Source: a virus. From it: a stretch of DNA of 64,000 nt. Below the pieces are notes generated by a model. The model was not told where the DNA came from, searched no databases, and saw nothing but the letters and a program-made list of their open reading frames with translations. Made by a program: the position numbers and the translations under genes. Numbering within the stretch: the first letter of the stretch is position 1; each line of letters begins with the position of its first letter. Shown piece by piece: positions 1 through 64,000 of this stretch. The stretch spans positions 43,555 to 107,554 of the IMG/VR virus record IMGVR_UViG_3300028909_000018, one strand, 5' to 3'.

Positions 1-72
1 CTAGTCCTGTTAGAAGAATTCCCCAATTCTTTATTTATATGCAATATACGAATTTGCATACAATGTCAACCC

Positions 73-354
73 TTATAGGAAATAATTTGTATCCTTTACC
101 TTATCCCATGGAGCCGTGTACAACTTGAAAGGACATCCACAGCCTCGAAATGTCTCCTGCCAGACTCGAATCGTCTCTTCCTCCAACGGACCCAGCACAA
201 TCTCGGCCTGATTAGGCGGCGAAATCTTTTCGATGAAGTTAACATGCACGTTTCGAAACATGAATTTGGCGAAGACTTGTGGATAGTTAACGTCTACATC
301 GAAGACGAATCGGGCAACGTAGTGCATTTTTTTCCTTTTGAAGAAGTTAAACAT
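73..354 (-). CDS. hypothetical protein
   Basis: 93-aa ORF co-oriented and tightly packed with neighbours. Confidence 0.6.
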   Translation of the reverse strand: MFNFFKRKKMHYVARFVFDVDVNYPQVFAKFMFRNVHVNFIEKISPPNQAEIVLGPLEEETIRVWQETFRGCGCPFKLYTAPWDKVKDTNYFL

Positions 355-361
355 TTGTTAT

Positions 362-727
362 TTATAGAATAAAATACGCGGTGACGAACAGGGTAAGAAA
401 ATGAATCGTCTGATCCAGACCCACGACGACGAAGAAATTATGCCTGTCACCTTTCTTATAGAAATATGACGATGCCCTAGACGTGATGAAGTCAACACCA
501 AAATGGATGACGCCATTTATTAAGGCAAATAGGAGAATATCGTTTGTGTCTATACCAAAACGAAAAATAAAAATACCCAAAAATAATATCAGGGTATACA
601 CACCGACATGTGCTGCCAGCGCCTCGTTGTTAACACTTTTATTCTGTGCCATCCAATCATTTTGGAGAAAGAAGTCTCCATACCAATGTATAAGAAGCAA
701 CACGAGAATGAGAGGTAGACTAATCAT
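362..727 (-). CDS. DUF3307-like membrane protein
   Basis: HxxGDFFLQ..M, H.GVY, HF.VD, GLDQ..H motifs; hydrophobic helices. Confidence 0.8.
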   Translation of the reverse strand: MISLPLILVLLLIHWYGDFFLQNDWMAQNKSVNNEALAAHVGVYTLILFLGIFIFRFGIDTNDILLFALINGVIHFGVDFITSRASSYFYKKGDRHNFFVVVGLDQTIHFLTLFVTAYFIL

Positions 728-745
728 TTCAAATCCTTTTTAAGT

Positions 746-821
746 TGGTAGTCCGTGTCAGGTTCGAACTGACAACCTTGGAATTAAAAGTTCCTTGCTC
801 CACCCATTGAGCTAACGGACT
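746..821 (-). tRNA. tRNA-Lys(UUU)
   Basis: cloverleaf, anticodon loop CTTTTAA, GTTCGAAC T-arm, encoded CCA. Confidence 0.92.
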
Positions 822-825
822 GGAA

Positions 826-902
826 TGGTAGACTTGGAGTGATTCGGACACTCGACCTTTCGCTTAAGAGGCGTCTGCTCTAACCAACTGAGCTACAAGT
901 CC
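826..902 (-). tRNA. tRNA-Lys(CUU), atypical T-loop (TCCGAAT)
   Basis: cloverleaf, loop CTCTTAA, encoded CCA; GATAAATA just upstream. Confidence 0.88.
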
Positions 903-908
903 AAAAAG

Positions 909-1121
909 TTATTTATCTTTCCTGTTTCTGATGTAATCCTCGACGTTCAAAAGATTCCTGAGCATTTCTCTACGCGCCATCGCATATTCAGGTCCAAGAA
1001 CCAGAAGATCATTAGTCAAACGATTAAACAGAACACGAAGTTTTTCCAGTTCTTCATCAGTGACATGATCACCGTAGTAAAACTTTTTATAAATTCCGGC
1101 CAACTCTGTATCAAATCTCAT
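909..1121 (-). CDS. hypothetical protein
   Basis: 70-aa ORF with AGAGGA RBS. Confidence 0.65.
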   Translation of the reverse strand: MRFDTELAGIYKKFYYGDHVTDEELEKLRVLFNRLTNDLLVLGPEYAMARREMLRNLLNVEDYIRNRKDK

Positions 1122-1146
1122 ATTATATCCTCTCTAAAAAGTATGT

Positions 1147-1440
1147 GGGAGACTCGCGGTATCACGCGAATAATATACCCCTCTGTGCCTGTCGGTCAGT
1201 AGATAAATGCATGTCATCACACACATTCAGGGCTCCTATCTCATCTCCAAATAAGTTCTGGAGCTATGCCTAGCTTCAACGAGACCGATTTTACTCGTCC
1301 CTCCACTCCTAACATTAATTTAAGTCCCGCCCTCCAGATAGCGGTTCCGAGGTAGTTCCCGATCTCGTCCTAGAACACGTCTACCTGTGTTCAGGACCAG
1401 CCAGATAGCGACTCTGGCAATTCCGTAATCTTACTCTCCC
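1147..1440 (-). ncRNA. candidate large structured ncRNA (~295 nt)
   Basis: ORF-free interval; terminal GGGAGA/UCUCCC helix, many internal hairpins, a 10-bp long-range helix, possible pseudoknot. Confidence 0.6.
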
Positions 1441-1442
1441 TC

Positions 1443-1874
1443 TTAGAGATTGTCAATGGCCTCTTTTAGAGATTCTAGAGTATCGACACCTTTTTGAGAA
1501 TAACCAACCTTCCATTCTTTTCCGTCCCAAACGTAGGCATATTCCGTCCAACAGTCGGGCATAGGCCATATATATTCCAGAGTCTCGGCTTCAAAAGCCT
1601 TGACATCTTCCCAAGGTTCATTACCACGATCCCTAAAGTAGGCGACACAATAGCCGTCAACCTTATTCTCCCAGCTATGCCCCTTGGGTTTGGTGCATTT
1701 CGGACCAAGAATCGACAAATTCCCCAGCCCGATCAGCTTCTCGGCCTTCTTGGTGGAATTATAATTCTCGAATAATATCTTACCATTATGTCTCACATAA
1801 CCATCCCAATGGCAGTAAATACGACGCCAGACGCCATCCTTACACAAAACAATAATATCACTTCTGGTTCCCAT
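1443..1874 (-). CDS. conserved phage hypothetical protein (MGTRS.I...IYCHWDGY family)
   Basis: recognisable N-terminal motif; AGGAG RBS. Confidence 0.8.
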   Translation of the reverse strand: MGTRSDIIVLCKDGVWRRIYCHWDGYVRHNGKILFENYNSTKKAEKLIGLGNLSILGPKCTKPKGHSWENKVDGYCVAYFRDRGNEPWEDVKAFEAETLEYIWPMPDCWTEYAYVWDGKEWKVGYSQKGVDTLESLKEAIDNL

Positions 1875-2385
1875 GATACATACTCCTATGATTTGAACAA
1901 TATCACTTTAAATCATTTTTAAACGTTGTCAACCACTTTTTTCTCTTTCATCGGAGAAACAGAAGGAACCTTCGCCTTCTCTTGAAACTTTCCGCCCCAC
2001 ACCGCGTCGTAGACACCCAAGTTATAGGCCGACGCCAGAATTTGCATCACTTCTCTATAAGAAACAAATTCGTCTGGCGTATTAAACACCGACTGACATT
2101 GTTTATGCATCCATGCCAGCGTCGCCGGATCAGTGATACGCAGTTCTACCGGAAGCGGAAAGAAAGGTATGTAATCAAGAAAATGTTGTGACATGGCACC
2201 CTCACTTGAACCCCATAAAAAAATCATTGATGGAAAGCGTATCAATCCCACCAAAATATTGGATGATTCCTGCGAAAATTATCATAATAGTAATGATAAG
2301 CATGAGGGCGAGGCAATGTTCAACGAATCGCCGGATTATCTGTTCTCGACGCCACACCTTGGCGAAATCTTCCATGTGGCTCATT

Positions 2386-2577
2386 TCAATATTCCTCCAG
2401 AATTTCGCCAGTATCTTTGTTCTTGATGAAAGCATACTGATAAGAATGTTGACGATACTCCCTCACCGTCTCAATAGCCTCCGAAAGGGTGAAACAATCC
2501 TCCAGATGCTCGGGCTCGGCACCATATCCGTAGACATCATTCCAGCCGCCCCAAATTTCATAATGTGGATAATTCAT
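2386..2577 (-). CDS. hypothetical early protein
   Basis: GGAGG RBS before MNYPHYE, downstream of a TTGACA promoter. Confidence 0.55.
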   Translation of the reverse strand: MNYPHYEIWGGWNDVYGYGAEPEHLEDCFTLSEAIETVREYRQHSYQYAFIKNKDTGEILEEY

Positions 2578-2661
2578 GATAAAAAACCTCCGCGTTGATA
2601 TGATCAATATAAATGGTTTTGATTCTATGTCAAGCGATAAATATCAAAAAAGAAGGATTTT

Positions 2662-4017
2662 ATGACAGAACGAGCATTTGGTTTTGATAACAGGCATTGG
2701 TGGGGCGTCGTCGTCAACGTCATGGACCCTGACAAGGAGGGTCGTGTCCAAGTTAGAATCCATGGCCTGCATGACGATGCGACTAATATTCCTGATTCTG
2801 CTCTACCATGGGTCAAACCTCTACAAAATATAACTTCGGCAGCACATAATAAAATTGGCAAGATTCCTGTCGGCCTGATCGTCGGATCGACGGTATTTGG
2901 GGTCTTCCTCGACGGGGATCAACAACAGCCGATAATGATGGGAACCATCGCCAAGGCTGGTGACGCAAGTAGTACAGAAACAACAGGAGGATCGGAATCT
3001 CTAAAACAAGGAACCAATTCTACGCCTCCCGGTGGGAGAATATTTGATAATGGTTTCTCGACCAGAAGCACTCAGAATATTAAGACAGATGACCAGACCA
3101 AGATCACATATCCAAATTACACACCAACCGAGCAAAATGATTCCGATGGCAAGGATATCACCGAGGATGCCCGTAAGAAGACAAAGTTCTATAGTATTCC
3201 CACCGTAGCATCATTAACTTCTATCGGTGGATCGATTCTTCAGCAGCTTCAGACTGTTGATCCACAGAATCTCAATGCAGTTCTTCCCAATGCGATTTCA
3301 TCATTTATTAAGATGAAAGATATTTCCGACCTCGGATCGACCTCGGGACTTCAAGGCGCGATGGGGAACATGTTGGGATCGGCGTTATCATCGATTTCTG
3401 GCCAGCTAGGAGCCTCCACAGTCATCAACGCACTATCGGCAGGACTGTCGGGTGCCACCCTATCCAGCACGGCCCAGAGCGTCTTATCGACGGCCCTGAT
3501 GAACATGGGTCAGACGCCCGTTCTTTCCGACACCATGAATAGCGTGACGAATCAGTCTCTCCAGTCTTTAATTAATATGATTTTACCGCTGCTACAGAAC
3601 GGTTCCGTCTCGGCCTCTGCCCTCGAATCCATCATCGCGCTGTTTTTAGAACAACTTCAAAATAATGGAATGCAGAGCATTCTCGGTGCTGGGATCACGC
3701 CTGCCAGCATCCTATCAAACCTATCGAGTGTTCTACCGACCATCGCCGGGGCAATTAACACCACGCTCGATACCCACCTTCCAAAATCTGTTTTAGATAA
3801 TTCTATATTGACTCAGGCGCTTCAGAAGTTTTCAACGAATCAGGCCTTTCTGAAGGCTCCTACGAACGGCAGGAAGGCACTTGCCATCAAGGCGGCGGAA
3901 GGGTCGGCCAATCAGCCCCAGAGCGTCATGGACACCATCTCTTCCCTTCCCGGAGTTGCACAAGGAGTGACCACCAATACAATCCAAGGTCTAGGAAATC
4001 TATTCGCAGGAAGTTAA
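2662..4017 (+). CDS. gp5-like baseplate hub protein (N-terminal OB-fold, no recognisable lysozyme domain)
   Basis: WWGVV.NV.DP.KEGRVQVRIHGLH...LPW...GS.VFG.FLDG..QQP matches the Gp5 OB-fold; GATAAATA at 2636-2643. Confidence 0.8.
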   Translation: MTERAFGFDNRHWWGVVVNVMDPDKEGRVQVRIHGLHDDATNIPDSALPWVKPLQNITSAAHNKIGKIPVGLIVGSTVFGVFLDGDQQQPIMMGTIAKAGDASSTETTGGSESLKQGTNSTPPGGRIFDNGFSTRSTQNIKTDDQTKITYPNYTPTEQNDSDGKDITEDARKKTKFYSIPTVASLTSIGGSILQQLQTVDPQNLNAVLPNAISSFIKMKDISDLGSTSGLQGAMGNMLGSALSSISGQLGASTVINALSAGLSGATLSSTAQSVLSTALMNMGQTPVLSDTMNSVTNQSLQSLINMILPLLQNGSVSASALESIIALFLEQLQNNGMQSILGAGITPASILSNLSSVLPTIAGAINTTLDTHLPKSVLDNSILTQALQKFSTNQAFLKAPTNGRKALAIKAAEGSANQPQSVMDTISSLPGVAQGVTTNTIQGLGNLFAGS

Positions 4018-4373
4018 TAAATTATTCCTTTTACTTCCTTAATTTTCTTAAGCTTGGCACCAATAAGATCAAACGACTCATTATCGATCAGCCAATCGTT
4101 CTTGCGAGTCTTATTAATTTGATCACGCCTTGCGAGACTCAACATCATATAGGCATATTCAAGCAATTTTTCTGTTGAATAGTTGTCAGGATCGTAGGTC
4201 ATTTTTATTCTCCCCGAATGAATGTCAAAAGACGATTTAGAAAATTGATTTCATTATCAATTTCCCAATAACTGTCTCCCTTATCAGAGAGACAGGATTG
4301 TTCGATAATTCTCATAGCGAGGCGGGTTTTAATCATACCCGCCGTGTTTATGAGTTTTTCTTTATTATCCATA

Positions 4374-4928
4374 TTATACCACCTTTTCAAACTTGGGACG
4401 GGAGACAATGGTCTGATTCACGCCTTCACGAACCGAATGATCCTTGACCGTCGCCTTGCCCTTTACGGCATCACCACGAGCGGCTTCCAGATACTTCGAA
4501 CCCTTGTAAACGACGACGTTACCGGCCTCGTCCTTAAGGATATGAATATGGAGCATACCGAAGTCAGTCTCGTAAGAGAAGTGGTTTTGCATGGTGAGGG
4601 TGAAATCCTGACGCTTACCAACCTCACCAACGAAGACCGAAGCGGCGTCAGCAGCCTTCCAAGCCGCCTTACGCTCGTCTTCCTTGGCGAAAATCTTACG
4701 AACGGCAGCTTCCTGACCAGCGGTGAGGGAGCCCCAATCGGCATAATTCGTCAGCATGGTGCTGATGAAGCTGTTAGAAGACTTGTACATCTTCTCGACC
4801 AGAACGGCGCGGGTGGCGTCTTCGGCCATCCAACGTGCAGCTTTGCTCTTTTTCGCATTGGCCATCTTGTAGCCCTCAATCGCGGGAAAGTAACGGTCGG
4901 CGTGGTCATGTTGTTCGTCGTAGGCCAT
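4374..4928 (-). CDS. hypothetical phage protein with probable C-terminal OB-fold
   Basis: 184 aa, GGAG RBS, sigma70-like promoter upstream. Confidence 0.7.
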   Translation of the reverse strand: MAYDEQHDHADRYFPAIEGYKMANAKKSKAARWMAEDATRAVLVEKMYKSSNSFISTMLTNYADWGSLTAGQEAAVRKIFAKEDERKAAWKAADAASVFVGEVGKRQDFTLTMQNHFSYETDFGMLHIHILKDEAGNVVVYKGSKYLEAARGDAVKGKATVKDHSVREGVNQTIVSRPKFEKVV

Positions 4929-4956
4929 GATGTTTCTCCGTTGTTCCGATGATATG

Positions 4957-4985
4957 AATATAAATCATTCATATCGGGATGTCAA
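4957..4985 (-). promoter_or_regulatory. sigma70-like early promoter
   Basis: TTGACA-N17-TATATT on the minus strand. Confidence 0.7.
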
Positions 4986-5002
4986 CGGATATTTTTAAAA
5001 AA

Positions 5003-5148
5003 TTAGAGAAATTTCTGATTAAACGCCTTTGGATCAATCCAAGCACAAAAAATTAGGAATGCAACCATAGGGTTACGTGTCATCCAGATCACGAGGGCAG
5101 CACCGGCGATGATGGCCAGATCGATGAGGAATGTTTTCACATGTTTCA
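5003..5148 (-). CDS. small membrane protein (~48 aa, MKHVKTFLIDLAIIAGAALVIW...)
   Basis: AAAGGA RBS, hydrophobic; below the ORF-track cutoff; ends approximate. Confidence 0.5.
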
Positions 5149-5167
5149 TGACAAAAATCCTTTAAAA

Positions 5168-5262
5168 GAAGAGAATAACAGGGGTCGAACCTGTCACCTT
5201 ACGTCATTTCCATGGTTGGATCGTAAGGTATGGAGCCTTGCAAACTTCACTTGACGCTACTC
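5168..5262 (-). ncRNA. tRNA-like element (T-arm plus long hairpin)
   Basis: ACAGG-TTCGACC-CCTGT T-arm, 8-bp ACCTTACG/CGTAAGGT stem, no normal anticodon arm. Confidence 0.4.
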
Positions 5263-5589
5263 AACTAGCCTTTCACGCCATATTACTGTGCATACCGTAT
5301 TCTCATAGATGGCGGAAACACCCATATCCGACATGGACTCCCTTTCGAGAGCAATCTGTTTAGCAAACAGTTGCCGATCCCCTCGGCTTGTCATTTCCAT
5401 TAAATTTGGCGGAAGAGTGGCTGTGTCGATCACCATACGATTACTCATCGTACCATCCGATTTCAAGTCGGTGAAGGGAGCCGTCCCTCATACTCTTCCA
5501 TATTTCTATTTATTCTTTTTAATTTAGTATTTTGACCTTTGTATGTTAGCGTCTGAGAATGACAATTAGGACATATAACCATAAGATTT

Positions 5590-5772
5590 TTATTTGAAAT
5601 CCGAAGGTACGGTTTCAATCCAAGTTTGTTTTTCATCAGAAACATACAAAACCTTGTCATAATTCTCGAAAAACTCCTTACTATCCACGTCATCCCGGAA
5701 ATTCCGAAGATGCTCGTTTATCTGATCATTGTCAAGTCCCTTATCGACCCTAACGTGAAAAATATATTTCAT
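5590..5772 (-). CDS. hypothetical protein
   Basis: AGGAG RBS before MKYIFHV. Confidence 0.55.
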   Translation of the reverse strand: MKYIFHVRVDKGLDNDQINEHLRNFRDDVDSKEFFENYDKVLYVSDEKQTWIETVPSDFK

Positions 5773-5782
5773 TTTTTTTCTC

Positions 5783-6787
5783 CTATTTAAAATAAAGTAA
5801 ACGAGTGTCACCCACGAGATGACGGTTTGTTGATGTGGACTGAATGAAAAGTTCATACTGTCCATGATCCTTCGGAGAGACACGAACCTCACGATCCGTT
5901 GGAAGGCCTAGAAGATCACGAGCATCATCGCCAGAATAGGTCTTTCCAGACTTCTTATGCTTGATACAAATTTTCTTTGATGCCTGCACCTTCTCAGATT
6001 TATTTAGCTGATAATATGCCGAACCAATATTATATTCTCCAAAATGCTCGATACAGAAGTCGCGAATCTCAGTCTTGTTATACTTCTCAGGAACCCATAG
6101 AATTTGAACCTTGTCGGTGATATCATCAAGATTACGCTTGACTTCAGATATGGAGACATTCGAAAGGTCTGTGTAGAACGAGCTAGAACTGGTTAGACCA
6201 CGAGTACGATCACTGAAATAAGCCCGTGTGGCCTGTGTCGAAACCTGTGTGGACTGACGAAGACCCTTCTCGGTGACTTCCCATTCGATGACGTTGCCAA
6301 CGGGAATACCAAGATTGGTGATGTATGAACCATAACCCTTGGGAACACGGAAGGCGAAAGTCCACTTATCAGTAGACTGGAGATGACGGATACGAGATGC
6401 AACCTGTGGGGCTATTTCGCCGTGAACATTATTTCCACCGTCAGTGATAACCATGATCAGGTAGGCGGTATCGCTATTCTCGTTTTCCTCGGAAATTGTA
6501 TCAATCATCAAATTAATGGCATCTAGAAGCGGCGTCGATCCACCATTCGCATAGTAGGATGTAATATTTCTAAGCGTCGCGACGTTCTCGTCTTTGATGA
6601 TGACGCGATTTATGGTTCTAAAGTTGACGGCCACGCCACATTCCACGACAGTCACAAGACCCTTGTGGTTCTTGTCGATGGAAGACTTCAGACTATCAAC
6701 GGTAAGGTTGTAATCGTTGATGGCTCCTGTGATATACGACTGCATGGAGCCGGAATGATCACGAATAATACCAATTTTAGTTTTCAT
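5783..6787 (-). CDS. von Willebrand factor A (VWA) domain protein
   Basis: MIDAS DHSGS, STPLLDA, ITDG. Confidence 0.85.
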   Translation of the reverse strand: MKTKIGIIRDHSGSMQSYITGAINDYNLTVDSLKSSIDKNHKGLVTVVECGVAVNFRTINRVIIKDENVATLRNITSYYANGGSTPLLDAINLMIDTISEENENSDTAYLIMVITDGGNNVHGEIAPQVASRIRHLQSTDKWTFAFRVPKGYGSYITNLGIPVGNVIEWEVTEKGLRQSTQVSTQATRAYFSDRTRGLTSSSSFYTDLSNVSISEVKRNLDDITDKVQILWVPEKYNKTEIRDFCIEHFGEYNIGSAYYQLNKSEKVQASKKICIKHKKSGKTYSGDDARDLLGLPTDREVRVSPKDHGQYELFIQSTSTNRHLVGDTRLLYFK

Positions 6788-7052
6788 GTTTATGATAATC
6801 TCTTTCCTATATTTTTTGAAAAGCCTTCTTTGTATTCTACATTCTCCTGAATGGCTTCTTTAAATTTCTTGAATGCTGATATCAAGACAGCAATTTGAAA
6901 TCTGACCTTTTCCAATTCAAAAATATCAGGATTATTGTTCCAATTTTTGACCATCAATTCTTCTTTTTGTTTGAGGAATTTGATCTGTTTCTGAAAGGTA
7001 TCGAATTTTTGCTCTTGCCATTCGTCTTCAAACACTTTGACTGGTTCGTAAG

Positions 7053-7292
7053 TCATTTGTTATCCTTCTTGATAAGTTTGATGTTGTAATTCACGATCTT
7101 AGAATAGCTGGAATGGTCAAGATATGCCCGAACCGATGTCTCAAAGTCTGACTCCGCATTCTTGATAACCTTTTCGACTTCCTCCGTGGCCGTCTTCATA
7201 AGCACTTCCCGAAGGGCATCCCTAAGAGCAGACTTCAGAAGTGTATTATACAGTCCTTCATCAGGAAGTTTTGTCGGGTCTAACATCGCCAT
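7053..7292 (-). CDS. hypothetical protein
   Basis: coupled to the tmk stop codon. Confidence 0.6.
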   Translation of the reverse strand: MAMLDPTKLPDEGLYNTLLKSALRDALREVLMKTATEEVEKVIKNAESDFETSVRAYLDHSSYSKIVNYNIKLIKKDNK

Positions 7293-7909
7293 TATTTTTT
7301 CCTCTTTTCATATTCTTCAATGATACTTTGATGCACGGCCATCTCATCCTTACTCGCGTCGATCATGGCGAAACGATCCTGATTAGCCCACAGAGATTGA
7401 AAGTCGCCTCTTGCCTTGTCATAAAATTCAAAGGGACGTTGGTCAAAGGTGTTGAGGTTTCCTCTAATCCTAAGACGTTCTAGGGCCTCGCTGACGGGCA
7501 TGTCAAGCAAGAAGGTAATATCTGGCATGGCATACCACTCTTTGCTACCAGTCTCGACCTTGATCGAATTCCATTTGGTTGACCGACGCAGATTAATATC
7601 TACATCCTGCTGGTAGACTTCGGTGGAATCAAAAAACCTATCACAAATAACGACCTTCCCGGCGTCGATAGCTGGCCTGATCGTGTTTAAAATGTGATCC
7701 CGACGAGCGGCATAAAAAAGAAAGAATTCCGTATATTGGTCCAGATCGTTGTTGATAATGATATTACGGATTTGTTCCGCGATATAGGAGCCGCCCGGCT
7801 CTCTAGTTAGCAGAACGGGAATATTCTGTGCCTCAAGGTAAGAAGCCAAAAGTTTGGCCTGTGTACTCTTTCCGGTACCGTCTATGCCTTCAAATGTAAT
7901 AAAAATCGT
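7292..7909 (-). CDS. tmk: thymidylate kinase (apparent non-AUG start)
   Basis: FITFEGIDGTGKST P-loop lies upstream of the track start; TREPGG, CDRF, PD.TFLLD motifs. Confidence 0.9.
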   Translation of the reverse strand, partial: TIFITFEGIDGTGKSTQAKLLASYLEAQNIPVLLTREPGGSYIAEQIRNIIINNDLDQYTEFFLFYAARRDHILNTIRPAIDAGKVVICDRFFDSTEVYQQDVDINLRRSTKWNSIKVETGSKEWYAMPDITFLLDMPVSEALERLRIRGNLNTFDQRPFEFYDKARGDFQSLWANQDRFAMIDASKDEMAVHQSIIEEYEKRKK

Positions 7910-8169
7910 GTTCTTCCTCTTTATGGAGTAATTCTTTCTTCAGCAAGATAGGTTCATTAAATTTTTCAGAAAGAACCTTACAGATTTCATGCAAAAGACG
8001 TGATCTGTCGTATGGTGACCACTCATTTCTACCTTCACAAGTATTTGAAAGGATGTCCTGTGCGATGCATTTACCTACGAGCCATGCGGCAAGCTTTGTA
8101 CTATCAGGATTATTGATTACAATCTTATCCAGATTTTCTTCAATAATCGACTCAACATTATAAGACATT

Positions 8170-8391
8170 TTAATCCTCCAAAAGTTCAAATCTAAACCAA
8201 CGCCCTCCAAACATCGCAAATTGTTTGATAGCGAAGTCAGTAATTTCCCCGTCCTTACCCACGATGAACGTCATCTCATAACGAGAATCTTCTGGTATCA
8301 GCAACGTATCGATCCGCAACTCACGATTATCGATTATCTCTTGTGTATTGTTCGTGGCGTCACAGATGACCTCAAAATCATCAAGTCCCAT
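8170..8391 (-). CDS. small protein resembling a tail-sheath C-terminal segment
   Basis: DFEVICDATNNTQEIIDNREL resembles gp18 VVCD.TNNT..VID.NE. Confidence 0.6.
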   Translation of the reverse strand: MGLDDFEVICDATNNTQEIIDNRELRIDTLLIPEDSRYEMTFIVGKDGEITDFAIKQFAMFGGRWFRFELLED

Positions 8392-8538
8392 AAAAACTTT
8401 CTTATTTGAGAAGGCGGATCATTTCAGTTTCGAAACGCCTAAAGAAATGCCACTGTTCATCGAGCATCTTCTTATGAAATTCATCATAAGTTCGAATTTT
8501 CATCCATTCGCCCATCTTGGTGTAGAAATCAAAAGGCG

Positions 8539-8814
8539 TCATTGTGTTTCCTTCTGAGCATTATCAAGATACTTCTGCACGGCCACGGCATGGTTGTGAC
8601 AGTATTGATTATGCTTCCAAAGCTTGACGTAGCTCTTCGCCACGTCCTTGTTAGACTTAAACTTCTCTGGAAGCTTGACTGACCCACAGGCCAACAGATT
8701 CGATGGAGGCATGATAACCTCATAATGTGTCACCTTAATGTCCACAGGCTGTGGCGTGGCACAACCGGCCAGACACACACCAATAATCAACGCGGCGATT
8801 GTAAGCTTAATCAT
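8539..8814 (-). CDS. o-spanin-like lipoprotein
   Basis: signal peptide with lipobox LAGC, Pro-rich, follows the i-spanin. Confidence 0.75.
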   Translation of the reverse strand: MIKLTIAALIIGVCLAGCATPQPVDIKVTHYEVIMPPSNLLACGSVKLPEKFKSNKDVAKSYVKLWKHNQYCHNHAVAVQKYLDNAQKETQ

Positions 8815-9173
8815 TATTTTCTTCCCTTTAGACTTCCTAAAATTTGGTTAAAGATTGGATCGAGTTGATCGTCCTTTGTGGCGTCAACTGCGGCATTGGC
8901 GATACCGGCAGATTCTTTCACTCTCCCATCAAGGACAGAATTCTGTTCCTGAAGCTGTTGGAGATTGGTGGCGAGGGTTTTATTAACCGCCGCCATCGCG
9001 TCTTTTTCCTTGATGACTTCTTCAAGCTGCATCTGATTAAACGATGCCAAGGCTTCTTTCTTGGCCTCGTGAATTTTGAGTTCATACCACCCAAATACGA
9101 GACCGACCAACATGATGCCACCGGCAACATATCCAACAATTCTTCCGAATGGCGTGAGTAGGAAAGCAAGCAT
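8814..9173 (-). CDS. i-spanin-like protein
   Basis: N-terminal TM helix plus coiled coil; abuts the lipoprotein gene. Confidence 0.7.
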   Translation of the reverse strand: MLAFLLTPFGRIVGYVAGGIMLVGLVFGWYELKIHEAKKEALASFNQMQLEEVIKEKDAMAAVNKTLATNLQQLQEQNSVLDGRVKESAGIANAAVDATKDDQLDPIFNQILGSLKGRK

Positions 9174-9194
9174 AAAAAACCCTTTTGTGCCTAT

Positions 9195-9515
9195 TTATAA
9201 TTTATAACGCCACTGTTCATTCGGAGGAATTGATTTATAACGCCACTGTTCATTCGGAGGAATGAAGCCATGAGGGTACTTATAACTACATTGTTCTTGT
9301 ATGACACCCTGATTGTCGGGTTTACCTATATAACAATCCTTAGACTGTATATAAGCCCCTATCCCCGCGAAGATGAAAAGTATAACGAAGAACACAACAA
9401 GACCTATAACACGAAATAGAATGTAGTACAAGATAGCCTTACCGGCTATATTACCGATACTGGTGTTCAGAAGGCCGTTGCCGATTTCTTTCGGTGTTGC
9501 ATCAAAAAGACCCAT
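9195..9515 (-). CDS. membrane protein with duplicated C-terminal IPPNEQWRYK
   Basis: TM segment; 31-bp direct repeat. Confidence 0.6.
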   Translation of the reverse strand: MGLFDATPKEIGNGLLNTSIGNIAGKAILYYILFRVIGLVVFFVILFIFAGIGAYIQSKDCYIGKPDNQGVIQEQCSYKYPHGFIPPNEQWRYKSIPPNEQWRYKL

Positions 9516-9532
9516 GATGAATAATCCTTGTG

Positions 9533-10531
9533 TTACCAGCGGTTCATTTGCGCCTGATGAAAATAATATACCTTATTTCCGTAGGTGTCAAGGAGAAAAT
9601 CCTCAATCCACGCCTTGTCCACATTCTCAGGCAAGGTAGATTTCATGGCTGCATCTTCGACATCCACAAACAATTCCTCAATCTTTTCAGACACTTCCTT
9701 GTATGGAAGCCATCCCTTCTTGATATTTAGAAGTTCGGGAGCATTGGGACGAGGAAAAATAATGTTATGGGTTCTGAATAGCTCCACCGCCTGCTGCCCA
9801 ATTCGAACAGCATGAGATAATGCCTTCCAGTCCACGCCTTCATTCTTTTCGGCCTGTAGAGCCCTCTTTCCATACCCGTCCACGATCTTCTCGACCACAG
9901 AGAAGGCGCTTCCGACAGAGGCGGTAAAGGGTAGCAGACGATCACATACATCCAGATGACGAATCTCCTGACCACTGGCCAGAGGGATATCCACGATCTT
10001 GATGAATTCCTTGTCCTTGGCCCATACGTCGATCTTGGTGGCATAATCACCCAGCTTCTTATTCATTCCCAAAATACTAACAAGATGGTTAAGAAATTCA
10101 AGCGCATCACGAGCGGCGGCGACGCGGGAGCCCTTGATGCCGTATTTGTTGGCTTGTTGACGACAATAGCCGATGAAGGCCTTGGACTGCCGGGAGATGA
10201 GTTTTTTCCGATTATTCTGAATACGAGTCCACATAGGAGAGTGTTCAAGAATATAATTATTCGGAGCGAAGAGCATGTCCAGAGAAACCGTCTGACCTTC
10301 CGCGACAAGCTTCAGATACTTATCGAGACTGTAAATTTCCTCATCGATGTCGGCGGAAGAATTTTTCTCAAACTCAGGCTTCTCCTTAGAGTAAGAAATT
10401 GATTCCTTGACGCGACGCAGAAGAATATCCTCGGCGGTGGGAATATAAACCGCCTTGTAATCTGTATCGCTTGTGGGAGTATTTGTCCCATATAAGGATG
10501 ATCCGAAGAGCAATCTAACAATCTTTTCCAT
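9533..10531 (-). CDS. Pol-beta-superfamily nucleotidyltransferase (YcgL/RlaP-like phage family)
   Basis: GS.LYGT.TP.SD.D motif; DWKALSHA.R C-terminal motif. Confidence 0.85.
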   Translation of the reverse strand: MEKIVRLLFGSSLYGTNTPTSDTDYKAVYIPTAEDILLRRVKESISYSKEKPEFEKNSSADIDEEIYSLDKYLKLVAEGQTVSLDMLFAPNNYILEHSPMWTRIQNNRKKLISRQSKAFIGYCRQQANKYGIKGSRVAAARDALEFLNHLVSILGMNKKLGDYATKIDVWAKDKEFIKIVDIPLASGQEIRHLDVCDRLLPFTASVGSAFSVVEKIVDGYGKRALQAEKNEGVDWKALSHAVRIGQQAVELFRTHNIIFPRPNAPELLNIKKGWLPYKEVSEKIEELFVDVEDAAMKSTLPENVDKAWIEDFLLDTYGNKVYYFHQAQMNRW

Positions 10532-10542
10532 GATTAATCCTT

Positions 10543-10632
10543 TTACTTCTTACACTTGTTCCGATTGCGGCGCTTCTTGGAGCCGATCTTCCGACGCCCC
10601 TTACGTGGGCGGTTCTTCTTAGGTGTAGGCAA
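10543..10632 (-). CDS. 29-aa very basic peptide MPTPKKNRPRKGRRKIGSKKRRNRNKCKK
   Basis: AAAGGA RBS, TTG start, fills the dda-NTase gap. Confidence 0.6.
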   Translation of the reverse strand: MPTPKKNRPRKGRRKIGSKKRRNRNKCKK

Positions 10633-10644
10633 TTTCTTTCCTTT

Positions 10645-11901
10645 CTAGAACGTATAGATGCGTTTTGTAGGTCTCGTTGCCGCAACGTAAAGACACTGGA
10701 AGGCTTCCTGTGACTTGTGGTTACAGAGGATGTCCTGCTGGTCAATGTAGCACTCGGTTATTGTCGAACCTTGGGCTCTATGCGCCGTCAGGGCATATCC
10801 ATATCTTACCTCATCGAGGTAATTCTTCAAATCCCAGAATTCCTTCCATGCGGCTCTTTTTCCGCCCTTACTGACATTCTTGGCTTCGATGGCCTTGCGT
10901 GATAGTAGCACATTTAATGCGTCTTGATCAACAGGAACTTTCAAAATAATTTCCTGATTGTTGTTCTTAACGTACAATTCCCAATATTCGATATCATGAA
11001 TATCATCGATCACCACATAATTTTCATTGGTGGCTTCCTCGACAATATATTCATCATCGGTGTGGGCGATAAATTCATCGTTCCTGACGACAGGCTTGCC
11101 GATCAGGATAATATCACCAGCCTCGTACTTTTGGGTGAACAACAACTTGCGGCGAATAATTGTGTTATAATAATTAACCGTATCATTGCGCCATGCGATG
11201 ACCTTGGTTTCATTGAAGTTGACACTTCTAATTTTACTCAAAAGATGATCTTCAAATTCTCTCTTCGAATCAAAAAGAAAGACACCATCACCCTCGGCGC
11301 TGACATCCTGCCGGATCGGAGAGATATAATTCTTTTCACGGAGACAGGCGCGGATTTCAGTCGCCATATTCAGCAACTCATTATCATTCCGCATGACTGT
11401 TCGAAGAATGGCTCTATTACTCTCCTTATCAATTGTTTTCCACGCTGGACTTGATATTTCATTAACCGGAGGAAGCTGCGCCGGATCACCAACGAAGATG
11501 ACGCGAATGGCAGGCATGGAGATGATGACGTTTAGAAGTTCTCGACCGACCATGGAAGCCTCGTCCACGACGATGATCGAGCCCTTGGGGAAGTAGATTG
11601 GCTTGTCAGATTTTGTCAGGACGAGTCGGTCTTCCCGCTCTTCCATCTTTAGGCCGAGCAGGGAGTAAATCGTCTTGACGGAGACGCCAAGATTATTTTC
11701 CAACACCTTGGAGGCCTTGTTCGTCGTCGCGCTGAAATAGAGGTTCGGGATATTACTCTGGGCTATCAATTTGGTCAGGAAGGTCTTCCCGGTTCCTGCG
11801 AAGCCTTGAAGGAGGAAGAACCGTTCCTTCGTCTTAATCCACTTCTTGATGGCCTTCAGTGCTTCCTGCTGGTCCACACTCAGATTAATTTTGTTTGTCA
11901 A
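10645..11901 (-). CDS. dda: Dda-like SF1B DNA helicase
   Basis: GFAGTGKT, DEASM, GDPAQLPPV, YALTAHRAQGST, LYVAATR. Confidence 0.92.
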   Translation of the reverse strand: MTNKINLSVDQQEALKAIKKWIKTKERFFLLQGFAGTGKTFLTKLIAQSNIPNLYFSATTNKASKVLENNLGVSVKTIYSLLGLKMEEREDRLVLTKSDKPIYFPKGSIIVVDEASMVGRELLNVIISMPAIRVIFVGDPAQLPPVNEISSPAWKTIDKESNRAILRTVMRNDNELLNMATEIRACLREKNYISPIRQDVSAEGDGVFLFDSKREFEDHLLSKIRSVNFNETKVIAWRNDTVNYYNTIIRRKLLFTQKYEAGDIILIGKPVVRNDEFIAHTDDEYIVEEATNENYVVIDDIHDIEYWELYVKNNNQEIILKVPVDQDALNVLLSRKAIEAKNVSKGGKRAAWKEFWDLKNYLDEVRYGYALTAHRAQGSTITECYIDQQDILCNHKSQEAFQCLYVAATRPTKRIYTF

Positions 11902-12178
11902 TGTTATTTCTTTCTTTGTGTGAAAATTTCTGTATTCTAAGTATCCTGATCCTTCCGCAGCTTATAATTATTAGGATCGAGGATGACGAAATTCATCATC
12001 CCATGGTAGCCTTTTTCAAGAAGTGGGGAACCGAGATTGACATAATAAATCTCACCACAAGAAAGGGTCTCGCCGGTCCACTTAGCTTCATGGACTATAA
12101 TCACCCAGCCTTTCATTGTCAACATCCAAGATAGAAGTTCTTTACAGACTTCGACGTGACAAGTTCCCCAATTTTTCA

Positions 12179-12613
12179 TCATCCCTCCAAAATTACTGGT
12201 AGTTTCAAATCATTATTATTCATGGCCAATTCAATCAGGAGCCGGATATTCGGAGCCAAATTATTGTAAAAATAATAAGATGGGTTGAACAAGTCCTTGA
12301 TGGCGAAAACATGAAGCTGCTCATCCGTCAAGGGCCTGATCATATTTAGATCATGATCTGGAGTATAAAAGAAATGAACTTCAAAGGTGGAAGTCTTGTA
12401 GACGGCCAAATATTTCCAAAAAGCCTTACTACTAATGGTGGATTCTTCCTTGGCCTCACGATACATGCATTCTAGCGGGGTTTCCCCTTCCTCGACATGA
12501 CCACCGATGCCGTTGAAAAGTCCTTCTTGCCACTTTGGACGGCGCTTCTGGATTAGCATGACGTTCTGTTTTGGTTCATCAAAAATAAGGCCACACGAAT
12601 AGAGTTGTGTCAT
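12179..12613 (-). CDS. NUDIX hydrolase
   Basis: GGHVEEGETPLECMYREAKEES Nudix box. Confidence 0.9.
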   Translation of the reverse strand: MTQLYSCGLIFDEPKQNVMLIQKRRPKWQEGLFNGIGGHVEEGETPLECMYREAKEESTISSKAFWKYLAVYKTSTFEVHFFYTPDHDLNMIRPLTDEQLHVFAIKDLFNPSYYFYNNLAPNIRLLIELAMNNNDLKLPVILEG

Positions 12614-13047
12614 AAAATAATTCCTTCTCTTGGTAAGAATAATTGAATAGGAACCTTTTTCTTTATTGAATAATCAAAAGTGTACCATGTTCCACCCTTG
12701 CTCTGGTGTTCCATCTCCCACGGCACCGCCATCATCACGTCAGAATTATCAACGATATCCCTGTTGCGTTTCATGTAGGTCTGGGGAGCGTGGATAATAT
12801 CAGACTTGTGATTATAACGCAAGATAAATTCTAAAGGTGGAAAACAAACAATTTCATACCCCAAATCCATCGCGATATCAGCGGCTTCGCCGTCCACCCC
12901 GATACAATCTCCATGATTAAATTGTGCTACATCAACGCCTTCAATAATATCATAAAGGTACTGGTATACATTTTGTTTTTGGTAATTGGTCATACCCGAT
13001 CTGGTGCCTGTCACACCGACGCGAAACACTGGTTTATCAGTCAACAT
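12610..13047 (-). CDS. SLOG-superfamily protein
   Basis: VGVTGTR, HGDCIGVD, RN..IVD.SD, GGTW.T. Confidence 0.75.
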   Translation of the reverse strand: MLTDKPVFRVGVTGTRSGMTNYQKQNVYQYLYDIIEGVDVAQFNHGDCIGVDGEAADIAMDLGYEIVCFPPLEFILRYNHKSDIIHAPQTYMKRNRDIVDNSDVMMAVPWEMEHQSKGGTWYTFDYSIKKKVPIQLFLPREGIIL

Positions 13048-13930
13048 CTTCTCCATTAAATTCTCTGACAGCGGCTTCAGAGACTCTCTTGATGATATTA
13101 TTTGTGTCACAGGCATAAAGTCCCGAGCATGAGAAGGCATTGAATTCGATGATCCTAGGACCATCCACGGTCAGCGCCGTATCAACCACATAGACATTAT
13201 CTGGTTGATACTCTTCTCTTGAAATCTGTTTCGCCAAGGCCTGACAATCAGGTTCAACATCGATTCTGATGTCAAGCTTTCCGTCACGCTGATATTGGGA
13301 CTGCGCGATAACCTCTCGATTACAGATCACATGGCGATACTCACCAATAATTGATTTCTCCCGCGCGATGACACAAAGTTCTTCGTCAGAAATATGTTCG
13401 TACCTCGATAGCTGCTCTGGGTTATCCTCGGCGGTATTAAAGTCGAAGACACGGCCAGCAAATGATTTGGTCACCACGTCAGGCCTGATGAACATGCGGT
13501 GATCATCAAAATAAGGAGGTTGGAGACCATCAGAAAGGTCGGCATCCAACCTACGCTTCAACTCACCATAGGGCAGAATCTGCCACCGATCACTCAGCAT
13601 GAGGCCGGGATATCTCCAACAATAATTGGAGAACTTCAGCGCCTCCTTCTTGAAATATGCCCCCGGATATCCCAGATTTTTCAAAATCCCACATCGCTCA
13701 ACCTGATTCAAAAACTGAATCGAACCATAAAGGATGGTCGGCACTGGATCAAGTTGAGTGAAATTAAAAATAGGTTGAACACTGAAGGGAACATACTTTG
13801 TCACAAAGACATTATGTCCCTGATCGACGGCGGCACTTCCTAGGCTTGGAAATCCCCTGTCACCATCATGACGTTCCAGAAGGATTTCATCGATGACCCA
13901 ATTACATTTTTCCATGAAAGAAGATTCCAA
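13037..13930 (-). CDS. ATP-grasp protein (R2K/DUF4343-like)
   Basis: FIRP...KSF.G, EYR, YVVD, IIEFN..SCSGLY. Confidence 0.8.
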   Translation of the reverse strand: MESSFMEKCNWVIDEILLERHDGDRGFPSLGSAAVDQGHNVFVTKYVPFSVQPIFNFTQLDPVPTILYGSIQFLNQVERCGILKNLGYPGAYFKKEALKFSNYCWRYPGLMLSDRWQILPYGELKRRLDADLSDGLQPPYFDDHRMFIRPDVVTKSFAGRVFDFNTAEDNPEQLSRYEHISDEELCVIAREKSIIGEYRHVICNREVIAQSQYQRDGKLDIRIDVEPDCQALAKQISREEYQPDNVYVVDTALTVDGPRIIEFNAFSCSGLYACDTNNIIKRVSEAAVREFNGEDVD

Positions 13931-14290
13931 TTTTTTTGCCTAAATTCATAAAGAACCAAATAAAAATTGTTATGGGCCATAGGATTGATGCAAGGTATAA
14001 ACCTTGATTCGTAAAAACCTCTTCACCAGTTTTTATATGTGTATATCCACAGAAGATGAAGGCGAAAGCAAAATAGAGAAATAGATAAACCCAATCCATC
14101 AGAACATCTCCGATATTTTTACACCTAGTTTAAAGCCCCCCAATAACAGGAATCATGAAAGGCCAGAATAACGCTCCACATATAACAATAGGAGCAGACC
14201 AAAATTTGTGTTGCGCATAGCCGCCAAACAAGGCAGCTATTGCAAAGTATCCAATCACAAAAAGAAACGTTAAAATCAAATTCCAATCCA

Positions 14291-14689
14291 TCAGCCTTTA
14301 ACTCCAATGTTATATTTCACGACAAAATTCCAATCCGGCTTCTCGGCAAAGGGAACCACACGAATTGTCTTCATGCTGGCCACAGGTGACTCGGTGACGG
14401 AGGGATTGACAATCTTGACCAGATTCCACTGTTGCAGAAGGTTGGCGATGGTGTTGCGACGGCCCCGATCCTCGTCGGAGAAATGTTTGCCCTTACCATC
14501 CAACATGAACATCTCTAGAAAATGAACGATGTAATACCGGCCTCGCTTATGTAGAATGTGACAAGTCTGATACAGTGTCTTGTCCTTATGTGAGGCAATC
14601 CCGATTCGGGAAAGAGTTTCCTTGACCTTTAAAAAGTCTTCATCATATTTTAGTTCAATCTCTACGAGAGAATCAACGACAGTAGACAT
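14291..14689 (-). CDS. regA: translational repressor RegA
   Basis: DFLKVKETLSRIGIAS...LYQTCHILHKRGRYYIVHF. Confidence 0.95.
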   Translation of the reverse strand: MSTVVDSLVEIELKYDEDFLKVKETLSRIGIASHKDKTLYQTCHILHKRGRYYIVHFLEMFMLDGKGKHFSDEDRGRRNTIANLLQQWNLVKIVNPSVTESPVASMKTIRVVPFAEKPDWNFVVKYNIGVKG

Positions 14690-14690
14690 A

Positions 14691-15074
14691 TTAATCTCCT
14701 TTTCTTATTATTGTTTCTTCATACCATTCTTTGATATACTGTAACTGTTCCTCGGTAAGGATTTTTAATGTATCCGCCGCGTGGTTAATGGAACAATCAT
14801 AATATTCTGATATTATCTTGATGTTTTCGTCGGCCTCACTTTTAAACCATTTCGAATATCTCTTCCTTCCTTTGATGGAGTTGAAGTAAAAATCCTTATG
14901 GAATTCTTTCGGGATATCTTTGGAGAACGAAGCCGCCTCGGCAGCATAAAGGATCGTGTCAACATGATACGAGAAGAATCGATCCGTAAGGTATTTGTCG
15001 TAGCCCTTGTCTAGTTCCGTCTCCTGACGGTTACTGAGAGCCGCAATATGCTCAAAAGGTTTTAACAAAGGCAT
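14691..15074 (-). CDS. 62: clamp loader small subunit gp62
   Basis: synteny 45-44-62-regA; RKRYSKW, EYY..S...A. Confidence 0.85.
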   Translation of the reverse strand: MPLLKPFEHIAALSNRQETELDKGYDKYLTDRFFSYHVDTILYAAEAASFSKDIPKEFHKDFYFNSIKGRKRYSKWFKSEADENIKIISEYYDCSINHAADTLKILTEEQLQYIKEWYEETIIRKGD

Positions 15075-15258
15075 ATGTCATCACAATAAATATAAAGTAA
15101 AACATGAAAAGATATATATAATCATCCTTCTTTAATTCACGATGGAGCATCATAAATGTTCCTGAAAGAAGAGCCAAGATGGAAAATCCATATATGACAA
15201 ATATGGAGCACCAGATGAAACCGTAAAAAATATTAAATATAAGATCAAGCAACATGGT

Positions 15259-16215
15259 TTATTCCTTCCACACCATTTCAGACATAATCTGTGTTAAAAA
15301 TGCCACGGTATTGATTTCTTTATCAATCACGAAGGCCTGTTTGTAGTCATATTCATTGTATAGCACAACGAAGGACGGAAGGCAAGAAATTTGAACCTTC
15401 AATCTGACGCCATTTAGGAGCCGACGCGCGAAGGCGTTGAAATCATTGACGGAGTTGTAGTTCTCTCCGACCCACTTTCGCATACCATTCCAGTTCTTCG
15501 ACTTTAAAAGGTCGATGATATCATCTACCGACTCTTCCGAGGAAATAGACAAAATTCCTGTGTCAATTGTCTTGGCCTTCACCGAATAGGCATGTAGCTC
15601 CACCAGCGTCTTACGCCAGTCAGGATAATACTTCTTGACAACCTCGGCCACAACCTTCTTGTCATAGGTGACACTTTCCTGATCGAGAATAGTAAATACG
15701 GAAATCAGAAACTCCCGACCAAGAATGGGTAGGTCTTCCTTGGTTAGGTTGAAATCTATGGTGGCGAAGCGGGAGAAGTAGGCGCTATCCAGCCGTTCCT
15801 TATGATTACACGTTATGATGAAACCTGCGTTGGAAGCAAACTCTTCTATGAAGCTTTTAAGCGCCTCCTGAGAGGCCTTCAGCATTCCGTCACCTTCGTC
15901 AAAGACAATGTACTTTCTGCCGTCCTTGAAGCTTACAGACGAGGCAAAGTCCATTACCTCGTTGCGGATCACATCAATCCCCTTCTTTAGGGATGAGTTG
16001 ATCTTAATATAATCCGCATCAATTTCATCAAGCATGGCAAGAGCCACGGAAGTCTTCCCAACACCGGGAGGGCCAGCCAGAACAAGATTTGGAATATTCT
16101 TATCATCAACATATCCTTGAAAGAGGCTCTTGATACGCTCTGGTAGGATGCATTCTTTTACCGTCGTTGGACGATATTTGTCGGCCCATCCAAAATATTT
16201 TCTATCGCCCTGCAT
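15259..16215 (-). CDS. 44: clamp loader large subunit gp44
   Basis: W.DKYRP..V.ECILP, GPPGVGKT, DEGD, FIITCN. Confidence 0.95.
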   Translation of the reverse strand: MQGDRKYFGWADKYRPTTVKECILPERIKSLFQGYVDDKNIPNLVLAGPPGVGKTSVALAMLDEIDADYIKINSSLKKGIDVIRNEVMDFASSVSFKDGRKYIVFDEGDGMLKASQEALKSFIEEFASNAGFIITCNHKERLDSAYFSRFATIDFNLTKEDLPILGREFLISVFTILDQESVTYDKKVVAEVVKKYYPDWRKTLVELHAYSVKAKTIDTGILSISSEESVDDIIDLLKSKNWNGMRKWVGENYNSVNDFNAFARRLLNGVRLKVQISCLPSFVVLYNEYDYKQAFVIDKEINTVAFLTQIMSEMVWKE

Positions 16216-16314
16216 GATCCTTAAATCCCTTCATAAACAATAAAATCATTTTTGTCACACAATACGCCAAGAAACCACAAACAATAACCGTGGGTCCATA
16301 GGCGAGAAGGCAAA

Positions 16315-16977
16315 TCAACACGAAGACTTATCTTTGTTATATGCGAAGTAGTAAGAAATTCTGTCGGATTTGAAGGAGATGGCCCCCTTCTTGGAAACGC
16401 CGACGGCATAATCCGCATCAATTAGGTTTAATAGCTCACGCGGCACGACAATTTTAAAAACCGCCTCGGTCTCTCCGATCAGCGTCGCTGCCGAGTCGCC
16501 ATTCTCGTTGGCGTTGACCACTTCCAGATAAATCTTGGTTCCATTACCCCGGAAGGTGATGTAGTCCGACTTCAGGATATTGGCCAGCTTCATGGTACTC
16601 GAATAATCTTCGTACTTCAAGCCAAAAGAAACATCATTCGTCATCTTGGCATACTTGGCCGGATTCTTTTCAAATTTAATGAATTCTGGCTTTGTAAGCT
16701 GATAATTACAGACATTTGTCTTGCCCTCGGTCGAAATCTTCAGAAAACGATCCGAAACGACGACTTCGGGGTTATCATAAAGACTGAGGATGGAGAGAAG
16801 CTTTGGCAGGGAAAAGATCGAGAATGCTGTTTCGACCTCAACATCTGACTTCGTGGAGGCGAAAACACTTCCAGCAGCCGAGATGACCGACTGCTCAAAT
16901 CCCTCAACAAAATGCATTTGAGGGTTAATTGTGGAGAAGTTTTTCAAAATCTCCACAAACGCCTTTGTAAACTTCAA
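16315..16977 (-). CDS. 45: sliding clamp gp45
   Basis: ILKNFSTIN motif, synteny; TTG start likely. Confidence 0.88.
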   Translation of the reverse strand: MKFTKAFVEILKNFSTINPQMHFVEGFEQSVISAAGSVFASTKSDVEVETAFSIFSLPKLLSILSLYDNPEVVVSDRFLKISTEGKTNVCNYQLTKPEFIKFEKNPAKYAKMTNDVSFGLKYEDYSSTMKLANILKSDYITFRGNGTKIYLEVVNANENGDSAATLIGETEAVFKIVVPRELLNLIDADYAVGVSKKGAISFKSDRISYYFAYNKDKSSC

Positions 16978-17287
16978 ATTACCAACCCCAGACTGAGAAG
17001 AAACCACCACTACGAAGGACGATGAGAGTCAAAATCCCACTTAGAAAGAAGACAAGTCCTGTACCGATATTCTTCCCCTTCCTTTCTTCATCGAAGTTTT
17101 TATGGTGATAAATTTCATAAAAAGTAACACTAGAACTGTATATTAGACGTATCAATCCATTGATGATTATATACATATTCCAAATCAACATCCAATACTG
17201 AGGCCACATAGTTTACTTACCTTTATTTTTTGTTGGAGCAACATCTACTTGTAGTTATTATTTAAAATAATTTAACCTATCTTATTG

Positions 17288-18283
17288 TTATTTATTCTTT
17301 TTTCCAAGTTTTGATATTTCCGCCGTTGGAGAAGCGCCGATACCCGCAAGATCGGCCAGACTTCCGCCGTAAACCATCGTGCCGGTGTGATTTGTCTTCA
17401 TCCATGGGCAAAGCCAGATATGCAGACCGATCTGTTGGATTTTCTGGGAGAACCAATAATCCTCGGAAAGATATCTCTTAGAAGAACGACTGAAGGCATT
17501 GTTATACTCTTCTAAGAGCGTTGTCAAGTCGGCCTGAAGACCGGCTAGAACCTTTGTGTCTTCGGCTTCCTTGGTCTTCTCAAGCGCCATCACGACGCGA
17601 TTTTTAAAGACGTTCAAATCAGGAACGTCGATTTCTGCCTGAAAGAACTGGCAAATCTCTCTTGAACCGTCGAAATGCTCAGTACGAACATGATCTGGAC
17701 GATACATATATTGAGGGAAAGACTCCTGAAACTTGACCAAGGTGCTGCGGCGGATCATCATGAATCCGGTCCCACCTTCTAGAATTTCACAAGGCTCTCC
17801 AATCGGAATGTTGCCGGTTCCCGACTTGGGATTGAACACGAAGTCACCAACGAACTTATCCAGAACTTGGGGATTCTCGTCGTTGGGTCCACAGACGCCT
17901 GAATTGACGGCCTGAACGATCTTCTCCCAGCTAATGCACTTCTTGGGGTAAGGAGCACAAAGCACATCGTATGGTGAATCATCGGTCATGATGCCCATCA
18001 TGGCGATAACATCGCCGGGATCGAAGCCGATGTCGGCGTCTAGGAACAGAAGATAATCCATCTTCGAACGAAGAAATTCATCGACGCAGTAATTACGGGC
18101 TCTGGTAATCAGAGACTCGTTGAAAAGTGCAAAGAATTGAAGTTCAATATTATAACGTGTGCAGATGGCCGTCAGGTCGGCCATTGATTTGGTATACATA
18201 CCACCACACATACCGCCATACATTGGCGTAGCAACAAATAATTTCTTCTTGGCCAATTCCTCATGAGTTAACTTAATTTCCAT
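17288..18283 (-). CDS. phage GT-A-fold glycosyltransferase-like protein
   Basis: LFVATPMYGG, NESLITRARN, FLDADI (DxD), YLSEDY.F. Confidence 0.7.
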   Translation of the reverse strand: MEIKLTHEELAKKKLFVATPMYGGMCGGMYTKSMADLTAICTRYNIELQFFALFNESLITRARNYCVDEFLRSKMDYLLFLDADIGFDPGDVIAMMGIMTDDSPYDVLCAPYPKKCISWEKIVQAVNSGVCGPNDENPQVLDKFVGDFVFNPKSGTGNIPIGEPCEILEGGTGFMMIRRSTLVKFQESFPQYMYRPDHVRTEHFDGSREICQFFQAEIDVPDLNVFKNRVVMALEKTKEAEDTKVLAGLQADLTTLLEEYNNAFSRSSKRYLSEDYWFSQKIQQIGLHIWLCPWMKTNHTGTMVYGGSLADLAGIGASPTAEISKLGKKNK

Positions 18284-18516
18284 ATGGTTTTATATTTCCT
18301 TTTCTTGTTTTTGGGATTTTCTTGTTAGGATCAGTCTATTATTTTTCATTACTGAATCCCACTCTTCCATGTCGATTGTAACCGTATTCCAGTTGTCACT
18401 TATCTTTATTGCATACTCAGATAAGATATATCCGGCCAAACTTATATCGATATCCGCGACATGTATAGATGAAATTCCTGTTGTCGTTGTCCATGGTGCT
18501 ACGTAATCTTTAAACA

Positions 18517-18936
18517 TTAGAATTTTTTGCCACCCTTTTTTTCACGGTTCTCAACCTTATGGTCGGCGCGAGTGGTGTTATAAAGAAACTTTTCCACCAC
18601 GGCCCCACCGATATCCAACCCCTGTTGTGCGGCAAGATCGAAGATGCGGATCACGGCGTCGGCCAGTTCGGCCTCAATTCCCTTGCGGTTCGGTAGATGG
18701 TCATCCATCAGGCCCTTGCGCTGCGCCTCCAACGCCTCGGATAGTTCCGAATGAATCAGGGCAATCATGGTGGAAATGAGATAGTTTTCGAAGACCGGAA
18801 CCAGCTTAGGCGCGTGTTCAGTCAAAATGCTGGTGATTTCATCGGACTTGTTACGCCAGCCCTGCTTGATATTGAAATCACCAACAATCTTCGACATTAA
18901 ATTTAGGTTGTCACCATCATAGTCTGTAAGTTTCAA
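18517..18936 (-). CDS. MazG-like NTP pyrophosphohydrolase
   Basis: ALIHSELSEALE...ELADAVIRIFDL. Confidence 0.85.
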   Translation of the reverse strand: MKLTDYDGDNLNLMSKIVGDFNIKQGWRNKSDEITSILTEHAPKLVPVFENYLISTMIALIHSELSEALEAQRKGLMDDHLPNRKGIEAELADAVIRIFDLAAQQGLDIGGAVVEKFLYNTTRADHKVENREKKGGKKF

Positions 18937-18939
18937 AAC

Positions 18940-19440
18940 TCAATCCTTTGTGTAATAGTCTAGGTTACGGGGAGTATAGTTATCTAGCATCTCGACGCAG
19001 ATATTATAACGACGAGCCATATTTGCGACTCGGGAATCTCCAATTTCATCATGAACGTGACCATAGAGATGGATGGAACCATGGAATTTCTTGTTCCACG
19101 ACTCGATGGGATAGTGATCCATCACGACATGTTTGCTGTTATGAACGAATTCAAGCCGCGTGTGGATGGCCTTCCAGCCCAAATTTCTCGTCGCCGTATG
19201 GTCATGGTTGCCCAGCACCAATTCCTTATAACCCTTCAGGCGTTGAAATATTCCGGTATCACTCTTGTAGAACATGAAGTCGCCATTACAAATCACCCGA
19301 TCTGTAGGTTCGACAACAGAATTCCAATTTTTAATCAGAGCCTCGTCCATCTCCGTGACGGAGGCGAAGGGGCGGTTACAAAACTTGATGATATTCGCGT
19401 GTCCAAAGTGTGGATCGGAGATTACCCATGTGTTTGTCAT
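18940..19440 (-). CDS. calcineurin-like metallophosphoesterase
   Basis: SDPHFGH, GD, GNHD, HLYGHVH. Confidence 0.9.
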   Translation of the reverse strand: MTNTWVISDPHFGHANIIKFCNRPFASVTEMDEALIKNWNSVVEPTDRVICNGDFMFYKSDTGIFQRLKGYKELVLGNHDHTATRNLGWKAIHTRLEFVHNSKHVVMDHYPIESWNKKFHGSIHLYGHVHDEIGDSRVANMARRYNICVEMLDNYTPRNLDYYTKD

Positions 19441-19469
19441 TCTAAAATTCCTTCTTCATTTTCATCATT

Positions 19470-19859
19470 CTACTTCAAAGACTTCAAACATGCAAGCAAA
19501 AACCCCTGCACGTCTTCAAAATTATTCTGGTCATTCAAACGGTCGATTCCGTTATATCCGTTAAGATAGGACATTCTGTTAAGAAAAGCTAACGTTTTTG
19601 TGTCGGCATCTAGCCTATAGGCGGCACCAAGAATACAAAACTTACAGGCATCTGCACTGGAAGGATCGAATAGATGTATGTTATTTATATCCTTTGCGAG
19701 AGCATATTGACACCAATTCTCTTCTTTTTTGATTAATTCTGAAATATTTTCGATATCGGTACGAATAACCAGCTTGGCCTCTTCATAGTCTTTGTTAATG
19801 ACAGGTTTCCTAGAAAAAGTCTTTGAAAGCCGACTTGTCAAGTTTCTTACTAGTATCAT
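19470..19859 (-). CDS. hypothetical phage protein (A.KFC..GA motif)
   Basis: W.Q..LA.D...A.KFC.LGA...ND motif; start uncertain. Confidence 0.6.
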   Translation of the reverse strand: MILVRNLTSRLSKTFSRKPVINKDYEEAKLVIRTDIENISELIKKEENWCQYALAKDINNIHLFDPSSADACKFCILGAAYRLDADTKTLAFLNRMSYLNGYNGIDRLNDQNNFEDVQGFLLACLKSLK

Positions 19860-21192
19860 TTATAAATCTTTCCTTCTCTTCCTTAGTGTTGGACATGGTA
19901 TTCTGGTCTGTCGCGCCGAGATTGAACAACTGCATCTTGGCCTTGTTAATCCCGACGAGAAACTTCTTATAGGTGTTCACGTCGTTATATCTATTTTTAA
20001 TTTGAACGAACTGCATCTGACGATCCCGCTCTAGCTCTTCTGACGACATGAGAGCCCAGATATGATCCGCCGTCATGGCGGTGCCAAAACTTTCAGAAAC
20101 ATCTTCCATGCCGGGATCAGACGAGGTATAACCCGATCTATTAAATTGAGTCGCGGTGATAATCGGCACCGAGAATTCAACCGATAGACCACGTATTTCT
20201 TCACCCACCACCTTGACATATTCATAAATGCTGCCACCACCCATCTTCATGGTGGAGGAAAGACAGATATTCAGATAATCAATATAGATGATGTCGGGAA
20301 CGAAATTCTTCTTTAATTTCAATTCCTTGATAACGGCCCGAAAGTTGGCCGAGCCAGCCTGTCGGGTAGGATATTCCTTGACGACTAGCCGTCCTGTCGT
20401 CTTGGCCTTCAATCTATTGATACTATTAACGAAATGTTCCTTTGGAAGCATTAGAAGTTGATCAACGTCCAAGTCCAGAATGTTCTCGTCAATACGCTGG
20501 GAAATCATCTCTTCAGACATTTCCAAGGTGATATAAAGGACGTTCTTTCCCTGAAGAAGATTATTGGCGGCGAAGGCACACATGACGAAGGATTTACCGA
20601 CACCGGGACCGGCCATCAGGATCGTCAACGTCTTCTGAGACACGCCCCCCTTGGTGATCTTATTTAAGATATCGATATCAAAAGAAATCTTGTTCTGAAT
20701 CTGGTGATAATATTCAAAACGAGACTCGGCATCATCAAGATAATCATGCCCAATACTGTTGTCGAAAGTGATGGCACAGGCCTGCGACATGATGTCTGGA
20801 ATAGCGCCACGATCAAGCTTACCATCCTTGTCGTCGCAAATCTGAATAGACTTCAGGAGGGCTAGGTAGATGGCCCTGTTCTTGGCGAATTTCTCCGTCT
20901 CATTGAAGAGCCAATCAACGCTTGTGGCCGGATCAATCTCCAGTTCATCCACAATTTTCTTGCACTCTTCAAATTGTGTGTCATTGACCTTATCCTTGTT
21001 GGAAAGATCGATCCATGCTGCTTCTTTTGAAGGTAGTGTGTTATATTTCGCGATGTAGCTACCAATAACGTCAAAGACGATCCTATCATGAGCATCCTCG
21101 AAATATTCCGGCTTGATATATGGAAGTACCTTCCTCGTGTACTGTTCATTGAACATGAGGTTGGATAAGATGATCCTATCGAAATTGATGAT
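19810..21192 (-). CDS. 41: replicative DnaB-like helicase gp41 (apparent ATC start)
   Basis: GPGVGKS, YITLEMSEE, KEYPT, IDYLNI, ATQ.NR, SESFG, KNRY. Confidence 0.95.
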   Translation of the reverse strand: MINFDRIILSNLMFNEQYTRKVLPYIKPEYFEDAHDRIVFDVIGSYIAKYNTLPSKEAAWIDLSNKDKVNDTQFEECKKIVDELEIDPATSVDWLFNETEKFAKNRAIYLALLKSIQICDDKDGKLDRGAIPDIMSQACAITFDNSIGHDYLDDAESRFEYYHQIQNKISFDIDILNKITKGGVSQKTLTILMAGPGVGKSFVMCAFAANNLLQGKNVLYITLEMSEEMISQRIDENILDLDVDQLLMLPKEHFVNSINRLKAKTTGRLVVKEYPTRQAGSANFRAVIKELKLKKNFVPDIIYIDYLNICLSSTMKMGGGSIYEYVKVVGEEIRGLSVEFSVPIITATQFNRSGYTSSDPGMEDVSESFGTAMTADHIWALMSSEELERDRQMQFVQIKNRYNDVNTYKKFLVGINKAKMQLFNLGATDQNTMSNTKEEKERFINDTSKKLDKSAFKDFF

Positions 21193-21206
21193 GAAGTTCC
21201 TTCTAA

Positions 21207-22100
21207 TTACCTATTTTTAGGAACGTAACATCCGGTCTCTTGAAAACCTGGGAAGGCCTTCGGAGTTGAATTCTGGATGAAAATCCCTCTTTTTCTTAGA
21301 CCCTGAATTGTATCATAGTTCAAGACGGCAATCCAGACCGGATTTGAATTTCTTTCAAAATCCACATTGACGGTATCAAATTTGACATCCTCACCGAATC
21401 CGGTTCCCAGACTGGCGGTAGCATCCATATCACTCGCATAGGTGATGATGGTTCTGCCGCTAGTCTTCACTTCATTACCAACAAAACCTGTTGAATTTCT
21501 AAGAGCACCCATATTTTGAGCAGGCACGGCGCTAGAGCAATACATCTGCTGCGATGACTGACTCAAACCGACCCCACCCATCGTGGTGATGGGTCTATCA
21601 CTACTCCACATCGGAAAATTACCAAACTGTGGCTGGGGATATACATACGCATTAGTATGTAAATAACGAACCACTGGCGTCACAGGAGGAATGTATCTTT
21701 CCTCAAACACCATGCAACCTATCACACCTTGGTTAGAAGTGTCAACATCAAACCCCTCTGATTTTAGAATTTCTACGTAGGTGGTATTGGCCTTGGCATC
21801 CTGTGGTCTAAACTGGAATGCAGCAGCCTTGTTGGAGTTGATCTTCCAGCCGGGAATGGTGACATAACTATAAGGTCCAACAATATATCCTGTTGACTTA
21901 TCGGATGCCGTCTTGCCTTCAATAACGTCAAGACCATCGACCGAAAATACGACTTCTACTTTTCTGTGGGTTTTGTTGTAAAAATACAACTCATATTCTG
22001 TGCCTTTTCGGCCCTCGACGTAGGTGTCGGCACCATGTTCATATTCTTTTAATGGAGCATTCTTAACACGGACTTCGAACGTAAACTTAGAGCATTGCAT
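21207..22100 (-). CDS. conserved hypothetical protein
   Basis: SVDGLDV..GK...GY...IPGW, GVIG..VF.E, LGTGFG motifs; AAGGAG RBS. Confidence 0.7.
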   Translation of the reverse strand: MQCSKFTFEVRVKNAPLKEYEHGADTYVEGRKGTEYELYFYNKTHRKVEVVFSVDGLDVIEGKTASDKSTGYIVGPYSYVTIPGWKINSNKAAAFQFRPQDAKANTTYVEILKSEGFDVDTSNQGVIGCMVFEERYIPPVTPVVRYLHTNAYVYPQPQFGNFPMWSSDRPITTMGGVGLSQSSQQMYCSSAVPAQNMGALRNSTGFVGNEVKTSGRTIITYASDMDATASLGTGFGEDVKFDTVNVDFERNSNPVWIAVLNYDTIQGLRKRGIFIQNSTPKAFPGFQETGCYVPKNR

Positions 22101-22164
22101 GTGTTTCTCCTTCTGAGACTGCCTAGGAACTTACTTTCCTGCCTAGGACTTGATGCATCTCTAT

Positions 22165-22512
22165 TTATAGGACTTCCACATGCAAAACTGCGGTTCCGGC
22201 CTCCAAAAACCCCAAAACATTTGCGACACCCTTGGAACAGTCAAGGTCTCTGCCTCTAACGAACGGTCCACGATCAGTAACGGTGGCGACAACGGTCTTC
22301 CCATTTCTTAAATTTGTCAGCCTGACTCTGGTTCCTAGTTTCAGACTTCGGTGTGCGACGGTAAGCCCATTAGGATTCCAGTGGGCTCCATTGGCCGTAA
22401 ATTTACCTGATTCGCTTCCATACCATGACGACAGAGTATTAAATTCCTGATGCCCCGCCTGCGCCTTCACCATCAAAAAGATAACAATGATAAAGGCGTA
22501 GAGGAACTTCAA
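22165..22512 (-). CDS. RlpA-like double-psi beta-barrel lytic transglycosylase
   Basis: SWYG..TANG...T.AHRSL.LGT.V..TN..NG..V...V.DRGPF; signal peptide. Confidence 0.88.
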   Translation of the reverse strand: MKFLYAFIIVIFLMVKAQAGHQEFNTLSSWYGSESGKFTANGAHWNPNGLTVAHRSLKLGTRVRLTNLRNGKTVVATVTDRGPFVRGRDLDCSKGVANVLGFLEAGTAVLHVEVL

Positions 22513-22732
22513 CTAATCTCTCCGGGAACCAACGAGCCATCGAAGAAGAATTCCTTCTCCATGACCCTAACAATCCCCTCTCGATCCTTAAAAATAATCA
22601 TTGTGATATAATCGAAGGTACGGTCGGGGAGCAGCTTGGAGTAGATGCCCTCACCAATGATTTTATATGATTCATTCAGAACCAAATCCTTGTAATATTC
22701 ACCAATATATGGCTGTCTCAAATAATGTGATT

Positions 22733-25447
22733 TCAAAATGTACATCCTCCCGCGACACAGGCCAATTCCTGCGTATTTGTTGTTGAGTCTTCCTTCTCGA
22801 ATTCAACCAGTGACGACCAGTCAACGTTCTGAGGCATCTTCGCCACCAGACTTTCATATTCTTCTGAATTACACTCGGTGAATGGTGCCTGCTGATAGAC
22901 AGTATCACCCTCTTCGGCAGGCAAGAACGAAACGCCGCTCATCCATTCAAAGTTTTTATAGACCCATGCGCCGACTTCCAACCATTCATCTTCCTTGACG
23001 GAGATGGTGACGGAAGGCTTATGCTCACAATAATCCTTCTGATAGGCCAACCAAAGTTCAAGATGTTCGATGGCCGAGATTTCCTTACGCCCGATGGAGC
23101 CGGGAGCAGACTTGATTGGAAATTTAAAACAGACGACATTCTTTGGGTCCATCACATCAGTCTCCCATGGGAAGCCAGCATCCATCATGAACTTCGTCAG
23201 AGGGTCTTTCAGATCGTTTCTCACATACCGCACATAGGTTGGTGAGTAGGATGGATGGAAGCCTGATGAGGTTCCGTTGAAGGCCGACGAGGTACCTTCT
23301 GGCTTGATACAGGTGATGGCGACGGAGGCATTGATGCCGATTTCCTTGGCCACCTTCATATTTGTTCTGATGGCTTCCGCCTTCATAGAAGTTCGGAAAT
23401 TTTCAAAATCAAATTGAGCATTTTCATCAAACTCATTATTCTCATAGGCCTGACCATTCGTCCAACCATTATCGAAGACGCCATTGAGAGAGACACCCAG
23501 CAAACGCTCTTCCTCACAATTACGCTGCCACTTCTTTTTCAGATATTTAAAATCTGTGAAGCAAGACTGGAAGGTGCCAAGGATCGTCGCCAACTTGATT
23601 TTATTCAGGATGGATTGCTTACTGTCATCCTCATAAATCTGGACTGATGTCAGGTTACAGAATTCATAGGGACGTAGAATGATTTCCGCGCAATTATGGA
23701 CAACAATAAAATCTGCAATAAAATTATGAGTGTCTTCCACACTAAGATCATAAACATCTGTAATCGGTCCTTCTTGAATAGAAATTACATTTGCATATTG
23801 ATGTAAATTGCTTTTTAAATCTTCTGGGATAGGAATAATTACCTTGGCCCCATGTCTAGAATTTTCGGGAGAAATAAATCCAATATTATTTACACATTTA
23901 TCATTATATCCCACAACCCCATGATTATTTGGCTGTTCTATGCCGGTTAAACGCGCATGATCTTCATGAGACAAACATTCTAAATTATCAATATCATTAT
24001 TATATGTATCTCCATCAATATGATGTACATCATATCCGACAGGAATTTTTCCATAGTAAGCCTCGAAAACTAATCTATGTTCCATCACAATTTCTTGTTT
24101 TGTTTGTGTGGTTAATTTTACACCAGAATATGCTGCCCCCCTACGATTTCTGGTAAGATGAACTACTCTATCACCAATTTTTATATTCTGTGCTTCCAGC
24201 CACCCACGACCTTCTACATAAATCTTATGGTCGGGTGTACAAATCAATTCTTTACAAGAAGAAATTGTAATTTTCAATGTATTAGCCTTTTTCTTACTAA
24301 TCCAAGAAGCAGAAGAATTTCTAATACAAAGTTTACCATTTTTGTCCATAGAATAAACCATGGTTGGTTCCTTAATATCTTTAATTTTTACTCTTCCATG
24401 GATCGTTTCGACCATACTATCGGGATGAAGACATGGATTTACCCCGAATTCATGGTTGGTGTCACGTTGCGGAGCATCCTCAAAGTTGATTGAACGATAT
24501 TCGTTGGCGTTGTCAATCACGCGCCTGATGGCCTTGCGGGAGACGATCCCACGTTCCCCAGAATGAGACTCGTAAAGGCTCAACCATTCCTTCATGAAGA
24601 CGCCCATGTCGGGCTTCTCATTATATACAGCCGAGTTATTGGCGAGGCGACGATAAGGATTGGTCTTCCACCACGTCCCGCTCTTGGCGTCGCGCATACG
24701 GTCATCATTAAGGTCGGAGAGCGAGATAAGCGCCGAACGACGCACACCACCAACCACGACGATATCCGCCACCTTACAGGCTATATCATGTGCCTCTAGC
24801 GTGGTGAGACGACGACCAGCCGCCTTCTTGAAGGTGTTGAGTGTGAAGCGTAGAAGTTCGACCAATGGGTCCGGTCCACTAGAACGACCACCCATGGTCT
24901 TCAGACGAGCCCCGGCAGGCCGAAGCTTGCTCACGTCCCACTTGGGTATTTGACCAATCATCAACAGGCTCAAAAACTCGCGGTAGCCCTTGGACCAGCC
25001 AAGGCGAGAGTCATCAAAGATGATGGTTGTGTCTGACTCAAAGAAGGTGTCGGGCAACTCAGGAAGCTGCTTGACGTTATCCGACTCGACGGAATAGCCG
25101 ACGCCTGTGCCTGACATGAGGATGGCCATTTCCTCATCGAACGACTTCATGTCATCCATCGGAAGGTAGGCGCAATTATACAGGGCGACATGGTTCTTCT
25201 TCGCGGCGGGACCAGCCGTCATCAGAGCCCTCATCGAAGGCATGATATCATGGTTCAGAACGGCATTGTATAATTCGTCATAGTAAGGAGCGATATCGTA
25301 GTTATGCTTCTCCTTCAAAGACTCCCCAATGAAATCAAAGTATCTTTTTACGGTCTCTGACCAAGTCTCTCGTCTATTCTTACTATCAATGTATCGTGCA
25401 TACCGGCTCGTAAAAATGAACTGTGAATATAGTGAATCCTTAAACAT
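22733..25447 (-). CDS. nrdJ: class II (B12-dependent) ribonucleotide reductase with intein
   Basis: PSMRALM.AG, YNC, G.GVG, VVVGGVRRSA.I, NP|CAEI, CNL, TCIKPEGT, C-terminal C.GG.C. Confidence 0.92.
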   Translation of the reverse strand: MFKDSLYSQFIFTSRYARYIDSKNRRETWSETVKRYFDFIGESLKEKHNYDIAPYYDELYNAVLNHDIMPSMRALMTAGPAAKKNHVALYNCAYLPMDDMKSFDEEMAILMSGTGVGYSVESDNVKQLPELPDTFFESDTTIIFDDSRLGWSKGYREFLSLLMIGQIPKWDVSKLRPAGARLKTMGGRSSGPDPLVELLRFTLNTFKKAAGRRLTTLEAHDIACKVADIVVVGGVRRSALISLSDLNDDRMRDAKSGTWWKTNPYRRLANNSAVYNEKPDMGVFMKEWLSLYESHSGERGIVSRKAIRRVIDNANEYRSINFEDAPQRDTNHEFGVNPCLHPDSMVETIHGRVKIKDIKEPTMVYSMDKNGKLCIRNSSASWISKKKANTLKITISSCKELICTPDHKIYVEGRGWLEAQNIKIGDRVVHLTRNRRGAAYSGVKLTTQTKQEIVMEHRLVFEAYYGKIPVGYDVHHIDGDTYNNDIDNLECLSHEDHARLTGIEQPNNHGVVGYNDKCVNNIGFISPENSRHGAKVIIPIPEDLKSNLHQYANVISIQEGPITDVYDLSVEDTHNFIADFIVVHNCAEIILRPYEFCNLTSVQIYEDDSKQSILNKIKLATILGTFQSCFTDFKYLKKKWQRNCEEERLLGVSLNGVFDNGWTNGQAYENNEFDENAQFDFENFRTSMKAEAIRTNMKVAKEIGINASVAITCIKPEGTSSAFNGTSSGFHPSYSPTYVRYVRNDLKDPLTKFMMDAGFPWETDVMDPKNVVCFKFPIKSAPGSIGRKEISAIEHLELWLAYQKDYCEHKPSVTISVKEDEWLEVGAWVYKNFEWMSGVSFLPAEEGDTVYQQAPFTECNSEEYESLVAKMPQNVDWSSLVEFEKEDSTTNTQELACVAGGCTF
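23693..24433 (-). mobile_element. intein with HNH homing endonuclease (247 aa)
   Basis: begins C-LHPDS, TPDH block B, VYDLSVEDTHNF..VHN/C end; HRLV...HHIDG..NN..NL HNH motif; AT-rich insert. Confidence 0.92.
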
Positions 25448-25790
25448 CTTGCTCCTTATTATTTTTATTTTTTATGAAATCTCTGTAATCGTCTTTTAAA
25501 TCACCGTTGTCGTCATAACAACCATATCCATTGTTGACGTATTGATCATATGCTTCTAACACGGATACTGGTAACGGCGGTTCTTTTTCTTTTCTTGTGA
25601 TTATTACTTCTTGTGTATAGAAGTTTCCATCATAATCACAAAGACATTCACCTATCACATAATGTTGAAAAACTACCTTCCAAATACTAGACTTGATTTG
25701 TTGACGTGTATACTCATTATTAGGTTCGAAGAGATGATAAGAAACAGCCGCCTTTATATCTTCAATAAAATTTAGTGGTGTTTCACTCAT
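25440..25790 (-). CDS. small protein with a tail-sheath-like LFEPNN..TR segment
   Basis: YHLFEPNNEYTRQQI resembles gp18 YRLFELNNAFTR. Confidence 0.55.
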   Translation of the reverse strand: MSETPLNFIEDIKAAVSYHLFEPNNEYTRQQIKSSIWKVVFQHYVIGECLCDYDGNFYTQEVIITRKEKEPPLPVSVLEAYDQYVNNGYGCYDDNGDLKDDYRDFIKNKNNKEQDV

Positions 25791-26740
25791 AACGTTTGCT
25801 CGATAATCTTACGGTACTGAATCCATGGAAAGGCCAGATTACTTCTGATATAATCATCGTCTCCACCATATCCCGTAGGGTCTTCTGTCCATGTCGCCAT
25901 CTTGGCCTGATGCTCGAAAGGACTTGCATGAATTGGATTGGCGTCACGAAGCAATTCAAACCGTTGAAATTCCTTTTCCAGACTGGCGTTACCGTCGAAA
26001 GGAGCGTAAGAAACTCTGGCGCATCTGGCGACGGAAAGCTTCAGAAGTGGAATATATAATTCTTCTCCATTATGTTGATTATCATTTTCCAAAATAGAAG
26101 TATAATCATCTACAGAAATATAAGGAAGATGCCACTCCGTTGGATAAAGAACTTGGTATACGCCTTTAGTTTTTTCTTGGATGACCCGAGCGATTTCCTT
26201 GTCCATGACCTTGGCCAACTCGCGGATTTCCGGCATGGCGTCTTTATGAATACGGAGGGCGAAGTAGTTATCCCAATCGGTGGCGGTGATCAGCGTATCA
26301 ATGTAGCCGAACCACTCCAGAGGACGATTGGCCCACTGTTTATGAACACCCTTGTATGACAACCACTTGGAGAAACGTTGTGTCTCCTTGGCGAAACGAT
26401 TCCATTCCTTTTGAATTTCGTCCTGCTCTTCGATAGAAAACTTTTCAAAAGATTGCATTCCCGGCTGATTTTTCATGAAGTAGGGTGTATAAATTTCTTC
26501 TGCCAGTAAATTCTTTACAGGCACGGCCCGACTAGAACGAGCGTTGCGTGAAAATGCCCTATGCGTTATTACTTCAGAATGAATGATGCGTGGATAGCGG
26601 ATTTGGATTGTGATAAGCGGTTTACCACATGAAGGCCAAGAAGTAAGTGTTTTACCACCTAAAGAATCGAAAGTAAGTGTTTTACCACATGAAGGCTCGG
26701 AAATAAGAATTACCTTAGCCTGAAAATCAGTCTCTTTCAA
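25787..26740 (-). CDS. thyX: flavin-dependent thymidylate synthase (phage Thy1 type)
   Basis: PR.IHSE..THR.FSRN..SSRA.P, HKQ.ANR.LE, SVARCARVSY, HASPFEHQA. Confidence 0.88.
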   Translation of the reverse strand: MKETDFQAKVILISEPSCGKTLTFDSLGGKTLTSWPSCGKPLITIQIRYPRIIHSEVITHRAFSRNARSSRAVPVKNLLAEEIYTPYFMKNQPGMQSFEKFSIEEQDEIQKEWNRFAKETQRFSKWLSYKGVHKQWANRPLEWFGYIDTLITATDWDNYFALRIHKDAMPEIRELAKVMDKEIARVIQEKTKGVYQVLYPTEWHLPYISVDDYTSILENDNQHNGEELYIPLLKLSVARCARVSYAPFDGNASLEKEFQRFELLRDANPIHASPFEHQAKMATWTEDPTGYGGDDDYIRSNLAFPWIQYRKIIEQTL

Positions 26741-26781
26741 AAATAGCTCCTTGGTGTGTTGGTTATTTATCGATTTTGGGT

Positions 26782-27792
26782 TTATGAGAAGTTTCGCGAG
26801 ATAATCTCTGCTTGGGCTCTAAGTCCTTGGAAAGTATGAGAAGAAATGACTTCTTCGACATATTTTACGGACAGACCCCCTAAAATCATCGCATTGATAT
26901 CTTTTTTTTGTATGGACCGTGGCCAGATGACCACTTTATATCCCGCCTTGATGGCCTTCTCGATTTTCTTCTTGGTTTCGGGATGCCGAGGCTCATTATC
27001 ATAACAAAAAACAAGGTTCTCTTTGTCGAAATTCTTCATGGATGATACCATGTCATTACCCAGCGTGGCAAGAGAATTTTCTAAAAATAGAGCATCTAAT
27101 GGACCTTCTAAAACGATAGTGGTCTTGGTCTTATCCCATCGTTCTAGGCCGAAGACATGCGGCACATTCTCGTCAAGAATAATATTGATATACCGTTGAC
27201 TGTTTTTTGGATCGAGGGATCGACCAGCAAAGCCGAAGAAGTCGCCACTCTCCGACAGGAAGGGGATCACCAGCCGCTCTTCGTCATGCTTCAATGCTCC
27301 CTCACTGAATTTATTAGGAATCAAATCATTTGTATATTTTCGAAAGTTGGGACACTTGAACAGCAACCCCAGACGATTCTCTGGAATCTTTCTCCCAAGC
27401 ACATACTGTTTCATGGCGTCGTCGTCAGGAAGGTCTTTAATCGAGCAGAGAGAAGGCGTGACCAGCTTCGACTTGAATTCTGGTGCCTTGGTCTTATAAT
27501 CCAAGACCTGTTCCTTCTTGGGTCTAAAAAGCTTCTCGCGGATATATTCCCTGAAGAGACTGGCGTCTTGATCGTTGAGAAAATCATCGAAGCTGCGGGA
27601 CTTGCCACACTTATGACACTTAAAAAATGTTGTTCCGTCATGTTCGAACACGTCACCACGAGCCCTACGCGGATTGCGCTTGGAGTCTCCACAATATGGA
27701 CATGAGAAATTATAGAGATTGTCGGATTTCTTTTTGAAATTTCTAAGCTGGGCCGACACGAAGCTAAGATATTTAATTACTAAATAATTCAT
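26782..27792 (-). CDS. 61: DNA primase gp61
   Basis: CPYCGDS..C..C Zn ribbon; EGPLD..F, DNEPR, KDIN.M TOPRIM. Confidence 0.95.
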   Translation of the reverse strand: MNYLVIKYLSFVSAQLRNFKKKSDNLYNFSCPYCGDSKRNPRRARGDVFEHDGTTFFKCHKCGKSRSFDDFLNDQDASLFREYIREKLFRPKKEQVLDYKTKAPEFKSKLVTPSLCSIKDLPDDDAMKQYVLGRKIPENRLGLLFKCPNFRKYTNDLIPNKFSEGALKHDEERLVIPFLSESGDFFGFAGRSLDPKNSQRYINIILDENVPHVFGLERWDKTKTTIVLEGPLDALFLENSLATLGNDMVSSMKNFDKENLVFCYDNEPRHPETKKKIEKAIKAGYKVVIWPRSIQKKDINAMILGGLSVKYVEEVISSHTFQGLRAQAEIISRNFS

Positions 27793-27844
27793 CTACCCTC
27801 CAATGGAAGGTGGAAGATATTCCCGTTTTAGAAGTTTGTCAAGA

Positions 27845-28249
27845 TCATTCCATGATCTGGTCGGAATGAATTTTTTGAAGGGATATGTGCGGCACCTTGT
27901 TCAAGACGAGGACATTTATGAAGTTTAGATATACACTATATTTTACCAATGAGGCCGACAACACCCACATGGCCAAAACAACATGGCTGGAATTATGAAT
28001 ATAATTAAAATAACCATCAATACATGTGACGACACCTAACATCATCTGACAGTAGAGACCCAACTGACCTACCTTCACCGTCCATTTTCCTATAATATTA
28101 CTTTCCGAAGAAGAAAATATATCCCACTTGGCACGTTGAATAATGCAGGCAAAGGTGATTCCAATGCCTGCTGTCATCTCGATGATATTCCAAAAATCTA
28201 TAGGTAAAATATAGATGAAGAATAAATTAAAGTTGTCTATGAAGTTCAT
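27845..28249 (-). CDS. membrane protein
   Basis: three hydrophobic segments; overlaps the holin-like gene. Confidence 0.55.
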   Translation of the reverse strand: MNFIDNFNLFFIYILPIDFWNIIEMTAGIGITFACIIQRAKWDIFSSSESNIIGKWTVKVGQLGLYCQMMLGVVTCIDGYFNYIHNSSHVVLAMWVLSASLVKYSVYLNFINVLVLNKVPHISLQKIHSDQIME

Positions 28250-28656
28250 CCTCTAGTCCCACCCTTTTCCTTTTCCTTTTTCCATGGAATGATACGATCA
28301 ATAATTGTGGCCACAATTTCTGAAAATGTATTTGTTCTAAGATTTCTAATCATATATTGTGTGATATTCACACCGAACATAGATAAAAAGAATGAGGCGG
28401 CAATCTGCGGCATCAGCGGTTCCCATGTGTGAATAATCTGAGAGCCAAATATACCGAAGAATAATCCGATCATCACATTAATAAAGATATTAAATATAGA
28501 TTGATCCTGCCCAAGGGAAACAGTCAGAAGTGATCCGCCGAGAGAGACAACCCAGATACCAACAGACGGTTCGATACCGGACCCGAGCATAACTAAGGCC
28601 CCCCCCACTATCGAAACAAAATATTTTATACCAAAAAGGTGACTCCAATCTATCAT
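28246..28656 (-). CDS. holin-like membrane protein
   Basis: 3-4 TM segments, basic C-terminus. Confidence 0.5.
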   Translation of the reverse strand: MIDWSHLFGIKYFVSIVGGALVMLGSGIEPSVGIWVVSLGGSLLTVSLGQDQSIFNIFINVMIGLFFGIFGSQIIHTWEPLMPQIAASFFLSMFGVNITQYMIRNLRTNTFSEIVATIIDRIIPWKKEKEKGGTRG

Positions 28657-28657
28657 C

Positions 28658-29053
28658 TCATTCTCCTTCTTGGCTTACGTCTTTTTTCTTTTTCTTTTTC
28701 TGTCCCAAAAGTGGATCGAAAGTCTGAATTGGCCCCTGTGTCGATGACGAGTTTCCCATGGCGTTAGTAGGTGCCTCACCGTCTTCATTCATCTTCAGAC
28801 GATGCTTGTAACGCTGGAGCAGGGAAGGCTTCTTACGCTTACCCATCAACTCGACACCCTCACCAAAAATTTTCTTTAGTTCTGATTGATCCTTCTTCTC
28901 AATCTTGTCATGGGCAAGAGAGATGAATTTACGATGTTTTTGAATAAGAGCCTGATTTGCCTTACCAGAAATGTAAGACTTCATTTGCTTTTCCAGCGTC
29001 TTGGTGATGAATTTATCCAGAGTCTTATTATCTAGTTCGTTGATTTGAGACAT
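28658..29053 (-). CDS. probable head/internal protein
   Basis: INELD..TL..F..K and E.APTN motifs seen in T4-like head-associated proteins. Confidence 0.55.
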   Translation of the reverse strand: MSQINELDNKTLDKFITKTLEKQMKSYISGKANQALIQKHRKFISLAHDKIEKKDQSELKKIFGEGVELMGKRKKPSLLQRYKHRLKMNEDGEAPTNAMGNSSSTQGPIQTFDPLLGQKKKKKKDVSQEGE

Positions 29054-29078
29054 GACTTTTCCTTAGAATGAATGTCTC

Positions 29079-29477
29079 CTATTTATCCCTTGAAAATTCT
29101 CTAAGTTTGGTGATGATTACTTCATCCATCTGGATATCCGTCGTGTCAAATATTTTTCCATCAACCGAATCGACTATAACAGGGAGTATATTTAAATATA
29201 CTAGGAAGGGTTTAATATATTTCATCTGATCAATCATTTTCAAAAATAACATTCTATTTAAAAATTTCGGCCCGAATACATTATTTAAAATAATGATGTG
29301 ATTTAGGACTAGCCTTTCGTCTATATTCTTACTGGACTCATACCTTGTAAAAATCTTCTTAAGGTATTTGATACGCTTAAGGTCGTCTAGAAATTCCTCC
29401 GTCCCGCTACATTGTGCGTTTCGGTAGTGTGTGGCACAGAGAAGTAAATAGTTGTCGTGAGTTAAATTGTCCTTCAT
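29079..29477 (-). CDS. conserved T4-like hypothetical protein
   Basis: EF.DDLKRIKY.K...RY....ERL.LNHII.L.NVFG; exact TATAAATA upstream. Confidence 0.8.
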   Translation of the reverse strand: MKDNLTHDNYLLLCATHYRNAQCSGTEEFLDDLKRIKYLKKIFTRYESSKNIDERLVLNHIIILNNVFGPKFLNRMLFLKMIDQMKYIKPFLVYLNILPVIVDSVDGKIFDTTDIQMDEVIITKLREFSRDK

Positions 29478-29494
29478 AACAACTATTTATAGTA

Positions 29495-29890
29495 TTATTT
29501 AGAAGTGTCGCAGTCTACACCACAATCTTTAGACTTGGCATTAGCACGACCACTAATAAGTTTGTTAAGTTTGTCATAGAAGTCACGATCCTGATGATAA
29601 TCTTCTGGCACCTGACCATTATAACCACTAATCTGACCTAGATTATTAAAATGCTTGGAAGCAAATGAGTGGGCGATGATGGCAAGATCATGTTTTGTGA
29701 GGTCTTTATCCTTTGTAGTACCAGCAGAAATGGCCTGATGACGACCAACCATTTTCTGATGATGCACTTGATTGGCGAAGATTTCTTCTCTCGCTTCACG
29801 ATCCTTGGCGTGATATGCCTCGTTGATGGTATCGAAACCAAGTAATTCCGCCGCTGCCTTGTTGATGTTATTAAGTTGTGAAAGTCTCAT
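29495..29890 (-). CDS. hypothetical late protein
   Basis: AAGGAG RBS; lies in the late cluster. Confidence 0.6.
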   Translation of the reverse strand: MRLSQLNNINKAAAELLGFDTINEAYHAKDREAREEIFANQVHHQKMVGRHQAISAGTTKDKDLTKHDLAIIAHSFASKHFNNLGQISGYNGQVPEDYHQDRDFYDKLNKLISGRANAKSKDCGVDCDTSK

Positions 29891-29901
29891 TTAAAATCTC
29901 C

Positions 29902-30195
29902 TTAGAATGATGTTAGACCAACACGCTTAATGGTGTTGTTCGATGTGGCGACGTAAATATAGGTTCCATCAGACCAAATCGATCCACCGATCACATTTGC
30001 TGTTGAATTTGCAGGCGTATTATTTTGTTTCAAAACCAGATTGTTGGCCCATAGAGTAGAATTAGAAAACAGATTAGAGACCTGAATCAGAACATCTCCA
30101 CCCGAGACATTGCTGACGGCAACAACCTGATCGGTTCCATCGGCGTTATTCTTAGTTTGAATCGCGCTTAGTTTGATTGAGTTATTACCGGCCAT
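29902..30195 (-). CDS. probable virion structural protein
   Basis: N/S/T-rich; G.I..D..YIYV....N...R fibre-like motif. Confidence 0.6.
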   Translation of the reverse strand: MAGNNSIKLSAIQTKNNADGTDQVVAVSNVSGGDVLIQVSNLFSNSTLWANNLVLKQNNTPANSTANVIGGSIWSDGTYIYVATSNNTIKRVGLTSF

Positions 30196-30204
30196 GTTTT
30201 ACTC

Positions 30205-30798
30205 TTATACGTTAGGGAATAAATTTGTATTGGAAGCACTCTGCATCGACTTCATGGAAACCAATGTTTCTCTATTGATTCTGCCTGCACGACCACCAAG
30301 AGTAAGGGTAACAGTTGCGCCTGATCCACCAGTTGCGCCGCCTGTTGAGTTAGCCCATGTCTGTGTCACGTAGGCAGTATTTGGAAATCCAAATCCAGCA
30401 GAGTTTGTGGTGAAGGAAAGAATACCACCAGTTGCATTTGTGACAGGATGGAACGTCGCATTCGCGCAACCATTGCCAGAAATTGTCAGAACGTCGGTGT
30501 TATTATAAGAAAGACCACCGGGAGACGCGGCAAGAGACATTACTGGTCCTGTTCCTTGTCTGACAAGAACCCATCCCGGCTGAGAAAGATTAGTCGCATG
30601 GTTGGCCTGTGCAGCCTGAATCATCGTCTTTGTCACACCATAGAGACCGACGATCATTCCGTTTGTTGTCGCGGAAGGCGTGGTGTTATGATATAGTGTT
30701 GAGCCGTTGGCATGTTGACCAGCGTTTTGGCTGTTAATGAATAACTGCTTTTCTTTTGGCGCTGAAGCCGATACGTCTGAATTTCCCCAAAGTGGCAT
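30205..30798 (-). CDS. probable virion structural protein
   Basis: MPLWG...GWV...GRAGR...ETLV.M pattern of T4-like virion proteins. Confidence 0.7.
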   Translation of the reverse strand: MPLWGNSDVSASAPKEKQLFINSQNAGQHANGSTLYHNTTPSATTNGMIVGLYGVTKTMIQAAQANHATNLSQPGWVLVRQGTGPVMSLAASPGGLSYNNTDVLTISGNGCANATFHPVTNATGGILSFTTNSAGFGFPNTAYVTQTWANSTGGATGGSGATVTLTLGGRAGRINRETLVSMKSMQSASNTNLFPNV

Positions 30799-30837
30799 TT
30801 TGTTTTCCTTTTCTTATTATTTTTATTATTTATTGTA

Positions 30838-32397
30838 TTAGAATTGGTGTGTCCAAGTGTCGGAAGGCCCCTCTGCCTTTAGTAGCTTCGCGGCATGAAG
30901 TTTCCACTTTGTATTATGATGATATGGTTGTGGTTCCTCACCGGCAAACTCAGATTCGGGCTTCTGTTCCTTAAATCCATGACCGGGAACCTTGGGCAAC
31001 TTCTGGCCAGCAAAACGAGTCTTGGCAAACTCATTCCAGCTTTTTTCTTGATGTATAGATTTCTTGGCTGCACCACCGCCGCGCTTCTTCTTTTCACCGG
31101 GAATAGGACCAGCCTGCTCGGCTTCCTGATTCTTACGCTGACGCCATGCCCATGTCGTCGCCTGAAGCTGTTCTGGCTCTATATTGACGCCATGCTTGAC
31201 ACGAAGATGTTCAGCCGCCTTCAGATAATGATGTTCAATATTTTCATAGACACCCTTGTTCTTCAAGCCTGCCATACCGAAAGCATTGTCAGTAATACGG
31301 GCTCCTGATGCGACAGAGTGAGCGTGACGATCAATAACAACTCTTGGGCGTGAAGGATCGGTCTGACGACCATGTTCTAAGAGATGAGCGAAGGATTTGA
31401 CTTTCTTACCTTTCAGCGCGGTATCATAATGTTCACCAGCAAACATCTTATCATCGACGGCCTTCTGCTTTTCAGATGCCATCATGCCCTGACCCTTACC
31501 ACCGATCCCCTGACCCTTATCAAGAACTTGCACGGCGTCATGATAGTTTTGATAAATTCCGTTCTGTGGGGAATGGTTGGCGATAACACCGGCCACGGTG
31601 CTCATGGAATGGCCCGATCCCTTTGAAAGGAACTTGGTTAGTTTATGTGCGTCGGAATACCAGTTCTTACCGAAAGCCTTCTCTTCAGGATTTGAATCAT
31701 TATAGGCGTTGACAATATTCATATGATCGACAGGATGATTCTTATGCCAGTCCCTACCTTCCTGCATTTTAGCAGCCGTATTGGGCTTCTTCTTCTTCTT
31801 GGCTACGGAATCAGCCGCCTTTACACCAAGAGTTACCTTTGGCTTCTTTCCAGCAGCAACCTTCTTGACCTCATTAATCTCTTCAATCTCTTCCATGATT
31901 TCGTCATATTCTTCTTTATATTCCAGAAGATGATCGTAGTTTTCCTCAATCTGCTCGACCGATTCGGTTCTCTTGTTAATGACCTGAAAGGCGAGGTTCT
32001 TTAAAAAGAATCCCATCTTGGGGTTAGCCAAGGCTCCATAAGGGTCATTGACGGCAGACGATGTATCCGCCACCAATCCCTCGGAAATCTTATTGACGGC
32101 CTTGTTGACCTGTTTAGAACGATCCTGCGCCTTGTTAATGAGGGCTACCGTCAGCGCCTTCGCCTCGTTGCCCTTCTTGGTGGAGTTGACACCGGCCACG
32201 AATGATTTGTTACCGATATCATTCTTCGCCTTCTTAATGTACTTGGAAAGAATGGTCTTTGAAAGTTCGTTCAGCGGAGGATTGATTAAAATCTTGGTGC
32301 GGCGCTTCGGCATCTTTTTCTGTTGAGGATTCGGCGCTGACGCGGCGTCTTCCTCCTTCAGACCGAGAACCTTTTTATAGACAGCATTTAAATCCAA
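30838..32397 (-). CDS. probable internal virion protein with C-terminal HhH-GPD-like (DUF7178-like) domain
   Basis: NELSKTILSKYIKKA motif and many (I/L)xE sites; WY..AH..GVIA..SPQ..N, KV..F, VIDRHA, QA.TW. Confidence 0.6.
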   Translation of the reverse strand: MDLNAVYKKVLGLKEEDAASAPNPQQKKMPKRRTKILINPPLNELSKTILSKYIKKAKNDIGNKSFVAGVNSTKKGNEAKALTVALINKAQDRSKQVNKAVNKISEGLVADTSSAVNDPYGALANPKMGFFLKNLAFQVINKRTESVEQIEENYDHLLEYKEEYDEIMEEIEEINEVKKVAAGKKPKVTLGVKAADSVAKKKKKPNTAAKMQEGRDWHKNHPVDHMNIVNAYNDSNPEEKAFGKNWYSDAHKLTKFLSKGSGHSMSTVAGVIANHSPQNGIYQNYHDAVQVLDKGQGIGGKGQGMMASEKQKAVDDKMFAGEHYDTALKGKKVKSFAHLLEHGRQTDPSRPRVVIDRHAHSVASGARITDNAFGMAGLKNKGVYENIEHHYLKAAEHLRVKHGVNIEPEQLQATTWAWRQRKNQEAEQAGPIPGEKKKRGGGAAKKSIHQEKSWNEFAKTRFAGQKLPKVPGHGFKEQKPESEFAGEEPQPYHHNTKWKLHAAKLLKAEGPSDTWTHQF

Positions 32398-32447
32398 AGT
32401 ACAATCTCCTAATTTTAATTATTTATTATAAGGAGATGTCAAAAAAA

Positions 32448-32473
32448 AATGGCCCGAGTTTCCTCGGGCCATT
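32448..32473. terminator. intrinsic terminator
   Basis: AATGGCCCGAG-TTTC-CTCGGGCCATT with U-tract on the minus strand. Confidence 0.8.
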
Positions 32474-32499
32474 GTCTGAAATATTTAGGTAATAAAATA

Positions 32500-32754
32500 C
32501 TACTCTTGAAGCAGGGTCTTTCCAAAGCCTACATTCGTGATTTCATTCAGGAGTGAATCATACCCACCAATCAGACGATTCTCATCGACAATGATCGGAA
32601 CGGTATACATCGACGGAAATGCCTCATGTACCCATGAACGGCTAACATCCTTACCAATCACAAATTCTGTGAAGGGGATTTCATGGATGTTTAGAAGTTT
32701 CTTGGCCTTGTCACAAAATGGACAAGGTTCTATTCGTGTATAGACTTTGATCAT
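32500..32754 (-). CDS. glutaredoxin
   Basis: CPFC, TVP.I, IGGY. Confidence 0.92.
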   Translation of the reverse strand: MIKVYTRIEPCPFCDKAKKLLNIHEIPFTEFVIGKDVSRSWVHEAFPSMYTVPIIVDENRLIGGYDSLLNEITNVGFGKTLLQE

Positions 32755-32756
32755 GT

Positions 32757-33869
32757 TCAGTCCTTTTCGTTGAGAAGATATCGGTCTGATATCATCTTGA
32801 AGCTAAACTCACCATCGTTTGACTTGAAGACAAGACCCTCGGCGGGATAAGACTTACCATCTTCATTCTGGAAGACGGATTTGTCGGCAAGTTCATGAAT
32901 AAAGTCAGCATTCAAAAGGTCGTTAAAGAAGATGCTAGCATAACAAATTGGAGCCAACGTTAATTCAACAGCATAACCTTTCAGCATTCCAATCAGGACG
33001 ATACGTTCAAACGGAGAAAGATATCGTTTCGTGTCAATGTCATAAATGTCGAACAGATAGAAATCATGCTCCTTGATACCGTATGGATTACCCTGAATTC
33101 CGGGACCAACCAGTTCACCCTGAAGCGCGACGTTCATATTAAGGGCAAGAAGCGCCTCCTTGAGACCCAGCTTACGAGTTACCTTCCAGAAGAGATTTTC
33201 TGATCCTCCTTCCTTATGAAAATTCTTTTCGGCGTCATCAGCCAAGTTCATGTTGCGGGAGCAAACCCCAAAGTCATCATCATTCTTATAGACCGTCATA
33301 GACGACCCATCCATCTTGATGGTGACTTCGAATGGCATTGTTTTGTATTTCTCCAACTCCCATTCACGAATGTTCTGATACCGTTCCTGATCCGTCTTCG
33401 GAATGAACGAGGGGAAGTTGCCCCGCGCGATGCCCTGAAGGCTGGTAGGAATGGGCTTCTCATACTTTTGAATATGGAGAAGTTCGGTCAGGTCTTCTCC
33501 CTCTTCAAGAAAATCGGTCAACAACTGACCATCCTCATTCGTGGCGTTGATGATTTCAGGGAATTCATCCAAAGGCAGGATGAGACCCTGTGAAATCTGA
33601 CCCCTCAACTTGATGCTGCGGAGACGGAAGCCATCACCCAAATTCTTGGTTGACTTGAAGCCGCTCTTTCGAAGAAATTCATAACGTTCCTCGACCGGGA
33701 GAAATGAATCAATTTCAAAATAACAAACCAATTCTCCGACAGAATAACCCTTCCGAGAGACAACCCACCACCCATCAATCCGATAGGCGACGATTCTATC
33801 GGCACCGGGAATATCTCTAATCTCGGCAATGCGACGAACTGTCGCCAACTTTCGTGTAATCTCAGTCAT
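32757..33869 (-). CDS. RNA ligase, Rnl2/DRB0094 family
   Basis: RKLAT.RRI..I..I.GAD, KLRGQISQGL, KTDQER.QN, KMDGSS, GELVG, EGLVFK. Confidence 0.9.
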   Translation of the reverse strand: MTEITRKLATVRRIAEIRDIPGADRIVAYRIDGWWVVSRKGYSVGELVCYFEIDSFLPVEERYEFLRKSGFKSTKNLGDGFRLRSIKLRGQISQGLILPLDEFPEIINATNEDGQLLTDFLEEGEDLTELLHIQKYEKPIPTSLQGIARGNFPSFIPKTDQERYQNIREWELEKYKTMPFEVTIKMDGSSMTVYKNDDDFGVCSRNMNLADDAEKNFHKEGGSENLFWKVTRKLGLKEALLALNMNVALQGELVGPGIQGNPYGIKEHDFYLFDIYDIDTKRYLSPFERIVLIGMLKGYAVELTLAPICYASIFFNDLLNADFIHELADKSVFQNEDGKSYPAEGLVFKSNDGEFSFKMISDRYLLNEKD

Positions 33870-34107
33870 TTTTAGTTTCCTCTACTTGTTCACGTAATTC
33901 TAATTCCTTCCTGATCCACTTCATGAGAACAATTCCCTTCTCATAGGAAAGAAGTGTTCCATTTCCAACTTCTTCAAGAGGAATACGAATCTTAAAAAAT
34001 GCCTCATTATCCGAGGCGTATGTAAATTCCCCATTTGAAAAACGAAGGAAATTGTAGTTCAATTTTACGAGTTGTGCAAGGGTCATAGAATACTCACCAG
34101 CTTCCAA
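33862..34107 (-). CDS. hypothetical phage protein
   Basis: F..P.EE.GNGT....EK...LM.WIRK motif; start likely 34086. Confidence 0.6.
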   Translation of the reverse strand: MEAGEYSMTLAQLVKLNYNFLRFSNGEFTYASDNEAFFKIRIPLEEVGNGTLLSYEKGIVLMKWIRKELELREQVEETKND

Positions 34108-34707
34108 ACACCAGTGGAATCATGTGTACCGATTCCCAATAGGAGATGTCCCTCACGGTCCTGATAGAAGCTGTCATACCACTGATTAAGCTTATGACGA
34201 GCCGTTGTCAACAGCCTATGAAGCTTCAAAGGCTCATAAGCCATGTTATCAGGATAGAAAGTATTCAGAAGGTTCACCGAGCCGTCGTCATACTTGACAA
34301 AAATAAAATATCCTTCACCAATTTTCAACAATTTTTTATTCCTTATCAAAAAACCAGAAAATCCCAAACGGTCCACAGGTGGCACCACAAAATATACCCA
34401 GCACAACCATAGTCCGATCATGAAGCATAGCTTTAGTAGAACTAAAGTAAAAGCTGGCAATACCGCTGGTTACCCAGAGAAATGCAAGAATCCAGAACAT
34501 TATATTACCTCATGGACAGTAGAAAAGAAAACAAAGCGAAACAAAAACAAAACCAGAATATCATATTACTCCTATGAGTAGTAAAACAACAATAATAATG
34601 ATAAATGTCATTAGAACCTCATAATCGAAGTGATATAAAAGCGTGTTCCTTGGAAGTATCCGAAGGTCATGGCGTTGAGAAATGCGTCGTAACGGCCTAC
34701 TAGATTA

Positions 34708-35145
34708 TCATTCGTCATCATACAAACTCCCCTCGTCTTCGTTAAAATAAATGTCATCTTCGTCATCACCCTGCGTATCTATAAAGATATCTCCAAAGTG
34801 GAGGAAGCCGTTGTTGTTGAAACATTCGAAGTTCCGATCAAACTCAATCATGGTATGACCAGAAGGAACGTCGGTACCTTCCCGAAAAGGAATTATGCCT
34901 ATCAAACCGGAGTCAACAGGATAGGAATTACCCATGTCGTCTTCAAATTTACCATCGCCATGGGTAGTATGAAAGACCACAACTATTGTATTAACATCCA
35001 GAAGAAATCCCATCCCCTCGTCGTCAACAAAATCATTTGATTCGATAAAGCGTAGCCAGTCGTCTTGATCCTTGTCTGAAAAGAAATATGCAGGGTCTCC
35101 TATAGTATATTTACCAGCAGGCAAATTATAAATCTGCAACGTCAT
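34708..35145 (-). CDS. hypothetical acidic protein (IGDP.Y..T..GDG..Y.VDSG.IG family)
   Basis: motif pattern, AGGAG RBS. Confidence 0.7.
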   Translation of the reverse strand: MTLQIYNLPAGKYTIGDPAYFFSDKDQDDWLRFIESNDFVDDEGMGFLLDVNTIVVVFHTTHGDGKFEDDMGNSYPVDSGLIGIIPFREGTDVPSGHTMIEFDRNFECFNNNGFLHFGDIFIDTQGDDEDDIYFNEDEGSLYDDE

Positions 35146-35174
35146 AACTCCTTTGAGATGTAAGATGAAAAAAT

Positions 35175-35265
35175 TGGTCGGCCCTCTAGGTTACGCTCCT
35201 AGTCAAGAACACCCATCTGATGCTAAAGGGTTTATAAATCCCTCCCGCGTCTAACGCCAGAGCCG
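35175..35265 (-). tRNA. non-canonical tRNA-Ile(UAU)-like
   Basis: 7-bp acceptor plus ACCA, loop TTTATAA, long variable arm, tiny D-arm, T-loop AGCGTAA. Confidence 0.65.
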
Positions 35266-35278
35266 GAACCTTTATTTA

Positions 35279-35620
35279 TTATAGATTTTCTTCGATGTAA
35301 TCCGCAATCCTATTGAAAGACCAGTTATGAAGATCATTCGCCTTCATGAGATACTCCTGATCATCCCAATCTAGGCCGACCTTTTTAAGATGCTCATCAT
35401 CCAACTCGAAAGTATATCGATTTTTAGTTGGAATATAATGCGCCTCATCACGAGAATCACTGAAGAAATCCTTGTGAATACATTCACCCAAAACACCTAG
35501 GCAACAGTACCGTGGTCCTGCACCCTTATCCCTGCTTCTCTTCTTCAGGGCTTCACGCCCCTGCTTGTAATCACCGGAACGAAGAGCCTCCAACCACTTA
35601 GTCTTATATTCCTCAATCAT
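35279..35620 (-). CDS. conserved phage hypothetical protein
   Basis: W.EALRSG.YKQG...YCCLGVL...SF..IAD.IE. Confidence 0.75.
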   Translation of the reverse strand: MIEEYKTKWLEALRSGDYKQGREALKKRSRDKGAGPRYCCLGVLGECIHKDFFSDSRDEAHYIPTKNRYTFELDDEHLKKVGLDWDDQEYLMKANDLHNWSFNRIADYIEENL

Positions 35621-35709
35621 TATGATCTTTATCCTTTGAATGAGAGACGATCCCCGTCTCCATGTCCCGGTTATAAGAGGTTAGAACTTCTAAGTCAATA
35701 GGAAAATTT

Positions 35710-36153
35710 CTATTTTTGAACTTTTTTTCGGGGCCGGTGAGCAGGAGAATATTTCTTGACCATCTTAGATTCGCAACGTTCGAACATCACTTGGCTTTTA
35801 CCGAATTTCATCCTCTTTTTTTCAACTTCGTATGCCACCAACTTTATTGTCGTCGTTTTCGCCAGCATTTTTCTAACAATTGGGTTGAAAAATTTATAAT
35901 ATTGTCGAAGAGACTCAAACCCACAATAGTCAATACCACCACGAAAATCTACTATTCCATCCTCTCGCGGCTCAGGCATACGATGAGGGTCTTTTGGATG
36001 AAAATTCCACGACCAGAAATTATATTTTCCTTCATTCTTATAAAAAAGAGGTTCGGTTATGTTTCTAAGTGGCCTTCCAAATTTATAGTTGTAGACGCCA
36101 CTTCTCGTGGCGTCATCTTCCAGCCGCCAAACGATGACTTTTTCATTTCCCAT
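35710..36153 (-). CDS. hypothetical protein
   Basis: start probably MGNEK. Confidence 0.55.
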   Translation of the reverse strand: MGNEKVIVWRLEDDATRSGVYNYKFGRPLRNITEPLFYKNEGKYNFWSWNFHPKDPHRMPEPREDGIVDFRGGIDYCGFESLRQYYKFFNPIVRKMLAKTTTIKLVAYEVEKKRMKFGKSQVMFERCESKMVKKYSPAHRPRKKVQK

Positions 36154-36251
36154 GTTACACAACCCCATAATCAGTTTTAAACTTCTAACAGAATGTCCCT
36201 TAGAAGTCAATCCTAAAACGCAATAAATATGAAAAACAAGAGGATTCATGA

Positions 36252-36851
36252 ATGTATAAGTTTGAGCAACTTGCGAAAACGGCCAAGCTGAAAGGCTTCG
36301 ACCTGAAGAAGGATGCGGAGGAAGCGCGGGAGTGGTTCCGACAGAAGGCCTATGGCACGAAGTATGTCAATCCAAAAGACTTTCAAAAAAATGCCACCGC
36401 CTTCCAGAATATCGAACAAATCAGCCCAAATTCTATCGGGAAACTGTACTTCTTCGCCTATGATCCAAAGCATAAGCTGACGCTAGAATACTATGACGTA
36501 TTTCCACTTATCTTTCCAATTGAATTTTATAGTGATGGATTTCTCGGCATCAACCTCCATTACCTTCCTCCTTTCATGAGAGCGAAGTTGATGGATGCTC
36601 TTTATAAGACCATGAATAATGACAAGTATGATAAGACTTCCAAGCTGGTCATCACCTACCAGATTCTCAAGGCGGCGGGTCAGTTTAAATTATTCAAACC
36701 TTGTGTTCATCGATATCTCTTCGCCCACATCAGAAGTCCCTTCCAATATGTTCCACCCACGGCTTGGGACTACGCCATCCTGTTGCCATTAAATAGATTT
36801 AAAAAGAAGTCTGCCGAGTATGTGTGGGCTGCTAGTTTATTAAAAACTTAA
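36252..36851 (+). CDS. 2: DNA end protector protein gp2
   Basis: G.LY.F.YDPKHK..L.YYD.FPL...GINLHYLP...KPC..RYL; AATAAATA upstream. Confidence 0.9.
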   Translation: MYKFEQLAKTAKLKGFDLKKDAEEAREWFRQKAYGTKYVNPKDFQKNATAFQNIEQISPNSIGKLYFFAYDPKHKLTLEYYDVFPLIFPIEFYSDGFLGINLHYLPPFMRAKLMDALYKTMNNDKYDKTSKLVITYQILKAAGQFKLFKPCVHRYLFAHIRSPFQYVPPTAWDYAILLPLNRFKKKSAEYVWAASLLKT

Positions 36852-36860
36852 GGGAACGAT

Positions 36861-37481
36861 ATGGCATTTAATATCAACGATTTCATAACAAATATACAGC
36901 AGTACGGGGTATCCAGTAGCTCTAAATTTAATGTGAATATCACCCTACCAAACATATTCAGTAATGCCAAGAATGGTGTCATTCTACAGTCGGAGTTGCC
37001 CCAACTTCTGGCTTTCAGAGCCGAGAGTGTGAATCTCCCCGTCGCCGCGCTTCTTTCGAACGAAACGGCGCGTTATGGCCTTGGACCATCGGTGAAGACG
37101 CCATATAACGCCGTCTTTGGCGACATCAAGATAACCTTCATCGCGGATAAGAGTGGCACTATTTACACATTCTTTTATTCATGGATTAATTCGATTTATA
37201 ACTTTTCTGAGACCAGCACCACATCAGGAACCTCGACGGGCGGCAGCACCACCAGCATCACGCTTCCTAGATATACGACGATGTATGACGACGATATTGT
37301 CGCACCTAATATCAGTATAAATATATATGACAACCTCGGAAACATCATCCAGACGGTCTTCGTGACAAGAGCGAAGCCCATCATGTTCTCGGCGTCACCC
37401 CTAATATGGGAACAGACCAACAACTTATTTAAAATAACTGTAGGATTCACCTTCAAAGAGTGGTCTTTGGCGGTTTCATAA
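36861..37481 (+). CDS. tail tube initiator / gp54-like tube-fold protein
   Basis: E.V.LP, ITF..D, F..W, P......L, V.F....W; synteny. Confidence 0.7.
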   Translation: MAFNINDFITNIQQYGVSSSSKFNVNITLPNIFSNAKNGVILQSELPQLLAFRAESVNLPVAALLSNETARYGLGPSVKTPYNAVFGDIKITFIADKSGTIYTFFYSWINSIYNFSETSTTSGTSTGGSTTSITLPRYTTMYDDDIVAPNISINIYDNLGNIIQTVFVTRAKPIMFSASPLIWEQTNNLFKITVGFTFKEWSLAVS

Positions 37482-37490
37482 GGAAATGAA

Positions 37491-38195
37491 ATGATACCTA
37501 AAATTGTATATCCAATATTTTTTATTGACCAGCCTTCTACTAAAAAGAAACTAGCCTTCCGCCGATACCTCGTCAAGGAGGAAAAGATTCTCCTTCTCGC
37601 CAAGGAGAGTAAGGACATCAACGATATTCTCAGGGCTATCAAGGACGTGGTGAATGTATGCTGTCAGGAAGAAGACTTCAACGTCAACGAGATTCCACTC
37701 TTCGATCTGGAATTTATATTTCTAAGGCTTCGCGCCGCCTCGGTCAACAATATGGAAAATTTCGTAGTCAAAGATGTTGAAGATGGAAAGGAATATCCTC
37801 TTTCAATTAATTTTAATGATGTTGAGGTTCAATTCGATGAAAACGCCCCCGACAAGAATATCAAGGTGGACGATAAGACGGTTATGGTGATGCAATATCC
37901 GATGGCCTCGATCTACGACAACAAAGACTTCAAGGAACGTCTGGCAGCGGAAGGCCTGTTCGAATTAGTTGTAAATTGTGTTGATAAGGTGTTCAGTAAC
38001 GACGAATATATCGAGATGTCACACTTGGAACTGCGGGATTTTATTGACAGCCTCGACGTAAAGACCTTTCATAAAATTAAGGACTTCCTACTATCAACGC
38101 CATCAATTCGCCACTCTCTGAAATATATAAACAGTAATGGCAACGAAAAAATTCTGACCTTTAACTCACTTATGGATTTTTTTTTGTATCTCTAA
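37491..38195 (+). CDS. 26: baseplate hub protein gp26
   Basis: PST.K...FR.YLVKEEKILL.A.ES, FDLE.IFL.LRA.S, DFF terminus. Confidence 0.88.
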   Translation: MIPKIVYPIFFIDQPSTKKKLAFRRYLVKEEKILLLAKESKDINDILRAIKDVVNVCCQEEDFNVNEIPLFDLEFIFLRLRAASVNNMENFVVKDVEDGKEYPLSINFNDVEVQFDENAPDKNIKVDDKTVMVMQYPMASIYDNKDFKERLAAEGLFELVVNCVDKVFSNDEYIEMSHLELRDFIDSLDVKTFHKIKDFLLSTPSIRHSLKYINSNGNEKILTFNSLMDFFLYL

Positions 38196-38371
38196 TCCAT
38201 AATACTCTAAGCGCGTATTATTCGACAAACTTTGCCCTGCGGCACCATCACGGTTATTCTCTGGAAGAAATTGAAAATGAAATACCATTTGAAAGGACTT
38301 TAACCCTTCAAATGGTTTCCAAGACTATTCAACAGGCTGATGAAGCAAATAGACTCAATCAGTCTATGTAA
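38177..38371 (+). CDS. 51: gp51-like baseplate hub assembly protein (no canonical start; -1 frame of gp26)
   Basis: HNTLSAYYSTNFALRHHHGYSLEEIENEIPFER matches the short gp51 of T4-like phages. Confidence 0.75.
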   Translation, partial: FFFVSLIHNTLSAYYSTNFALRHHHGYSLEEIENEIPFERTLTLQMVSKTIQQADEANRLNQSM

Positions 38372-38566
38372 TCACTTCTTCTTGGTGAGAATCTTCTTGA
38401 TCCAAGAAGTCTTGTCTCCACCTTCACGCTCCTGACCCGTCTTGTCGTCTGGTCTTATCGAGGCATGAATTGCGTTTGACTTCTTTTCGGGCTTCTTGTC
38501 GTTGCCAATATCCTTATCTGATTCGTGGATACTGGCGTGGATACAATTTTTTGTATTGTCTGACAT
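38372..38566 (-). CDS. hypothetical protein with IHASI repeat
   Basis: AAGGAG RBS. Confidence 0.55.
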   Translation of the reverse strand: MSDNTKNCIHASIHESDKDIGNDKKPEKKSNAIHASIRPDDKTGQEREGGDKTSWIKKILTKKK

Positions 38567-38599
38567 TTTTATTCTCCTTTTTTGTGAGTTCTTAATATA

Positions 38600-39217
38600 T
38601 CATTCATATGTCGGTAAGTCAACATTAATCGCCTGATTAATGTCACAACATAAAAATCTGGTGCCGTCGATGACTTCATTTCGAAAACTATGCCAATGAC
38701 CGAAAATCCACAATTTAGGTTGGTGAATTTCGAGCATCGCCTGAAGCGCCTTTGACGTTCGGTTTGGATAATGGTGTTTGCTCGTCTCCACCGGAAACAA
38801 TTTAAAATACATGTTTTCAGGGCAGTCGTGCGTCACCATCACTTGAGGCTTCAGTTCCTCATAACGAGAAATCATCCCATAAAGTTCCTGATAGGACAGT
38901 TCCTCATCTCCCCACCATGAGACACCGGGTGTGCGATTTTGCCAGTCGATGGAGAAGGCACCACCCATCAGGAACATCCGATGCTTGGGATCGTAGGTGC
39001 CATCAGGAATCCATCGCGACGAATTGCGACACGCATGGAGCGAGTCATGATTACCACGGATGAATTTGTGATTCACGGAAATATCCTGCGGATCGGGAAT
39101 CGGCACAAAACCAGCGCCAAAATCCCCCACCTGAATCGACTCATCACAATCCTGAATAAGCTGCTCCCACGCCTTGGTATCGCCGTGGATATCACCAATA
39201 AACCTAATTTTTGACAT
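38600..39217 (-). CDS. metallophosphoesterase
   Basis: GDIHG, GDFG, GNHD, GGAFSID, THD.P, FGHWH. Confidence 0.9.
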   Translation of the reverse strand: MSKIRFIGDIHGDTKAWEQLIQDCDESIQVGDFGAGFVPIPDPQDISVNHKFIRGNHDSLHACRNSSRWIPDGTYDPKHRMFLMGGAFSIDWQNRTPGVSWWGDEELSYQELYGMISRYEELKPQVMVTHDCPENMYFKLFPVETSKHHYPNRTSKALQAMLEIHQPKLWIFGHWHSFRNEVIDGTRFLCCDINQAINVDLPTYE

Positions 39218-39227
39218 AAATAAATCC

Positions 39228-42200
39228 TTACTGTGGACCGTGGCCTATACCACCGTAATTTGTGAACAGTTTTTTAATTCGTTCATCGGGTGGAGACACA
39301 GGACCGGCCTCATGCTTCTCCTTTTTGATATCCTTGGCACCATCTTTATCATGAGATTTTAGTTCTGTAAAGAGTTTTTGCATGGCGTCTTGAGGTTTCT
39401 CATTAGGTTTAGAGGCATCCTTGTTGATAGCCGTCTGATTAATCTGGGCTGCGTAGTTTATAAGGTCTGGCTTTTGAATCAATGAATCTAGGTCGGTGTC
39501 TTCTGACTTGTAGAAGTTAGAATCCATCAATTTACTTCCATCATAACCGGCGTCACTTCGACCTTTCATGTTGTCCATTCTACTTCCATCATAACCGGCG
39601 TCTTTACGACCTCGCATGTTGTCCAGACTTCCATCATAAAAGGCGTCATCACGGCCTTTCATGTTGTCCATAGAATTAGGTCTTCCTCTTCCCAGCATCT
39701 TAGGATCGATTAACTTATGTTGCCATCTCTCGGCATTGGCCTTTATTTCAATAGCTTCTTTTTCGTCATCGTCTCTTGGCTGAAGACCACCCGCTCTATT
39801 CTTCATTTCCATAATTCTGTTATTATCAAACATAGAATCATTACGACCCATCATGCCTGCATCACTATCCCGAGAATTGAAACCGCCTAATCTTCCATGC
39901 ATGTTAAAACGAGGATCATGATTTTCTTTCCATCTATTGGCATTGGCCTTTATTTCGGCAGCTTCTCTCTGATCGTCTGTTGGTTGAATACCCATACGGC
40001 CCATCATGCCTGCATCACCGGCCATAGGATTGGAACCACCAAATCTTCCATGCATGTCAGCATGAAGATCATGACCACGATTTCTCATCTGACCAAATCG
40101 TTTGTCGCCATCAAATCCTGAGTCGTCACGGCCCATCATGCCGTTGACACCATCAGTATGTTGTTCAAGAACTTTACCTACAGAGTAGGCAATATTTTGA
40201 GCGGCAGCAACGATGGAAGGATGTGAAGCTTCGGCAGGAGTTTGATCATAATGCTCAGGGTGTTCCTGTCGATATAATGGATTTTGATTTCCATTTAATG
40301 GATTACCCTGACTATCTCTTATTGGAGAATAATTCTTGCCTGCGGATTCACCAAAACCATCCCTAGGAAGCCAATGAAGTCTTTCGTTTACTCCCATTTT
40401 TTCTCTTATATTATGAAATTGTTCAACAATACCCATTTCTCTTGCACCTGTAGCAGGATTAATTCTATATCCCGCAATAGTTCCTGCATGGTCTAAATGA
40501 GCATGGCGTGTCCCCCCTCCCCCACCAGCATATTTGTCGGATTCCGACCCATCTCTATTTAAATGTGTGGAAACAGGTGTTCCAATAGGCAAATCCTTAT
40601 CGAAGGCATTTTCACCTTTTTTAAATGTCCATTGATGAACATTTGATCCGTCTTGGCCCGACCCTTTTCTGACGCCAACACTTGCCATCGCCAAAGAAAC
40701 ACACTCATCATCCGTTATTAATCCTTTATCACGCATGGCCTTTACGTGGTCTAAGACCTGATCCGATGTCTTTAAATCGTTCACCCCACCACCAGAACCG
40801 CCACCAGATTCGTTTCCAATACTTCCCCCGCCCTTAAATCCGGGAGTACCCATACCCTGATCATAGTAATCTTGGGCTCTCTGCATATGTTTTTCAAATG
40901 CAGGAACACCGGGACCACCTTCTCTCATTCCTTCAAAATGTGTTTCCCAAGAATGTGCCGAACCTCTGGCGGTAGATTCATTCTTTATATGAGGAATTAC
41001 ATGTTTATACGTTGTTTCTAATTCATGATCCATAAATCCTTCATTGGCTTCATAACTGGAAGGATTTAACTTATGTTCCTTTGACCATTCAAGAAATGCA
41101 GTTCTACGTGGTCCTGTCCACTGTGCGTATCCATATCCCGATCCAGTTCCAGAATGACCAATTTCTTGTAGAGTTTTAAAATTACCACTTTCATAACCCA
41201 TCACACCAACGGGACCAGTCGCCTGTTCTCTGGTCAGACCATATTTTTCCATCAGATGCTTTGTGAGTTTATCACCAATAGCGGCACCAGCACCACCAAT
41301 ATGACCACCACCACCAGAACCGCCGCCCGAACCTTGTGTTATTGTGTGATCACCACCACCAGAACCGCCGCCCGAACCTTGTGTTATTGTGTGATCACCA
41401 CCAAGCTTTCTTCCAAGAATATCAGCCGCGCCTTGGTTTCTCTGAGCATCGACGGTCTGGCCGAATGTTGGTTGTGTTTGATCAGGAGACACAGAATCGA
41501 CGCCTCCACCGACAGGAAGGGCTACTTGGCCGGTACTTCTCGTGGCGGCAATCTGCTGTTGTGGTGTCTGTATAATATCACCACTCTGAAGCGCCTTGAT
41601 CTGGCTTTCCTTCTGGGCCTTGTCCTTACTCAGATCATCAATTTCTTTTTGAATCTCTTCCTTACGTTTATCGACGGCAGGATTATGCTTTCCGCTCTTG
41701 TCCATCTCATCAAGCTTCTGAACAATCTTCATGAGTGCTTCACGCTGTATTGCAAGATTAGAGTCGTCTTCCTTCACACCGGCCTGTAATTTCTGCGACT
41801 GAAGACTATTATAATAATCCTTTAGGTCTTTTGGACTGTCATTTTCATGACCTCCACTCAAAGGAGTATGATTTTCTCCTTTGTTTCCCCAATTAAGAGC
41901 AGCAGCCAAACCTCCGCCTATCAGACCAGCAGCCAAACCTCCGCCCATCAGACCTTCACTCAAAAATCCCTTAAGACTTCCTAGAAGTTTACTTCCCCAT
42001 TGAACGGCCTTGATTTCCATCCCATCCTTGGCAAGGTCTCCAAAACCCCCGCCGCCACCTGAACCTCCACCGCCACCGCCACCGCCAGAACCTCCACCAC
42101 CCAAAACTAATCTTTCAAGCAGAGAGTTAGTTTTTCTGTTTTCGGTCAGCATGGAGTCAAGAAGAACACCATGGGTCACATTATGCTGATTTATTTGTTC

Positions 42201-42458
42201 AAAACCAAGTTCAAGCGTATTCACAACGTCTTCGTCGTCTGTACTATTACTACTTTTCTTCCTACGTTCCTGACGAACTTCATCCTTCAGTTCTTTGATT
42301 TCTTCGTCGGCCTTCTTCTTGTAGCTAGAAACCAAATCTTGCAGCGCCATGATCTGTGGAAACGCCGCATGTGTGAGATATCTGGCGCTATCGGCCAATA
42401 AAGTTCTGAAGGTACTTTCTGCTGCTTGTTCTTGTTCTTGTTCTTGTTCTTGTGCCAT
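39228..42458 (-). CDS. large virion protein with phage-tail-lysozyme and amidase-like domains
   Basis: G.M..ESG...GYGYAQWTG.RR (Phage_lysozyme2-like); ECVSL..W..G...GT...HA (Cys/His amidase-like); Gly-rich linkers; C-terminal repeats. Confidence 0.7.
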   Translation of the reverse strand: MAQEQEQEQEQAAESTFRTLLADSARYLTHAAFPQIMALQDLVSSYKKKADEEIKELKDEVRQERRKKSSNSTDDEDVVNTLELGFEQINQHNVTHGVLLDSMLTENRKTNSLLERLVLGGGGSGGGGGGGGSGGGGGFGDLAKDGMEIKAVQWGSKLLGSLKGFLSEGLMGGGLAAGLIGGGLAAALNWGNKGENHTPLSGGHENDSPKDLKDYYNSLQSQKLQAGVKEDDSNLAIQREALMKIVQKLDEMDKSGKHNPAVDKRKEEIQKEIDDLSKDKAQKESQIKALQSGDIIQTPQQQIAATRSTGQVALPVGGGVDSVSPDQTQPTFGQTVDAQRNQGAADILGRKLGGDHTITQGSGGGSGGGDHTITQGSGGGSGGGGHIGGAGAAIGDKLTKHLMEKYGLTREQATGPVGVMGYESGNFKTLQEIGHSGTGSGYGYAQWTGPRRTAFLEWSKEHKLNPSSYEANEGFMDHELETTYKHVIPHIKNESTARGSAHSWETHFEGMREGGPGVPAFEKHMQRAQDYYDQGMGTPGFKGGGSIGNESGGGSGGGVNDLKTSDQVLDHVKAMRDKGLITDDECVSLAMASVGVRKGSGQDGSNVHQWTFKKGENAFDKDLPIGTPVSTHLNRDGSESDKYAGGGGGTRHAHLDHAGTIAGYRINPATGAREMGIVEQFHNIREKMGVNERLHWLPRDGFGESAGKNYSPIRDSQGNPLNGNQNPLYRQEHPEHYDQTPAEASHPSIVAAAQNIAYSVGKVLEQHTDGVNGMMGRDDSGFDGDKRFGQMRNRGHDLHADMHGRFGGSNPMAGDAGMMGRMGIQPTDDQREAAEIKANANRWKENHDPRFNMHGRLGGFNSRDSDAGMMGRNDSMFDNNRIMEMKNRAGGLQPRDDDEKEAIEIKANAERWQHKLIDPKMLGRGRPNSMDNMKGRDDAFYDGSLDNMRGRKDAGYDGSRMDNMKGRSDAGYDGSKLMDSNFYKSEDTDLDSLIQKPDLINYAAQINQTAINKDASKPNEKPQDAMQKLFTELKSHDKDGAKDIKKEKHEAGPVSPPDERIKKLFTNYGGIGHGPQ
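39525..39672 (-). repeat. 48-bp (16-aa) tandem repeats MDNMxGRxDAxYDGS
   Basis: about three imperfect in-frame copies. Confidence 0.8.
41305..41403 (-). repeat. tandem duplication GGDHTITQGSGGGSGGG
   Basis: near-perfect direct repeat. Confidence 0.8.
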
Positions 42459-42518
42459 GGAATCCCTGAAAAAAATAAATATCTGATACTTTTAATATTT
42501 ATTCAAGGACCAAAGGCC

Positions 42519-42956
42519 ATGGAATATGATCCCGACGACTCGATTCAGTCGCAACTTTTAAAAGAAACTTGGTTCAAACAATGGCATCTCTTTGCGGCAT
42601 GGTTATATCTCACCATCATAGCGTTTGATTTTTTGATAGCGCCTATCACCAACGTCGTCATTCTGGCATACTTTAAATACCCCATCATCGCATGGGCTCC
42701 GATCACACTTCAAGGTGGTGGAATATTTCACATATCCATGTTGGCTGTTATTGGCGTGGCGACATGGGGCCAGAGTCGCCAGATGGTGGAGCAGATAAGG
42801 AACATGCCGGATTATTCTAACTTTGGTGGTGGTTACGGAGGCTATGGAGGCGGTTCACAGATGGAGCAGCAACCATCCCCCAATATGCCGCTAAACCCGC
42901 CAGTGGACCCTAAAACCGTGTTACAGGCACCACACCGAGGTATACCCAAAGGATAA
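42519..42956 (+). CDS. holin-like protein (3TM/GTA-type)
   Basis: W...AW.Y..I..FDF..P...W.PITLQGGG.FH..M.A..GV..W. Confidence 0.7.
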   Translation: MEYDPDDSIQSQLLKETWFKQWHLFAAWLYLTIIAFDFLIAPITNVVILAYFKYPIIAWAPITLQGGGIFHISMLAVIGVATWGQSRQMVEQIRNMPDYSNFGGGYGGYGGGSQMEQQPSPNMPLNPPVDPKTVLQAPHRGIPKG

Positions 42957-42957
42957 T

Positions 42958-42985
42958 AAAAAGGGGAGCCGAAGCCCCCCTTTAT
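42958..42985. terminator. bidirectional intrinsic terminator
   Basis: GGGGAGC-CGAA-GCCCCC hairpin between convergent genes, A/T tracts on both sides. Confidence 0.7.
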
Positions 42986-43013
42986 CTTTTTCGTAGGATG
43001 ATTAGGTGTCAAA

Positions 43014-43982
43014 TTAAAAGGGGATGTCGTCCTCGACTGTATTCTTTTTCAGGCTGGAGAAAAATTCATCAGTCTGGTCAGATACAGATTCCTTCTGAAT
43101 AGACGCAGAGGATTTTGGTTCCGCCGTGGCGAATGACCGAGCCGGTTCGGAAGCCGCCTGAGAAGAGGTAAGGTTCTTACCATTCCATAGGGCAGTATCA
43201 AAGCCAACAACGTCATCCAAACGCTTCTTCAGGTCGGCGTAAGGCTTGAAGTTCTTGGGTTCCAGATAGGATTTGATCGACCAAGTTTTATATTGCTCGT
43301 AAATCTTCTCTAGCTCTTCATCGGGAGCCAATGGTCCGGGAGGATCGAACGAAGAAGTATTATAGCTCCGTTGCATCCGACCGTCCTTACGCTCCGAAAT
43401 AATTTCGATGCGAAAGTTGGCACCATCCCACAGGTCGAAAGGATTGATCTTCTTCTTCCCGGCAAACTTCGGGAACATGACAGCCTCAATCTTATCCATC
43501 GCCCACTTGCCGAACTTGAACTTGACAACCCGACCGTTGTTTTCAGGATGCACACTATCTTCGATGACATAGAAGTTAGCGACATAATGAATCTTGCGGG
43601 ATTGGTGCGTGGCCTGCTGACGGTTAGGATGGGTCTTGGCCACCTTGTCGTCATTCGCGCCGGGAACCGAGTTCCAAAGCTTCTTATTGAATTCCATGAC
43701 AGGATCGGCACCCTCGTCCAATGTGAACAGGCAGTTTTCGATATACCACTTAGAAGTGGTCTTGTCCTGAAACTCGTGGCTCCACCAACGGGCGAAATCC
43801 AGATCGTCTGGTGTGATACGGGGAAGGAAACGACCAACAGCAAACCCGTTGCCGTTCTTGTCTACACTAGGATACCATTCGTTTGGATCAGACTCAAATG
43901 TCTTCTTTTCCAGCTTGGTAACGTCTTCTTCTAGCTTCTTGAAACTCTCTTGACGATTTTTCTTTAGGTCTTTAAAACTCAA
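43014..43982 (-). CDS. 32: single-stranded DNA-binding protein gp32
   Basis: DKNGNG.A..RFLP, WYIENC..T, NPFD.W.GANF, Y..S.F, acidic DDIPF tail. Confidence 0.95.
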   Translation of the reverse strand: MSFKDLKKNRQESFKKLEEDVTKLEKKTFESDPNEWYPSVDKNGNGFAVGRFLPRITPDDLDFARWWSHEFQDKTTSKWYIENCLFTLDEGADPVMEFNKKLWNSVPGANDDKVAKTHPNRQQATHQSRKIHYVANFYVIEDSVHPENNGRVVKFKFGKWAMDKIEAVMFPKFAGKKKINPFDLWDGANFRIEIISERKDGRMQRSYNTSSFDPPGPLAPDEELEKIYEQYKTWSIKSYLEPKNFKPYADLKKRLDDVVGFDTALWNGKNLTSSQAASEPARSFATAEPKSSASIQKESVSDQTDEFFSSLKKNTVEDDIPF

Positions 43983-44352
43983 CTTATTTTCTCCTGTGAT
44001 GTTGTGATCTTTGTGATGATGTGATCAGGGATTATCCCTACTTCTATTTATCACATTTCTATCGAAAATACCAGCAAATTCTAAGCAAATCTGAAATTAT
44101 TTTCGATAAACTTATATAGCCGATCTGGACAGTAATTAAATTCAATTGACATCATATAGGCCTCATAGACAAGCTTTTGGAGTCTTCTAAATTCTGGTTC
44201 ATAATCCACCATTTCTGATTCGAGCCTTATCCCTCTATCGGCACATTCCTCTTCAAGGTCATCATCAGATAAATCTTCGAAGAAATCATATTTTCTATAT
44301 TCTAGCTCATCGATAAGATCATCTAAATCATATTCTTTAAGAGGCCGATCAC

Positions 44353-44589
44353 TCATTCGAAATCCTTTGGAAGCTTGGGAGTTTTCTTGATGAAGTTCAT
44401 CTTCTCGGCCACGATGAAGAGCCTGCTCTTGAACTCGGGGTCTTTTTTGAGAATGGGAACTATCGTGTCTAATTCAATACCATCTTTCTCACAGATTGTC
44501 AAGATTGAATCTATGAAGTCGATGTTTTTTTCACAAAGGGCCTCCACCTTGGCGCGGAAGGCCTCGATATCAAATTCGAACTTGTTCAA
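44353..44589 (-). CDS. 33: late transcription co-activator gp33
   Basis: ID.I...CE..GIE.......AE.MNF.K. Confidence 0.8.
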   Translation of the reverse strand: MNKFEFDIEAFRAKVEALCEKNIDFIDSILTICEKDGIELDTIVPILKKDPEFKSRLFIVAEKMNFIKKTPKLPKDFE

Positions 44590-44966
44590 AACAATTCTTT
44601 CATGTTGGCGGCATATTCTCGGGCGAGAGTCAGCGCATCTTCATAGGAGTAAGTTGTAATTTGCTCTTCGTCGGTCAGGCGAGGAACGTAATCCCCACCG
44701 GCATGATCAATATCCTCCACGTAATATTTGACGCTCTTGGCGACGTTATAATCATTAGTATACGGATATTTACCGAACATACTGACTTCTAAACCGACGA
44801 TAATCTTCTGCCTGACGACAGGTTCATAATAAATCTGTTCCGATACCCACTCCACGTCACCAATTCTCTGTTTAATTTGCTTAGTTCTTCTATAGGAACG
44901 GGCCACATAGAAGACATGTCCTATGGCATATTTTGTTCTGATTTCCATGTAAATTTCCTTCAAAAT

Positions 44967-45048
44967 TGGCACCCTCGGCTGGATTCGAACCAGCGTTTGC
45001 AACTCCACTACAGATAACGGCTTAGAAGACCGAACTGGTTACGAGGGT
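44967..45048 (-). tRNA. D-arm-less tRNA-Arg(UCU)-like RNA
   Basis: perfect 7-bp acceptor plus GCCA, canonical T-arm, loop CTTCTAA, only ~8 nt where the D-arm should be. Confidence 0.6.
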
Positions 45049-45057
45049 ATTAAATAT

Positions 45058-46107
45058 TTATTCGCGTGTAAACTCCTTGAAGTCGGCCTTCTTATTAAAC
45101 TCTTCAAGGAGAATATTTTCTACCTCTTCGAGTTGTAAAAGAGGGCTGGTGGCCTTAACCTCATGAAATTTACAGTCATATTCAACGAGAAGGTCTCGCC
45201 AGAATTTCATATCCGTCTCACGCTTATCACCGCCATAACGGAGTTGATCCGGCTCGAAAGGTATACTATCATTCATCAGAAAATAAATGTCAGATTTAGA
45301 AACTTTAAATAGGGTTTCACAAATCTTAGGCCATGAACCTTTCCACAGTTTATAGTATCCAATCGTGGAAAGCAAGTCCGTATCTTGAAGAATGAATGGA
45401 GTTAATTTCTCTCGCGCCACCGTCTGAGAAGCAAATTGTCCATAGACAATGTTTAACATCTTCTCATCAGTAATTTCAGGACCGACAGCCTCAAGATAAC
45501 CACGAGCCCATTCTGGAACTCTTGTACTATCGAAAGACCCCCAATTAAATACGGCCCTAGTCATGGTGGATTTGCCCACAGACTCTTGTCCAAAAAATGT
45601 GGCCACGACACCATACTTCCGTCGAAGAGAAGGAACTAAATCATCAAAATTAGACAACGGATTGTCTCTGAGATGCGTCGCCTTTGACGCATTGATGACT
45701 CGATCAATATCAAAGGGAATGAAGCTTGCGCCGATAACCTTTGATAGTTCGATCCCATAATTTTCTGAGGCAAAGAGAAAATCAAACTTAGTCACGCCTG
45801 TTTCATCTTCGATCATCTCACACCAGAAGTTCCAAAAGTCAGGATGATCTGGTGGATTTTGAGGAACGTCATCATTCTGATTTAAATGAAAAATGAGATT
45901 ACAGGAATCATAATAATTCTGAAATTCATTCTTCAAGGCCAGATAACGAACCCAACCATCCATCGGCTCGAAACTACGAGAGTTGATGAGAACATGCAAC
46001 GTGTAATCATATCCCTCGGTCTCAAAAAAATCAAGACCAAACTGAATCAATGCCTTATGACCGTTGGTCGGAGGAAGAGCCGTCATCACGATGATGCCAC
46101 GTCGCAT
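45058..46107 (-). CDS. nadR: NadR-like NMN adenylyltransferase / ribosylnicotinamide kinase
   Basis: PPTNGH nucleotidyltransferase motif; G.ES.GKST, E.ARGY, DTD, D.LR kinase domain; next to pnuC. Confidence 0.88.
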   Translation of the reverse strand: MRRGIIVMTALPPTNGHKALIQFGLDFFETEGYDYTLHVLINSRSFEPMDGWVRYLALKNEFQNYYDSCNLIFHLNQNDDVPQNPPDHPDFWNFWCEMIEDETGVTKFDFLFASENYGIELSKVIGASFIPFDIDRVINASKATHLRDNPLSNFDDLVPSLRRKYGVVATFFGQESVGKSTMTRAVFNWGSFDSTRVPEWARGYLEAVGPEITDEKMLNIVYGQFASQTVAREKLTPFILQDTDLLSTIGYYKLWKGSWPKICETLFKVSKSDIYFLMNDSIPFEPDQLRYGGDKRETDMKFWRDLLVEYDCKFHEVKATSPLLQLEEVENILLEEFNKKADFKEFTRE

Positions 46108-46118
46108 GTTTTTAATCC

Positions 46119-46805
46119 TTAATGATTTACAATTTCAAACTTCTGAACGGCGGCGGTAATCGAAGGAGTCTTCATCGACTTCCACCAGAGATATAGAGCC
46201 CAGATAGCATTAAGAATGAAGAAACCCATCTGGATGGAAAGAATCTTCAGGTCTTCATTCCAGTAGACAAACACCGAAATGATGTCAACGGCAATCCAGA
46301 GAATCCAATTTTCGATTTTCTTATTGTCCAGCATGAACTGAGCCAAAATTGAAAGAACAAGAATTGAAGTATCCCATGCGGCATTTGTGCCACCAAAATA
46401 ATTATTCGCTTCCATACAGGCCAGACCGACGCCTGCTGTCAAAACGATATAAACCGGCCACCACTTGGCTTCGATAAAAGTTACCGGGCGAGTGTCGGCA
46501 TCGGGCTTCCATCGAAACCAGCCATATAACAAAGTCGGAAACAAGTAGACCTGTAGAGCCATCGAAGACAGAAGATTCGATTGATAAAACAGAAGACAGA
46601 GAGCGGCGACGGAAATTGCTCCAATCGGATAATTCCACCGAGACTGAAAGACGCACAGGAATGTACACCAATAAGAAGTGAATACAGAAAATGCCTCCAG
46701 CGGATTTACGCTCGGAATCCATCCAAAGAAGAGAGCAGTCTCATAAGAGATTGCCGTAGCAATCAGACCACAGACGATAGAAATACCTTGATTTTTCCAA
46801 AACAT
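46119..46805 (-). CDS. pnuC: nicotinamide riboside transporter PnuC
   Basis: N.P.G, YGW..W, SI.AQ....K.IENW..WI.VD. Confidence 0.9.
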   Translation of the reverse strand: MFWKNQGISIVCGLIATAISYETALFFGWIPSVNPLEAFSVFTSYWCTFLCVFQSRWNYPIGAISVAALCLLFYQSNLLSSMALQVYLFPTLLYGWFRWKPDADTRPVTFIEAKWWPVYIVLTAGVGLACMEANNYFGGTNAAWDTSILVLSILAQFMLDNKKIENWILWIAVDIISVFVYWNEDLKILSIQMGFFILNAIWALYLWWKSMKTPSITAAVQKFEIVNH

Positions 46806-47227
46806 TTAATATCCTTTCATTCGTTTCATTATTATACTTCTAAGACTATAGCCGAAAAAAGAGGGTTTGTAAACCCCCTTCCTCGACATCGTAAGAAAAT
46901 CAGGCCGACTTGACGGCGACATTCACATTTTGAAAATTGTGGTAGACGACCTTGTTATCGAGCATCCCTGTCGTCCAAGCCTTCTGGCTTTCCCAGACGG
47001 TATAAAGAAATCCATCCTCGGAATTCAGGTTGATGGCGATGTCGCAAGCATCGATAAAATCCTTGAAGGTTCCTACCAATTCTTGGTTAGCGCCGCCAAT
47101 CACGATATAATTCATTGCACAAATCTCCAATTTTTTTTTCGCAGCCACCCCGAATGGCCTAACTGCATGACAAGAACCTACTCCTTCAAAATGGTTCCGT
47201 CAAGATAACGTGAGCGGAAAAAAAGAA

Positions 47228-47254
47228 AAAGGCCGGGAAGAACTCCCGGCCTTA
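47228..47254. terminator. intrinsic terminator
   Basis: AAGGCCGGGA-AGAAC-TCCCGGCCTT with U-tract on the minus strand. Confidence 0.75.
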
Positions 47255-47272
47255 TTAATGACTAATTATGAA

Positions 47273-47770
47273 TTAGGCGCGGCGTTTACCGATCATGGAC
47301 TGTACGACATTTCCGATGTTCATTTCCGACGACTTGATACCAGTATGAGCAGTCGTCTTGTCACCATTTTCCTCGACGCTCACGATAAACGATGTTATGT
47401 CGTCACGCAGTCGGTGCAGGAAGGTCACCAGCGCATCATCCTTATTGGAAGCCTCATGAACCGGCGCAGGCGCGGGAGGGGCAGGTGCCGAGGCGGCGGT
47501 TTTGATTCTGGGATACGGGCTCTCGGTGGGCTGAAAATAAGGATAGGACTCTTCCATGTAGGTCTTCCCATTTTCCTTCATGTTATATGCGAGGGCGTGG
47601 TACCAGACGGAGGGAACAATTCTCCTACCATTTCTATCATCAATTCTGGCATTATTGATGGCGGCGAAGGCCTCGGATCGTGTGTGGCCTTTCTTCAGAT
47701 TTGACATAACCTTGGCAACCTGAGCAGAAATGGTTTCATTTGATTTGATATTCATGATGAAATACTCCAT
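47273..47770 (-). CDS. hypothetical early protein with Pro/Ala linker
   Basis: ORF between a TTGACA promoter and a terminator. Confidence 0.6.
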   Translation of the reverse strand: MEYFIMNIKSNETISAQVAKVMSNLKKGHTRSEAFAAINNARIDDRNGRRIVPSVWYHALAYNMKENGKTYMEESYPYFQPTESPYPRIKTAASAPAPPAPAPVHEASNKDDALVTFLHRLRDDITSFIVSVEENGDKTTAHTGIKSSEMNIGNVVQSMIGKRRA

Positions 47771-47906
47771 AAGTCACGCTGAGGAAGAGACTATCTCTTC
47801 GGCGTCTTGTGTATGCCAGCATGTATATAAGATGTCAAGAAATTTTTTGTAAAGATAAGATTTTTATTGACAGGAACCTTTTGGACACATCAGAGTTGAC
47901 AAAAAA

Positions 47907-47931
47907 AAATCCCCGATTTCTCGGGGATTTT
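47907..47931. terminator. intrinsic terminator
   Basis: AAATCCCCGA-TTTC-TCGGGGATTT with U-tract on the minus strand. Confidence 0.8.
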
Positions 47932-47938
47932 CAGAGAC

Positions 47939-48895
47939 TTAGGCTTTGTTGGCCATGTCAACGGCTAGGCTGAAGGCCTTCAGCTTCTTATCCTTTACCT
48001 GTCCATACCACATATTCTCGACCCGCGCTTCGTCGGTTCGGCCCATCAGGTGATCCGTGACGTAAGTGACGGCATTGAGAGCCTGCCACCAAGTTCCCGG
48101 CCCGAATTCAACACCGGGCTGATAGGCCAGAGCCTTGACGGCCAGAGTAGCATTCGAAGAGGCTTCCTTCGGCTTACGCTTGGAATTTTCCTTGACGACC
48201 TGTACCGGGAAGACTTCGTTAAAATATTCCTTGACAGTCTCTTCAGAATACCGCTTGGAACCGAGGAAAGCCGCCGCCTCACCGTATTGCTCGAATTTCT
48301 CGTTGGCGATACCCATCGTCTGCTTCGCGGCGGTGGCGTCGAAGACCACCCGATGCGAAGATTTAAAGGCGTTGTCAGAAACACCGTTGAGGGCCATCGT
48401 CAGCGTGTTGTTGCAGACGACGCGGGTAGGGGTGAACCGAACGTCAATGGACTTACCATAACGATGTGTGTTGGTGAAAAGAAGGTAGCTCTCGACACGA
48501 TCCCCACCGAAGAGGGTAAAGGACTTGTTAACCTTGGCCAGAGCCCATACATACTGACCCTCACGCAGGGAGCCAGCGGTTTCCATCGTCATGTCACCAG
48601 CATCCACAAATTCGCGGAAGAAGTCGAAGGCAACCTCGTTCTGTAAAGGCTCCCAATCGTCTCCCACCACATCCATCAGCTTGCCATCCGACATGCGACG
48701 CAGGGACTTGTTCTTCGTCACCGGACCATACTTGTCACCCATTTCACACTTTTCAACTTCCCAATCGCACTTCGCGGCGACGAGCATTTCATGAGCGGTG
48801 AGATTTCCGGCAACCTTGTAACCAAGGGAATGCCAAGGGGTTTCGCCTCCCCACTCTTTACCAACATAAGCCATCTCTTCTACCATATGTGCCAT
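47939..48895 (-). CDS. DUF932 (TIGR03299 phage/plasmid-like) protein
   Basis: TPWH.LG, PLQN..AF.F, ETAGSL..G..VW.LA, TP.RVVCNNTL, GT.W.A.NAVT..DH. Confidence 0.9.
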   Translation of the reverse strand: MAHMVEEMAYVGKEWGGETPWHSLGYKVAGNLTAHEMLVAAKCDWEVEKCEMGDKYGPVTKNKSLRRMSDGKLMDVVGDDWEPLQNEVAFDFFREFVDAGDMTMETAGSLREGQYVWALAKVNKSFTLFGGDRVESYLLFTNTHRYGKSIDVRFTPTRVVCNNTLTMALNGVSDNAFKSSHRVVFDATAAKQTMGIANEKFEQYGEAAAFLGSKRYSEETVKEYFNEVFPVQVVKENSKRKPKEASSNATLAVKALAYQPGVEFGPGTWWQALNAVTYVTDHLMGRTDEARVENMWYGQVKDKKLKAFSLAVDMANKA

Positions 48896-49010
48896 TTTAA
48901 AATCCTTGATCTGCGGTGAAGGCCAGTCCCTCATCCATGTCCAACTTATAAATGATTTCGTTTTCGCTGTCAATGATAATTTTGATAAATATTCAAAAAA
49001 GGGGAGAAAA

Positions 49011-49379
49011 ATGTTTTCACAAGAGGTTTTCGCTGGTGCTGACTTCACATACACGTCAAACGTATCGCTTTCGAACAGCGCGACATGGACGGCGAATGCC
49101 TTCCTTACGACGCTAGACCTTCTGGACGTCTTTAACGGAAATTCAGAGATTGGACTTCTGACGGCAAATCTCGCCCCTATCGTCACCAACACCCCCAACG
49201 CCACCAATTATTCCCTGACGCTGAGTGCTTCCGGTAGCCTGACGGCGCAATGGATTGCCAACTCGGTCAATATCAATGAGCGGGTATTATATCTTTTCAC
49301 AAAATTTACAAGTAATACGGGAGCCGTGCAGACTGGTAACACGGCTCTCCTTCGTGTCAAGGCGGCGGTTTTAAATTAA
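49011..49379 (+). CDS. probable virion structural protein
   Basis: GATAAATA at 48984, GGAG RBS, N/S/T-rich. Confidence 0.6.
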   Translation: MFSQEVFAGADFTYTSNVSLSNSATWTANAFLTTLDLLDVFNGNSEIGLLTANLAPIVTNTPNATNYSLTLSASGSLTAQWIANSVNINERVLYLFTKFTSNTGAVQTGNTALLRVKAAVLN

Positions 49380-49642
49380 GCCGCCTTTCGGTAATCTTCT
49401 TCCTCTTCCTCGACATTGACCACAGGCGCGGAGAATCCCGGCTTGGGTGCCAATATGAAGCGATGGGATTCAAATCCCATATTTTTCACTTCCTTCAGAC
49501 GATAAAATTCGGCTGCACCAATAAAATAATTGATAATCACTGTATATTGTGAGCCTGTCTTAAGATACATCTCCCTGCCGCGATTGTTGATACAAACAAC
49601 CACGAACCCTATTTCATTTAACATTATATTCATCCACCCCAT
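49376..49642 (-). CDS. small SH3-like paralog-family protein
   Basis: VVCIN...L..G..Y.V...F.S.RF. Confidence 0.55.
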   Translation of the reverse strand: MGWMNIMLNEIGFVVVCINNRGREMYLKTGSQYTVIINYFIGAAEFYRLKEVKNMGFESHRFILAPKPGFSAPVVNVEEEEEDYRKAA

Positions 49643-50126
49643 TGTTTGTGTATGTATCTGGTTTCAGTTCGTTATTATCACCTAGCACAAATCCTCCTAT
49701 ATGAAGATGAGAAGTTTGATTTGTGTCGGCGTCACCATATTCTGTCACGTCTCCCTGAATTAAAACATCTTGAGGATGCTTGGCGAAAGCCTTATTCAAA
49801 TCATCGACCAACTTTTGATTAAATTGCGCGATGTAGAGAGTCGGATAATCTTCCATAATGAGAAGGTAAATACTCTTCTTATCAGGTGACATTTCAAAAC
49901 TTATCACCCTAGGACTGTTTTCCTTCGTAAATATGTGATGATAGAAGGGAATGTTCATAATCGGTCGGGCCGTTCCCAGAAGATCATGAATTGTGTAATA
50001 AGAGAAACCCAAAAATAAACAGTATATAAGAGCAGCCAGACCCATAAGCTTCGGTCTCACCATCAAGGATGTAATCAAAAATAGTACAGCCGTCATACCA
50101 AAGAAGACAAATGAAATTACTGTCAT
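49614..50126 (-). CDS. membrane protein of the ExbB-like cassette
   Basis: two N-terminal TM segments. Confidence 0.6.
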   Translation of the reverse strand: MTVISFVFFGMTAVLFLITSLMVRPKLMGLAALIYCLFLGFSYYTIHDLLGTARPIMNIPFYHHIFTKENSPRVISFEMSPDKKSIYLLIMEDYPTLYIAQFNQKLVDDLNKAFAKHPQDVLIQGDVTEYGDADTNQTSHLHIGGFVLGDNNELKPDTYTNNGVDEYNVK

Positions 50127-50767
50127 TGATGAGCCATCCACTTATCGTTTGAATTAATAGAACTGTCTATGATTTTACCATCCTCACCGACCCTGAAATT
50201 AAACATCGTCTTCTCTTGATTTTCTGCCGTGAATGTATGCACCCCTCTCATAGTTTTAAAACGACCATCCGAGACGCTTGCACCCTTTAGTCTGATAATC
50301 ATTGTCGCCTCGACCGTTCCATTCGGAAATTTCCCAAAGGCGGGACTTGATGCCTGTGTCTCATGGTTAGAGAAATAATAGATATTGAACGTGTATTCTC
50401 CGGGAATAATCTTGTTGGTGCATTCGATTTCCATATTTAAATGTTCAAGATTATTCTGGAAGCCGATAACGTCACGGTAAAGATCAAGTCCCCCGCCATG
50501 CATGTTGGAGAATCCGATAGGCTTTCCATCTTTGGGTGACTTACCCCAGATATCAAGATCGATATCACGATCATTCGGCCAATAAATTTCGGCACAAAGA
50601 CTACCCAGCATCACACCATCATTATTATTTTCACTGTGTGGAACCATAGAAACCACCACGAAAAGCATAAAGACGAAGGCGGCGAAGGAAACCATCACGT
50701 CGGCCAGAACATAACCAAACAGCTTTTCCTCTAGCGACTCATTAAACTTCGCGCTTAGATCGGTCAT
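50123..50767 (-). CDS. membrane-anchored YfaP/DUF2135-like protein
   Basis: TM with Asp (LADVM); W..D.D.DLD.W...L.RD...N.E...PGEY..N..YF. Confidence 0.65.
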   Translation of the reverse strand: MTDLSAKFNESLEEKLFGYVLADVMVSFAAFVFMLFVVVSMVPHSENNNDGVMLGSLCAEIYWPNDRDIDLDIWGKSPKDGKPIGFSNMHGGGLDLYRDVIGFQNNLEHLNMEIECTNKIIPGEYTFNIYYFSNHETQASSPAFGKFPNGTVEATMIIRLKGASVSDGRFKTMRGVHTFTAENQEKTMFNFRVGEDGKIIDSSINSNDKWMAHQ

Positions 50768-51207
50768 TCACCATTCACCAAGAAGCTGTTGAACCTCGTC
50801 CATAGAAAGGCTACGAGGCCGATCAAGGTCGTATTGAACAAAGTCAACGCGCCTGAAATCATATTTTTCAAAACGAATTGAGGGTCCGACAAGTCCTGAA
50901 GTCCCATGATCATATGCACGAAACCGATCAGGGTGCCACAGAGGCCGATGAAAAGAAACTGTCCCAAGACATAATTCAGATATCTGTTGATCTTCTTCCC
51001 GCCATATCCATAGGTTTGATCGTTTTTGAAGGTGGCGAAAATTCGTAGAAAGATGCCTGTGACGAGTAGCAACGCCAGAACGTAGGAGATGTGGGTCACA
51101 TCGTTTGTAAAGATGTAACCCACAAATCCATAAAAGTATCCAACAATGAAGAGAGCCATGATGAAGACATTAAAAAACACCAGACGAAATGTATTTGTGT
51201 ACCGCAA
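50764..51207 (-). CDS. MotA/TolQ/ExbB proton-channel-like protein
   Basis: IGL.GTLIGF..M...G....FNTTL.G. Confidence 0.75.
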   Translation of the reverse strand: MRYTNTFRLVFFNVFIMALFIVGYFYGFVGYIFTNDVTHISYVLALLLVTGIFLRIFATFKNDQTYGYGGKKINRYLNYVLGQFLFIGLCGTLIGFVHMIMGLQDLSDPQFVLKNMISGALTLFNTTLIGLVAFLWTRFNSFLVNGE

Positions 51208-51217
51208 AATAATCTCC

Positions 51218-52366
51218 TTAGTAGACCCACTTTAAGTTGCCATTGTCCCAGATAGAACGAGCCTTGTCAACGTTTGTTTGGCTTCCTGTATTCTTTTTTA
51301 GAATGTCAAGAAGGTGTTGTTTAACTTCCGTGATATTTATAGAAATTTTATCAAAGAAGGTAAAGGCGGTGGCCCGAACATAGGAATTAACCCAATCCTT
51401 ACTTTCAAGGGCGAATTCTTTACGAGTCATATTCGTGGCGTTATAATGTTCAAGCACACCAAAAATGTTGTCGGCCTGTTCATTGAAGTTGCACCAGAAT
51501 TCATATTCAAATTCTTCGAACTTCTCCCGATCAGGCTCAGTCAGAAGTACTCGGAAGTCGTCGGCCATTCCTTCCACCAGAATGGCGATGACATTCTTTT
51601 CACGCGCCAGTTCGTCCTTGGAGCGATGTAGCAGGCAATATTGATCGGCCTTGATCTTCACCATGGAGCCATCAGACCACCGCACCACGAAGCCCTCTAG
51701 GCCTTCCATAGGCTTTACAGCTTCAACTAGCTCCTGCATCGACGCGACGGTGCCGGGATATTGTTTGACGACATCAACATCAAAAGCAAGAGCAATATGA
51801 TTCATTCTTGAATATTCAAGATAGTTTCCAGATACATTATGACGAATTCCGATCAGCACAAGACGATCTTCGGGGTGAGAAATAACAATTCTATTTTGAT
51901 TTGAACACCATTCAAAGATGGGCGTCATACTCCATTCTGACATACACCAGTTGGCAAATTCTAGGTATTTTGGATTTTTCTCAACGAAAGCCTCGATCTG
52001 TGGCGTAAGAAACGTCACACCGGCCTTCGAACCCCACGTCATCTTCCCATAGGAAATCATCGTCGTCACCATCGATCCGTCCAGCTTCTCCAAGATTACA
52101 TGCGGCTTGGAGAAATCAAGATTCTCGACTAGCGTTTCAGGACGTTCATTGACGTTAAAAAACTTATGAAGGCGTCGAGCCATAATCCGACCATCTTTAT
52201 AAAAGATGATCCCACGACATTCCTTTTCGACAGCGTTATGGAAGGTGTCGGGAGTATTGACGATGTAATCGATGACGATGTAATCTTCCTTGTAATTAAC
52301 GTGGAAGTTATCATTGCCTCGGATGTGGGGCAGCACGTCGTCAATGGTCTCGATAATTGGGAACAT
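51218..52366 (-). CDS. rnlA: RNA ligase 1 (T4 RnlA family)
   Basis: ECRG..F, HKFFN..E, EKLDGS, FEW.S..NRIV, EGFVV, KIK...Y. Confidence 0.92.
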   Translation of the reverse strand: MFPIIETIDDVLPHIRGNDNFHVNYKEDYIVIDYIVNTPDTFHNAVEKECRGIIFYKDGRIMARRLHKFFNVNERPETLVENLDFSKPHVILEKLDGSMVTTMISYGKMTWGSKAGVTFLTPQIEAFVEKNPKYLEFANWCMSEWSMTPIFEWCSNQNRIVISHPEDRLVLIGIRHNVSGNYLEYSRMNHIALAFDVDVVKQYPGTVASMQELVEAVKPMEGLEGFVVRWSDGSMVKIKADQYCLLHRSKDELAREKNVIAILVEGMADDFRVLLTEPDREKFEEFEYEFWCNFNEQADNIFGVLEHYNATNMTRKEFALESKDWVNSYVRATAFTFFDKISINITEVKQHLLDILKKNTGSQTNVDKARSIWDNGNLKWVY

Positions 52367-52746
52367 GTGATTTCCTTAGAATTTATAGAAACTGGTTCTT
52401 CTACCCTATACGGATTATCTTCCAAGTCAAGAGATTTATCATAATTTCCTGAAACAATATCATGTTCCATCTTTTCGATGTACAAATCCAGATCATCCAA
52501 GGGACGGAAGCGAGAGGCCCTGAAGGCACATTCTCTTTTAAAATCAGGATTATAGGTGCCGGTTATGCCATGCAACGAGACTCCGAATCCTTTTTTGGGA
52601 TCATCAACGGGTGGAGTCCATATTTTACGGACTATATATCTTTTACCCTCTTCGGGAAGAGATGTATAAAATTGTGGACTTCCAATATTTTTATCATCGA
52701 CACAGACCACCGTCTGGGCAACATCATAATCTAACATTTCAAACCC

Positions 52747-53148
52747 TTAAATAGAATTTCTAATTTGTTGGGCCAAAGCAGGATAGGACTTTGGATGCAC
52801 CCCATCTCGACCGGGATATACCTGAACGGCCCGATCCCCATAAAGAGCAGCCACATGGCCTACCACCGAGGATGGACGACTATGGGCAGGCTTCACCCAT
52901 ATCGTGATCTGGCAATGGACGTTCCTACGGATGGCCTCCAGATTCTTCTCCAGATTTAAATTCAGAGGATCATTCGAACCGGCCGAGATGACGCAGGCAT
53001 AATGTGGACCCGACGCCGCAGCCTCATGGATGATGAAGGAACTTGGCTTACCATAAACCGCATGGATTTCTTGACAATGGAGAGACCCACCGAGGCCCTC
53101 GCGTGTGGCAATACTATCACCGATGCTGACACAATCAAAATTAATCAA
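52747..53148 (-). CDS. SGNH/GDSL-like hydrolase
   Basis: IGDSIA, GSND, DGVHP blocks. Confidence 0.75.
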   Translation of the reverse strand: MINFDCVSIGDSIATREGLGGSLHCQEIHAVYGKPSSFIIHEAAASGPHYACVISAGSNDPLNLNLEKNLEAIRRNVHCQITIWVKPAHSRPSSVVGHVAALYGDRAVQVYPGRDGVHPKSYPALAQQIRNSI

Positions 53149-53168
53149 TTTTATTCCTTTCAAGAAAA

Positions 53169-53246
53169 TGGCGGGGAGTATGGGCTTCGATCCCATGATC
53201 ACGCTTCGACAGAGCGTTGCTTTAGGCCAGACTAAGCTAAATCCCC
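53169..53246 (-). tRNA. tRNA-Asp(GUC), T-loop ATCGAAG
   Basis: cloverleaf, loop CTGTCGA, G73, CCA. Confidence 0.85.
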
Positions 53247-53248
53247 AT

Positions 53249-53323
53249 TGGTTGACGCGATAGGACTTGAACCTATTTGGTCTCAATTATCAGTTGAGTG
53301 CCTAACCATTCGGCCACACGTCA
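53249..53323 (-). tRNA. tRNA-Ile(GAU)
   Basis: cloverleaf, loop CTGATAA, CCA. Confidence 0.9.
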
Positions 53324-53334
53324 TCATTAAAATT

Positions 53335-53422
53335 TGGCAGGAGCGGAGGGATTCGAACCCGTCTCGGCTATTACGCCACGGTTTTGGAGACCGTTCCGAC
53401 TCTCCAACTTCGGAGCACCCCT
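53335..53422 (-). tRNA. tRNA with Trp (CCA) anticodon and long variable arm
   Basis: ACGGT-CTCCAAA-ACCGT, GGC-GTAATA-GCC variable stem, G73, CCA. Confidence 0.8.
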
Positions 53423-53446
53423 AAAGAGTCTATTTACTAAAACAGT

Positions 53447-53472
53447 AAGGGGCCATAATAGGCCCCTTTTTT
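53447..53472. terminator. hairpin/terminator after the Pth2-like gene
   Basis: AAGGGGCC-ATAATA-GGCCCCTT. Confidence 0.7.
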
Positions 53473-54179
53473 TAGAAAGTCAATAGGGTTGAAGCCCTAA
53501 GTTCTTTTCTTTTATGGGACGGAACAGGATGAGTACCAATAGCGATGATACGATCCACGTCGGGCTCATAAAATCCCTCGACACGGAAACCCACGGCTTC
53601 CAGATGAGCAGCCACAACTTCGATATGATCATATTGTTCCGGCATCTCACAGACCTGAAAATGAATCTTGTGAGCATCGAAGGATTTGTTCATCTTCTGG
53701 CCGATCACCATGGCCACATGCGCCGCCTGAACAGCCTGATAAATAGGATCATCGAAACGCTTATCAACGAAGATGTAGGAATAATTACGGCGCTTGTATT
53801 TGTCGAAACCATCCTCTCTTCCTGAAAGAATATTCAAAATTCGCAAGAAATTTTTGAATTCCTTGTATGCTTCTTCTGAACCGGAGAAGATCGTATCGAC
53901 ACTTTCTTGATCTTTCATTCCAAGAAGTCCATCACTCAGGGACATAGAAGCAATCCAGAGAGCCTTCTTCAGCCCTTGAAATGGATGGTTTCCATTAACC
54001 AACTTATTTTCGTTGGTAACTTCCGTAAATGCCCGACGCGCCTGACTCTGGAAGATTTCTTCCCGGTTAGTCTCGTTTGAAGTTTGAGCGAAGAAGGCCT
54101 TCAGGGCGATATGTTGAACGACGTTAACTGCCGTGGCCTTGTTGGCAATTTTTTGCCATGCTTGCGTATATGTTTTCAT
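53472..54179 (-). CDS. protein with C-terminal Pth2-like (peptidyl-tRNA hydrolase II) domain
   Basis: YIFV......AVQAAH...F.EPD....A..T.PV......L...LL matches the Pth2-like pattern. Confidence 0.7.
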   Translation of the reverse strand: MKTYTQAWQKIANKATAVNVVQHIALKAFFAQTSNETNREEIFQSQARRAFTEVTNENKLVNGNHPFQGLKKALWIASMSLSDGLLGMKDQESVDTIFSGSEEAYKEFKNFLRILNILSGREDGFDKYKRRNYSYIFVDKRFDDPIYQAVQAAHVAMVIGQKMNKSFDAHKIHFQVCEMPEQYDHIEVVAAHLEAVGFRVEGFYEPDVDRIIAIGTHPVPSHKRKELRASTLLTF

Positions 54180-54196
54180 TTTTATTTCTCCTAATT

Positions 54197-54277
54197 TTAA
54201 TTAATGTTAAAGTTTATTGTATTCCACGTATCCGTAGGAGGATCACGTATACTTACCTAGATTTCATACTTCTTCAT
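54197..54277 (-). CDS. leader ORF with in-frame UAG: MKKYEI*VSIRDPPTDTWNTINFNIN
   Basis: AAAGGA RBS, TAG at 54257-54259, anti-SD CTCCTA at 54235-54240, ends next to the RBS of the downstream gene. Confidence 0.7.
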
Positions 54278-54292
54278 TCTTATTTTCCTTTC

Positions 54293-54370
54293 TGGTGCTT
54301 GTGGAGGGACTCGAACCCACAACCTAGGGATTTAGAATCCCCCGCTCTGACCAAATTGAGCTACACAAGC
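54293..54370 (-). tRNA. amber suppressor tRNA (CUA)
   Basis: full cloverleaf; anticodon arm GGGGA-TTCTAAA-TCCCT puts CTA at 34-36; A73, CCA. Confidence 0.88.
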
Positions 54371-54383
54371 ATATTTATCAAAA

Positions 54384-54458
54384 TGGTAGCCAGTGAGAAT
54401 TTTGAAATCTCGACCTGATCCGTGTAAAGGAACTGCTCTACCTCTGAGCTAACCGGCT
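54384..54458 (-). tRNA. tRNA-Val(UAC), atypical T-arm
   Basis: loop TTTACAC, CCA; exact TATAAATA at 54467-54474. Confidence 0.85.
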
Positions 54459-54515
54459 TCAACTTCTATTTATATATGAAATAATAAATATTGTCAACAT
54501 AAATGGGAGGGGAAG

Positions 54516-55013
54516 ATGAAATTAGTTGACGTAATATCCCAGATCAAATCTGGCGACATCATCACATGGGCCAACGAGACATCATGGATGGACAAATGGA
54601 TTTCGTTCTGAACCCGTTCCCCTTACGATCACGTTGCGGTGGCGTATTGGACCAATAATACCCTCATGTTTGCACAGGCGGGAGCCACAGGCTGCGTCTA
54701 TATGACTCCTGCCCTCACCGGAGCCATCACCGCCCACACAGGAACATGCTACTGGATTCCAAATAATCTCACATGGAATCCCGGTGCCGATTCTGTTTTA
54801 AATTCTGCCATCGGCATGAAATATTCTGTTCTGGCCGAAGTCGAAGTCGGGCTTGATATGACGCCCCCAACAAACGACTATATTTGTTCAATTTACGCGG
54901 CTAAGATTCTCAATCCTCTTGGACTTTATATTTCACCAAAGGGATGTACACCGAAGGTCGTCGTGGCGGCATGTCTCGCGAAGAATGGTGGAAAGATCAC
55001 CGAAATAGAGTGA
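54516..55013 (+). pseudogene. permuted papain-like NlpC/P60 (YiiX-like) gene interrupted by an in-frame TGA
   Basis: GDII..., S.Y.HVA, YICS motifs in one frame across TGA at 54609-54611; GGAGG RBS; AATAAATA upstream. Confidence 0.7.
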
Positions 55014-55097
55014 GGGTTCATACAGGCCGATTGTACCCACAACTGAAGCAACTATGAAGGTTCATGTATCTGCCCATTTTACCTACAACTTAGACTT

Positions 55098-55173
55098 TGG
55101 TCCCGACTTCTGGTTACGATCCAGACTCTCCTGATTTTCAGTCAGGCGCTTTCACCAGATTAGCTTAGTCGGA
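55098..55173 (-). tRNA. tRNA-Phe(GAA), T-loop ATCGTAA
   Basis: loop CTGAAAA, CCA. Confidence 0.82.
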
Positions 55174-55196
55174 ATGAATTTCGTATCCTATTTATC

Positions 55197-55631
55197 TTAT
55201 ACACCAAATTTTCGAACCTGTATACCCGTCGCCGCAAAAATTTCTTTCGCAATGATAAAATCCTCGGCATATCGCGGATTGTCGGTGATGTCATCAATAA
55301 TCACTTCCCTGATCCCGGCCTGAGCGATGCTGCCAGCACATCGGGAACATGGATGGAATGGTGTCACGTAGATCGAGGCACCCTCACAGGCGATGCCATA
55401 CTTCGCCGCGATGACGATGGCATTCTCTTCCCCATGGATCGTCCATGAGTATTTAAGAGGCCTCTGGTGCCTCTCTGACACGTCATCATCCACGCCGGAA
55501 GGAAATCCATTGTAGCCCGTCGATATGACCCGCTTGTCCTTTACAATGACAGCGCCGACCTTGCTGGACTGGTCCTTGGATTTCTTCGCCGCATGACGGG
55601 CGAATCCGATAAAATATTCATCCCAATTCAT
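55197..55631 (-). CDS. dCMP deaminase
   Basis: KVGAVIV, GYNG.P, HGEENA, PCSRC. Confidence 0.92.
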   Translation of the reverse strand: MNWDEYFIGFARHAAKKSKDQSSKVGAVIVKDKRVISTGYNGFPSGVDDDVSERHQRPLKYSWTIHGEENAIVIAAKYGIACEGASIYVTPFHPCSRCAGSIAQAGIREVIIDDITDNPRYAEDFIIAKEIFAATGIQVRKFGV

Positions 55632-56009
55632 TTCTTAAGCGCCTCACTAGCGATAAGTTTAAGAGTTTCTACAGAATTTACCCATTCGATGGCGACAGGC
55701 ATATGTATCATATATTCTGGATCGAGTTCTGTCGTTCTATGAAGGACTCGCCAAGGATCAATCACGTCTAGGAGACCCTCTTCAAGCTTGGCGATTCGAT
55801 TTAACATTGCTGTTTTAGTCATCAATTTTTTCCAGTTCATAAAGATGAACGATAATTGGACCCTTTTCTTCGGAAGTCCAGTCTACAATTGCCCAATTAA
55901 CATTTTCTAGACGACGAAGATACCCCTCTTGGATTCTTCCTCTCAGTCGCACCTTATCATCAAGGACGGGATTGACGTTCTTCTTTTTCTTCATTGACTT
56001 TCTTTAAAA

Positions 56010-56096
56010 TGGTGGGTCACCTAGGTAATGCTCCTAGCCACGCGCAAAGGCTTCTGTTTTACAGACAGATCAGTGTCTTTAACTGAGTAGTAACCC
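56010..56096 (-). tRNA. tRNA-Tyr(GUA), T-loop AGCATTA
   Basis: loop CTGTAAA, long variable arm, A73, CCA. Confidence 0.78.
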
Positions 56097-56171
56097 ATTT
56101 GATCTATTTATTTTTTATCACCAAAAAAGTGAAGGTTCCTTACACACGAAGTACACCTACAACCCAAGAAA

Positions 56172-56245
56172 TGGTGGAGCGGGAGAGAATCGAACTCTCA
56201 AGTATGCCTTGCAAAGGCATCAGTTTCCCGTTAGCTTACCGCCCC
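56172..56245 (-). tRNA. tRNA-Ala(UGC)
   Basis: G3:U70, loop TTTGCAA, CCA. Confidence 0.9.
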
Positions 56246-56252
56246 GTTCTAT

Positions 56253-56618
56253 TTATTGAAACTTGGAAGTGTCCAGATTATGAAGCTTTCCAAAAGCAAT
56301 CAGACGATCAACTTTCAGACCATTTTCATTCCAACTATTTCTGTCATCATGAAAAAGCTGAAAACTCCTAAGAAACTTGGCGTATCGGTTGATATACCAA
56401 GGAAGTTTAAAACAATTTCTAACCAAGCCATCAACAGTAAGCATTTCAAATTTTGTTCTATAAATCTCGTCGGGAATTAGACAGCCGACAGCACACATGG
56501 TTCCATTATTACCACGGTATCGACAAACCATTTCTACATTATCGTATGATCGAACTCCCTGCTTGATGAGGAAGGCACCCACGTAGTCAAAAATCGCCTG
56601 TTTGCTCTTGAAATTCAT
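56253..56618 (-). CDS. conserved phage hypothetical protein
   Basis: QG..S....C.YR....MCAVGCLIPD..Y...Q..HD. Confidence 0.7.
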   Translation of the reverse strand: MNFKSKQAIFDYVGAFLIKQGVRSYDNVEMVCRYRGNNGTMCAVGCLIPDEIYRTKFEMLTVDGLVRNCFKLPWYINRYAKFLRSFQLFHDDRNSWNENGLKVDRLIAFGKLHNLDTSKFQ

Positions 56619-56835
56619 CTCATTTACCCCTTACTTTCATCTCTAAATTATCAAGGTATTTCGCCAACAAGATTGACAGACTTCTGTCTACCACACACCA
56701 GTCGATAAAGATAGCCATCTGTTCGAATAAATTTCGAAGTAAGTATGGAATTAATATGACCAATCCTATGGTGACGACACAAAATATATACCAATAATAC
56801 AAAAACCAACGTTTCATTTTTCATCCTTTAAAAAC

Positions 56836-56905
56836 GGCGCTTCCGAACGATTTTCACATTATCTCTGGCACTATGACAGTATTTTAAAAGTTAAACTACA
56901 GAATA
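56836..56905 (-). pseudogene. degenerate tRNA-like sequence
   Basis: TTCTG-TAGTTTAA...AATG-TGAAAAT-CGTT-CGGAA remnants directly 3' of tRNA-Pro. Confidence 0.35.
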
Positions 56906-56907
56906 TG

Positions 56908-56983
56908 TACGGGGTATTGGATTCGAACCAATGTGCTGAAGTTTCCAAAACTTCCGGGAACGACCTGACTTCCCCAACCCCAT
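56908..56983 (-). tRNA. atypical tRNA-Pro(UGG) (A37, A1-U72, no encoded CCA)
   Basis: GAAGT-TTTGGAA-ACTTC, canonical T-arm. Confidence 0.7.
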
Positions 56984-56988
56984 GTTAA

Positions 56989-57066
56989 TGGTTGCGCCAG
57001 AGGGATTTGAACCCTCGATCTTCGGCGTATGAGACCAACGACTTAACCAGACTCGTCCACAGCGCA
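56989..57066 (-). tRNA. tRNA-Met(CAU), initiator-like
   Basis: loop CTCATAC, A11-U24, T-loop TTCAAAT, CCA. Confidence 0.85.
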
Positions 57067-58001
57067 ACAATATTTATTATATTTATTACAGAGTCTTTGC
57101 TTCCTGAAAGAAATCATCCATACATTTCTCTAAATTTTTGGAAACCATTTCGAAAATATTCTCAAAGACTTCTTCATGAAGACTTCCTCGTAACGATTGA
57201 GAAGGAAATTCACGGTGCTTTCCGTCCCGGCGTTGATGTAGTAACGCTTCTTCATAAGCATGTGAGTGAAATCATTATCTGGAAGAATCAGACAATATCC
57301 CTTGCCCTCATTATAATCCACTCCAATCCAGTTTTCAAGCTTCAAAAACTCGTTGATGACAGAAATTCTACCCATCACACGCGTGATGATCATGCTGTTA
57401 TTGCTCATAACCCAATTCCTTTATGTCATCCCCAAATTCGTTCTTGCCGAGAATCCTATACTTCTTTTTGTATTTTGTCAATGACCATGGATATCTTTCT
57501 TTTTCGACATTTCTAAAAACAATCGGCTGATACCAAGGACCGGGAGAATTTTTATATTCCTCATCGGTCAGACGAGGAAAATTTCTGATATAACATGCCT
57601 CTAGCATATCACACGATCCACCATGAGTTGTAAATTCGTACGTGGAGCAGCCTAGAATCTTTGCCGCCGACTTCATGCTCTTGGCGATAGCGGCGTGATG
57701 CTGGTTTCCGTCATGAGTCCAATAAAATTTTAAGGTCATTTGGAAATCCTTTCATTCAGTTGCAATTCCATAATATCATAAATTATCGGTTCGACCTTTG
57801 CCGGATATGGAACAGCATCACGATGTTCAATCCAATACAAATATTCTGTGTTGAATTTATCAATATCATTCATATTTATATTTTGTAAAGACTTCACAAT
57901 CTGCGCGGCGACATCCCGATCAATAAAGGCAACCTCGCAAGTATATGGCTTCATCTCTGAAAAATAATCACTGACCGTGGCGGTGATGACGTAGATGGTT
58001 T

Positions 58002-58496
58002 TCAATTTAGAACTCCCAATTGCCACAATGCCTCAAGGGACTGAGCGGCAGACTTATGAACGATATAGATTCCACCAGCCCTTTCCCAAAGGTGTTTGTA
58101 AACAGTTCTATCATCCACCAGAACGTCACCCGGCAGAAGATATTCAGACTTACGCTTTGCCTGACATGGGATAACAATCTGGGACTTGCCGAAGTGTTTC
58201 AGTCCCCAATCGATCTTCTGACTTCGATGAGCCTCCACGGCCTTCGGTACACCTGTCAGGATGATGGGTCGATACTTCTTGACGACATCATACAAATCCA
58301 TGGCGTCTTCCATCAGTGGCAAGTCGGAAAAGAAGGTTGGATTGGAGTTGATCCGTTTCCAGAATTCATCCGATCCGCGTGTCTTTTCAAAAACCTCCGG
58401 GGATAGACCATCCATCAGGGGAATAGCCGCCTTGTCAAAGTCGGCCAGAACCCCATCCATATCCAAGAAAATTCTATTAAAACGATGATCAAACAA
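58002..58496 (-). CDS. HAD-family 5'(3')-deoxyribonucleotidase-like protein
   Basis: FLDMDGVLADF, ILT, K..W, LVDD. Confidence 0.88.
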   Translation of the reverse strand: MFDHRFNRIFLDMDGVLADFDKAAIPLMDGLSPEVFEKTRGSDEFWKRINSNPTFFSDLPLMEDAMDLYDVVKKYRPIILTGVPKAVEAHRSQKIDWGLKHFGKSQIVIPCQAKRKSEYLLPGDVLVDDRTVYKHLWERAGGIYIVHKSAAQSLEALWQLGVLN

Positions 58497-58833
58497 TTTT
58501 TGTCCATTCCACTTTTGAACCTTCCACACTTTGATAGTCGGAGACGATTTTACAAATCGAGGCGCGACTAGCAATCGGCGTATCTTTAATAAACTCCAAC
58601 GCCTCGGCCTCGGTGTTGAAGGTCTTTGGTTGGCCGAAGGCGATGACAAACCTTTCTTCACCCTCAAGCTTAAATCTATGGCCGTAATAGAATTGTTCAC
58701 ATTTATGATGATCATCATAAACAAGAACGGAACCTATTTCCGATCTTATTATATAGTATTTCTTACCGACTGTAAGTGGAAGTGTATTATTATCGTTGTC
58801 GATACAAACGACTTTATCACCAGCATTAAACAT
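58489..58833 (-). CDS. SH3-like paralog-family protein
   Basis: F.AGDKVVCIDN...LT.GK.Y...Y..RFKL. Confidence 0.6.
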   Translation of the reverse strand: MFNAGDKVVCIDNDNNTLPLTVGKKYYIIRSEIGSVLVYDDHHKCEQFYYGHRFKLEGEERFVIAFGQPKTFNTEAEALEFIKDTPIASRASICKIVSDYQSVEGSKVEWTKIV

Positions 58834-59251
58834 TTACTTCCTCCCAAACCGGAACCGGAACATTCTTCTTCAAAACCTTGACCCTCTTATAGATGGTGGC
58901 GTAGTCAACATTCCGATGACCATTCTTGATAAATTCCTCCGCTGCCTCAATTGAGGGAAAAGTAAGAATGTTACCATAACTATAATTAACATAGAATTCT
59001 TCCTTCACTTCCTCAGTCTTAAAATCAATCATTGTATTGTTCCTTTCCACTTCCTTCACTTCCTCATGAAGTTTAAATCTATCGGAGAAATATCCGGCAA
59101 TTTGCAGTTCTTCATTCAACAGATGAAGAATGATGTCATCGGAGTTAAATACCGTCGATTTGAGAACCTTATATTTCTTACCAAGTTCAAGTGAAGAACA
59201 ACAATCAACGTTGATACATTTAACTATATCACCAGCCTTAAAATTAATCAT
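58826..59251 (-). CDS. SH3-like paralog-family protein
   Basis: FKAGDIVKCIN...L.LGKKY.V...F..RFKL. Confidence 0.6.
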   Translation of the reverse strand: MINFKAGDIVKCINVDCCSSLELGKKYKVLKSTVFNSDDIILHLLNEELQIAGYFSDRFKLHEEVKEVERNNTMIDFKTEEVKEEFYVNYSYGNILTFPSIEAAEEFIKNGHRNVDYATIYKRVKVLKKNVPVPVWEEVNV

Positions 59252-59610
59252 TATATTGTTCCTTTCATGTAAATACCAACGTAAAATTCGACGCCAGACG
59301 CATTATCATAATGTACATGGAGAAAGTGTTGACCCTCGTCGCAATCTATATAGAGTGAGCCGTCATATCCCCAATTCTTCAGCTTCATGTCATCAATCTT
59401 GACCACCTTTTCAGACCATGGCCTCATGCAATCGAAATCATGATCGACAATTACGACAGACCCCTCCACAACTTCCGAAACCAAGGCATAGGGACGACCA
59501 TACGTATCTACAGCACTATCAGCCATGATAAATTCTCCTTCATTTGAAATTCAAAATACCATTCTAAAACACCCCTGTCAAGCGAAATAAATATATAAAA
59601 GAGGAATTCC

Positions 59611-60135
59611 ATGACCGTCCTATCCGAAAATCCTATCTCACTGAATTTACAATCAGAACTGAATTTCAAGTTCGTGCTCAGACGAGCCCCCGCGACGGAA
59701 TATTGGTGTCAGACTTTCAAGGTGCCGAACATCACCCTGCCACCTTCTAGGGTGCCTAGCCCGTCCCTGAGAGTGCCTATGCAGGGTGATCACCTAGTGT
59801 TTGAAGACCTTACGCTGACATTCAAGATCGATGACCAATTTCAGAACTGGCTCGAAATGCACAACTGGATGACGGGAATCGGCAATCCCAACAACACCGG
59901 AAATAATTACACCCAGCTAGAATCCAACCCAAATTACCTTGGTTATGGTCTTTATTCGGACCTACAACTATTCGTCATGGATTCACAACATCAGGCAACA
60001 CTTGTTTTCAACTTTGAAAGATGTTCTCCTATCTTTTTATCGGGTCCACAGTTCGTGACCAAGGATGGAACAGTGAATTATATGGATTCAACTGTTAACT
60101 TTTCTTACTTGAAGTATCATATTTCTCTTCCTTAA
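59611..60135 (+). CDS. 3: tail completion / sheath stabiliser gp3
   Basis: F.F...R.P..E..CQ...P.I.L, GD.L.FE.L...F.ID....N..E.HNW..G; AATAAATA upstream; synteny 3-uvsY-uvsW-55. Confidence 0.85.
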   Translation: MTVLSENPISLNLQSELNFKFVLRRAPATEYWCQTFKVPNITLPPSRVPSPSLRVPMQGDHLVFEDLTLTFKIDDQFQNWLEMHNWMTGIGNPNNTGNNYTQLESNPNYLGYGLYSDLQLFVMDSQHQATLVFNFERCSPIFLSGPQFVTKDGTVNYMDSTVNFSYLKYHISLP

Positions 60136-60179
60136 TCCTAGATTTGTGATATAATATCTGATCATTATAAGGAGAAACT

Positions 60180-60614
60180 ATGACATTAGATGAAATACTG
60201 GATCATTGGGATTCGGATGTCGGCACCAATGAGTTGGCGCTGGACGAGGACTCACTTAAAATCCCCAAGCTTCATGCAAAATATCTACGTTTCTACGCCA
60301 AGGAAAATCTTCAGCTTGCAATGGAGCAGGCCGAATATAAGACCTACCGGCAGGCGAAGAATGACTTCTTGGTATATGGCGTCGATTCCGCCGAGGAAGC
60401 CAAGCTATGGACCCTACCGCCCAAGGGAAAGATTCTAAAGAGTGAAATTGAAGGTTTCCTCGACGCCGATCCTGACATCATTAAGAAGTCCTTGCGGGTA
60501 TCTTATCAGCGGGAGAAGGTTAATACCTTAAAATCCATCATCGACATGATAAATAACAGGAGTTATCAGATCAACTCGGCAATTTCGTTCAAACGTTGGG
60601 CTTCGGGAAATTGA
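60180..60614 (+). CDS. uvsY: recombination mediator UvsY
   Basis: W..D...L..DSLKIPKLHAKY...I.NRSYQI..AI. Confidence 0.9.
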   Translation: MTLDEILDHWDSDVGTNELALDEDSLKIPKLHAKYLRFYAKENLQLAMEQAEYKTYRQAKNDFLVYGVDSAEEAKLWTLPPKGKILKSEIEGFLDADPDIIKKSLRVSYQREKVNTLKSIIDMINNRSYQINSAISFKRWASGN

Positions 60615-62041
60615 TAACAATTAGAAAAGTCAATGAAGTCTACTGCCAAATTCTGGCCGAGACTTCTATCAGAAGAGAAATTAATGAAAGGTTTCGTTAC
60701 CGTCCCAAGAATTACCAGTTCGATCCATCCTATCGGAAGAGACGATGGAACGGCTGGATTAACTTCTTCAACATCATGGACAACACATTCTTCAACGGTC
60801 TTCTCCCTGATCTGGCAAAGTTCCTGATAGAAAATAATTATGAGTTTGAAATTAAGGGAAACTATGCAGCGGAAGAATTTTCCGAGCATGAGGCGCTAGA
60901 ATTCATCAAGACGCTGAATCTCCCTGAAAAGTATCAGGTCAGAGATTATCAATTAAAATATTTCATCAAGGGTGTCAGAAACTACAGAATGATCGGTCTT
61001 AGCCCAACCTCTTCAGGGAAGTCCCTCATCATGTATCTTTTTTACAGATATTTTAACCGCCGAACCCTGATCATCGTGCCGACCACGGCTCTGGTGAATC
61101 AGATATTCAACGACTTCAGAGACTACGGATATCAGGGATCGGCCCATCTGATTATGGAAGGAGAAGGACGGGAGACAAACGAGAAGCTGATCATCTCCAC
61201 CTACCAGTCGATCTATGACGAGGATAAAGCATGGTTTGACGACAAGGAAGTGATCATTGCCGATGAGGTACACACCTTCCAAGCCAAGACGCTGACCAAG
61301 ATGATGAAGAAGACGACCAAGACCAAGGTTCGGATTGGCGTCACCGGAACTCTTCAGGAAGATGAATTATCCATCATGTCCATCAAGGCCTCGTTTGGAC
61401 CCATCTATAAATTCATCTCGACCAAGGATTTAATAGATAGAGGATTCTCGGCTCCGGTCTTCTTCAAGATTTTGAAGCTGAAACATCTTAACTCCTTATA
61501 TAGGGAGAATCAGATGAAAATCAACTACCAAGATGAAATAAATTATATTCTGAATTCAGAAGAACGAACCCGGTTCATTAAAAACCTCGCCATCTCCCTA
61601 ACCGGCAACACCTTCATCATGTTCAGAATGAAGGATCATGGGCGGCGCATGTATGAGGAAATTCTCAAGGAAGCTACCATTCCCGTATTTTACATAGATG
61701 GTGGCAACAGTGCGGATGAGAGATTAAAATTAATTAATCATATTGAAACCTTGGAGAACTCCATCACGGTTTGTAGCACTGTCTTCTCGACCGGGATTAA
61801 CATCAAGAAGTTGAACAATTTAATTTTTCCCCACCCCTCCAAATCCAGAATTAGAACTCTTCAATCCGTTGGGCGAGGCCTTAGAATGAATCCGGGGAAG
61901 AAAGATTTAACCGTCTTCGATATTTCAGATGACCTCATAGAAAAATTACAGAATACAACTCTGCTCCACATGCTGGAAAGACGCAGAATGTACACCGAAG
62001 AAGAATTTCCCTTCAAAGAATACACCATCAATCTGAAGTGA
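60596..62041 (+). CDS. uvsW: UvsW SF2 helicase
   Basis: RDYQ, SPTSSGKS, DEVH, G.TGT, FSTGINIK, LQS.GRGLR; start may be TTG 60611. Confidence 0.93.
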   Translation: MGFGKLITIRKVNEVYCQILAETSIRREINERFRYRPKNYQFDPSYRKRRWNGWINFFNIMDNTFFNGLLPDLAKFLIENNYEFEIKGNYAAEEFSEHEALEFIKTLNLPEKYQVRDYQLKYFIKGVRNYRMIGLSPTSSGKSLIMYLFYRYFNRRTLIIVPTTALVNQIFNDFRDYGYQGSAHLIMEGEGRETNEKLIISTYQSIYDEDKAWFDDKEVIIADEVHTFQAKTLTKMMKKTTKTKVRIGVTGTLQEDELSIMSIKASFGPIYKFISTKDLIDRGFSAPVFFKILKLKHLNSLYRENQMKINYQDEINYILNSEERTRFIKNLAISLTGNTFIMFRMKDHGRRMYEEILKEATIPVFYIDGGNSADERLKLINHIETLENSITVCSTVFSTGINIKKLNNLIFPHPSKSRIRTLQSVGRGLRMNPGKKDLTVFDISDDLIEKLQNTTLLHMLERRRMYTEEEFPFKEYTINLK

Positions 62042-62067
62042 AATTGCCCCTTTTATGCCACTATTAG

Positions 62068-62213
62068 TTACATTAAGGTAACATTAAGGATCACTAGGGA
62101 CATTATAAAACCTTAAAGAATTACTGTTCCTTAAAGTACATTAAGGTAGTCGCGTTTGTTAATGTTCCTCCCCATATTATAGTTGGGTAAAGTACATGAG
62201 GAACCTTAAGGTT
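62068..62213. repeat. ACATTAAGG / CCTTAA direct and inverted short repeats
   Basis: three ACATTAAGG copies plus three CCTTAA in an AT-rich intergenic stretch. Confidence 0.55.
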
Positions 62214-62295
62214 TGGTTGGGAGAAACTAAGAGTTTAATTATAGCGCCGAAAATTTGGCCTGTCAAGCGAAAAATTCATATTTCTAAAAAAAAGT

Positions 62296-62323
62296 TTGAC
62301 ATCCATGAAAAACATAGTATAAT
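62296..62323 (+). promoter_or_regulatory. consensus sigma70 promoter for gene 55
   Basis: TTGACA-N16-TATAAT. Confidence 0.75.
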
Positions 62324-62357
62324 CAGGCCAACGACAAAAAGAAGAAAAGGAAAAAAG

Positions 62358-62957
62358 TTGAAAATCGAAGAAAAACGTGGTAGTATCGTAAGGAAGCCTA
62401 AATCTACGAAGAATTATATCAACGGTCCCGACTTCTATCGAAGTCTCGTCGCATATAATGAGGCTCTCGATGCGGCTGGAGACGGACCTAGGCCCATAAT
62501 TCCAAAATACATTGGAGAGTGTATTATCAAGCTGGCCACCAATCTCTCCAATAAATTTAATTTTACGAATTATTCCTTCAAGGAGGAAATGGTTCTGGAT
62601 GCCATCGAGAAGATGATCGAGAAGGTCGAAAAATTTGATGTTAATTATAACAAGGAAAATCCGAATCCCTTCGCATACTTCTCACAGACAGCGTGGAATG
62701 TCTTCCTCCAACGCATCGCCAAGGAGAAGAAGGAACAGTACATCAAACACAAAAATTTTGAAAGAAGTTTTATGAATGAATTTGGCGGCGACGAGATGTT
62801 TGATGCTTTCAATAACGACGATCACAATAAGGTGATCAATGAATTTGAGGCCGTCAAGTCCAAAGAAAATAATTATGCAACACACAAAAACCTCGATTAT
62901 TCTAAAAATCGTAAAAAACATAATGAAAACAAAGACTTAAAGGAAAATATACTTTAA
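62358..62957 (+). CDS. 55: late sigma factor gp55
   Basis: YIN...F, YIGEC..K.A..LS...NF.NY....EM..D, NPFAYF.Q......RI.KEKK. Confidence 0.93.
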   Translation: MKIEEKRGSIVRKPKSTKNYINGPDFYRSLVAYNEALDAAGDGPRPIIPKYIGECIIKLATNLSNKFNFTNYSFKEEMVLDAIEKMIEKVEKFDVNYNKENPNPFAYFSQTAWNVFLQRIAKEKKEQYIKHKNFERSFMNEFGGDEMFDAFNNDDHNKVINEFEAVKSKENNYATHKNLDYSKNRKKHNENKDLKENIL

Positions 62958-63258
62958 ATATCACACTATACACTTTGAAGAAGAAGGTAGAAAATGTCAA
63001 GCTTTAATGAATTAATTGAATGGTTGGACCACTGGAAAGAAACTCATGGGGTCGATTATGAGGATTATCATATCTATGCTCTCCAAACTTGTTATTATCT
63101 TCAGGAGAAGTACGGCCATGAAAATATTGATATCAAATTCGATGAAGAGACTGGTTTGGGAGCAATATATTACAAACCTAAAGAGCATATTGAATACATA
63201 AGTTTAGAAGCTATTATTACTCCTGCTGGAGTAGAATTTAAAGAAAAGGAAGAAAACG

Positions 63259-63465
63259 ATGAACCACGAACAACTTAACTTAGTACCAGAAATCATTTTC
63301 AATCTGGTGGACAAATTCAAGGCGGCGACGCGCGAGAACGAGATGTACAACATGCAGCTTCGCCTTGAGGCCTGTCGTGACTATCTAAACGAGGCCCTTG
63401 CCAAGAAGAAGAAGCCCGACGTGTTCACACGCAAGGACTATCTCAACAAAGTAGGAAAGAGATAA
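63259..63465 (+). CDS. hypothetical protein
   Basis: RLE..RDY motif; lies between 55 and 47. Confidence 0.6.
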   Translation: MNHEQLNLVPEIIFNLVDKFKAATRENEMYNMQLRLEACRDYLNEALAKKKKPDVFTRKDYLNKVGKR

Positions 63466-63468
63466 CAC

Positions 63469-64000
63469 TTGACTAAAATTCTCCTGATGGCCGATACTCA
63501 TGCGGGGTGCCGTAACGATAACGTCGCCTTCTATGAGTATCAGAAGAAATTTTATGATAACGTCCTGTTTCCTTTTATCGACAAATTTCAAATCCAGCAT
63601 GTAATTCATCTGGGTGATCTTGTCGATAACCGCCGACAGCTAAATATTCAGACGGCGAAGCGCCTCCGAGAGGATTTTCTGGAGCCGATGGCCATCCGCT
63701 CTCAGTTTCGTGGTCTGAATTTTCATATCATTCTGGGCAACCATGATACATACTTTAAAAACACCAACGCCGTCAACTCCCTTTCGGAGATTTTGAACCC
63801 CGAATATAAATTTTTTGTATATAAGGAGCCGACGAATGTCGTCATCGAAGGAACCGAGTTCCTGATGCTGCCATGGATGGCCACGGCCAATCGCGACAAT
63901 GATCTGGAAGCTATCAAGAATTCAAAGGCAAAATACTGCATGGCCCACTTGGAACTTAAGGGTTTCGAACAAACAAAGGGAATTTTAGCAAGACATGGTG
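63469..64000 (+). CDS. 47: recombination endonuclease subunit gp47 (Mre11-like), truncated by the window end
   Basis: ADTH.G.R, HLGDLVDNR, GNHDTY.K, PW, HLEL.GF; TTG start. Confidence 0.92.
   Translation, partial: MTKILLMADTHAGCRNDNVAFYEYQKKFYDNVLFPFIDKFQIQHVIHLGDLVDNRRQLNIQTAKRLREDFLEPMAIRSQFRGLNFHIILGNHDTYFKNTNAVNSLSEILNPEYKFFVYKEPTNVVIEGTEFLMLPWMATANRDNDLEAIKNSKAKYCMAHLELKGFEQTKGILARHG

What the first reader, a model, noticed from the sequence alone, without database searches (positions are those of the whole stretch)
1147..1440. ~295-nt highly structured non-coding RNA candidate upstream of the tRNA-Lys pair
This is an ORF-free gap in an otherwise gene-dense region. On the minus strand the ends pair (GGGAGA 1435-1440 with UCUCCC 1147-1152). 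Internal hairpins include GCCAGA/UCUGGC, GUCCUGAACAC/GUGUUCUAGGAC, CCGC/GCGG, AGCUA/UAGCU, CUCCAGA/UUUGGAG, AUGUGUGU/ACAUGCAU and CGCG/CGCG. A 10-bp long-range helix joins ACGAGAUCGG (1359-1368) and UCGGUCUCGU (1279-1288). Loop AGGUAG (1381-1386) is complementary to CUACCU (1350-1355), suggesting a pseudoknot. CGCUAUCUGG occurs twice, with a complementary AGAUAG downstream. Large ornate RNAs such as GOLLD and ROOL are known near phage tRNAs, but I cannot assign this one to a family.
Basis: partly seen in the sequence, partly recalled or inferred. Interest (0 to 1): 0.8.

Follow-up and report, generated by a model that had tools for sequence, protein, structure and literature searches.

The report
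New structured RNA beside phage tRNA-Lys
A roughly 275-base gene-free stretch in an uncultivated T4-like peat phage is a real, conserved, pseudoknotted RNA of no known family that sits just upstream of the phage's two lysine tRNA genes in all three lineages found; its job is not known.

Summary
Rfam 15 has no match, and the stretch is not coding.

Two relatives were found. A close one (L083; L195 carries the same sequence) is 92-94% identical across the RNA. Fourfold-degenerate sites of neighbouring genes are only about 73% identical, so the nucleotides are under selection. A distant one (L210) lies directly before its own tRNA-Lys(CUU)/tRNA-Lys(UUU) pair.

A covariance model built only from the two close sequences aligns L210 end to end (35.6 bits, E 2e-7). 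A sequence-only model finds nothing there. Across hairpins H1, H2 and H3 and the proposed pseudoknot, 96% of cells pair and 13 of 26 pairs changed on both sides. H4 and H6 also show compensatory changes.

The closing stem lies in a promoter spacer and is coding in L083. The 10-bp long-range helix is no longer than chance gives and is broken in L083. H5, H7 and H8 remain unsettled.

Best reading: a new phage RNA family of about 270-280 nt, made as the head of the tRNA-Lys transcript. Its function is unknown. Only three lineages are known, and no expression data exist.

The parts
1451..1456 (-). -35-like hexamer TTGACA, inside the last codons of the upstream ORF
   Evidence: Promoter scan: TTGACA, 17 nt, TAAGAT, 10 of 12. 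The hexamer is unchanged in L083 while the spacer has 4 changes. It is also present at the end of the unrelated upstream ORF of L210.
1428..1433 (-). -10-like hexamer TAAGAT; a start would fall near 1421
   Evidence: In L210 the -10 is poor and the scan calls no promoter there, so the promoter is an inference.
1150..1421 (-). Body of the RNA, about 272 nt (positions 20-291 counted from 1440)
   Evidence: 94% identical to L083, against 73% at fourfold sites of neighbouring genes. Homologous to L210:5521-5791. No Rfam match.
1400..1418 (-). H1: 6-bp hairpin whose loop holds the conserved UCGCU
   Evidence: All 6 pairs are kept in L210 and 5 of them changed on both sides. The loop core is conserved, and the spacing to the H2 loop is 24 nt in all three sequences.
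1369..1395 (-). H2: 9-bp hairpin with one bulged U and an 8-nt loop (1379-1386)
   Evidence: 6 of 9 pairs changed on both sides in L210, with one U-U mismatch. The bulged U is deleted in L083. L210's own minimum-energy fold gives the same hairpin and loop.
1350..1355 (-). 3' strand of the pseudoknot, pairing with H2 loop bases 1381-1386
   Evidence: 5 of 6 pairs are kept in L210, with one U-A to C-G exchange. These pairs were not in the covariance model used to align L210.
1356..1368 (-). Variable linker that would cross H2 in the pseudoknot
   Evidence: 4 of 10 bases differ in L083, and a hybrid population contig carries the same changes. It is not alignable in L210. This is the 5' arm of the rejected 10-bp helix.
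1327..1344 (-). H3: 5-bp hairpin carrying the second copy of the repeated 10-mer, with a GGAG loop
   Evidence: In L210, one pair changed on both sides, one changed on one side and one is lost. The helix is 2 bp longer there.
1313..1324 (-). 12-nt block CUUAAAUUAAUG, unchanged in the window and L210 (one G is inserted in L083)
1266..1315 (-). H4: long irregular hairpin with a conserved internal loop (GGAGG opposite GAA)
   Evidence: The base (5 bp) and middle (3 bp, 2 changed on both sides) are kept in L210. The tip is replaced there by a shorter hairpin (and reading).
1232..1264 (-). H5 region: fold unsettled; holds the 10-nt block ACUUAUUUGG (1247-1256), identical in the window and L210, with one change in L083
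Evidence: The predicted inner stem is not kept in L210 (4 non-standard pairs).
1206..1227 (-). H6: 9-bp hairpin with loop GAUG
   Evidence: Window against L083: one G-C to U-A exchange, two wobble pairs turned into Watson-Crick pairs, and a matched A/U insertion that adds a pair. A hairpin of similar shape lies at the matching place in L210. The wobble pairs form only on the minus strand.
1172..1199 (-). Second, weaker promoter-like site (CTGACC, 16 nt, TATATT)
   Evidence: Both hexamers are unchanged in L083, and the only change falls in the spacer. Inference only.
1152..1172 (-).
   Evidence: Predicted. It is identical in L083, so that comparison says nothing. No matching hairpin aligns in L210.
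909..1121 (-). Variable small ORF (70 aa) between the RNA and the tRNAs
   Evidence: L083 has an unrelated 63-aa ORF here, with the junction at the start codon. L210 has no ORF here.
746..902 (-). tRNA-Lys(CUU) 826-902 and tRNA-Lys(UUU) 746-821, the conserved downstream partners
   Evidence: The same pair, in the same order, follows the RNA in L083 and L210.

Best explanation
The stretch encodes a previously undescribed structured RNA of about 270-280 nt, on the minus strand. Its 5' half folds into a hairpin (H1), an H-type pseudoknot (hairpin H2, whose loop pairs with a strand about 25 nt downstream) and a third hairpin (H3). A long irregular hairpin (H4) and further hairpins follow. Several single-stranded blocks are strictly conserved.

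It forms the head of the transcription unit that carries the phage's tRNA-Lys(CUU) and tRNA-Lys(UUU) genes. Inferred: it is made early from a sigma-70-type promoter whose -35 lies in the end of the upstream ORF. Transcription then runs on into the tRNAs, and RNase P cutting at the tRNA 5' end frees the RNA. It would then act as a stable RNA through its conserved loops, on a partner tied to the phage's lysine-tRNA supply.

Shown here: conservation, the helices, the strand and the linkage to tRNA-Lys. Inferred: the promoter, co-transcription, processing and any role.
For: Not coding: stops in all six frames, and four 1-nt indels against L083.

Selection: the RNA is 92.5-94.4% identical to L083. 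Fourfold-degenerate sites of six neighbouring genes are 73% identical (123 of 460 differ), and the flanking genes are replaced or only 61% identical in protein. The changes cluster in short patches at near-neutral rate between invariant blocks.

Covariation: model R1, built from the window and L083 only, aligns L210:5521-5625 over its full length (35.6 bits, E 2e-7). The sequence-only model R2 gives no hit there. On that alignment with the pseudoknot added, 26 pairs show 96% of cells paired and 13 pairs changed on both sides. Slid controls give 0-3 such pairs, and 0 of 500 shuffles reach the observed values. Window-to-L210 identity is 30% in stem columns and 70% in unpaired columns. H4 and H6 have further compensatory changes.

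Strand: several helices need G-U pairs, which form only on the minus strand.

Linkage: the RNA precedes the same two tRNA-Lys genes in all three lineages, while the upstream gene and the genes beyond the tRNAs differ. In L210 it ends right at the tRNA 5' end.

Promoter: TTGACA, 17 nt, TAAGAT, with conserved hexamers and a variable spacer. The -35 is kept in L210.
Against: Only three lineages are known, and two are nearly identical. The covariation therefore rests on a single distant comparison, on an alignment fitted to the model for H1-H3.

The folding energy is modest (z -2.0, -2.5 and -1.5). It is ordinary for this genome once composition is allowed for. L083 keeps its fold energy no better than 10% of random mutants do.

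L210 has no acceptable -10, and the scan calls no promoter there. No clear terminator bounds the RNA.

H5, H7 and H8 are not confirmed. Recombination within the element is seen in the population, so part of the high identity to L083 could come from exchange rather than selection.
Confidence: 0.65

Rival explanations
1. It is a cis-acting leader (an attenuator or riboswitch-like sensor). Its fold would decide whether transcription or translation proceeds into the downstream genes. It would not be a free-standing RNA.
For: It lies at the 5' end of the unit, with no clear terminator of its own. The ribosome-binding site after it is conserved in L083 even though the ORF behind it differs. The consensus fold of the two close sequences pairs CCUC with the Shine-Dalgarno GAGG.
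Against: That pairing is only 4 bp. L210 has no ORF and no such site between the RNA and the tRNAs. No pair of alternative terminator and antiterminator folds was found. The Rfam riboswitch and T-box models give nothing.
Confidence: 0.2
2. The constraint acts on DNA rather than RNA. The stretch would be a cluster of promoters and PeSL-type promoter/stem-loop cassettes, or a replication origin with repeats, that also serves as a recombination joint for swapping small ORFs.
For: There are two promoter-like sites with conserved hexamers. The small ORF next to the element is swapped exactly at the border, as described for PeSLs (PMC2839356, PMC4122927). A 10-mer occurs as a direct repeat. H1 of L210 is flagged as terminator-like.
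Against: About 270 nt are constrained, far more than two promoters need. Stems change by compensation while loops stay fixed, and the G-U pairs work on one strand only. The element is single-copy in the genome, unlike PeSLs.
Confidence: 0.08
3. It is a decayed gene or a neutral spacer whose helices are chance.
For: Folding energy is ordinary for the genome, and a 10-11 bp helix is expected by chance.
Against: It diverges about four times more slowly than fourfold-degenerate sites. It is recognisable in a phage whose tRNA-Lys genes are only 58-66% identical. It shows 13 double changes that keep pairs.
Confidence: 0.03
4. It codes for protein: either a plus-strand frame read through TAG by the phage's CUA suppressor tRNA, or the 30-aa minus-strand ORF 1134-1226.
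For: Plus-strand frame 843-1775 is interrupted only by TAG, and a tRNA with anticodon CUA is present. The 30-aa ORF has a good Shine-Dalgarno sequence.
Against: The plus frame is antisense to two tRNAs and two real genes. Four 1-nt indels against L083 shift any frame. The 30-aa ORF becomes start-stop mini-frames in L083. Reading TAG through lengthens ORFs less than reading TAA or TGA through.
Confidence: 0.01

Closest known systems
T4 RNA C and RNA D (small stable RNAs of the T4 tRNA region)
   Same: They are non-coding RNAs encoded within the tRNA region of a T4-type phage, and their role is unknown (PMC3014915).
   Different: From my own knowledge, the T4 RNAs are about 120-140 nt; this one is about 275 nt with a pseudoknot. 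No DNA similarity to any record of the phage collection was found. I presume that collection includes T4 but did not check. There is no Rfam model to test against.
GOLLD and ROOL (large ornate phage and prophage RNAs)
   Same: They are phage-encoded, elaborately structured with pseudoknots, often sit near tRNA islands, and have unknown function (bioRxiv 10.1101/2024.12.08.627333).
   Different: The Rfam models do not match. GOLLD often exceeds 800 nt, and from my own knowledge ROOL is about 580 nt, so this RNA is about half to a third of their size. Nothing here bears on cage-like assemblies.
PeSL cassettes of T4-type phages
   Same: A sigma-70-like early promoter next to a stem-loop, in a region of small variable ORFs, at the border of an ORF swap (PMC2839356, PMC4122927).
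   Different: PeSLs span about 100 bp and are repeated tens of times per genome. This element spans about 300 bp, is single-copy, and is constrained as a folded RNA.
T-box leaders
   Same: A structured 5' leader of 200-300 nt functionally tied to one tRNA species.
   Different: RF00230 gives no match. There is no terminator/antiterminator pair. The triplet at the place where a specifier might sit differs between lineages and is not a Lys codon (reading). The element lies before tRNA genes, not before a synthetase gene.
tmRNA
   Same: Similar size, with pseudoknots. In the window the two ends can pair.
   Different: ARAGORN and the Rfam tmRNA models find nothing. The end pairing is not conserved. 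There is no G3-U70 pair, no T-arm and no conserved tag frame.

Membership tests
Any Rfam 15 family (4227 models) | Score at or above the family's gathering threshold | tested here: not met
   no match in 1120-1460 apart from sR1 at 18.1 bits, against a threshold of 45.
Archaeal C/D-box sRNA (sR1, RF01152) | C, D', C' and D boxes conserved, in a host that has the C/D RNP | tested here: not met
   18.1 bits against 45. The D' box CUGA reads CCGA in L083. The C' box is simply the loop of H6.
tmRNA | tRNA-like domain (acceptor stem with G3-U70, T-arm) plus a tag reading frame | tested here: not met
   ARAGORN finds none and Rfam finds none. The end stem is broken in L083, and no frame is conserved.
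T-box leader | Stem I with a specifier codon, the T-box sequence, and competing terminator and antiterminator folds | tested here: not met
   RF00230 gives no hit at E up to 10. No terminator follows the element.
GOLLD / ROOL | Match to the family covariance model | tested here: not met
PeSL | Sigma-70 consensus promoter with an adjacent stem-loop | tested here: inconclusive
   TTGACA, 17 nt, TAAGAT followed by H1 fits in the window and L083. The -10 is poor in L210.
PeSL | A motif of about 100 bp repeated many times in the genome's variable regions | tested here: not met
   The element occurs once in the 107.5-kb record. Its 10-mer occurs only within it.
T4 RNA C / RNA D | Sequence similarity to the T4 RNAs | tested here: not met
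   blastn of 900-1900 against 50,697 phage records found no match. I did not check that T4 is among those records.
T4 RNA C / RNA D | Stable RNA processed from the tRNA precursor transcript | not testable with these tools
   No RNA-holding run was available.
Group I intron | Match to RF00028, with exons that join into one gene | tested here: not met
   No Rfam hit. The downstream ORF is replaced in L083 and absent in L210.

The most novel reading that the evidence does not exclude
The RNA is a working part of a lysine-tRNA counter-defence module. One version: it senses the state of tRNA-Lys and gates expression of the phage's own tRNA-Lys genes. Another: it acts as a decoy or inhibitor for a host nuclease that cuts tRNA-Lys, such as the PrrC or PARIS-type anticodon nucleases (named from my own knowledge). 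Its strict linkage to the tRNA-Lys(CUU)/tRNA-Lys(UUU) pair across lineages, in a phage that also carries two RNA ligases, is compatible with this. It is not evidence for it.
Probability: 0.12. Interest if true: 0.85.

Novelty: new variant of a known kind. Interest (0 to 1): 0.6.

Why it matters
Structured RNAs encoded next to phage tRNA genes (T4 RNA C and D, GOLLD, ROOL) form a recurring class, and none has a known function. This one is small enough to probe and solve. It has a clean pseudoknotted 5' domain with strictly conserved loops. In all three lineages found it is tied to one tRNA species, tRNA-Lys. From my own knowledge, tRNA-Lys is the target of several bacterial anticodon nucleases. 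That gives a concrete hypothesis to test. If the RNA proves to act with tRNA-Lys, it would be among the first functions assigned to this class.

Tried and rejected
**Known families and other readings**
- Rfam on the window, on 900-1900, on 1120-1460 and on the 9 kb upstream gave only tRNAs and sub-threshold noise.
- Coding readings were rejected.
- tmRNA or tRNA-like ends were rejected.
- An intron splitting one gene was rejected.
- A T-box-like specifier, a C/D box and a kink-turn in the H4 loop were considered from the sequence and are not supported.

**Searches for more homologues**
- blastn against 50,697 phage records found no match.
- Loci around homologues of the 143-aa upstream protein hold no RNA homologue.
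- The 70-aa ORF has no relatives.
- Whole records of 45 related viral contigs hold none.
- DNA patterns in viral contigs returned only L106, which is the L083 contig, plus unrelated repeats.
- One metagenome scan returned only L195, identical to the L083 type.
- Two scans of genome contigs returned chance hits only.
- Earlier-findings look-ups returned only re-reads of this same stretch.

**Expression**
- No RNA holder was listed among the sequencing runs.
- Laid contigs showed only the two known haplotypes and one hybrid.

**Structure tests that gave little**
- The random-mutant test gave p = 0.10.
- The genome-wide energy rank was ordinary.
- The H5 fold was not kept in L210.
- Duplex prediction against the tRNAs and the anti-Shine-Dalgarno sequence was uninformative.
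- Shine-Dalgarno-like words are enriched only modestly: 11 against 5.6 in shuffles, p 0.045.

Full report
**Setting.** The window is the right-hand 64 kb of a 107.5-kb IMG/VR viral contig. Its genes mark it as a distant T4-type myovirus:
- a gp5-like baseplate hub;
- Rnl1- and Rnl2-like RNA ligases, Dda- and gp41-like helicases and a ribonucleotide reductase;
- a gp41 protein about 50% identical to those of cyanomyoviruses.

Near-identical DNA occurs in some 20 peat and freshwater metagenome runs. The finding lies among short minus-strand early genes and tRNA genes. The order on the minus strand is: ORF 1443-1874 (143 aa, PHROG 1987/23089, unknown function), the 321-nt gap, ORF 909-1121 (70 aa), tRNA-Lys(CUU) 826-902, tRNA-Lys(UUU) 746-821, then a DUF3307 membrane protein.

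**The observation.** Thermodynamics alone is weak evidence:
- The 294-nt stretch folds with z -2.5 on the minus strand and z -3.1 on the plus strand.
- The conserved 272-nt body gives z -2.0.
- Against 1193 windows of the same genome, corrected for composition, the body is ordinary (z -0.5).
- A helix of 10 bp or more turns up in 82 of 100 shuffles.

**Not coding, not a known RNA.** All six frames carry stops. The one plus-strand frame interrupted only by TAG is antisense to two tRNAs and two genes. Four single-base indels against the close relative rule out any conserved frame. The 30-aa ORF 1134-1226 collapses to start-stop frames there. Rfam 15 gives nothing but an 18-bit C/D-box look-alike. 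ARAGORN finds no tmRNA.

**Relatives.** Using the nearby gp5-like protein as bait gave L083, from a 14.7-kb contig. Its protein is 90% identical, and it holds the RNA at 4024-4341 (nhmmer E 1.5e-76). A metagenome contig, L195, carries the same sequence type. Using the conserved 93-aa protein 73-354 as bait gave L210, from a 12.2-kb contig whose protein is 62% identical. L210 holds a diverged copy at about 5521-5791 (nhmmer E 9e-7). Nothing else was found in the viral, metagenome, genome or phage collections, nor in 45 related viral records.

**Selection.** Between the window and L083, 123 of 460 fourfold-degenerate sites in six neighbouring genes differ (73% identity). The RNA is 92.5-94.4% identical and the tRNAs 98.7%. 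The element is an island. The ORF downstream is replaced outright, and the ORF upstream is only 61% identical in protein. Differences inside the RNA fall in short patches (the linker 1356-1368 and hairpin H6) that diverge at about the neutral rate, between blocks that are almost invariant. A population contig is a hybrid of the two types. Exchange therefore happens here, but the fine-grained patchwork fits selection better than one recent transfer.

**Structure.** Between the window and L083, H6 (1206-1227) shows one G-C to U-A exchange, two wobble pairs turned into Watson-Crick pairs, and a matched A/U insertion that adds a pair.

The stronger test is L210. I built model R1 from the window and L083 only, with H1, H2 and H3 as its structure. 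It aligns L210:5521-5625 over all 109 positions (35.6 bits, E 2e-7). A model of the same alignment without structure finds nothing in L210.

I then counted pairs on that alignment with the pseudoknot added. The pseudoknot was not part of the model. Of 26 pairs, 96% of cells pair and 13 pairs changed on both sides: 5 in H1, 6 in H2, 1 in the pseudoknot and 1 in H3. Partners slid by 1-3 columns give 0-3 such pairs, and no shuffle among 500 reaches the observed values.

Other observations agree:
- The distance between the H1 and H2 loops is 24 nt in all three sequences. The other anchor distances differ by at most 2 nt.
- Identity between the window and L210 is 30% in stem columns and 70% in unpaired columns.
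- L210's own minimum-energy fold gives H2 with the same 8-nt loop.
- In L210's locus, hairpins of the H1 and H2 kinds occur at 0.5% and 0.3% of positions.
- H4 keeps its base and middle stem in L210, with two more double changes. Its tip is replaced there.

The helices contain G-U pairs that would be A-C on the other strand, so the RNA is read from the minus strand, the same strand as the tRNAs.

**What fails.** The closing stem loses two of its six pairs in L083. Its 5' arm lies between the -35 and -10 hexamers, and in L083 it is part of the upstream ORF. The 10-bp long-range helix has three mismatches in L083, with no compensation, and is no longer than chance gives. Its 5' arm is the variable linker. 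H7 and H8 could not be tested.

**Transcription unit.** On the minus strand, TTGACA, 17 nt, TAAGAT lies at 1456-1428. Both hexamers are unchanged in L083 while the spacer has four changes. The same -35 sits at the end of L210's unrelated upstream ORF, at the same distance from H1. Other early genes of this phage have the same kind of promoter. L210 has only a poor -10, so the promoter remains an inference. No convincing terminator follows the RNA. In L210 the RNA runs up to the 5' end of tRNA-Lys(CUU) with no ORF between them. The conserved module is therefore the RNA followed by the two tRNA-Lys genes. The small ORF in the window and L083 is a variable insert.

**Mechanism.** The most likely course is as follows. 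Host RNA polymerase makes the RNA early, as the 5' part of the tRNA-Lys precursor. The 5' domain folds into the hairpin, pseudoknot and hairpin core. RNase P cutting at the tRNA frees the RNA. Its invariant loops and junctions then bind a partner. These include the H1 loop, the H2 loop, the GGAG-bearing H3 loop, the 12-nt junction 1313-1324, the H4 internal loop and the block 1247-1256. Conservation, the helices, the strand and the linkage are shown. The promoter, co-transcription, processing and role are inferred.

**Comparison with known systems.** The RNA behaves like the small stable RNAs of the T4 tRNA region, whose role is unknown (PMC3014915). It shares with GOLLD and ROOL the habit of lying near phage tRNA islands. 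It is not a member of any of these families by any test I could run. PeSL cassettes (PMC2839356, PMC4122927) may explain the promoter, H1 and the ORF swap at its border, but not 270 nt of RNA-level constraint in a single-copy element.

**Limits.** The scan had read this same stretch twice before, in overlapping windows, but had not found it on other DNA.

Noticed in passing
window 54293-54370 (-): A tRNA with anticodon CUA, which would read TAG. ARAGORN calls it Pyl, and the Rfam tRNA model scores it 69.7 bits, the best tRNA in the window. Reading TAG through lengthens ORFs less than reading TAA or TGA through, so there is no sign of genome-wide TAG recoding.
   Followed up: partly
window 909-1121 (-) against L083:3831-4022 (-): The small ORF between the RNA and the tRNAs is swapped. 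It is a 70-aa protein in the window and an unrelated 63-aa protein with two CxxC pairs in L083. The junction is exactly at the start codon, behind a conserved ribosome-binding site.
   Followed up: partly
window 1360-1423, run X6 contig: One peat contig carries the L083-type changes in the 5' part of the RNA but the window type from about 1359 down to 703. This is a recombinant between the two haplotypes, with the crossover inside the invariant core.
   Followed up: partly
G000:C1:40053-40324 and 40953-41224 (3.2 and 2.3 kb before the window start): On the minus strand these are the most strongly folding 272-nt windows of the genome after correcting for composition (z -5.1 and -3.5), far above the finding itself. 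No Rfam family matches there.
   Followed up: no
L208:6591-6662 (-) = G000:C1:42590-42661: Rfam's tRNA model scores 46.6 bits here, but ARAGORN lists no tRNA at this place.
   Followed up: no
window 22733-25471 (-): The ribonucleotide reductase ORF (912 aa) has an HNH endonuclease domain at residues about 430-520, in the middle of the enzyme. This suggests an intein or an in-frame insertion.
   Followed up: no
window 1443-1874 (-): The upstream 143-aa protein belongs to a very widespread phage family of unknown function: more than 580 loci in IMG/VR and 312 hits in the protein search. It has an invariant YCHWDG motif and other invariant H, D, R and E residues that look enzyme-like. It is not linked to the RNA, because L210 has another gene there.
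   Followed up: partly
L083:5473-5915 against window 2577/2578: L083 carries about 440 extra bases with two small ORFs that the window lacks. This is another insertion or deletion in this variable early region.
   Followed up: no
window 1150-1421 (-): Shine-Dalgarno-like words (GGAG, GAGG, AGGA) occur 11 times in the RNA, against 3.0 in average windows of this genome and 5.6 in shuffles (p 0.045). Two of the GGAG-bearing blocks are conserved in L210.
   Followed up: partly

What the first reader, a model, noticed from the sequence alone, without database searches (positions are those of the whole stretch)
53472..54370. Amber-suppressor tRNA, UAG leader peptide and Pth2-like hydrolase: a candidate readthrough-sensing translational switch
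Seen in sequence (minus strand, in order): an intact tRNA with CUA anticodon (54293-54370). About 15 nt later an AAAGGA RBS drives a 26-codon ORF, ATG AAG AAG TAT GAA ATC TAG GTA AGT ATA CGT GAT CCT CCT ACG..., with UAG at codon 7 (54257-54259). The Pro-Pro codons supply CUCCUA (54235-54240), exactly complementary to the UAGGAG RBS (54188-54193) of the next gene, and this element sits in the loop region of an ACGU(G)AUCC/GGAUACGU hairpin. The leader's TAA lies 3 nt from that RBS. The next gene has a Pth2-like domain and is followed by a hairpin. Established knowledge: CUA tRNAs compete with RF1, Pth2 enzymes release peptidyl-tRNA, and prfB autoregulation uses an in-frame stop as a sensor. Inference: termination at UAG leaves the anti-SD free to block the hydrolase RBS, whereas readthrough (suppressor present, or RF1 limiting or inhibited) unmasks it and couples translation. 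The phage would thus switch on a tRNA-recycling or ribosome-rescue factor according to termination efficiency. I do not know of this three-part module being described.
Basis: partly seen in the sequence, partly recalled or inferred. Interest (0 to 1): 0.95.

Follow-up and report, generated by a model that had tools for sequence, protein, structure and literature searches.

The report
Stop-codon-gated stalling leader, reduced copy
A peat-bog T4-like phage that uses the normal genetic code carries its own UAG-reading tRNA right next to a tiny leader gene that can be read to its ribosome-stalling Pro-Pro site only if that UAG is read through. Across related phages this design controls a peptidyl-tRNA-hydrolase-like gene, so it looks like a natural, apparently unpublished "is stop-codon readthrough working?" switch, and this window holds a weakened version of it.

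Summary
These are the tRNA(CUA), the SD-led mini-ORF with UAG at codon 7, the in-frame Pro-Pro codons (CUCCUA) complementary to the UAGGAG SD, the local hairpin, the UAA 3 nt before the SD, the 235-aa ORF and a terminator.

The ORF's C-terminal half has the Pth2 fold (VIA Z 12.3; the 10 best Foldseek hits are all Pth2). It gets no Pfam hit, and its N-terminal helical domain matches nothing.

About 16 related viral loci show that the design is conserved:
- Every locus with a tRNA(CUA) has a leader with one or two in-frame UAGs.
- These are followed by R-G-P-P (R-D-P-P here), with synonymous codon changes. RGPP is the strongest published arrest core.
- The Pro-Pro codons lie 56-66 nt from the gene's ATG and open a hairpin whose other arm holds the SD. 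Cognate arms pair far better than non-cognate ones (p<5e-5).
- Loci without a suppressor tRNA have no leader.
- One locus with a tRNA(UCA) has an in-frame UGA instead.
- Many relatives place a permuted tmRNA directly after the gene.

In this window the switch is reduced: one UAG, RDPP, only the 6-bp core helix, and an SD predicted to be mostly open.

I found no paper that describes the module. This scan has already noted it on other phage DNA.

The parts
54293..54370 (-). Amber-suppressor tRNA (anticodon CUA, encoded CCA end, short variable loop, A73). The amino acid it carries is unknown.
   Evidence: ARAGORN and Rfam tRNA at 69.7 bits. The acceptor stem shows compensatory changes relative to L008. 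Its nearest paralogues in the genome are the two tRNA-Lys genes (67% identity). Its best matches among phage records are annotated tRNA-Lys (79%).
54286..54291 (-). Shine-Dalgarno (AAAGGA) of the leader mini-ORF, 8 nt before its ATG and 1 nt after the tRNA 3' end.
   Evidence: Read from the sequence. Comparable SDs precede the leader ATG in most related loci.
54257..54277 (-). Leader mini-ORF: ATG, five sense codons, then the gating UAG (54259-54257).
   Evidence: In L008 the codons differ but the ATG, length, frame and TAG are kept. All loci with a tRNA-CUA have one or two in-frame UAGs at this place.
54197..54256 (-). Extension of the leader that is read only after UAG readthrough: 19 codons plus UAA. 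The UAA lies 3 nt before the SD of the gene.
   Evidence: Between the window and L008, one mismatch falls in the 79 nt from the Arg codon to the gene's ATG.
54236..54247 (-). R-D-P-P codons (CGT GAT CCT CCT), a variant of the RGPP ribosome-arrest core.
   Evidence: Relatives have (A/I)-R-G-P-P with synonymous codon changes: CGT/CGA/AGA, GGT/GGA/GGG and CCT/CCG/CCA. The motif always lies 56-66 nt from the gene's ATG. Published work: RGPP gives the strongest, EF-P-refractory arrest, and RDPP is partially permissive (PMC12992588).
54235..54240 (-). Anti-SD CUCCUA, which overlaps the Pro-Pro codons.
   Evidence: Exact complement of 54193-54188; duplex energy -8.8 kcal/mol. In 12 of 14 relatives the minimum-energy fold pairs this position with the SD.
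54226..54248 (-). Local hairpin (arms 54248-54240 and 54233-54226) that presents part of the anti-SD in its loop.
   Evidence: RNAfold minimum-energy structure, about -9 kcal/mol. It is kept in L008, where the only change is in the loop.
54188..54193 (-). Shine-Dalgarno UAGGAG of the Pth2-like gene, 8 nt before its ATG.
   Evidence: Predicted 71% unpaired in the free leader and 80% unpaired with a ribosome placed on the Pro-Pro codons.
53472..54179 (-). 235-aa protein with an N-terminal helical domain of unknown fold (residues 1-125) and a C-terminal Pth2-fold domain (residues 129-233).
   Evidence: ORF; model with pLDDT 85; Pth2 fold matches. The family has 160 clusters at E<=1e-30 and 700 at E<=1e-10. 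Invariant residues are Q151, H154, E205, D207 and R224.
53447..53468 (-). Terminator-like hairpin (8 bp, 6 of them G-C) followed by a T-rich tail, directly after the gene's stop codon.

Best explanation
The stretch is one copy of a conserved phage module in which translation of a Pth2-fold gene is gated by amber suppression.

Shown:
- A functional-looking tRNA(CUA) lies 15 nt upstream of an SD-led leader ORF.
- The leader has an in-frame UAG, followed five codons later by R-D-P-P (R-G-P-P in relatives).
- The Pro-Pro codons are complementary to the SD of the next gene.
- That gene has the Pth2 fold.
- The whole arrangement recurs in about 16 loci of divergent phages, with covarying hairpins and with the stop codon matched to the neighbouring suppressor.

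Inferred mechanism:
1. Without a charged suppressor tRNA, RF1 ends the leader at UAG. This is 15 nt before the Pro-Pro codons, so the anti-SD stays free to pair with the SD and the gene is poorly translated.
2. When the suppressor works, ribosomes read through and reach R-(G/D)-P-P. They stall there, as RAPP/RGPP arrest peptides do.
3. The stalled ribosome holds the 5' arm of the hairpin in its mRNA channel, so the SD is exposed and the Pth2-like gene is translated.

In this window the device is reduced: one UAG, the weaker RDPP core, and only a 6-bp helix. Here the effect may depend as much on coupling as on unmasking, because the readthrough frame ends 3 nt from the SD. It is probably a modest boost, not an on/off switch.

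Inferred function: the product recycles peptidyl-tRNA or rescues ribosomes when readthrough raises the load of stalled or non-stop ribosomes. This fits the permuted tmRNA gene that follows the gene in many relatives.
For: - Anatomy in the window.
- Pth2 fold.
- Co-occurrence: a tRNA-CUA lies on the same strand upstream of the gene in the window, L004, L005, L007, L008, L016, L017, L020, L022, L023, L025, L028, L034, L041, L042 and L048, and each of these has the UAG leader. The roughly 10 distinct loci with no suppressor tRNA and no early in-frame stop (L001-L003, L009-L011, L026, L027, L033, L056) have no leader. The first six share this window's synteny, Val-[gene]-Trp-Ile.
- Selection at the peptide level: R-G-P-P is kept through synonymous codon changes. 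Two UAGs lie 4-5 codons apart in 8 lineages.
- Fixed geometry: the Pro-Pro codons lie 56-66 nt from the ATG in all loci.
- Structure: the minimum-energy fold pairs the Pro-Pro codons with the SD in 12 of 14 loci. Cognate duplexes average -16.6 kcal/mol against -9.1 for non-cognate ones (permutation p<5e-5). With the conserved cores left out the figures are -10.6 against -5.8 (p<2e-5).
- Predicted switching: placing a ribosome on the Pro-Pro codons raises SD accessibility from 0.12-0.25 to 0.66-0.81 in L005, L016, L018 and L023.
- Stop codon matched to anticodon: L052 has tRNA-UCA and an in-frame UGA. L053-L055 have tRNA-CUA and an in-frame UAG at codon 3.
- Rescue context: a permuted tmRNA (Rfam RF04321, 100-143 bits) lies just downstream in 8 loci and in L048.
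- Literature: RGPP is the strongest, EF-P-refractory arrest core, and RDPP is partially permissive (PMC12992588).
- Genetic code: there is no sign of TAG recoding in the 107-kb contig or in the flanks of the related loci.
- Close relative: between the window and L008 the mini-ORF diverged but the ATG, frame and TAG were kept, and the downstream leader is almost invariant.
- Weak hint of co-transcription: metatranscriptome contigs from peat and permafrost studies bridge the tRNA 3' end, the leader and the gene start (54037-54305 and 54086-54287).
Against: - In this window the leader has no significant fold (z -0.07).
- The SD is predicted 71% open without any ribosome and rises only to 80% with one on the Pro-Pro codons.
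- The minimum-energy fold prefers the local hairpin.
- The cognate duplex ranks 8th of 14, and there is no extended helix (-1.2 kcal/mol).
- The core here is RDPP, not RGPP. L004 and L034 lack the Arg altogether.
- Only one close relative of the window's own lineage (L008) could be read as DNA.
- Nothing has been shown experimentally: not the stalling, the charging of the tRNA, the readthrough or the hydrolase activity.
- The Pth2 domain gets no Pfam hit and appears to lack the Gly-Lys loop of canonical Pth2 (compared with the motif from memory).
- The contig is only about 62% complete. A recoded late region or a tmRNA gene elsewhere in the genome cannot be excluded.
- RNA-library contigs can contain DNA.
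Confidence: 0.62

Rival explanations
1. In this phage lineage the leader is relaxed or vestigial. The Pth2-like gene would then be translated constitutively from its strong, unstructured SD. The tRNA(CUA) would serve another purpose, such as readthrough of some phage or host UAG stops, or standing in for a host tRNA that is under attack.
For: - The leader has no significant RNA structure, and the SD is predicted mostly open.
- The helix is only the generic 6-bp core.
- The core is RDPP instead of RGPP, and there is a single UAG.
- Of the long ORFs in the contig, 27 of 195 end in TAG, so other targets for the suppressor exist.
Against: - The ATG, frame, length and TAG of the mini-ORF are kept in L008 although its codons diverged. 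The 79 nt after them are more conserved than the gene.
- Syntenic relatives without the tRNA(CUA) also lack the leader.
- RDPP still supports partial arrest in published mutagenesis.
Confidence: 0.2
2. The UAG reports termination capacity, that is RF1 activity, not the suppressor tRNA. Slow termination or near-cognate readthrough, when RF1 is scarce or inhibited during infection, would switch the gene on.
For: The device cannot tell more suppressor from less RF1, because both raise readthrough. This is the logic of prfB autoregulation (established knowledge). A phage that depends on suppression might also act against RF1.
Against: - The leader occurs only where a suppressor tRNA gene is present.
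- The stop codon switches to UGA where the neighbouring tRNA is UCA.
- Two UAGs in tandem would make near-cognate readthrough negligible.
Confidence: 0.1
3. The phages read TAG as a sense codon throughout (code-15-like recoding). The leader would then be an ordinary arrest-peptide ORF that monitors something else, for example the activity of the Pth2-like product.
For: - Phages with recoded stop codons and suppressor tRNAs are common (bioRxiv 10.1101/2021.08.26.457843).
- The contig is about 62% complete, so late genes may be missing.
- Classical arrest peptides monitor the activity of the gene downstream of them.
Against: - Reading TAG through raises ORF coverage no more than reading TGA or TAA through, both in the 107-kb contig and in 18 related loci.
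- TAG ends 27 of 195 long ORFs, and TAG-joined ORF pairs are rarer than TGA- or TAA-joined ones.
- The contig already holds baseplate and tail genes with no internal TAG.
Confidence: 0.05
4. Chance. A short ORF that happens to end in TAG, and Pro-Pro codons that happen to complement an SD, lie in an AT-rich spacer.
For: Within the window alone, neither the fold nor the 6-bp duplex exceeds the controls.
Against: The same ordered set (SD, ATG, UAG, R-x-P-P at a fixed distance, then the gene) recurs in about 16 loci whose proteins are 26-80% identical. It tracks the presence of a suppressor tRNA.
Confidence: 0.03

Closest known systems
RAPP/RGPP-type regulatory arrest peptides (ApdA, ApdP, ApcA; SecM with RAGP; Streptomyces lividans RAPP/RGPP uORFs). 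Sources: PMC7897499, PMC10951233, PMC10951299, PMC12992588.
   Same: A small upstream ORF on the same strand ends in an R-x-P-P core. The core stalls the ribosome before peptide-bond formation, and the stalled ribosome opens a hairpin that hides the SD of the next gene. Relatives of this window carry exactly RGPP, the strongest published core.
   Different: - The arrest motif can be reached only by reading through one or two UAG stops with a phage-encoded suppressor tRNA.
- There is no signal peptide and no release by translocation force.
- The regulated gene is a Pth2-fold protein, not Sec/YidC machinery.
- The module is viral.
- This window has RDPP and a very weak helix.
prfB (RF2) autoregulation by programmed +1 frameshifting at an in-frame UGA
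   Same: An in-frame stop codon early in a reading frame acts as a sensor of how efficiently that stop is decoded, and so sets the output of a translation factor.
   Different: prfB senses the release factor itself and resolves the stop by frameshifting within the gene. Here the input is a suppressor tRNA, the event is readthrough in a separate leader, and the output is SD exposure.
Leader-peptide sensing of charged tRNA (trpL and hisL attenuators; ermCL and catA86 translational attenuation)
   Same: Regulatory codons in a short leader, often in tandem, report the availability of one charged tRNA. The position of the ribosome then decides between alternative RNA pairings.
   Different: The 'codon' is a stop codon, and the tRNA is a suppressor made by the same element. 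A shortage leads to termination, not a pause. Control acts on translation initiation.
AMD1 stop-codon readthrough followed by a C-tail arrest peptide (PMC13025110)
   Same: An arrest peptide that only those ribosomes meet that have read through a stop codon.
   Different: AMD1 is eukaryotic, has no dedicated suppressor tRNA, and limits output through a queue of ribosomes. It does not switch on a downstream gene.
'Code-change modules' of phages with recoded stop codons (suppressor tRNA with aaRS and release factor; bioRxiv 10.1101/2021.08.26.457843)
   Same: A phage-encoded suppressor tRNA is used to time gene expression during infection.
   Different: Those phages carry in-frame stops throughout their late genes. 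This phage and its relatives read as standard code, and the only evident target is one regulatory leader.
Pth2 peptidyl-tRNA hydrolases (PF01981; structures 1wn2, 3erj, 1xty, 1q7s)
   Same: The fold of residues 129-233 is the same. A strand-helix motif ending in Q-x-x-H-A and an acidic E-x-D loop are invariant in the family.
   Different: There is no HMM or sequence hit. An extra 125-residue helical N-domain is present. The Gly-Lys-rich loop of canonical Pth2 is not evident. Activity is untested.

Membership tests
Pth2 peptidyl-tRNA hydrolase (PF01981) | Match to the Pfam PTH2 profile above the gathering score | tested here: not met
   No PTH2 hit at E<=1 for the protein. No PF01981 match in the whole contig at E<=10. 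No sequence hit to PDB, with the single protein or with the family profile.
Pth2 peptidyl-tRNA hydrolase (PF01981) | Pth2 alpha/beta fold | tested here: met
   Foldseek's top 10 hits are all Pth2 (prob 1.0, target TM 0.60-0.69). VIA-align gives Z 12.3, rmsd 2.6 A over 104 aligned residues to 1wn2, for model residues 129-233.
Pth2 peptidyl-tRNA hydrolase (PF01981) | Catalytic residues (the Lys and Asp proposed for archaeal Pth2; recalled from memory) | tested here: inconclusive
   Family-invariant Q151, H154, E205 and D207 fit the Q-x-x-H-A and acidic-loop positions. No residue-level structural alignment was available, and a Lys loop is not evident.
Pth2 peptidyl-tRNA hydrolase (PF01981) | Hydrolysis of peptidyl-tRNA | not testable with these tools
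   Needs an enzyme assay.
RAPP/RGPP-type regulatory arrest peptide | R-(A/G)-P-P core in a small ORF upstream of the regulated gene, on the same strand | tested here: inconclusive
   The window has R-D-P-P (54247-54236), which published mutagenesis found only partially permissive. Twelve related leaders have exact R-G-P-P.
RAPP/RGPP-type regulatory arrest peptide | The stall site is placed so that the stalled ribosome opens a hairpin that hides the downstream SD | tested here: inconclusive
   Met in relatives: the minimum-energy fold pairs the Pro-Pro codons with the SD in 12 of 14 loci, and the helices covary. In the window there are only 6 bp and the SD is predicted 71% open.
RAPP/RGPP-type regulatory arrest peptide | Demonstrated translation arrest | not testable with these tools
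   Needs toeprinting or detection of peptidyl-tRNA.
Amber-suppressor tRNA | Canonical cloverleaf with anticodon CUA | tested here: met
   ARAGORN and Rfam tRNA at 69.7 bits. The acceptor stem shows compensatory changes relative to L008.
Amber-suppressor tRNA | Aminoacylated and active in decoding UAG | not testable with these tools
   RNA-library contigs reach only the last 13 nt of the tRNA. Charging and amino-acid identity are unknown.
Phage with a recoded stop codon (TAG read as sense) | Many genes with in-frame TAG; coding density restored when TAG is read through | tested here: not met
   TAG readthrough gains less ORF coverage than TGA or TAA readthrough. The contig is only about 62% complete.
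Suppressor tRNA / UAG leader / Pth2-like / tmRNA module (as seen in relatives) | Permuted tmRNA gene after the Pth2-like gene | tested here: not met
   No tmRNA was found in the window or in the 107-kb contig. One is present in L016, L017, L018, L020, L022, L023, L025, L028 and L048.

The most novel reading that the evidence does not exclude
The module could be a closed feedback circuit for translation quality control that the phage brings with it.

The leader would act as a 'monitoring substrate'. Its UAG-gated, RGPP-arrested ribosome would report both that suppression is active and that rescue capacity is short. The Pth2-like protein, whose N-domain might serve as a ribosome or tRNA adaptor, would itself resolve that arrested complex, or the peptidyl-tRNAs that readthrough generates. 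Together with the phage tmRNA, this would match rescue capacity to suppressor activity.

If so, orphan suppressor tRNAs of standard-code phages would have a defined regulatory target. The leader would also be a ready-made natural biosensor for amber suppression.
Probability: 0.2. Interest if true: 0.9.

Novelty: new variant of a known kind. Interest (0 to 1): 0.8.

Why it matters
- **A target for orphan suppressor tRNAs.** Suppressor tRNAs are often found in phages that use the standard code, with no known target. One genome announcement states this outright (PMC9022506). This module gives them a concrete, conserved target.
- **A new input for arrest peptides.** Until now their inputs were protein export, membrane insertion and small molecules. 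Here the input is the decoding of a stop codon.
- **A link to ribosome rescue.** The module ties suppression to peptidyl-tRNA recycling and tmRNA-type rescue. This bears on how phages tolerate, or evolve towards, stop-codon reassignment.
- **A practical tool.** The strong RGPP versions are compact natural reporters of amber-suppression efficiency, of possible use in genetic-code-expansion work.
- **A natural series.** The weakened copy in this window, beside strong copies elsewhere, allows a test of which parts are needed.

Tried and rejected
- The genomic contexts of the closest protein homologues, P0003-P0015 (41-55% identical, from contigs of up to 179 kb), could not be read. The window's own lineage is therefore represented only by L008.
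- **Searches that found nothing new.**
  - tblastn of the protein against 50,697 phage records gave no match.
  - A genome-contig scan found no relative.
  - A DNA-pattern scan for the conserved Arg-Gly/Asp-Pro-Pro hairpin motif in viral contigs gave 74 matches. Only the already known L005/L006 contig encodes the family.
- **Alignment that failed.** MAFFT with RNAalifold on 14 leaders produced no consensus structure, because the arms are too divergent to align. I replaced it with cognate versus non-cognate duplex tests.
- **N-terminal domain.** No convincing structural or feature match (all Z under 6 or TM under 0.5).
- **N-terminal extensions.** Extensions on some database homologues come from gene calls in another frame, not from translated leaders.
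- **Promoter inside the leader.** None was predicted between the tRNA and the gene.
- **tRNA identity.** Comparison with the phage's other tRNAs and across loci gave no clear amino-acid assignment. The discriminator base varies (A, G or U) between loci.
- **RNA-library contigs.** They cover the leader and the start of the gene but cannot show strand, ends or level. Parts without cover say nothing.
Full report
**1. The observation**

All features are on the minus strand.
- ARAGORN finds a 78-nt tRNA with anticodon CUA at 54293-54370, one of 11 tRNAs in the window. Rfam's tRNA model scores it 69.7 bits.
- One base after its encoded CCA comes AAAGGA. Eight bases later an ATG (54277) opens a frame of five sense codons and TAG (54259-54257).
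- The same frame continues for 19 codons, through CGT GAT CCT CCT (R-D-P-P, 54247-54236), to TAA (54199-54197).
- UAGGAG (54193-54188) follows 3 nt later, and the ATG of a 235-aa ORF (53472-54179) 8 nt after that.
- CUCCUA (54240-54235) is the exact complement of UAGGAG.
- A local hairpin (arms 54248-54240 and 54233-54226) presents part of CUCCUA in its loop.
- A terminator-like hairpin (53468-53447) follows the gene.

**2. The phage**

- The window is part of a single 107,554-bp virus record (43.7% GC, 13 tRNAs), estimated about 62% complete.
- Its large genes are T4-like: gp5-type baseplate lysozyme, a Dda-like and a DnaB-like helicase, two RNA ligases, and a ribonucleotide reductase split by an intein.
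- It reads as standard code. ORFs of at least 100 aa cover 87-88% of the DNA. Reading TAG through adds less coverage than reading TGA or TAA through. TAG ends 27 of 195 long ORFs.
- Near-identical DNA occurs in many peat metagenomes.

**3. The protein**

- It has no Pfam, PHROG or PDB sequence match.
- With 15 homologues as the alignment, AlphaFold gives a model with pLDDT 85.
- Residues 129-233 match Pth2 peptidyl-tRNA hydrolases. Foldseek's 10 best hits are all Pth2. VIA-align gives Z 12.3 to 1wn2 and Z 10.1 to 2gax.
- Residues 1-125 form a helical domain with no convincing match.
- The family is large and has no name: a profile search finds 160 clusters at E<=1e-30 and 700 at E<=1e-10, mostly of the same two-domain length.
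- Invariant residues include Q151, H154, E205, D207 and R224. The Q-x-x-H-A helix and the acidic loop resemble Pth2 motifs (from memory). I could not map catalytic residues.

**4. Comparative evidence**

This section changes the picture. Scans of viral and metagenome contigs gave about 30 distinct loci of the family.

*Co-occurrence*
- The window and 15 other loci (L004, L005, L007, L008, L016, L017, L020, L022, L023, L025, L028, L034, L041, L042, L048) have a same-strand tRNA(CUA) upstream. It is often the only tRNA within 3 kb.
- Each of these loci has a leader with one or two in-frame UAGs.
- Loci without a suppressor tRNA have no such leader. Among them are L001-L003 and L009-L011, which share this window's synteny (Val-[gene]-Trp-Ile) but carry only the 110-aa Pth2 domain.

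*The conserved element is a peptide*
- After the last UAG comes (A/I)-R-G-P-P, written with CGT, CGA or AGA for Arg, GGT, GGA or GGG for Gly, and CCT, CCG or CCA for Pro.
- The window and L008 have R-D-P-P. L004 and L034 keep only G/Q-P-P.

*Fixed geometry*
- The first Pro codon lies 56-66 nt from the gene's ATG in every locus.

*Structure*
- In 12 of 14 loci the minimum-energy fold pairs the Pro-Pro codons with the SD, at the base of a long hairpin whose arms differ completely between lineages.
- Cognate 5' and 3' arms pair at a mean of -16.6 kcal/mol, against -9.1 for non-cognate combinations (permutation p<5e-5).
- With the conserved Pro-Pro and SD cores removed the figures are -10.6 against -5.8 (p<2e-5, 13 lineages).
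- Masking the RNA that a ribosome stalled on the Pro-Pro codons would cover raises the predicted SD accessibility from 0.12-0.25 to 0.66-0.81 in L005, L016, L018 and L023. A ribosome at the UAG changes nothing.

*The stop codon follows the tRNA*
- A short-form clade carries the stop inside the gene, at codon 3 or 4. It is UAG in L031 and L053-L055, and L053-L055 also have a tRNA(CUA) next to the gene. It is UGA in L052, where the adjacent tRNA has anticodon UCA.

*Rescue context*
- A permuted tmRNA gene follows the Pth2-like gene directly in L016, L017, L018, L020, L022, L023, L025 and L028 (Rfam RF04321, 100-143 bits) and in L048.

**5. Literature**

- RAPP-like cores stall the ribosome before peptide-bond formation (PMC10951233, PMC10951299).
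- Fujiwara et al. (PMC12992588) report four points. RGPP gives the most robust arrest. That arrest is refractory to EF-P and tolerant of the upstream sequence context. RGPP is the most avoided tetrapeptide in many bacterial phyla. RDPP is partially permissive.
- That paper mentions neither phages nor stop codons.
- Searches combining suppressor tRNA, phage, arrest, uORF, readthrough, tmRNA and peptidyl-tRNA hydrolase found no description of this module.
- The survey of recoded phages mentions neither hydrolase, tmRNA nor arrest.
- The nearest concept is eukaryotic AMD1, where an arrest peptide is met only after readthrough (PMC13025110).

**6. Mechanism**

The anatomy, the conservation, the covariation and the fold are shown. 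The following is inferred.
- RF1 normally ends the leader at UAG, too far upstream for the terminating ribosome to touch the hairpin. The SD stays masked.
- A working suppressor lets ribosomes reach R-G-P-P. They stall there and hold the 5' arm of the hairpin, which exposes the SD.
- Two UAGs in tandem would make the response depend on roughly the square of suppression efficiency.
- The product is probably a peptidyl-tRNA hydrolase or rescue factor, needed when readthrough raises the load of stalled or non-stop ribosomes. The adjacent tmRNA in relatives fits this. The enzymatic role is the weakest step of the argument.

**7. This window's copy is reduced**

- It has a single UAG, RDPP, and only the 6-bp core helix.
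- The leader folds no better than shuffles (z -0.07).
- The SD is predicted 71% open when free and 80% open with a stalled ribosome.
- The cognate duplex ranks 8th of 14, and the extended helix is absent (-1.2 kcal/mol).
- Against simple decay: L008 keeps the ATG, length, frame and TAG of the mini-ORF although its codons diverged (72% identity). It differs at one of the 79 nt from the Arg codon to the ATG, while the gene is about 84% identical.
- The readthrough frame ends 3 nt from the SD, so termination-reinitiation coupling may contribute here.
- I expect a modest, suppressor-dependent boost in this phage, not an on/off switch.

**8. Expression hint**

Metatranscriptome contigs from three studies of peat and permafrost lie on this stretch. 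Contigs from two of the studies cover 54037-54305 and 54086-54287. These join the last 13 nt of the tRNA (first contig only), the whole leader and the start of the gene. A contig from the third study covers 53896-54042 inside the gene. Contigs from RNA libraries can contain DNA and show neither strand nor ends, so this is only a weak hint of co-transcription.

**9. Relation to earlier notes of this scan**

I fixed my reading first (it is stated). A later word search then showed that the scan had already described the same kind of module on at least eight other phage genomes, with the same closest-known family. Those are unchecked AI notes, and I do not count them as evidence. They agree with what I tested here. 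One of them also describes a reduced T4-like copy.

**10. Verdict**

It is refined by the arrest-peptide reading and weakened for this particular copy.
- Relative to the literature I could search, the module is a new variant of arrest-peptide control, with stop-codon readthrough as a new input.

Noticed in passing
L016:5082-5282, L017:4664-4943, L018:974-1243, L020:4712-4937, L022:5240-5468, L023:4736-5002, L025:4290-4570, L028:3481-3673, L048:976-1342: A permuted (two-piece) tmRNA gene lies directly downstream of the Pth2-like gene in many related phages. Its tag peptides end in ALAA. None was found in this window or in its 107-kb contig, which is about 62% complete.
   Followed up: partly
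L031:3989-4000, L052:1696-1710, L053:3974-3985, L054:3959-3970, L055:3959-3970: In a short-form clade from large phages, the Pth2-domain gene itself starts with ATG, one or two codons, and then an in-frame stop. The stop is TAG in L031 and L053-L055, three of which (L053-L055) have a tRNA-CUA nearby, and TGA where a tRNA-UCA is adjacent (L052). L054 and L055 look like mRNAs with little or no leader, and a second ATG follows the TAG directly.
   Followed up: partly
L022, L025, L041 and L048 leaders (between the two UAGs): An identical 12-mer, CCTGACACGTAG (coding x-P-D-T then UAG), lies between the two leader UAGs in lineages whose proteins are only about 36-44% identical. This suggests a further constraint on the inter-UAG segment, at the RNA or the peptide level.
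   Followed up: no
L005:4837-4908 and L005:3797-3946: L005 also carries an opal-suppressor-like tRNA (anticodon UCA) downstream of the gene. Its leader's readthrough frame ends at UGA and would then run on in frame into the Pth2-like gene. In L022 the leader frame runs into the gene with no stop at all.
   Followed up: no
window 53335-53422 (-): An 88-nt tRNA with anticodon CCA (Trp) and a long variable arm lies directly downstream of the Pth2-like gene's terminator. The syntenic tRNA-Trp of relatives is 72-78 nt long.
   Followed up: no
window 54256: One permafrost RNA-library contig carries a variant at the base immediately 3' of the leader UAG: G to U on the coding strand. This is the +4 context position of the stop codon.
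   Followed up: no
window 22733-25447 (-): A ribonucleotide reductase large-subunit gene is interrupted by an intein that carries an HNH endonuclease domain.
   Followed up: no
window 48486-48509 (+): This is the only other TAG...R-S-P-P string in the contig. It lies antisense to a DUF932 gene and is probably chance.
   Followed up: partly
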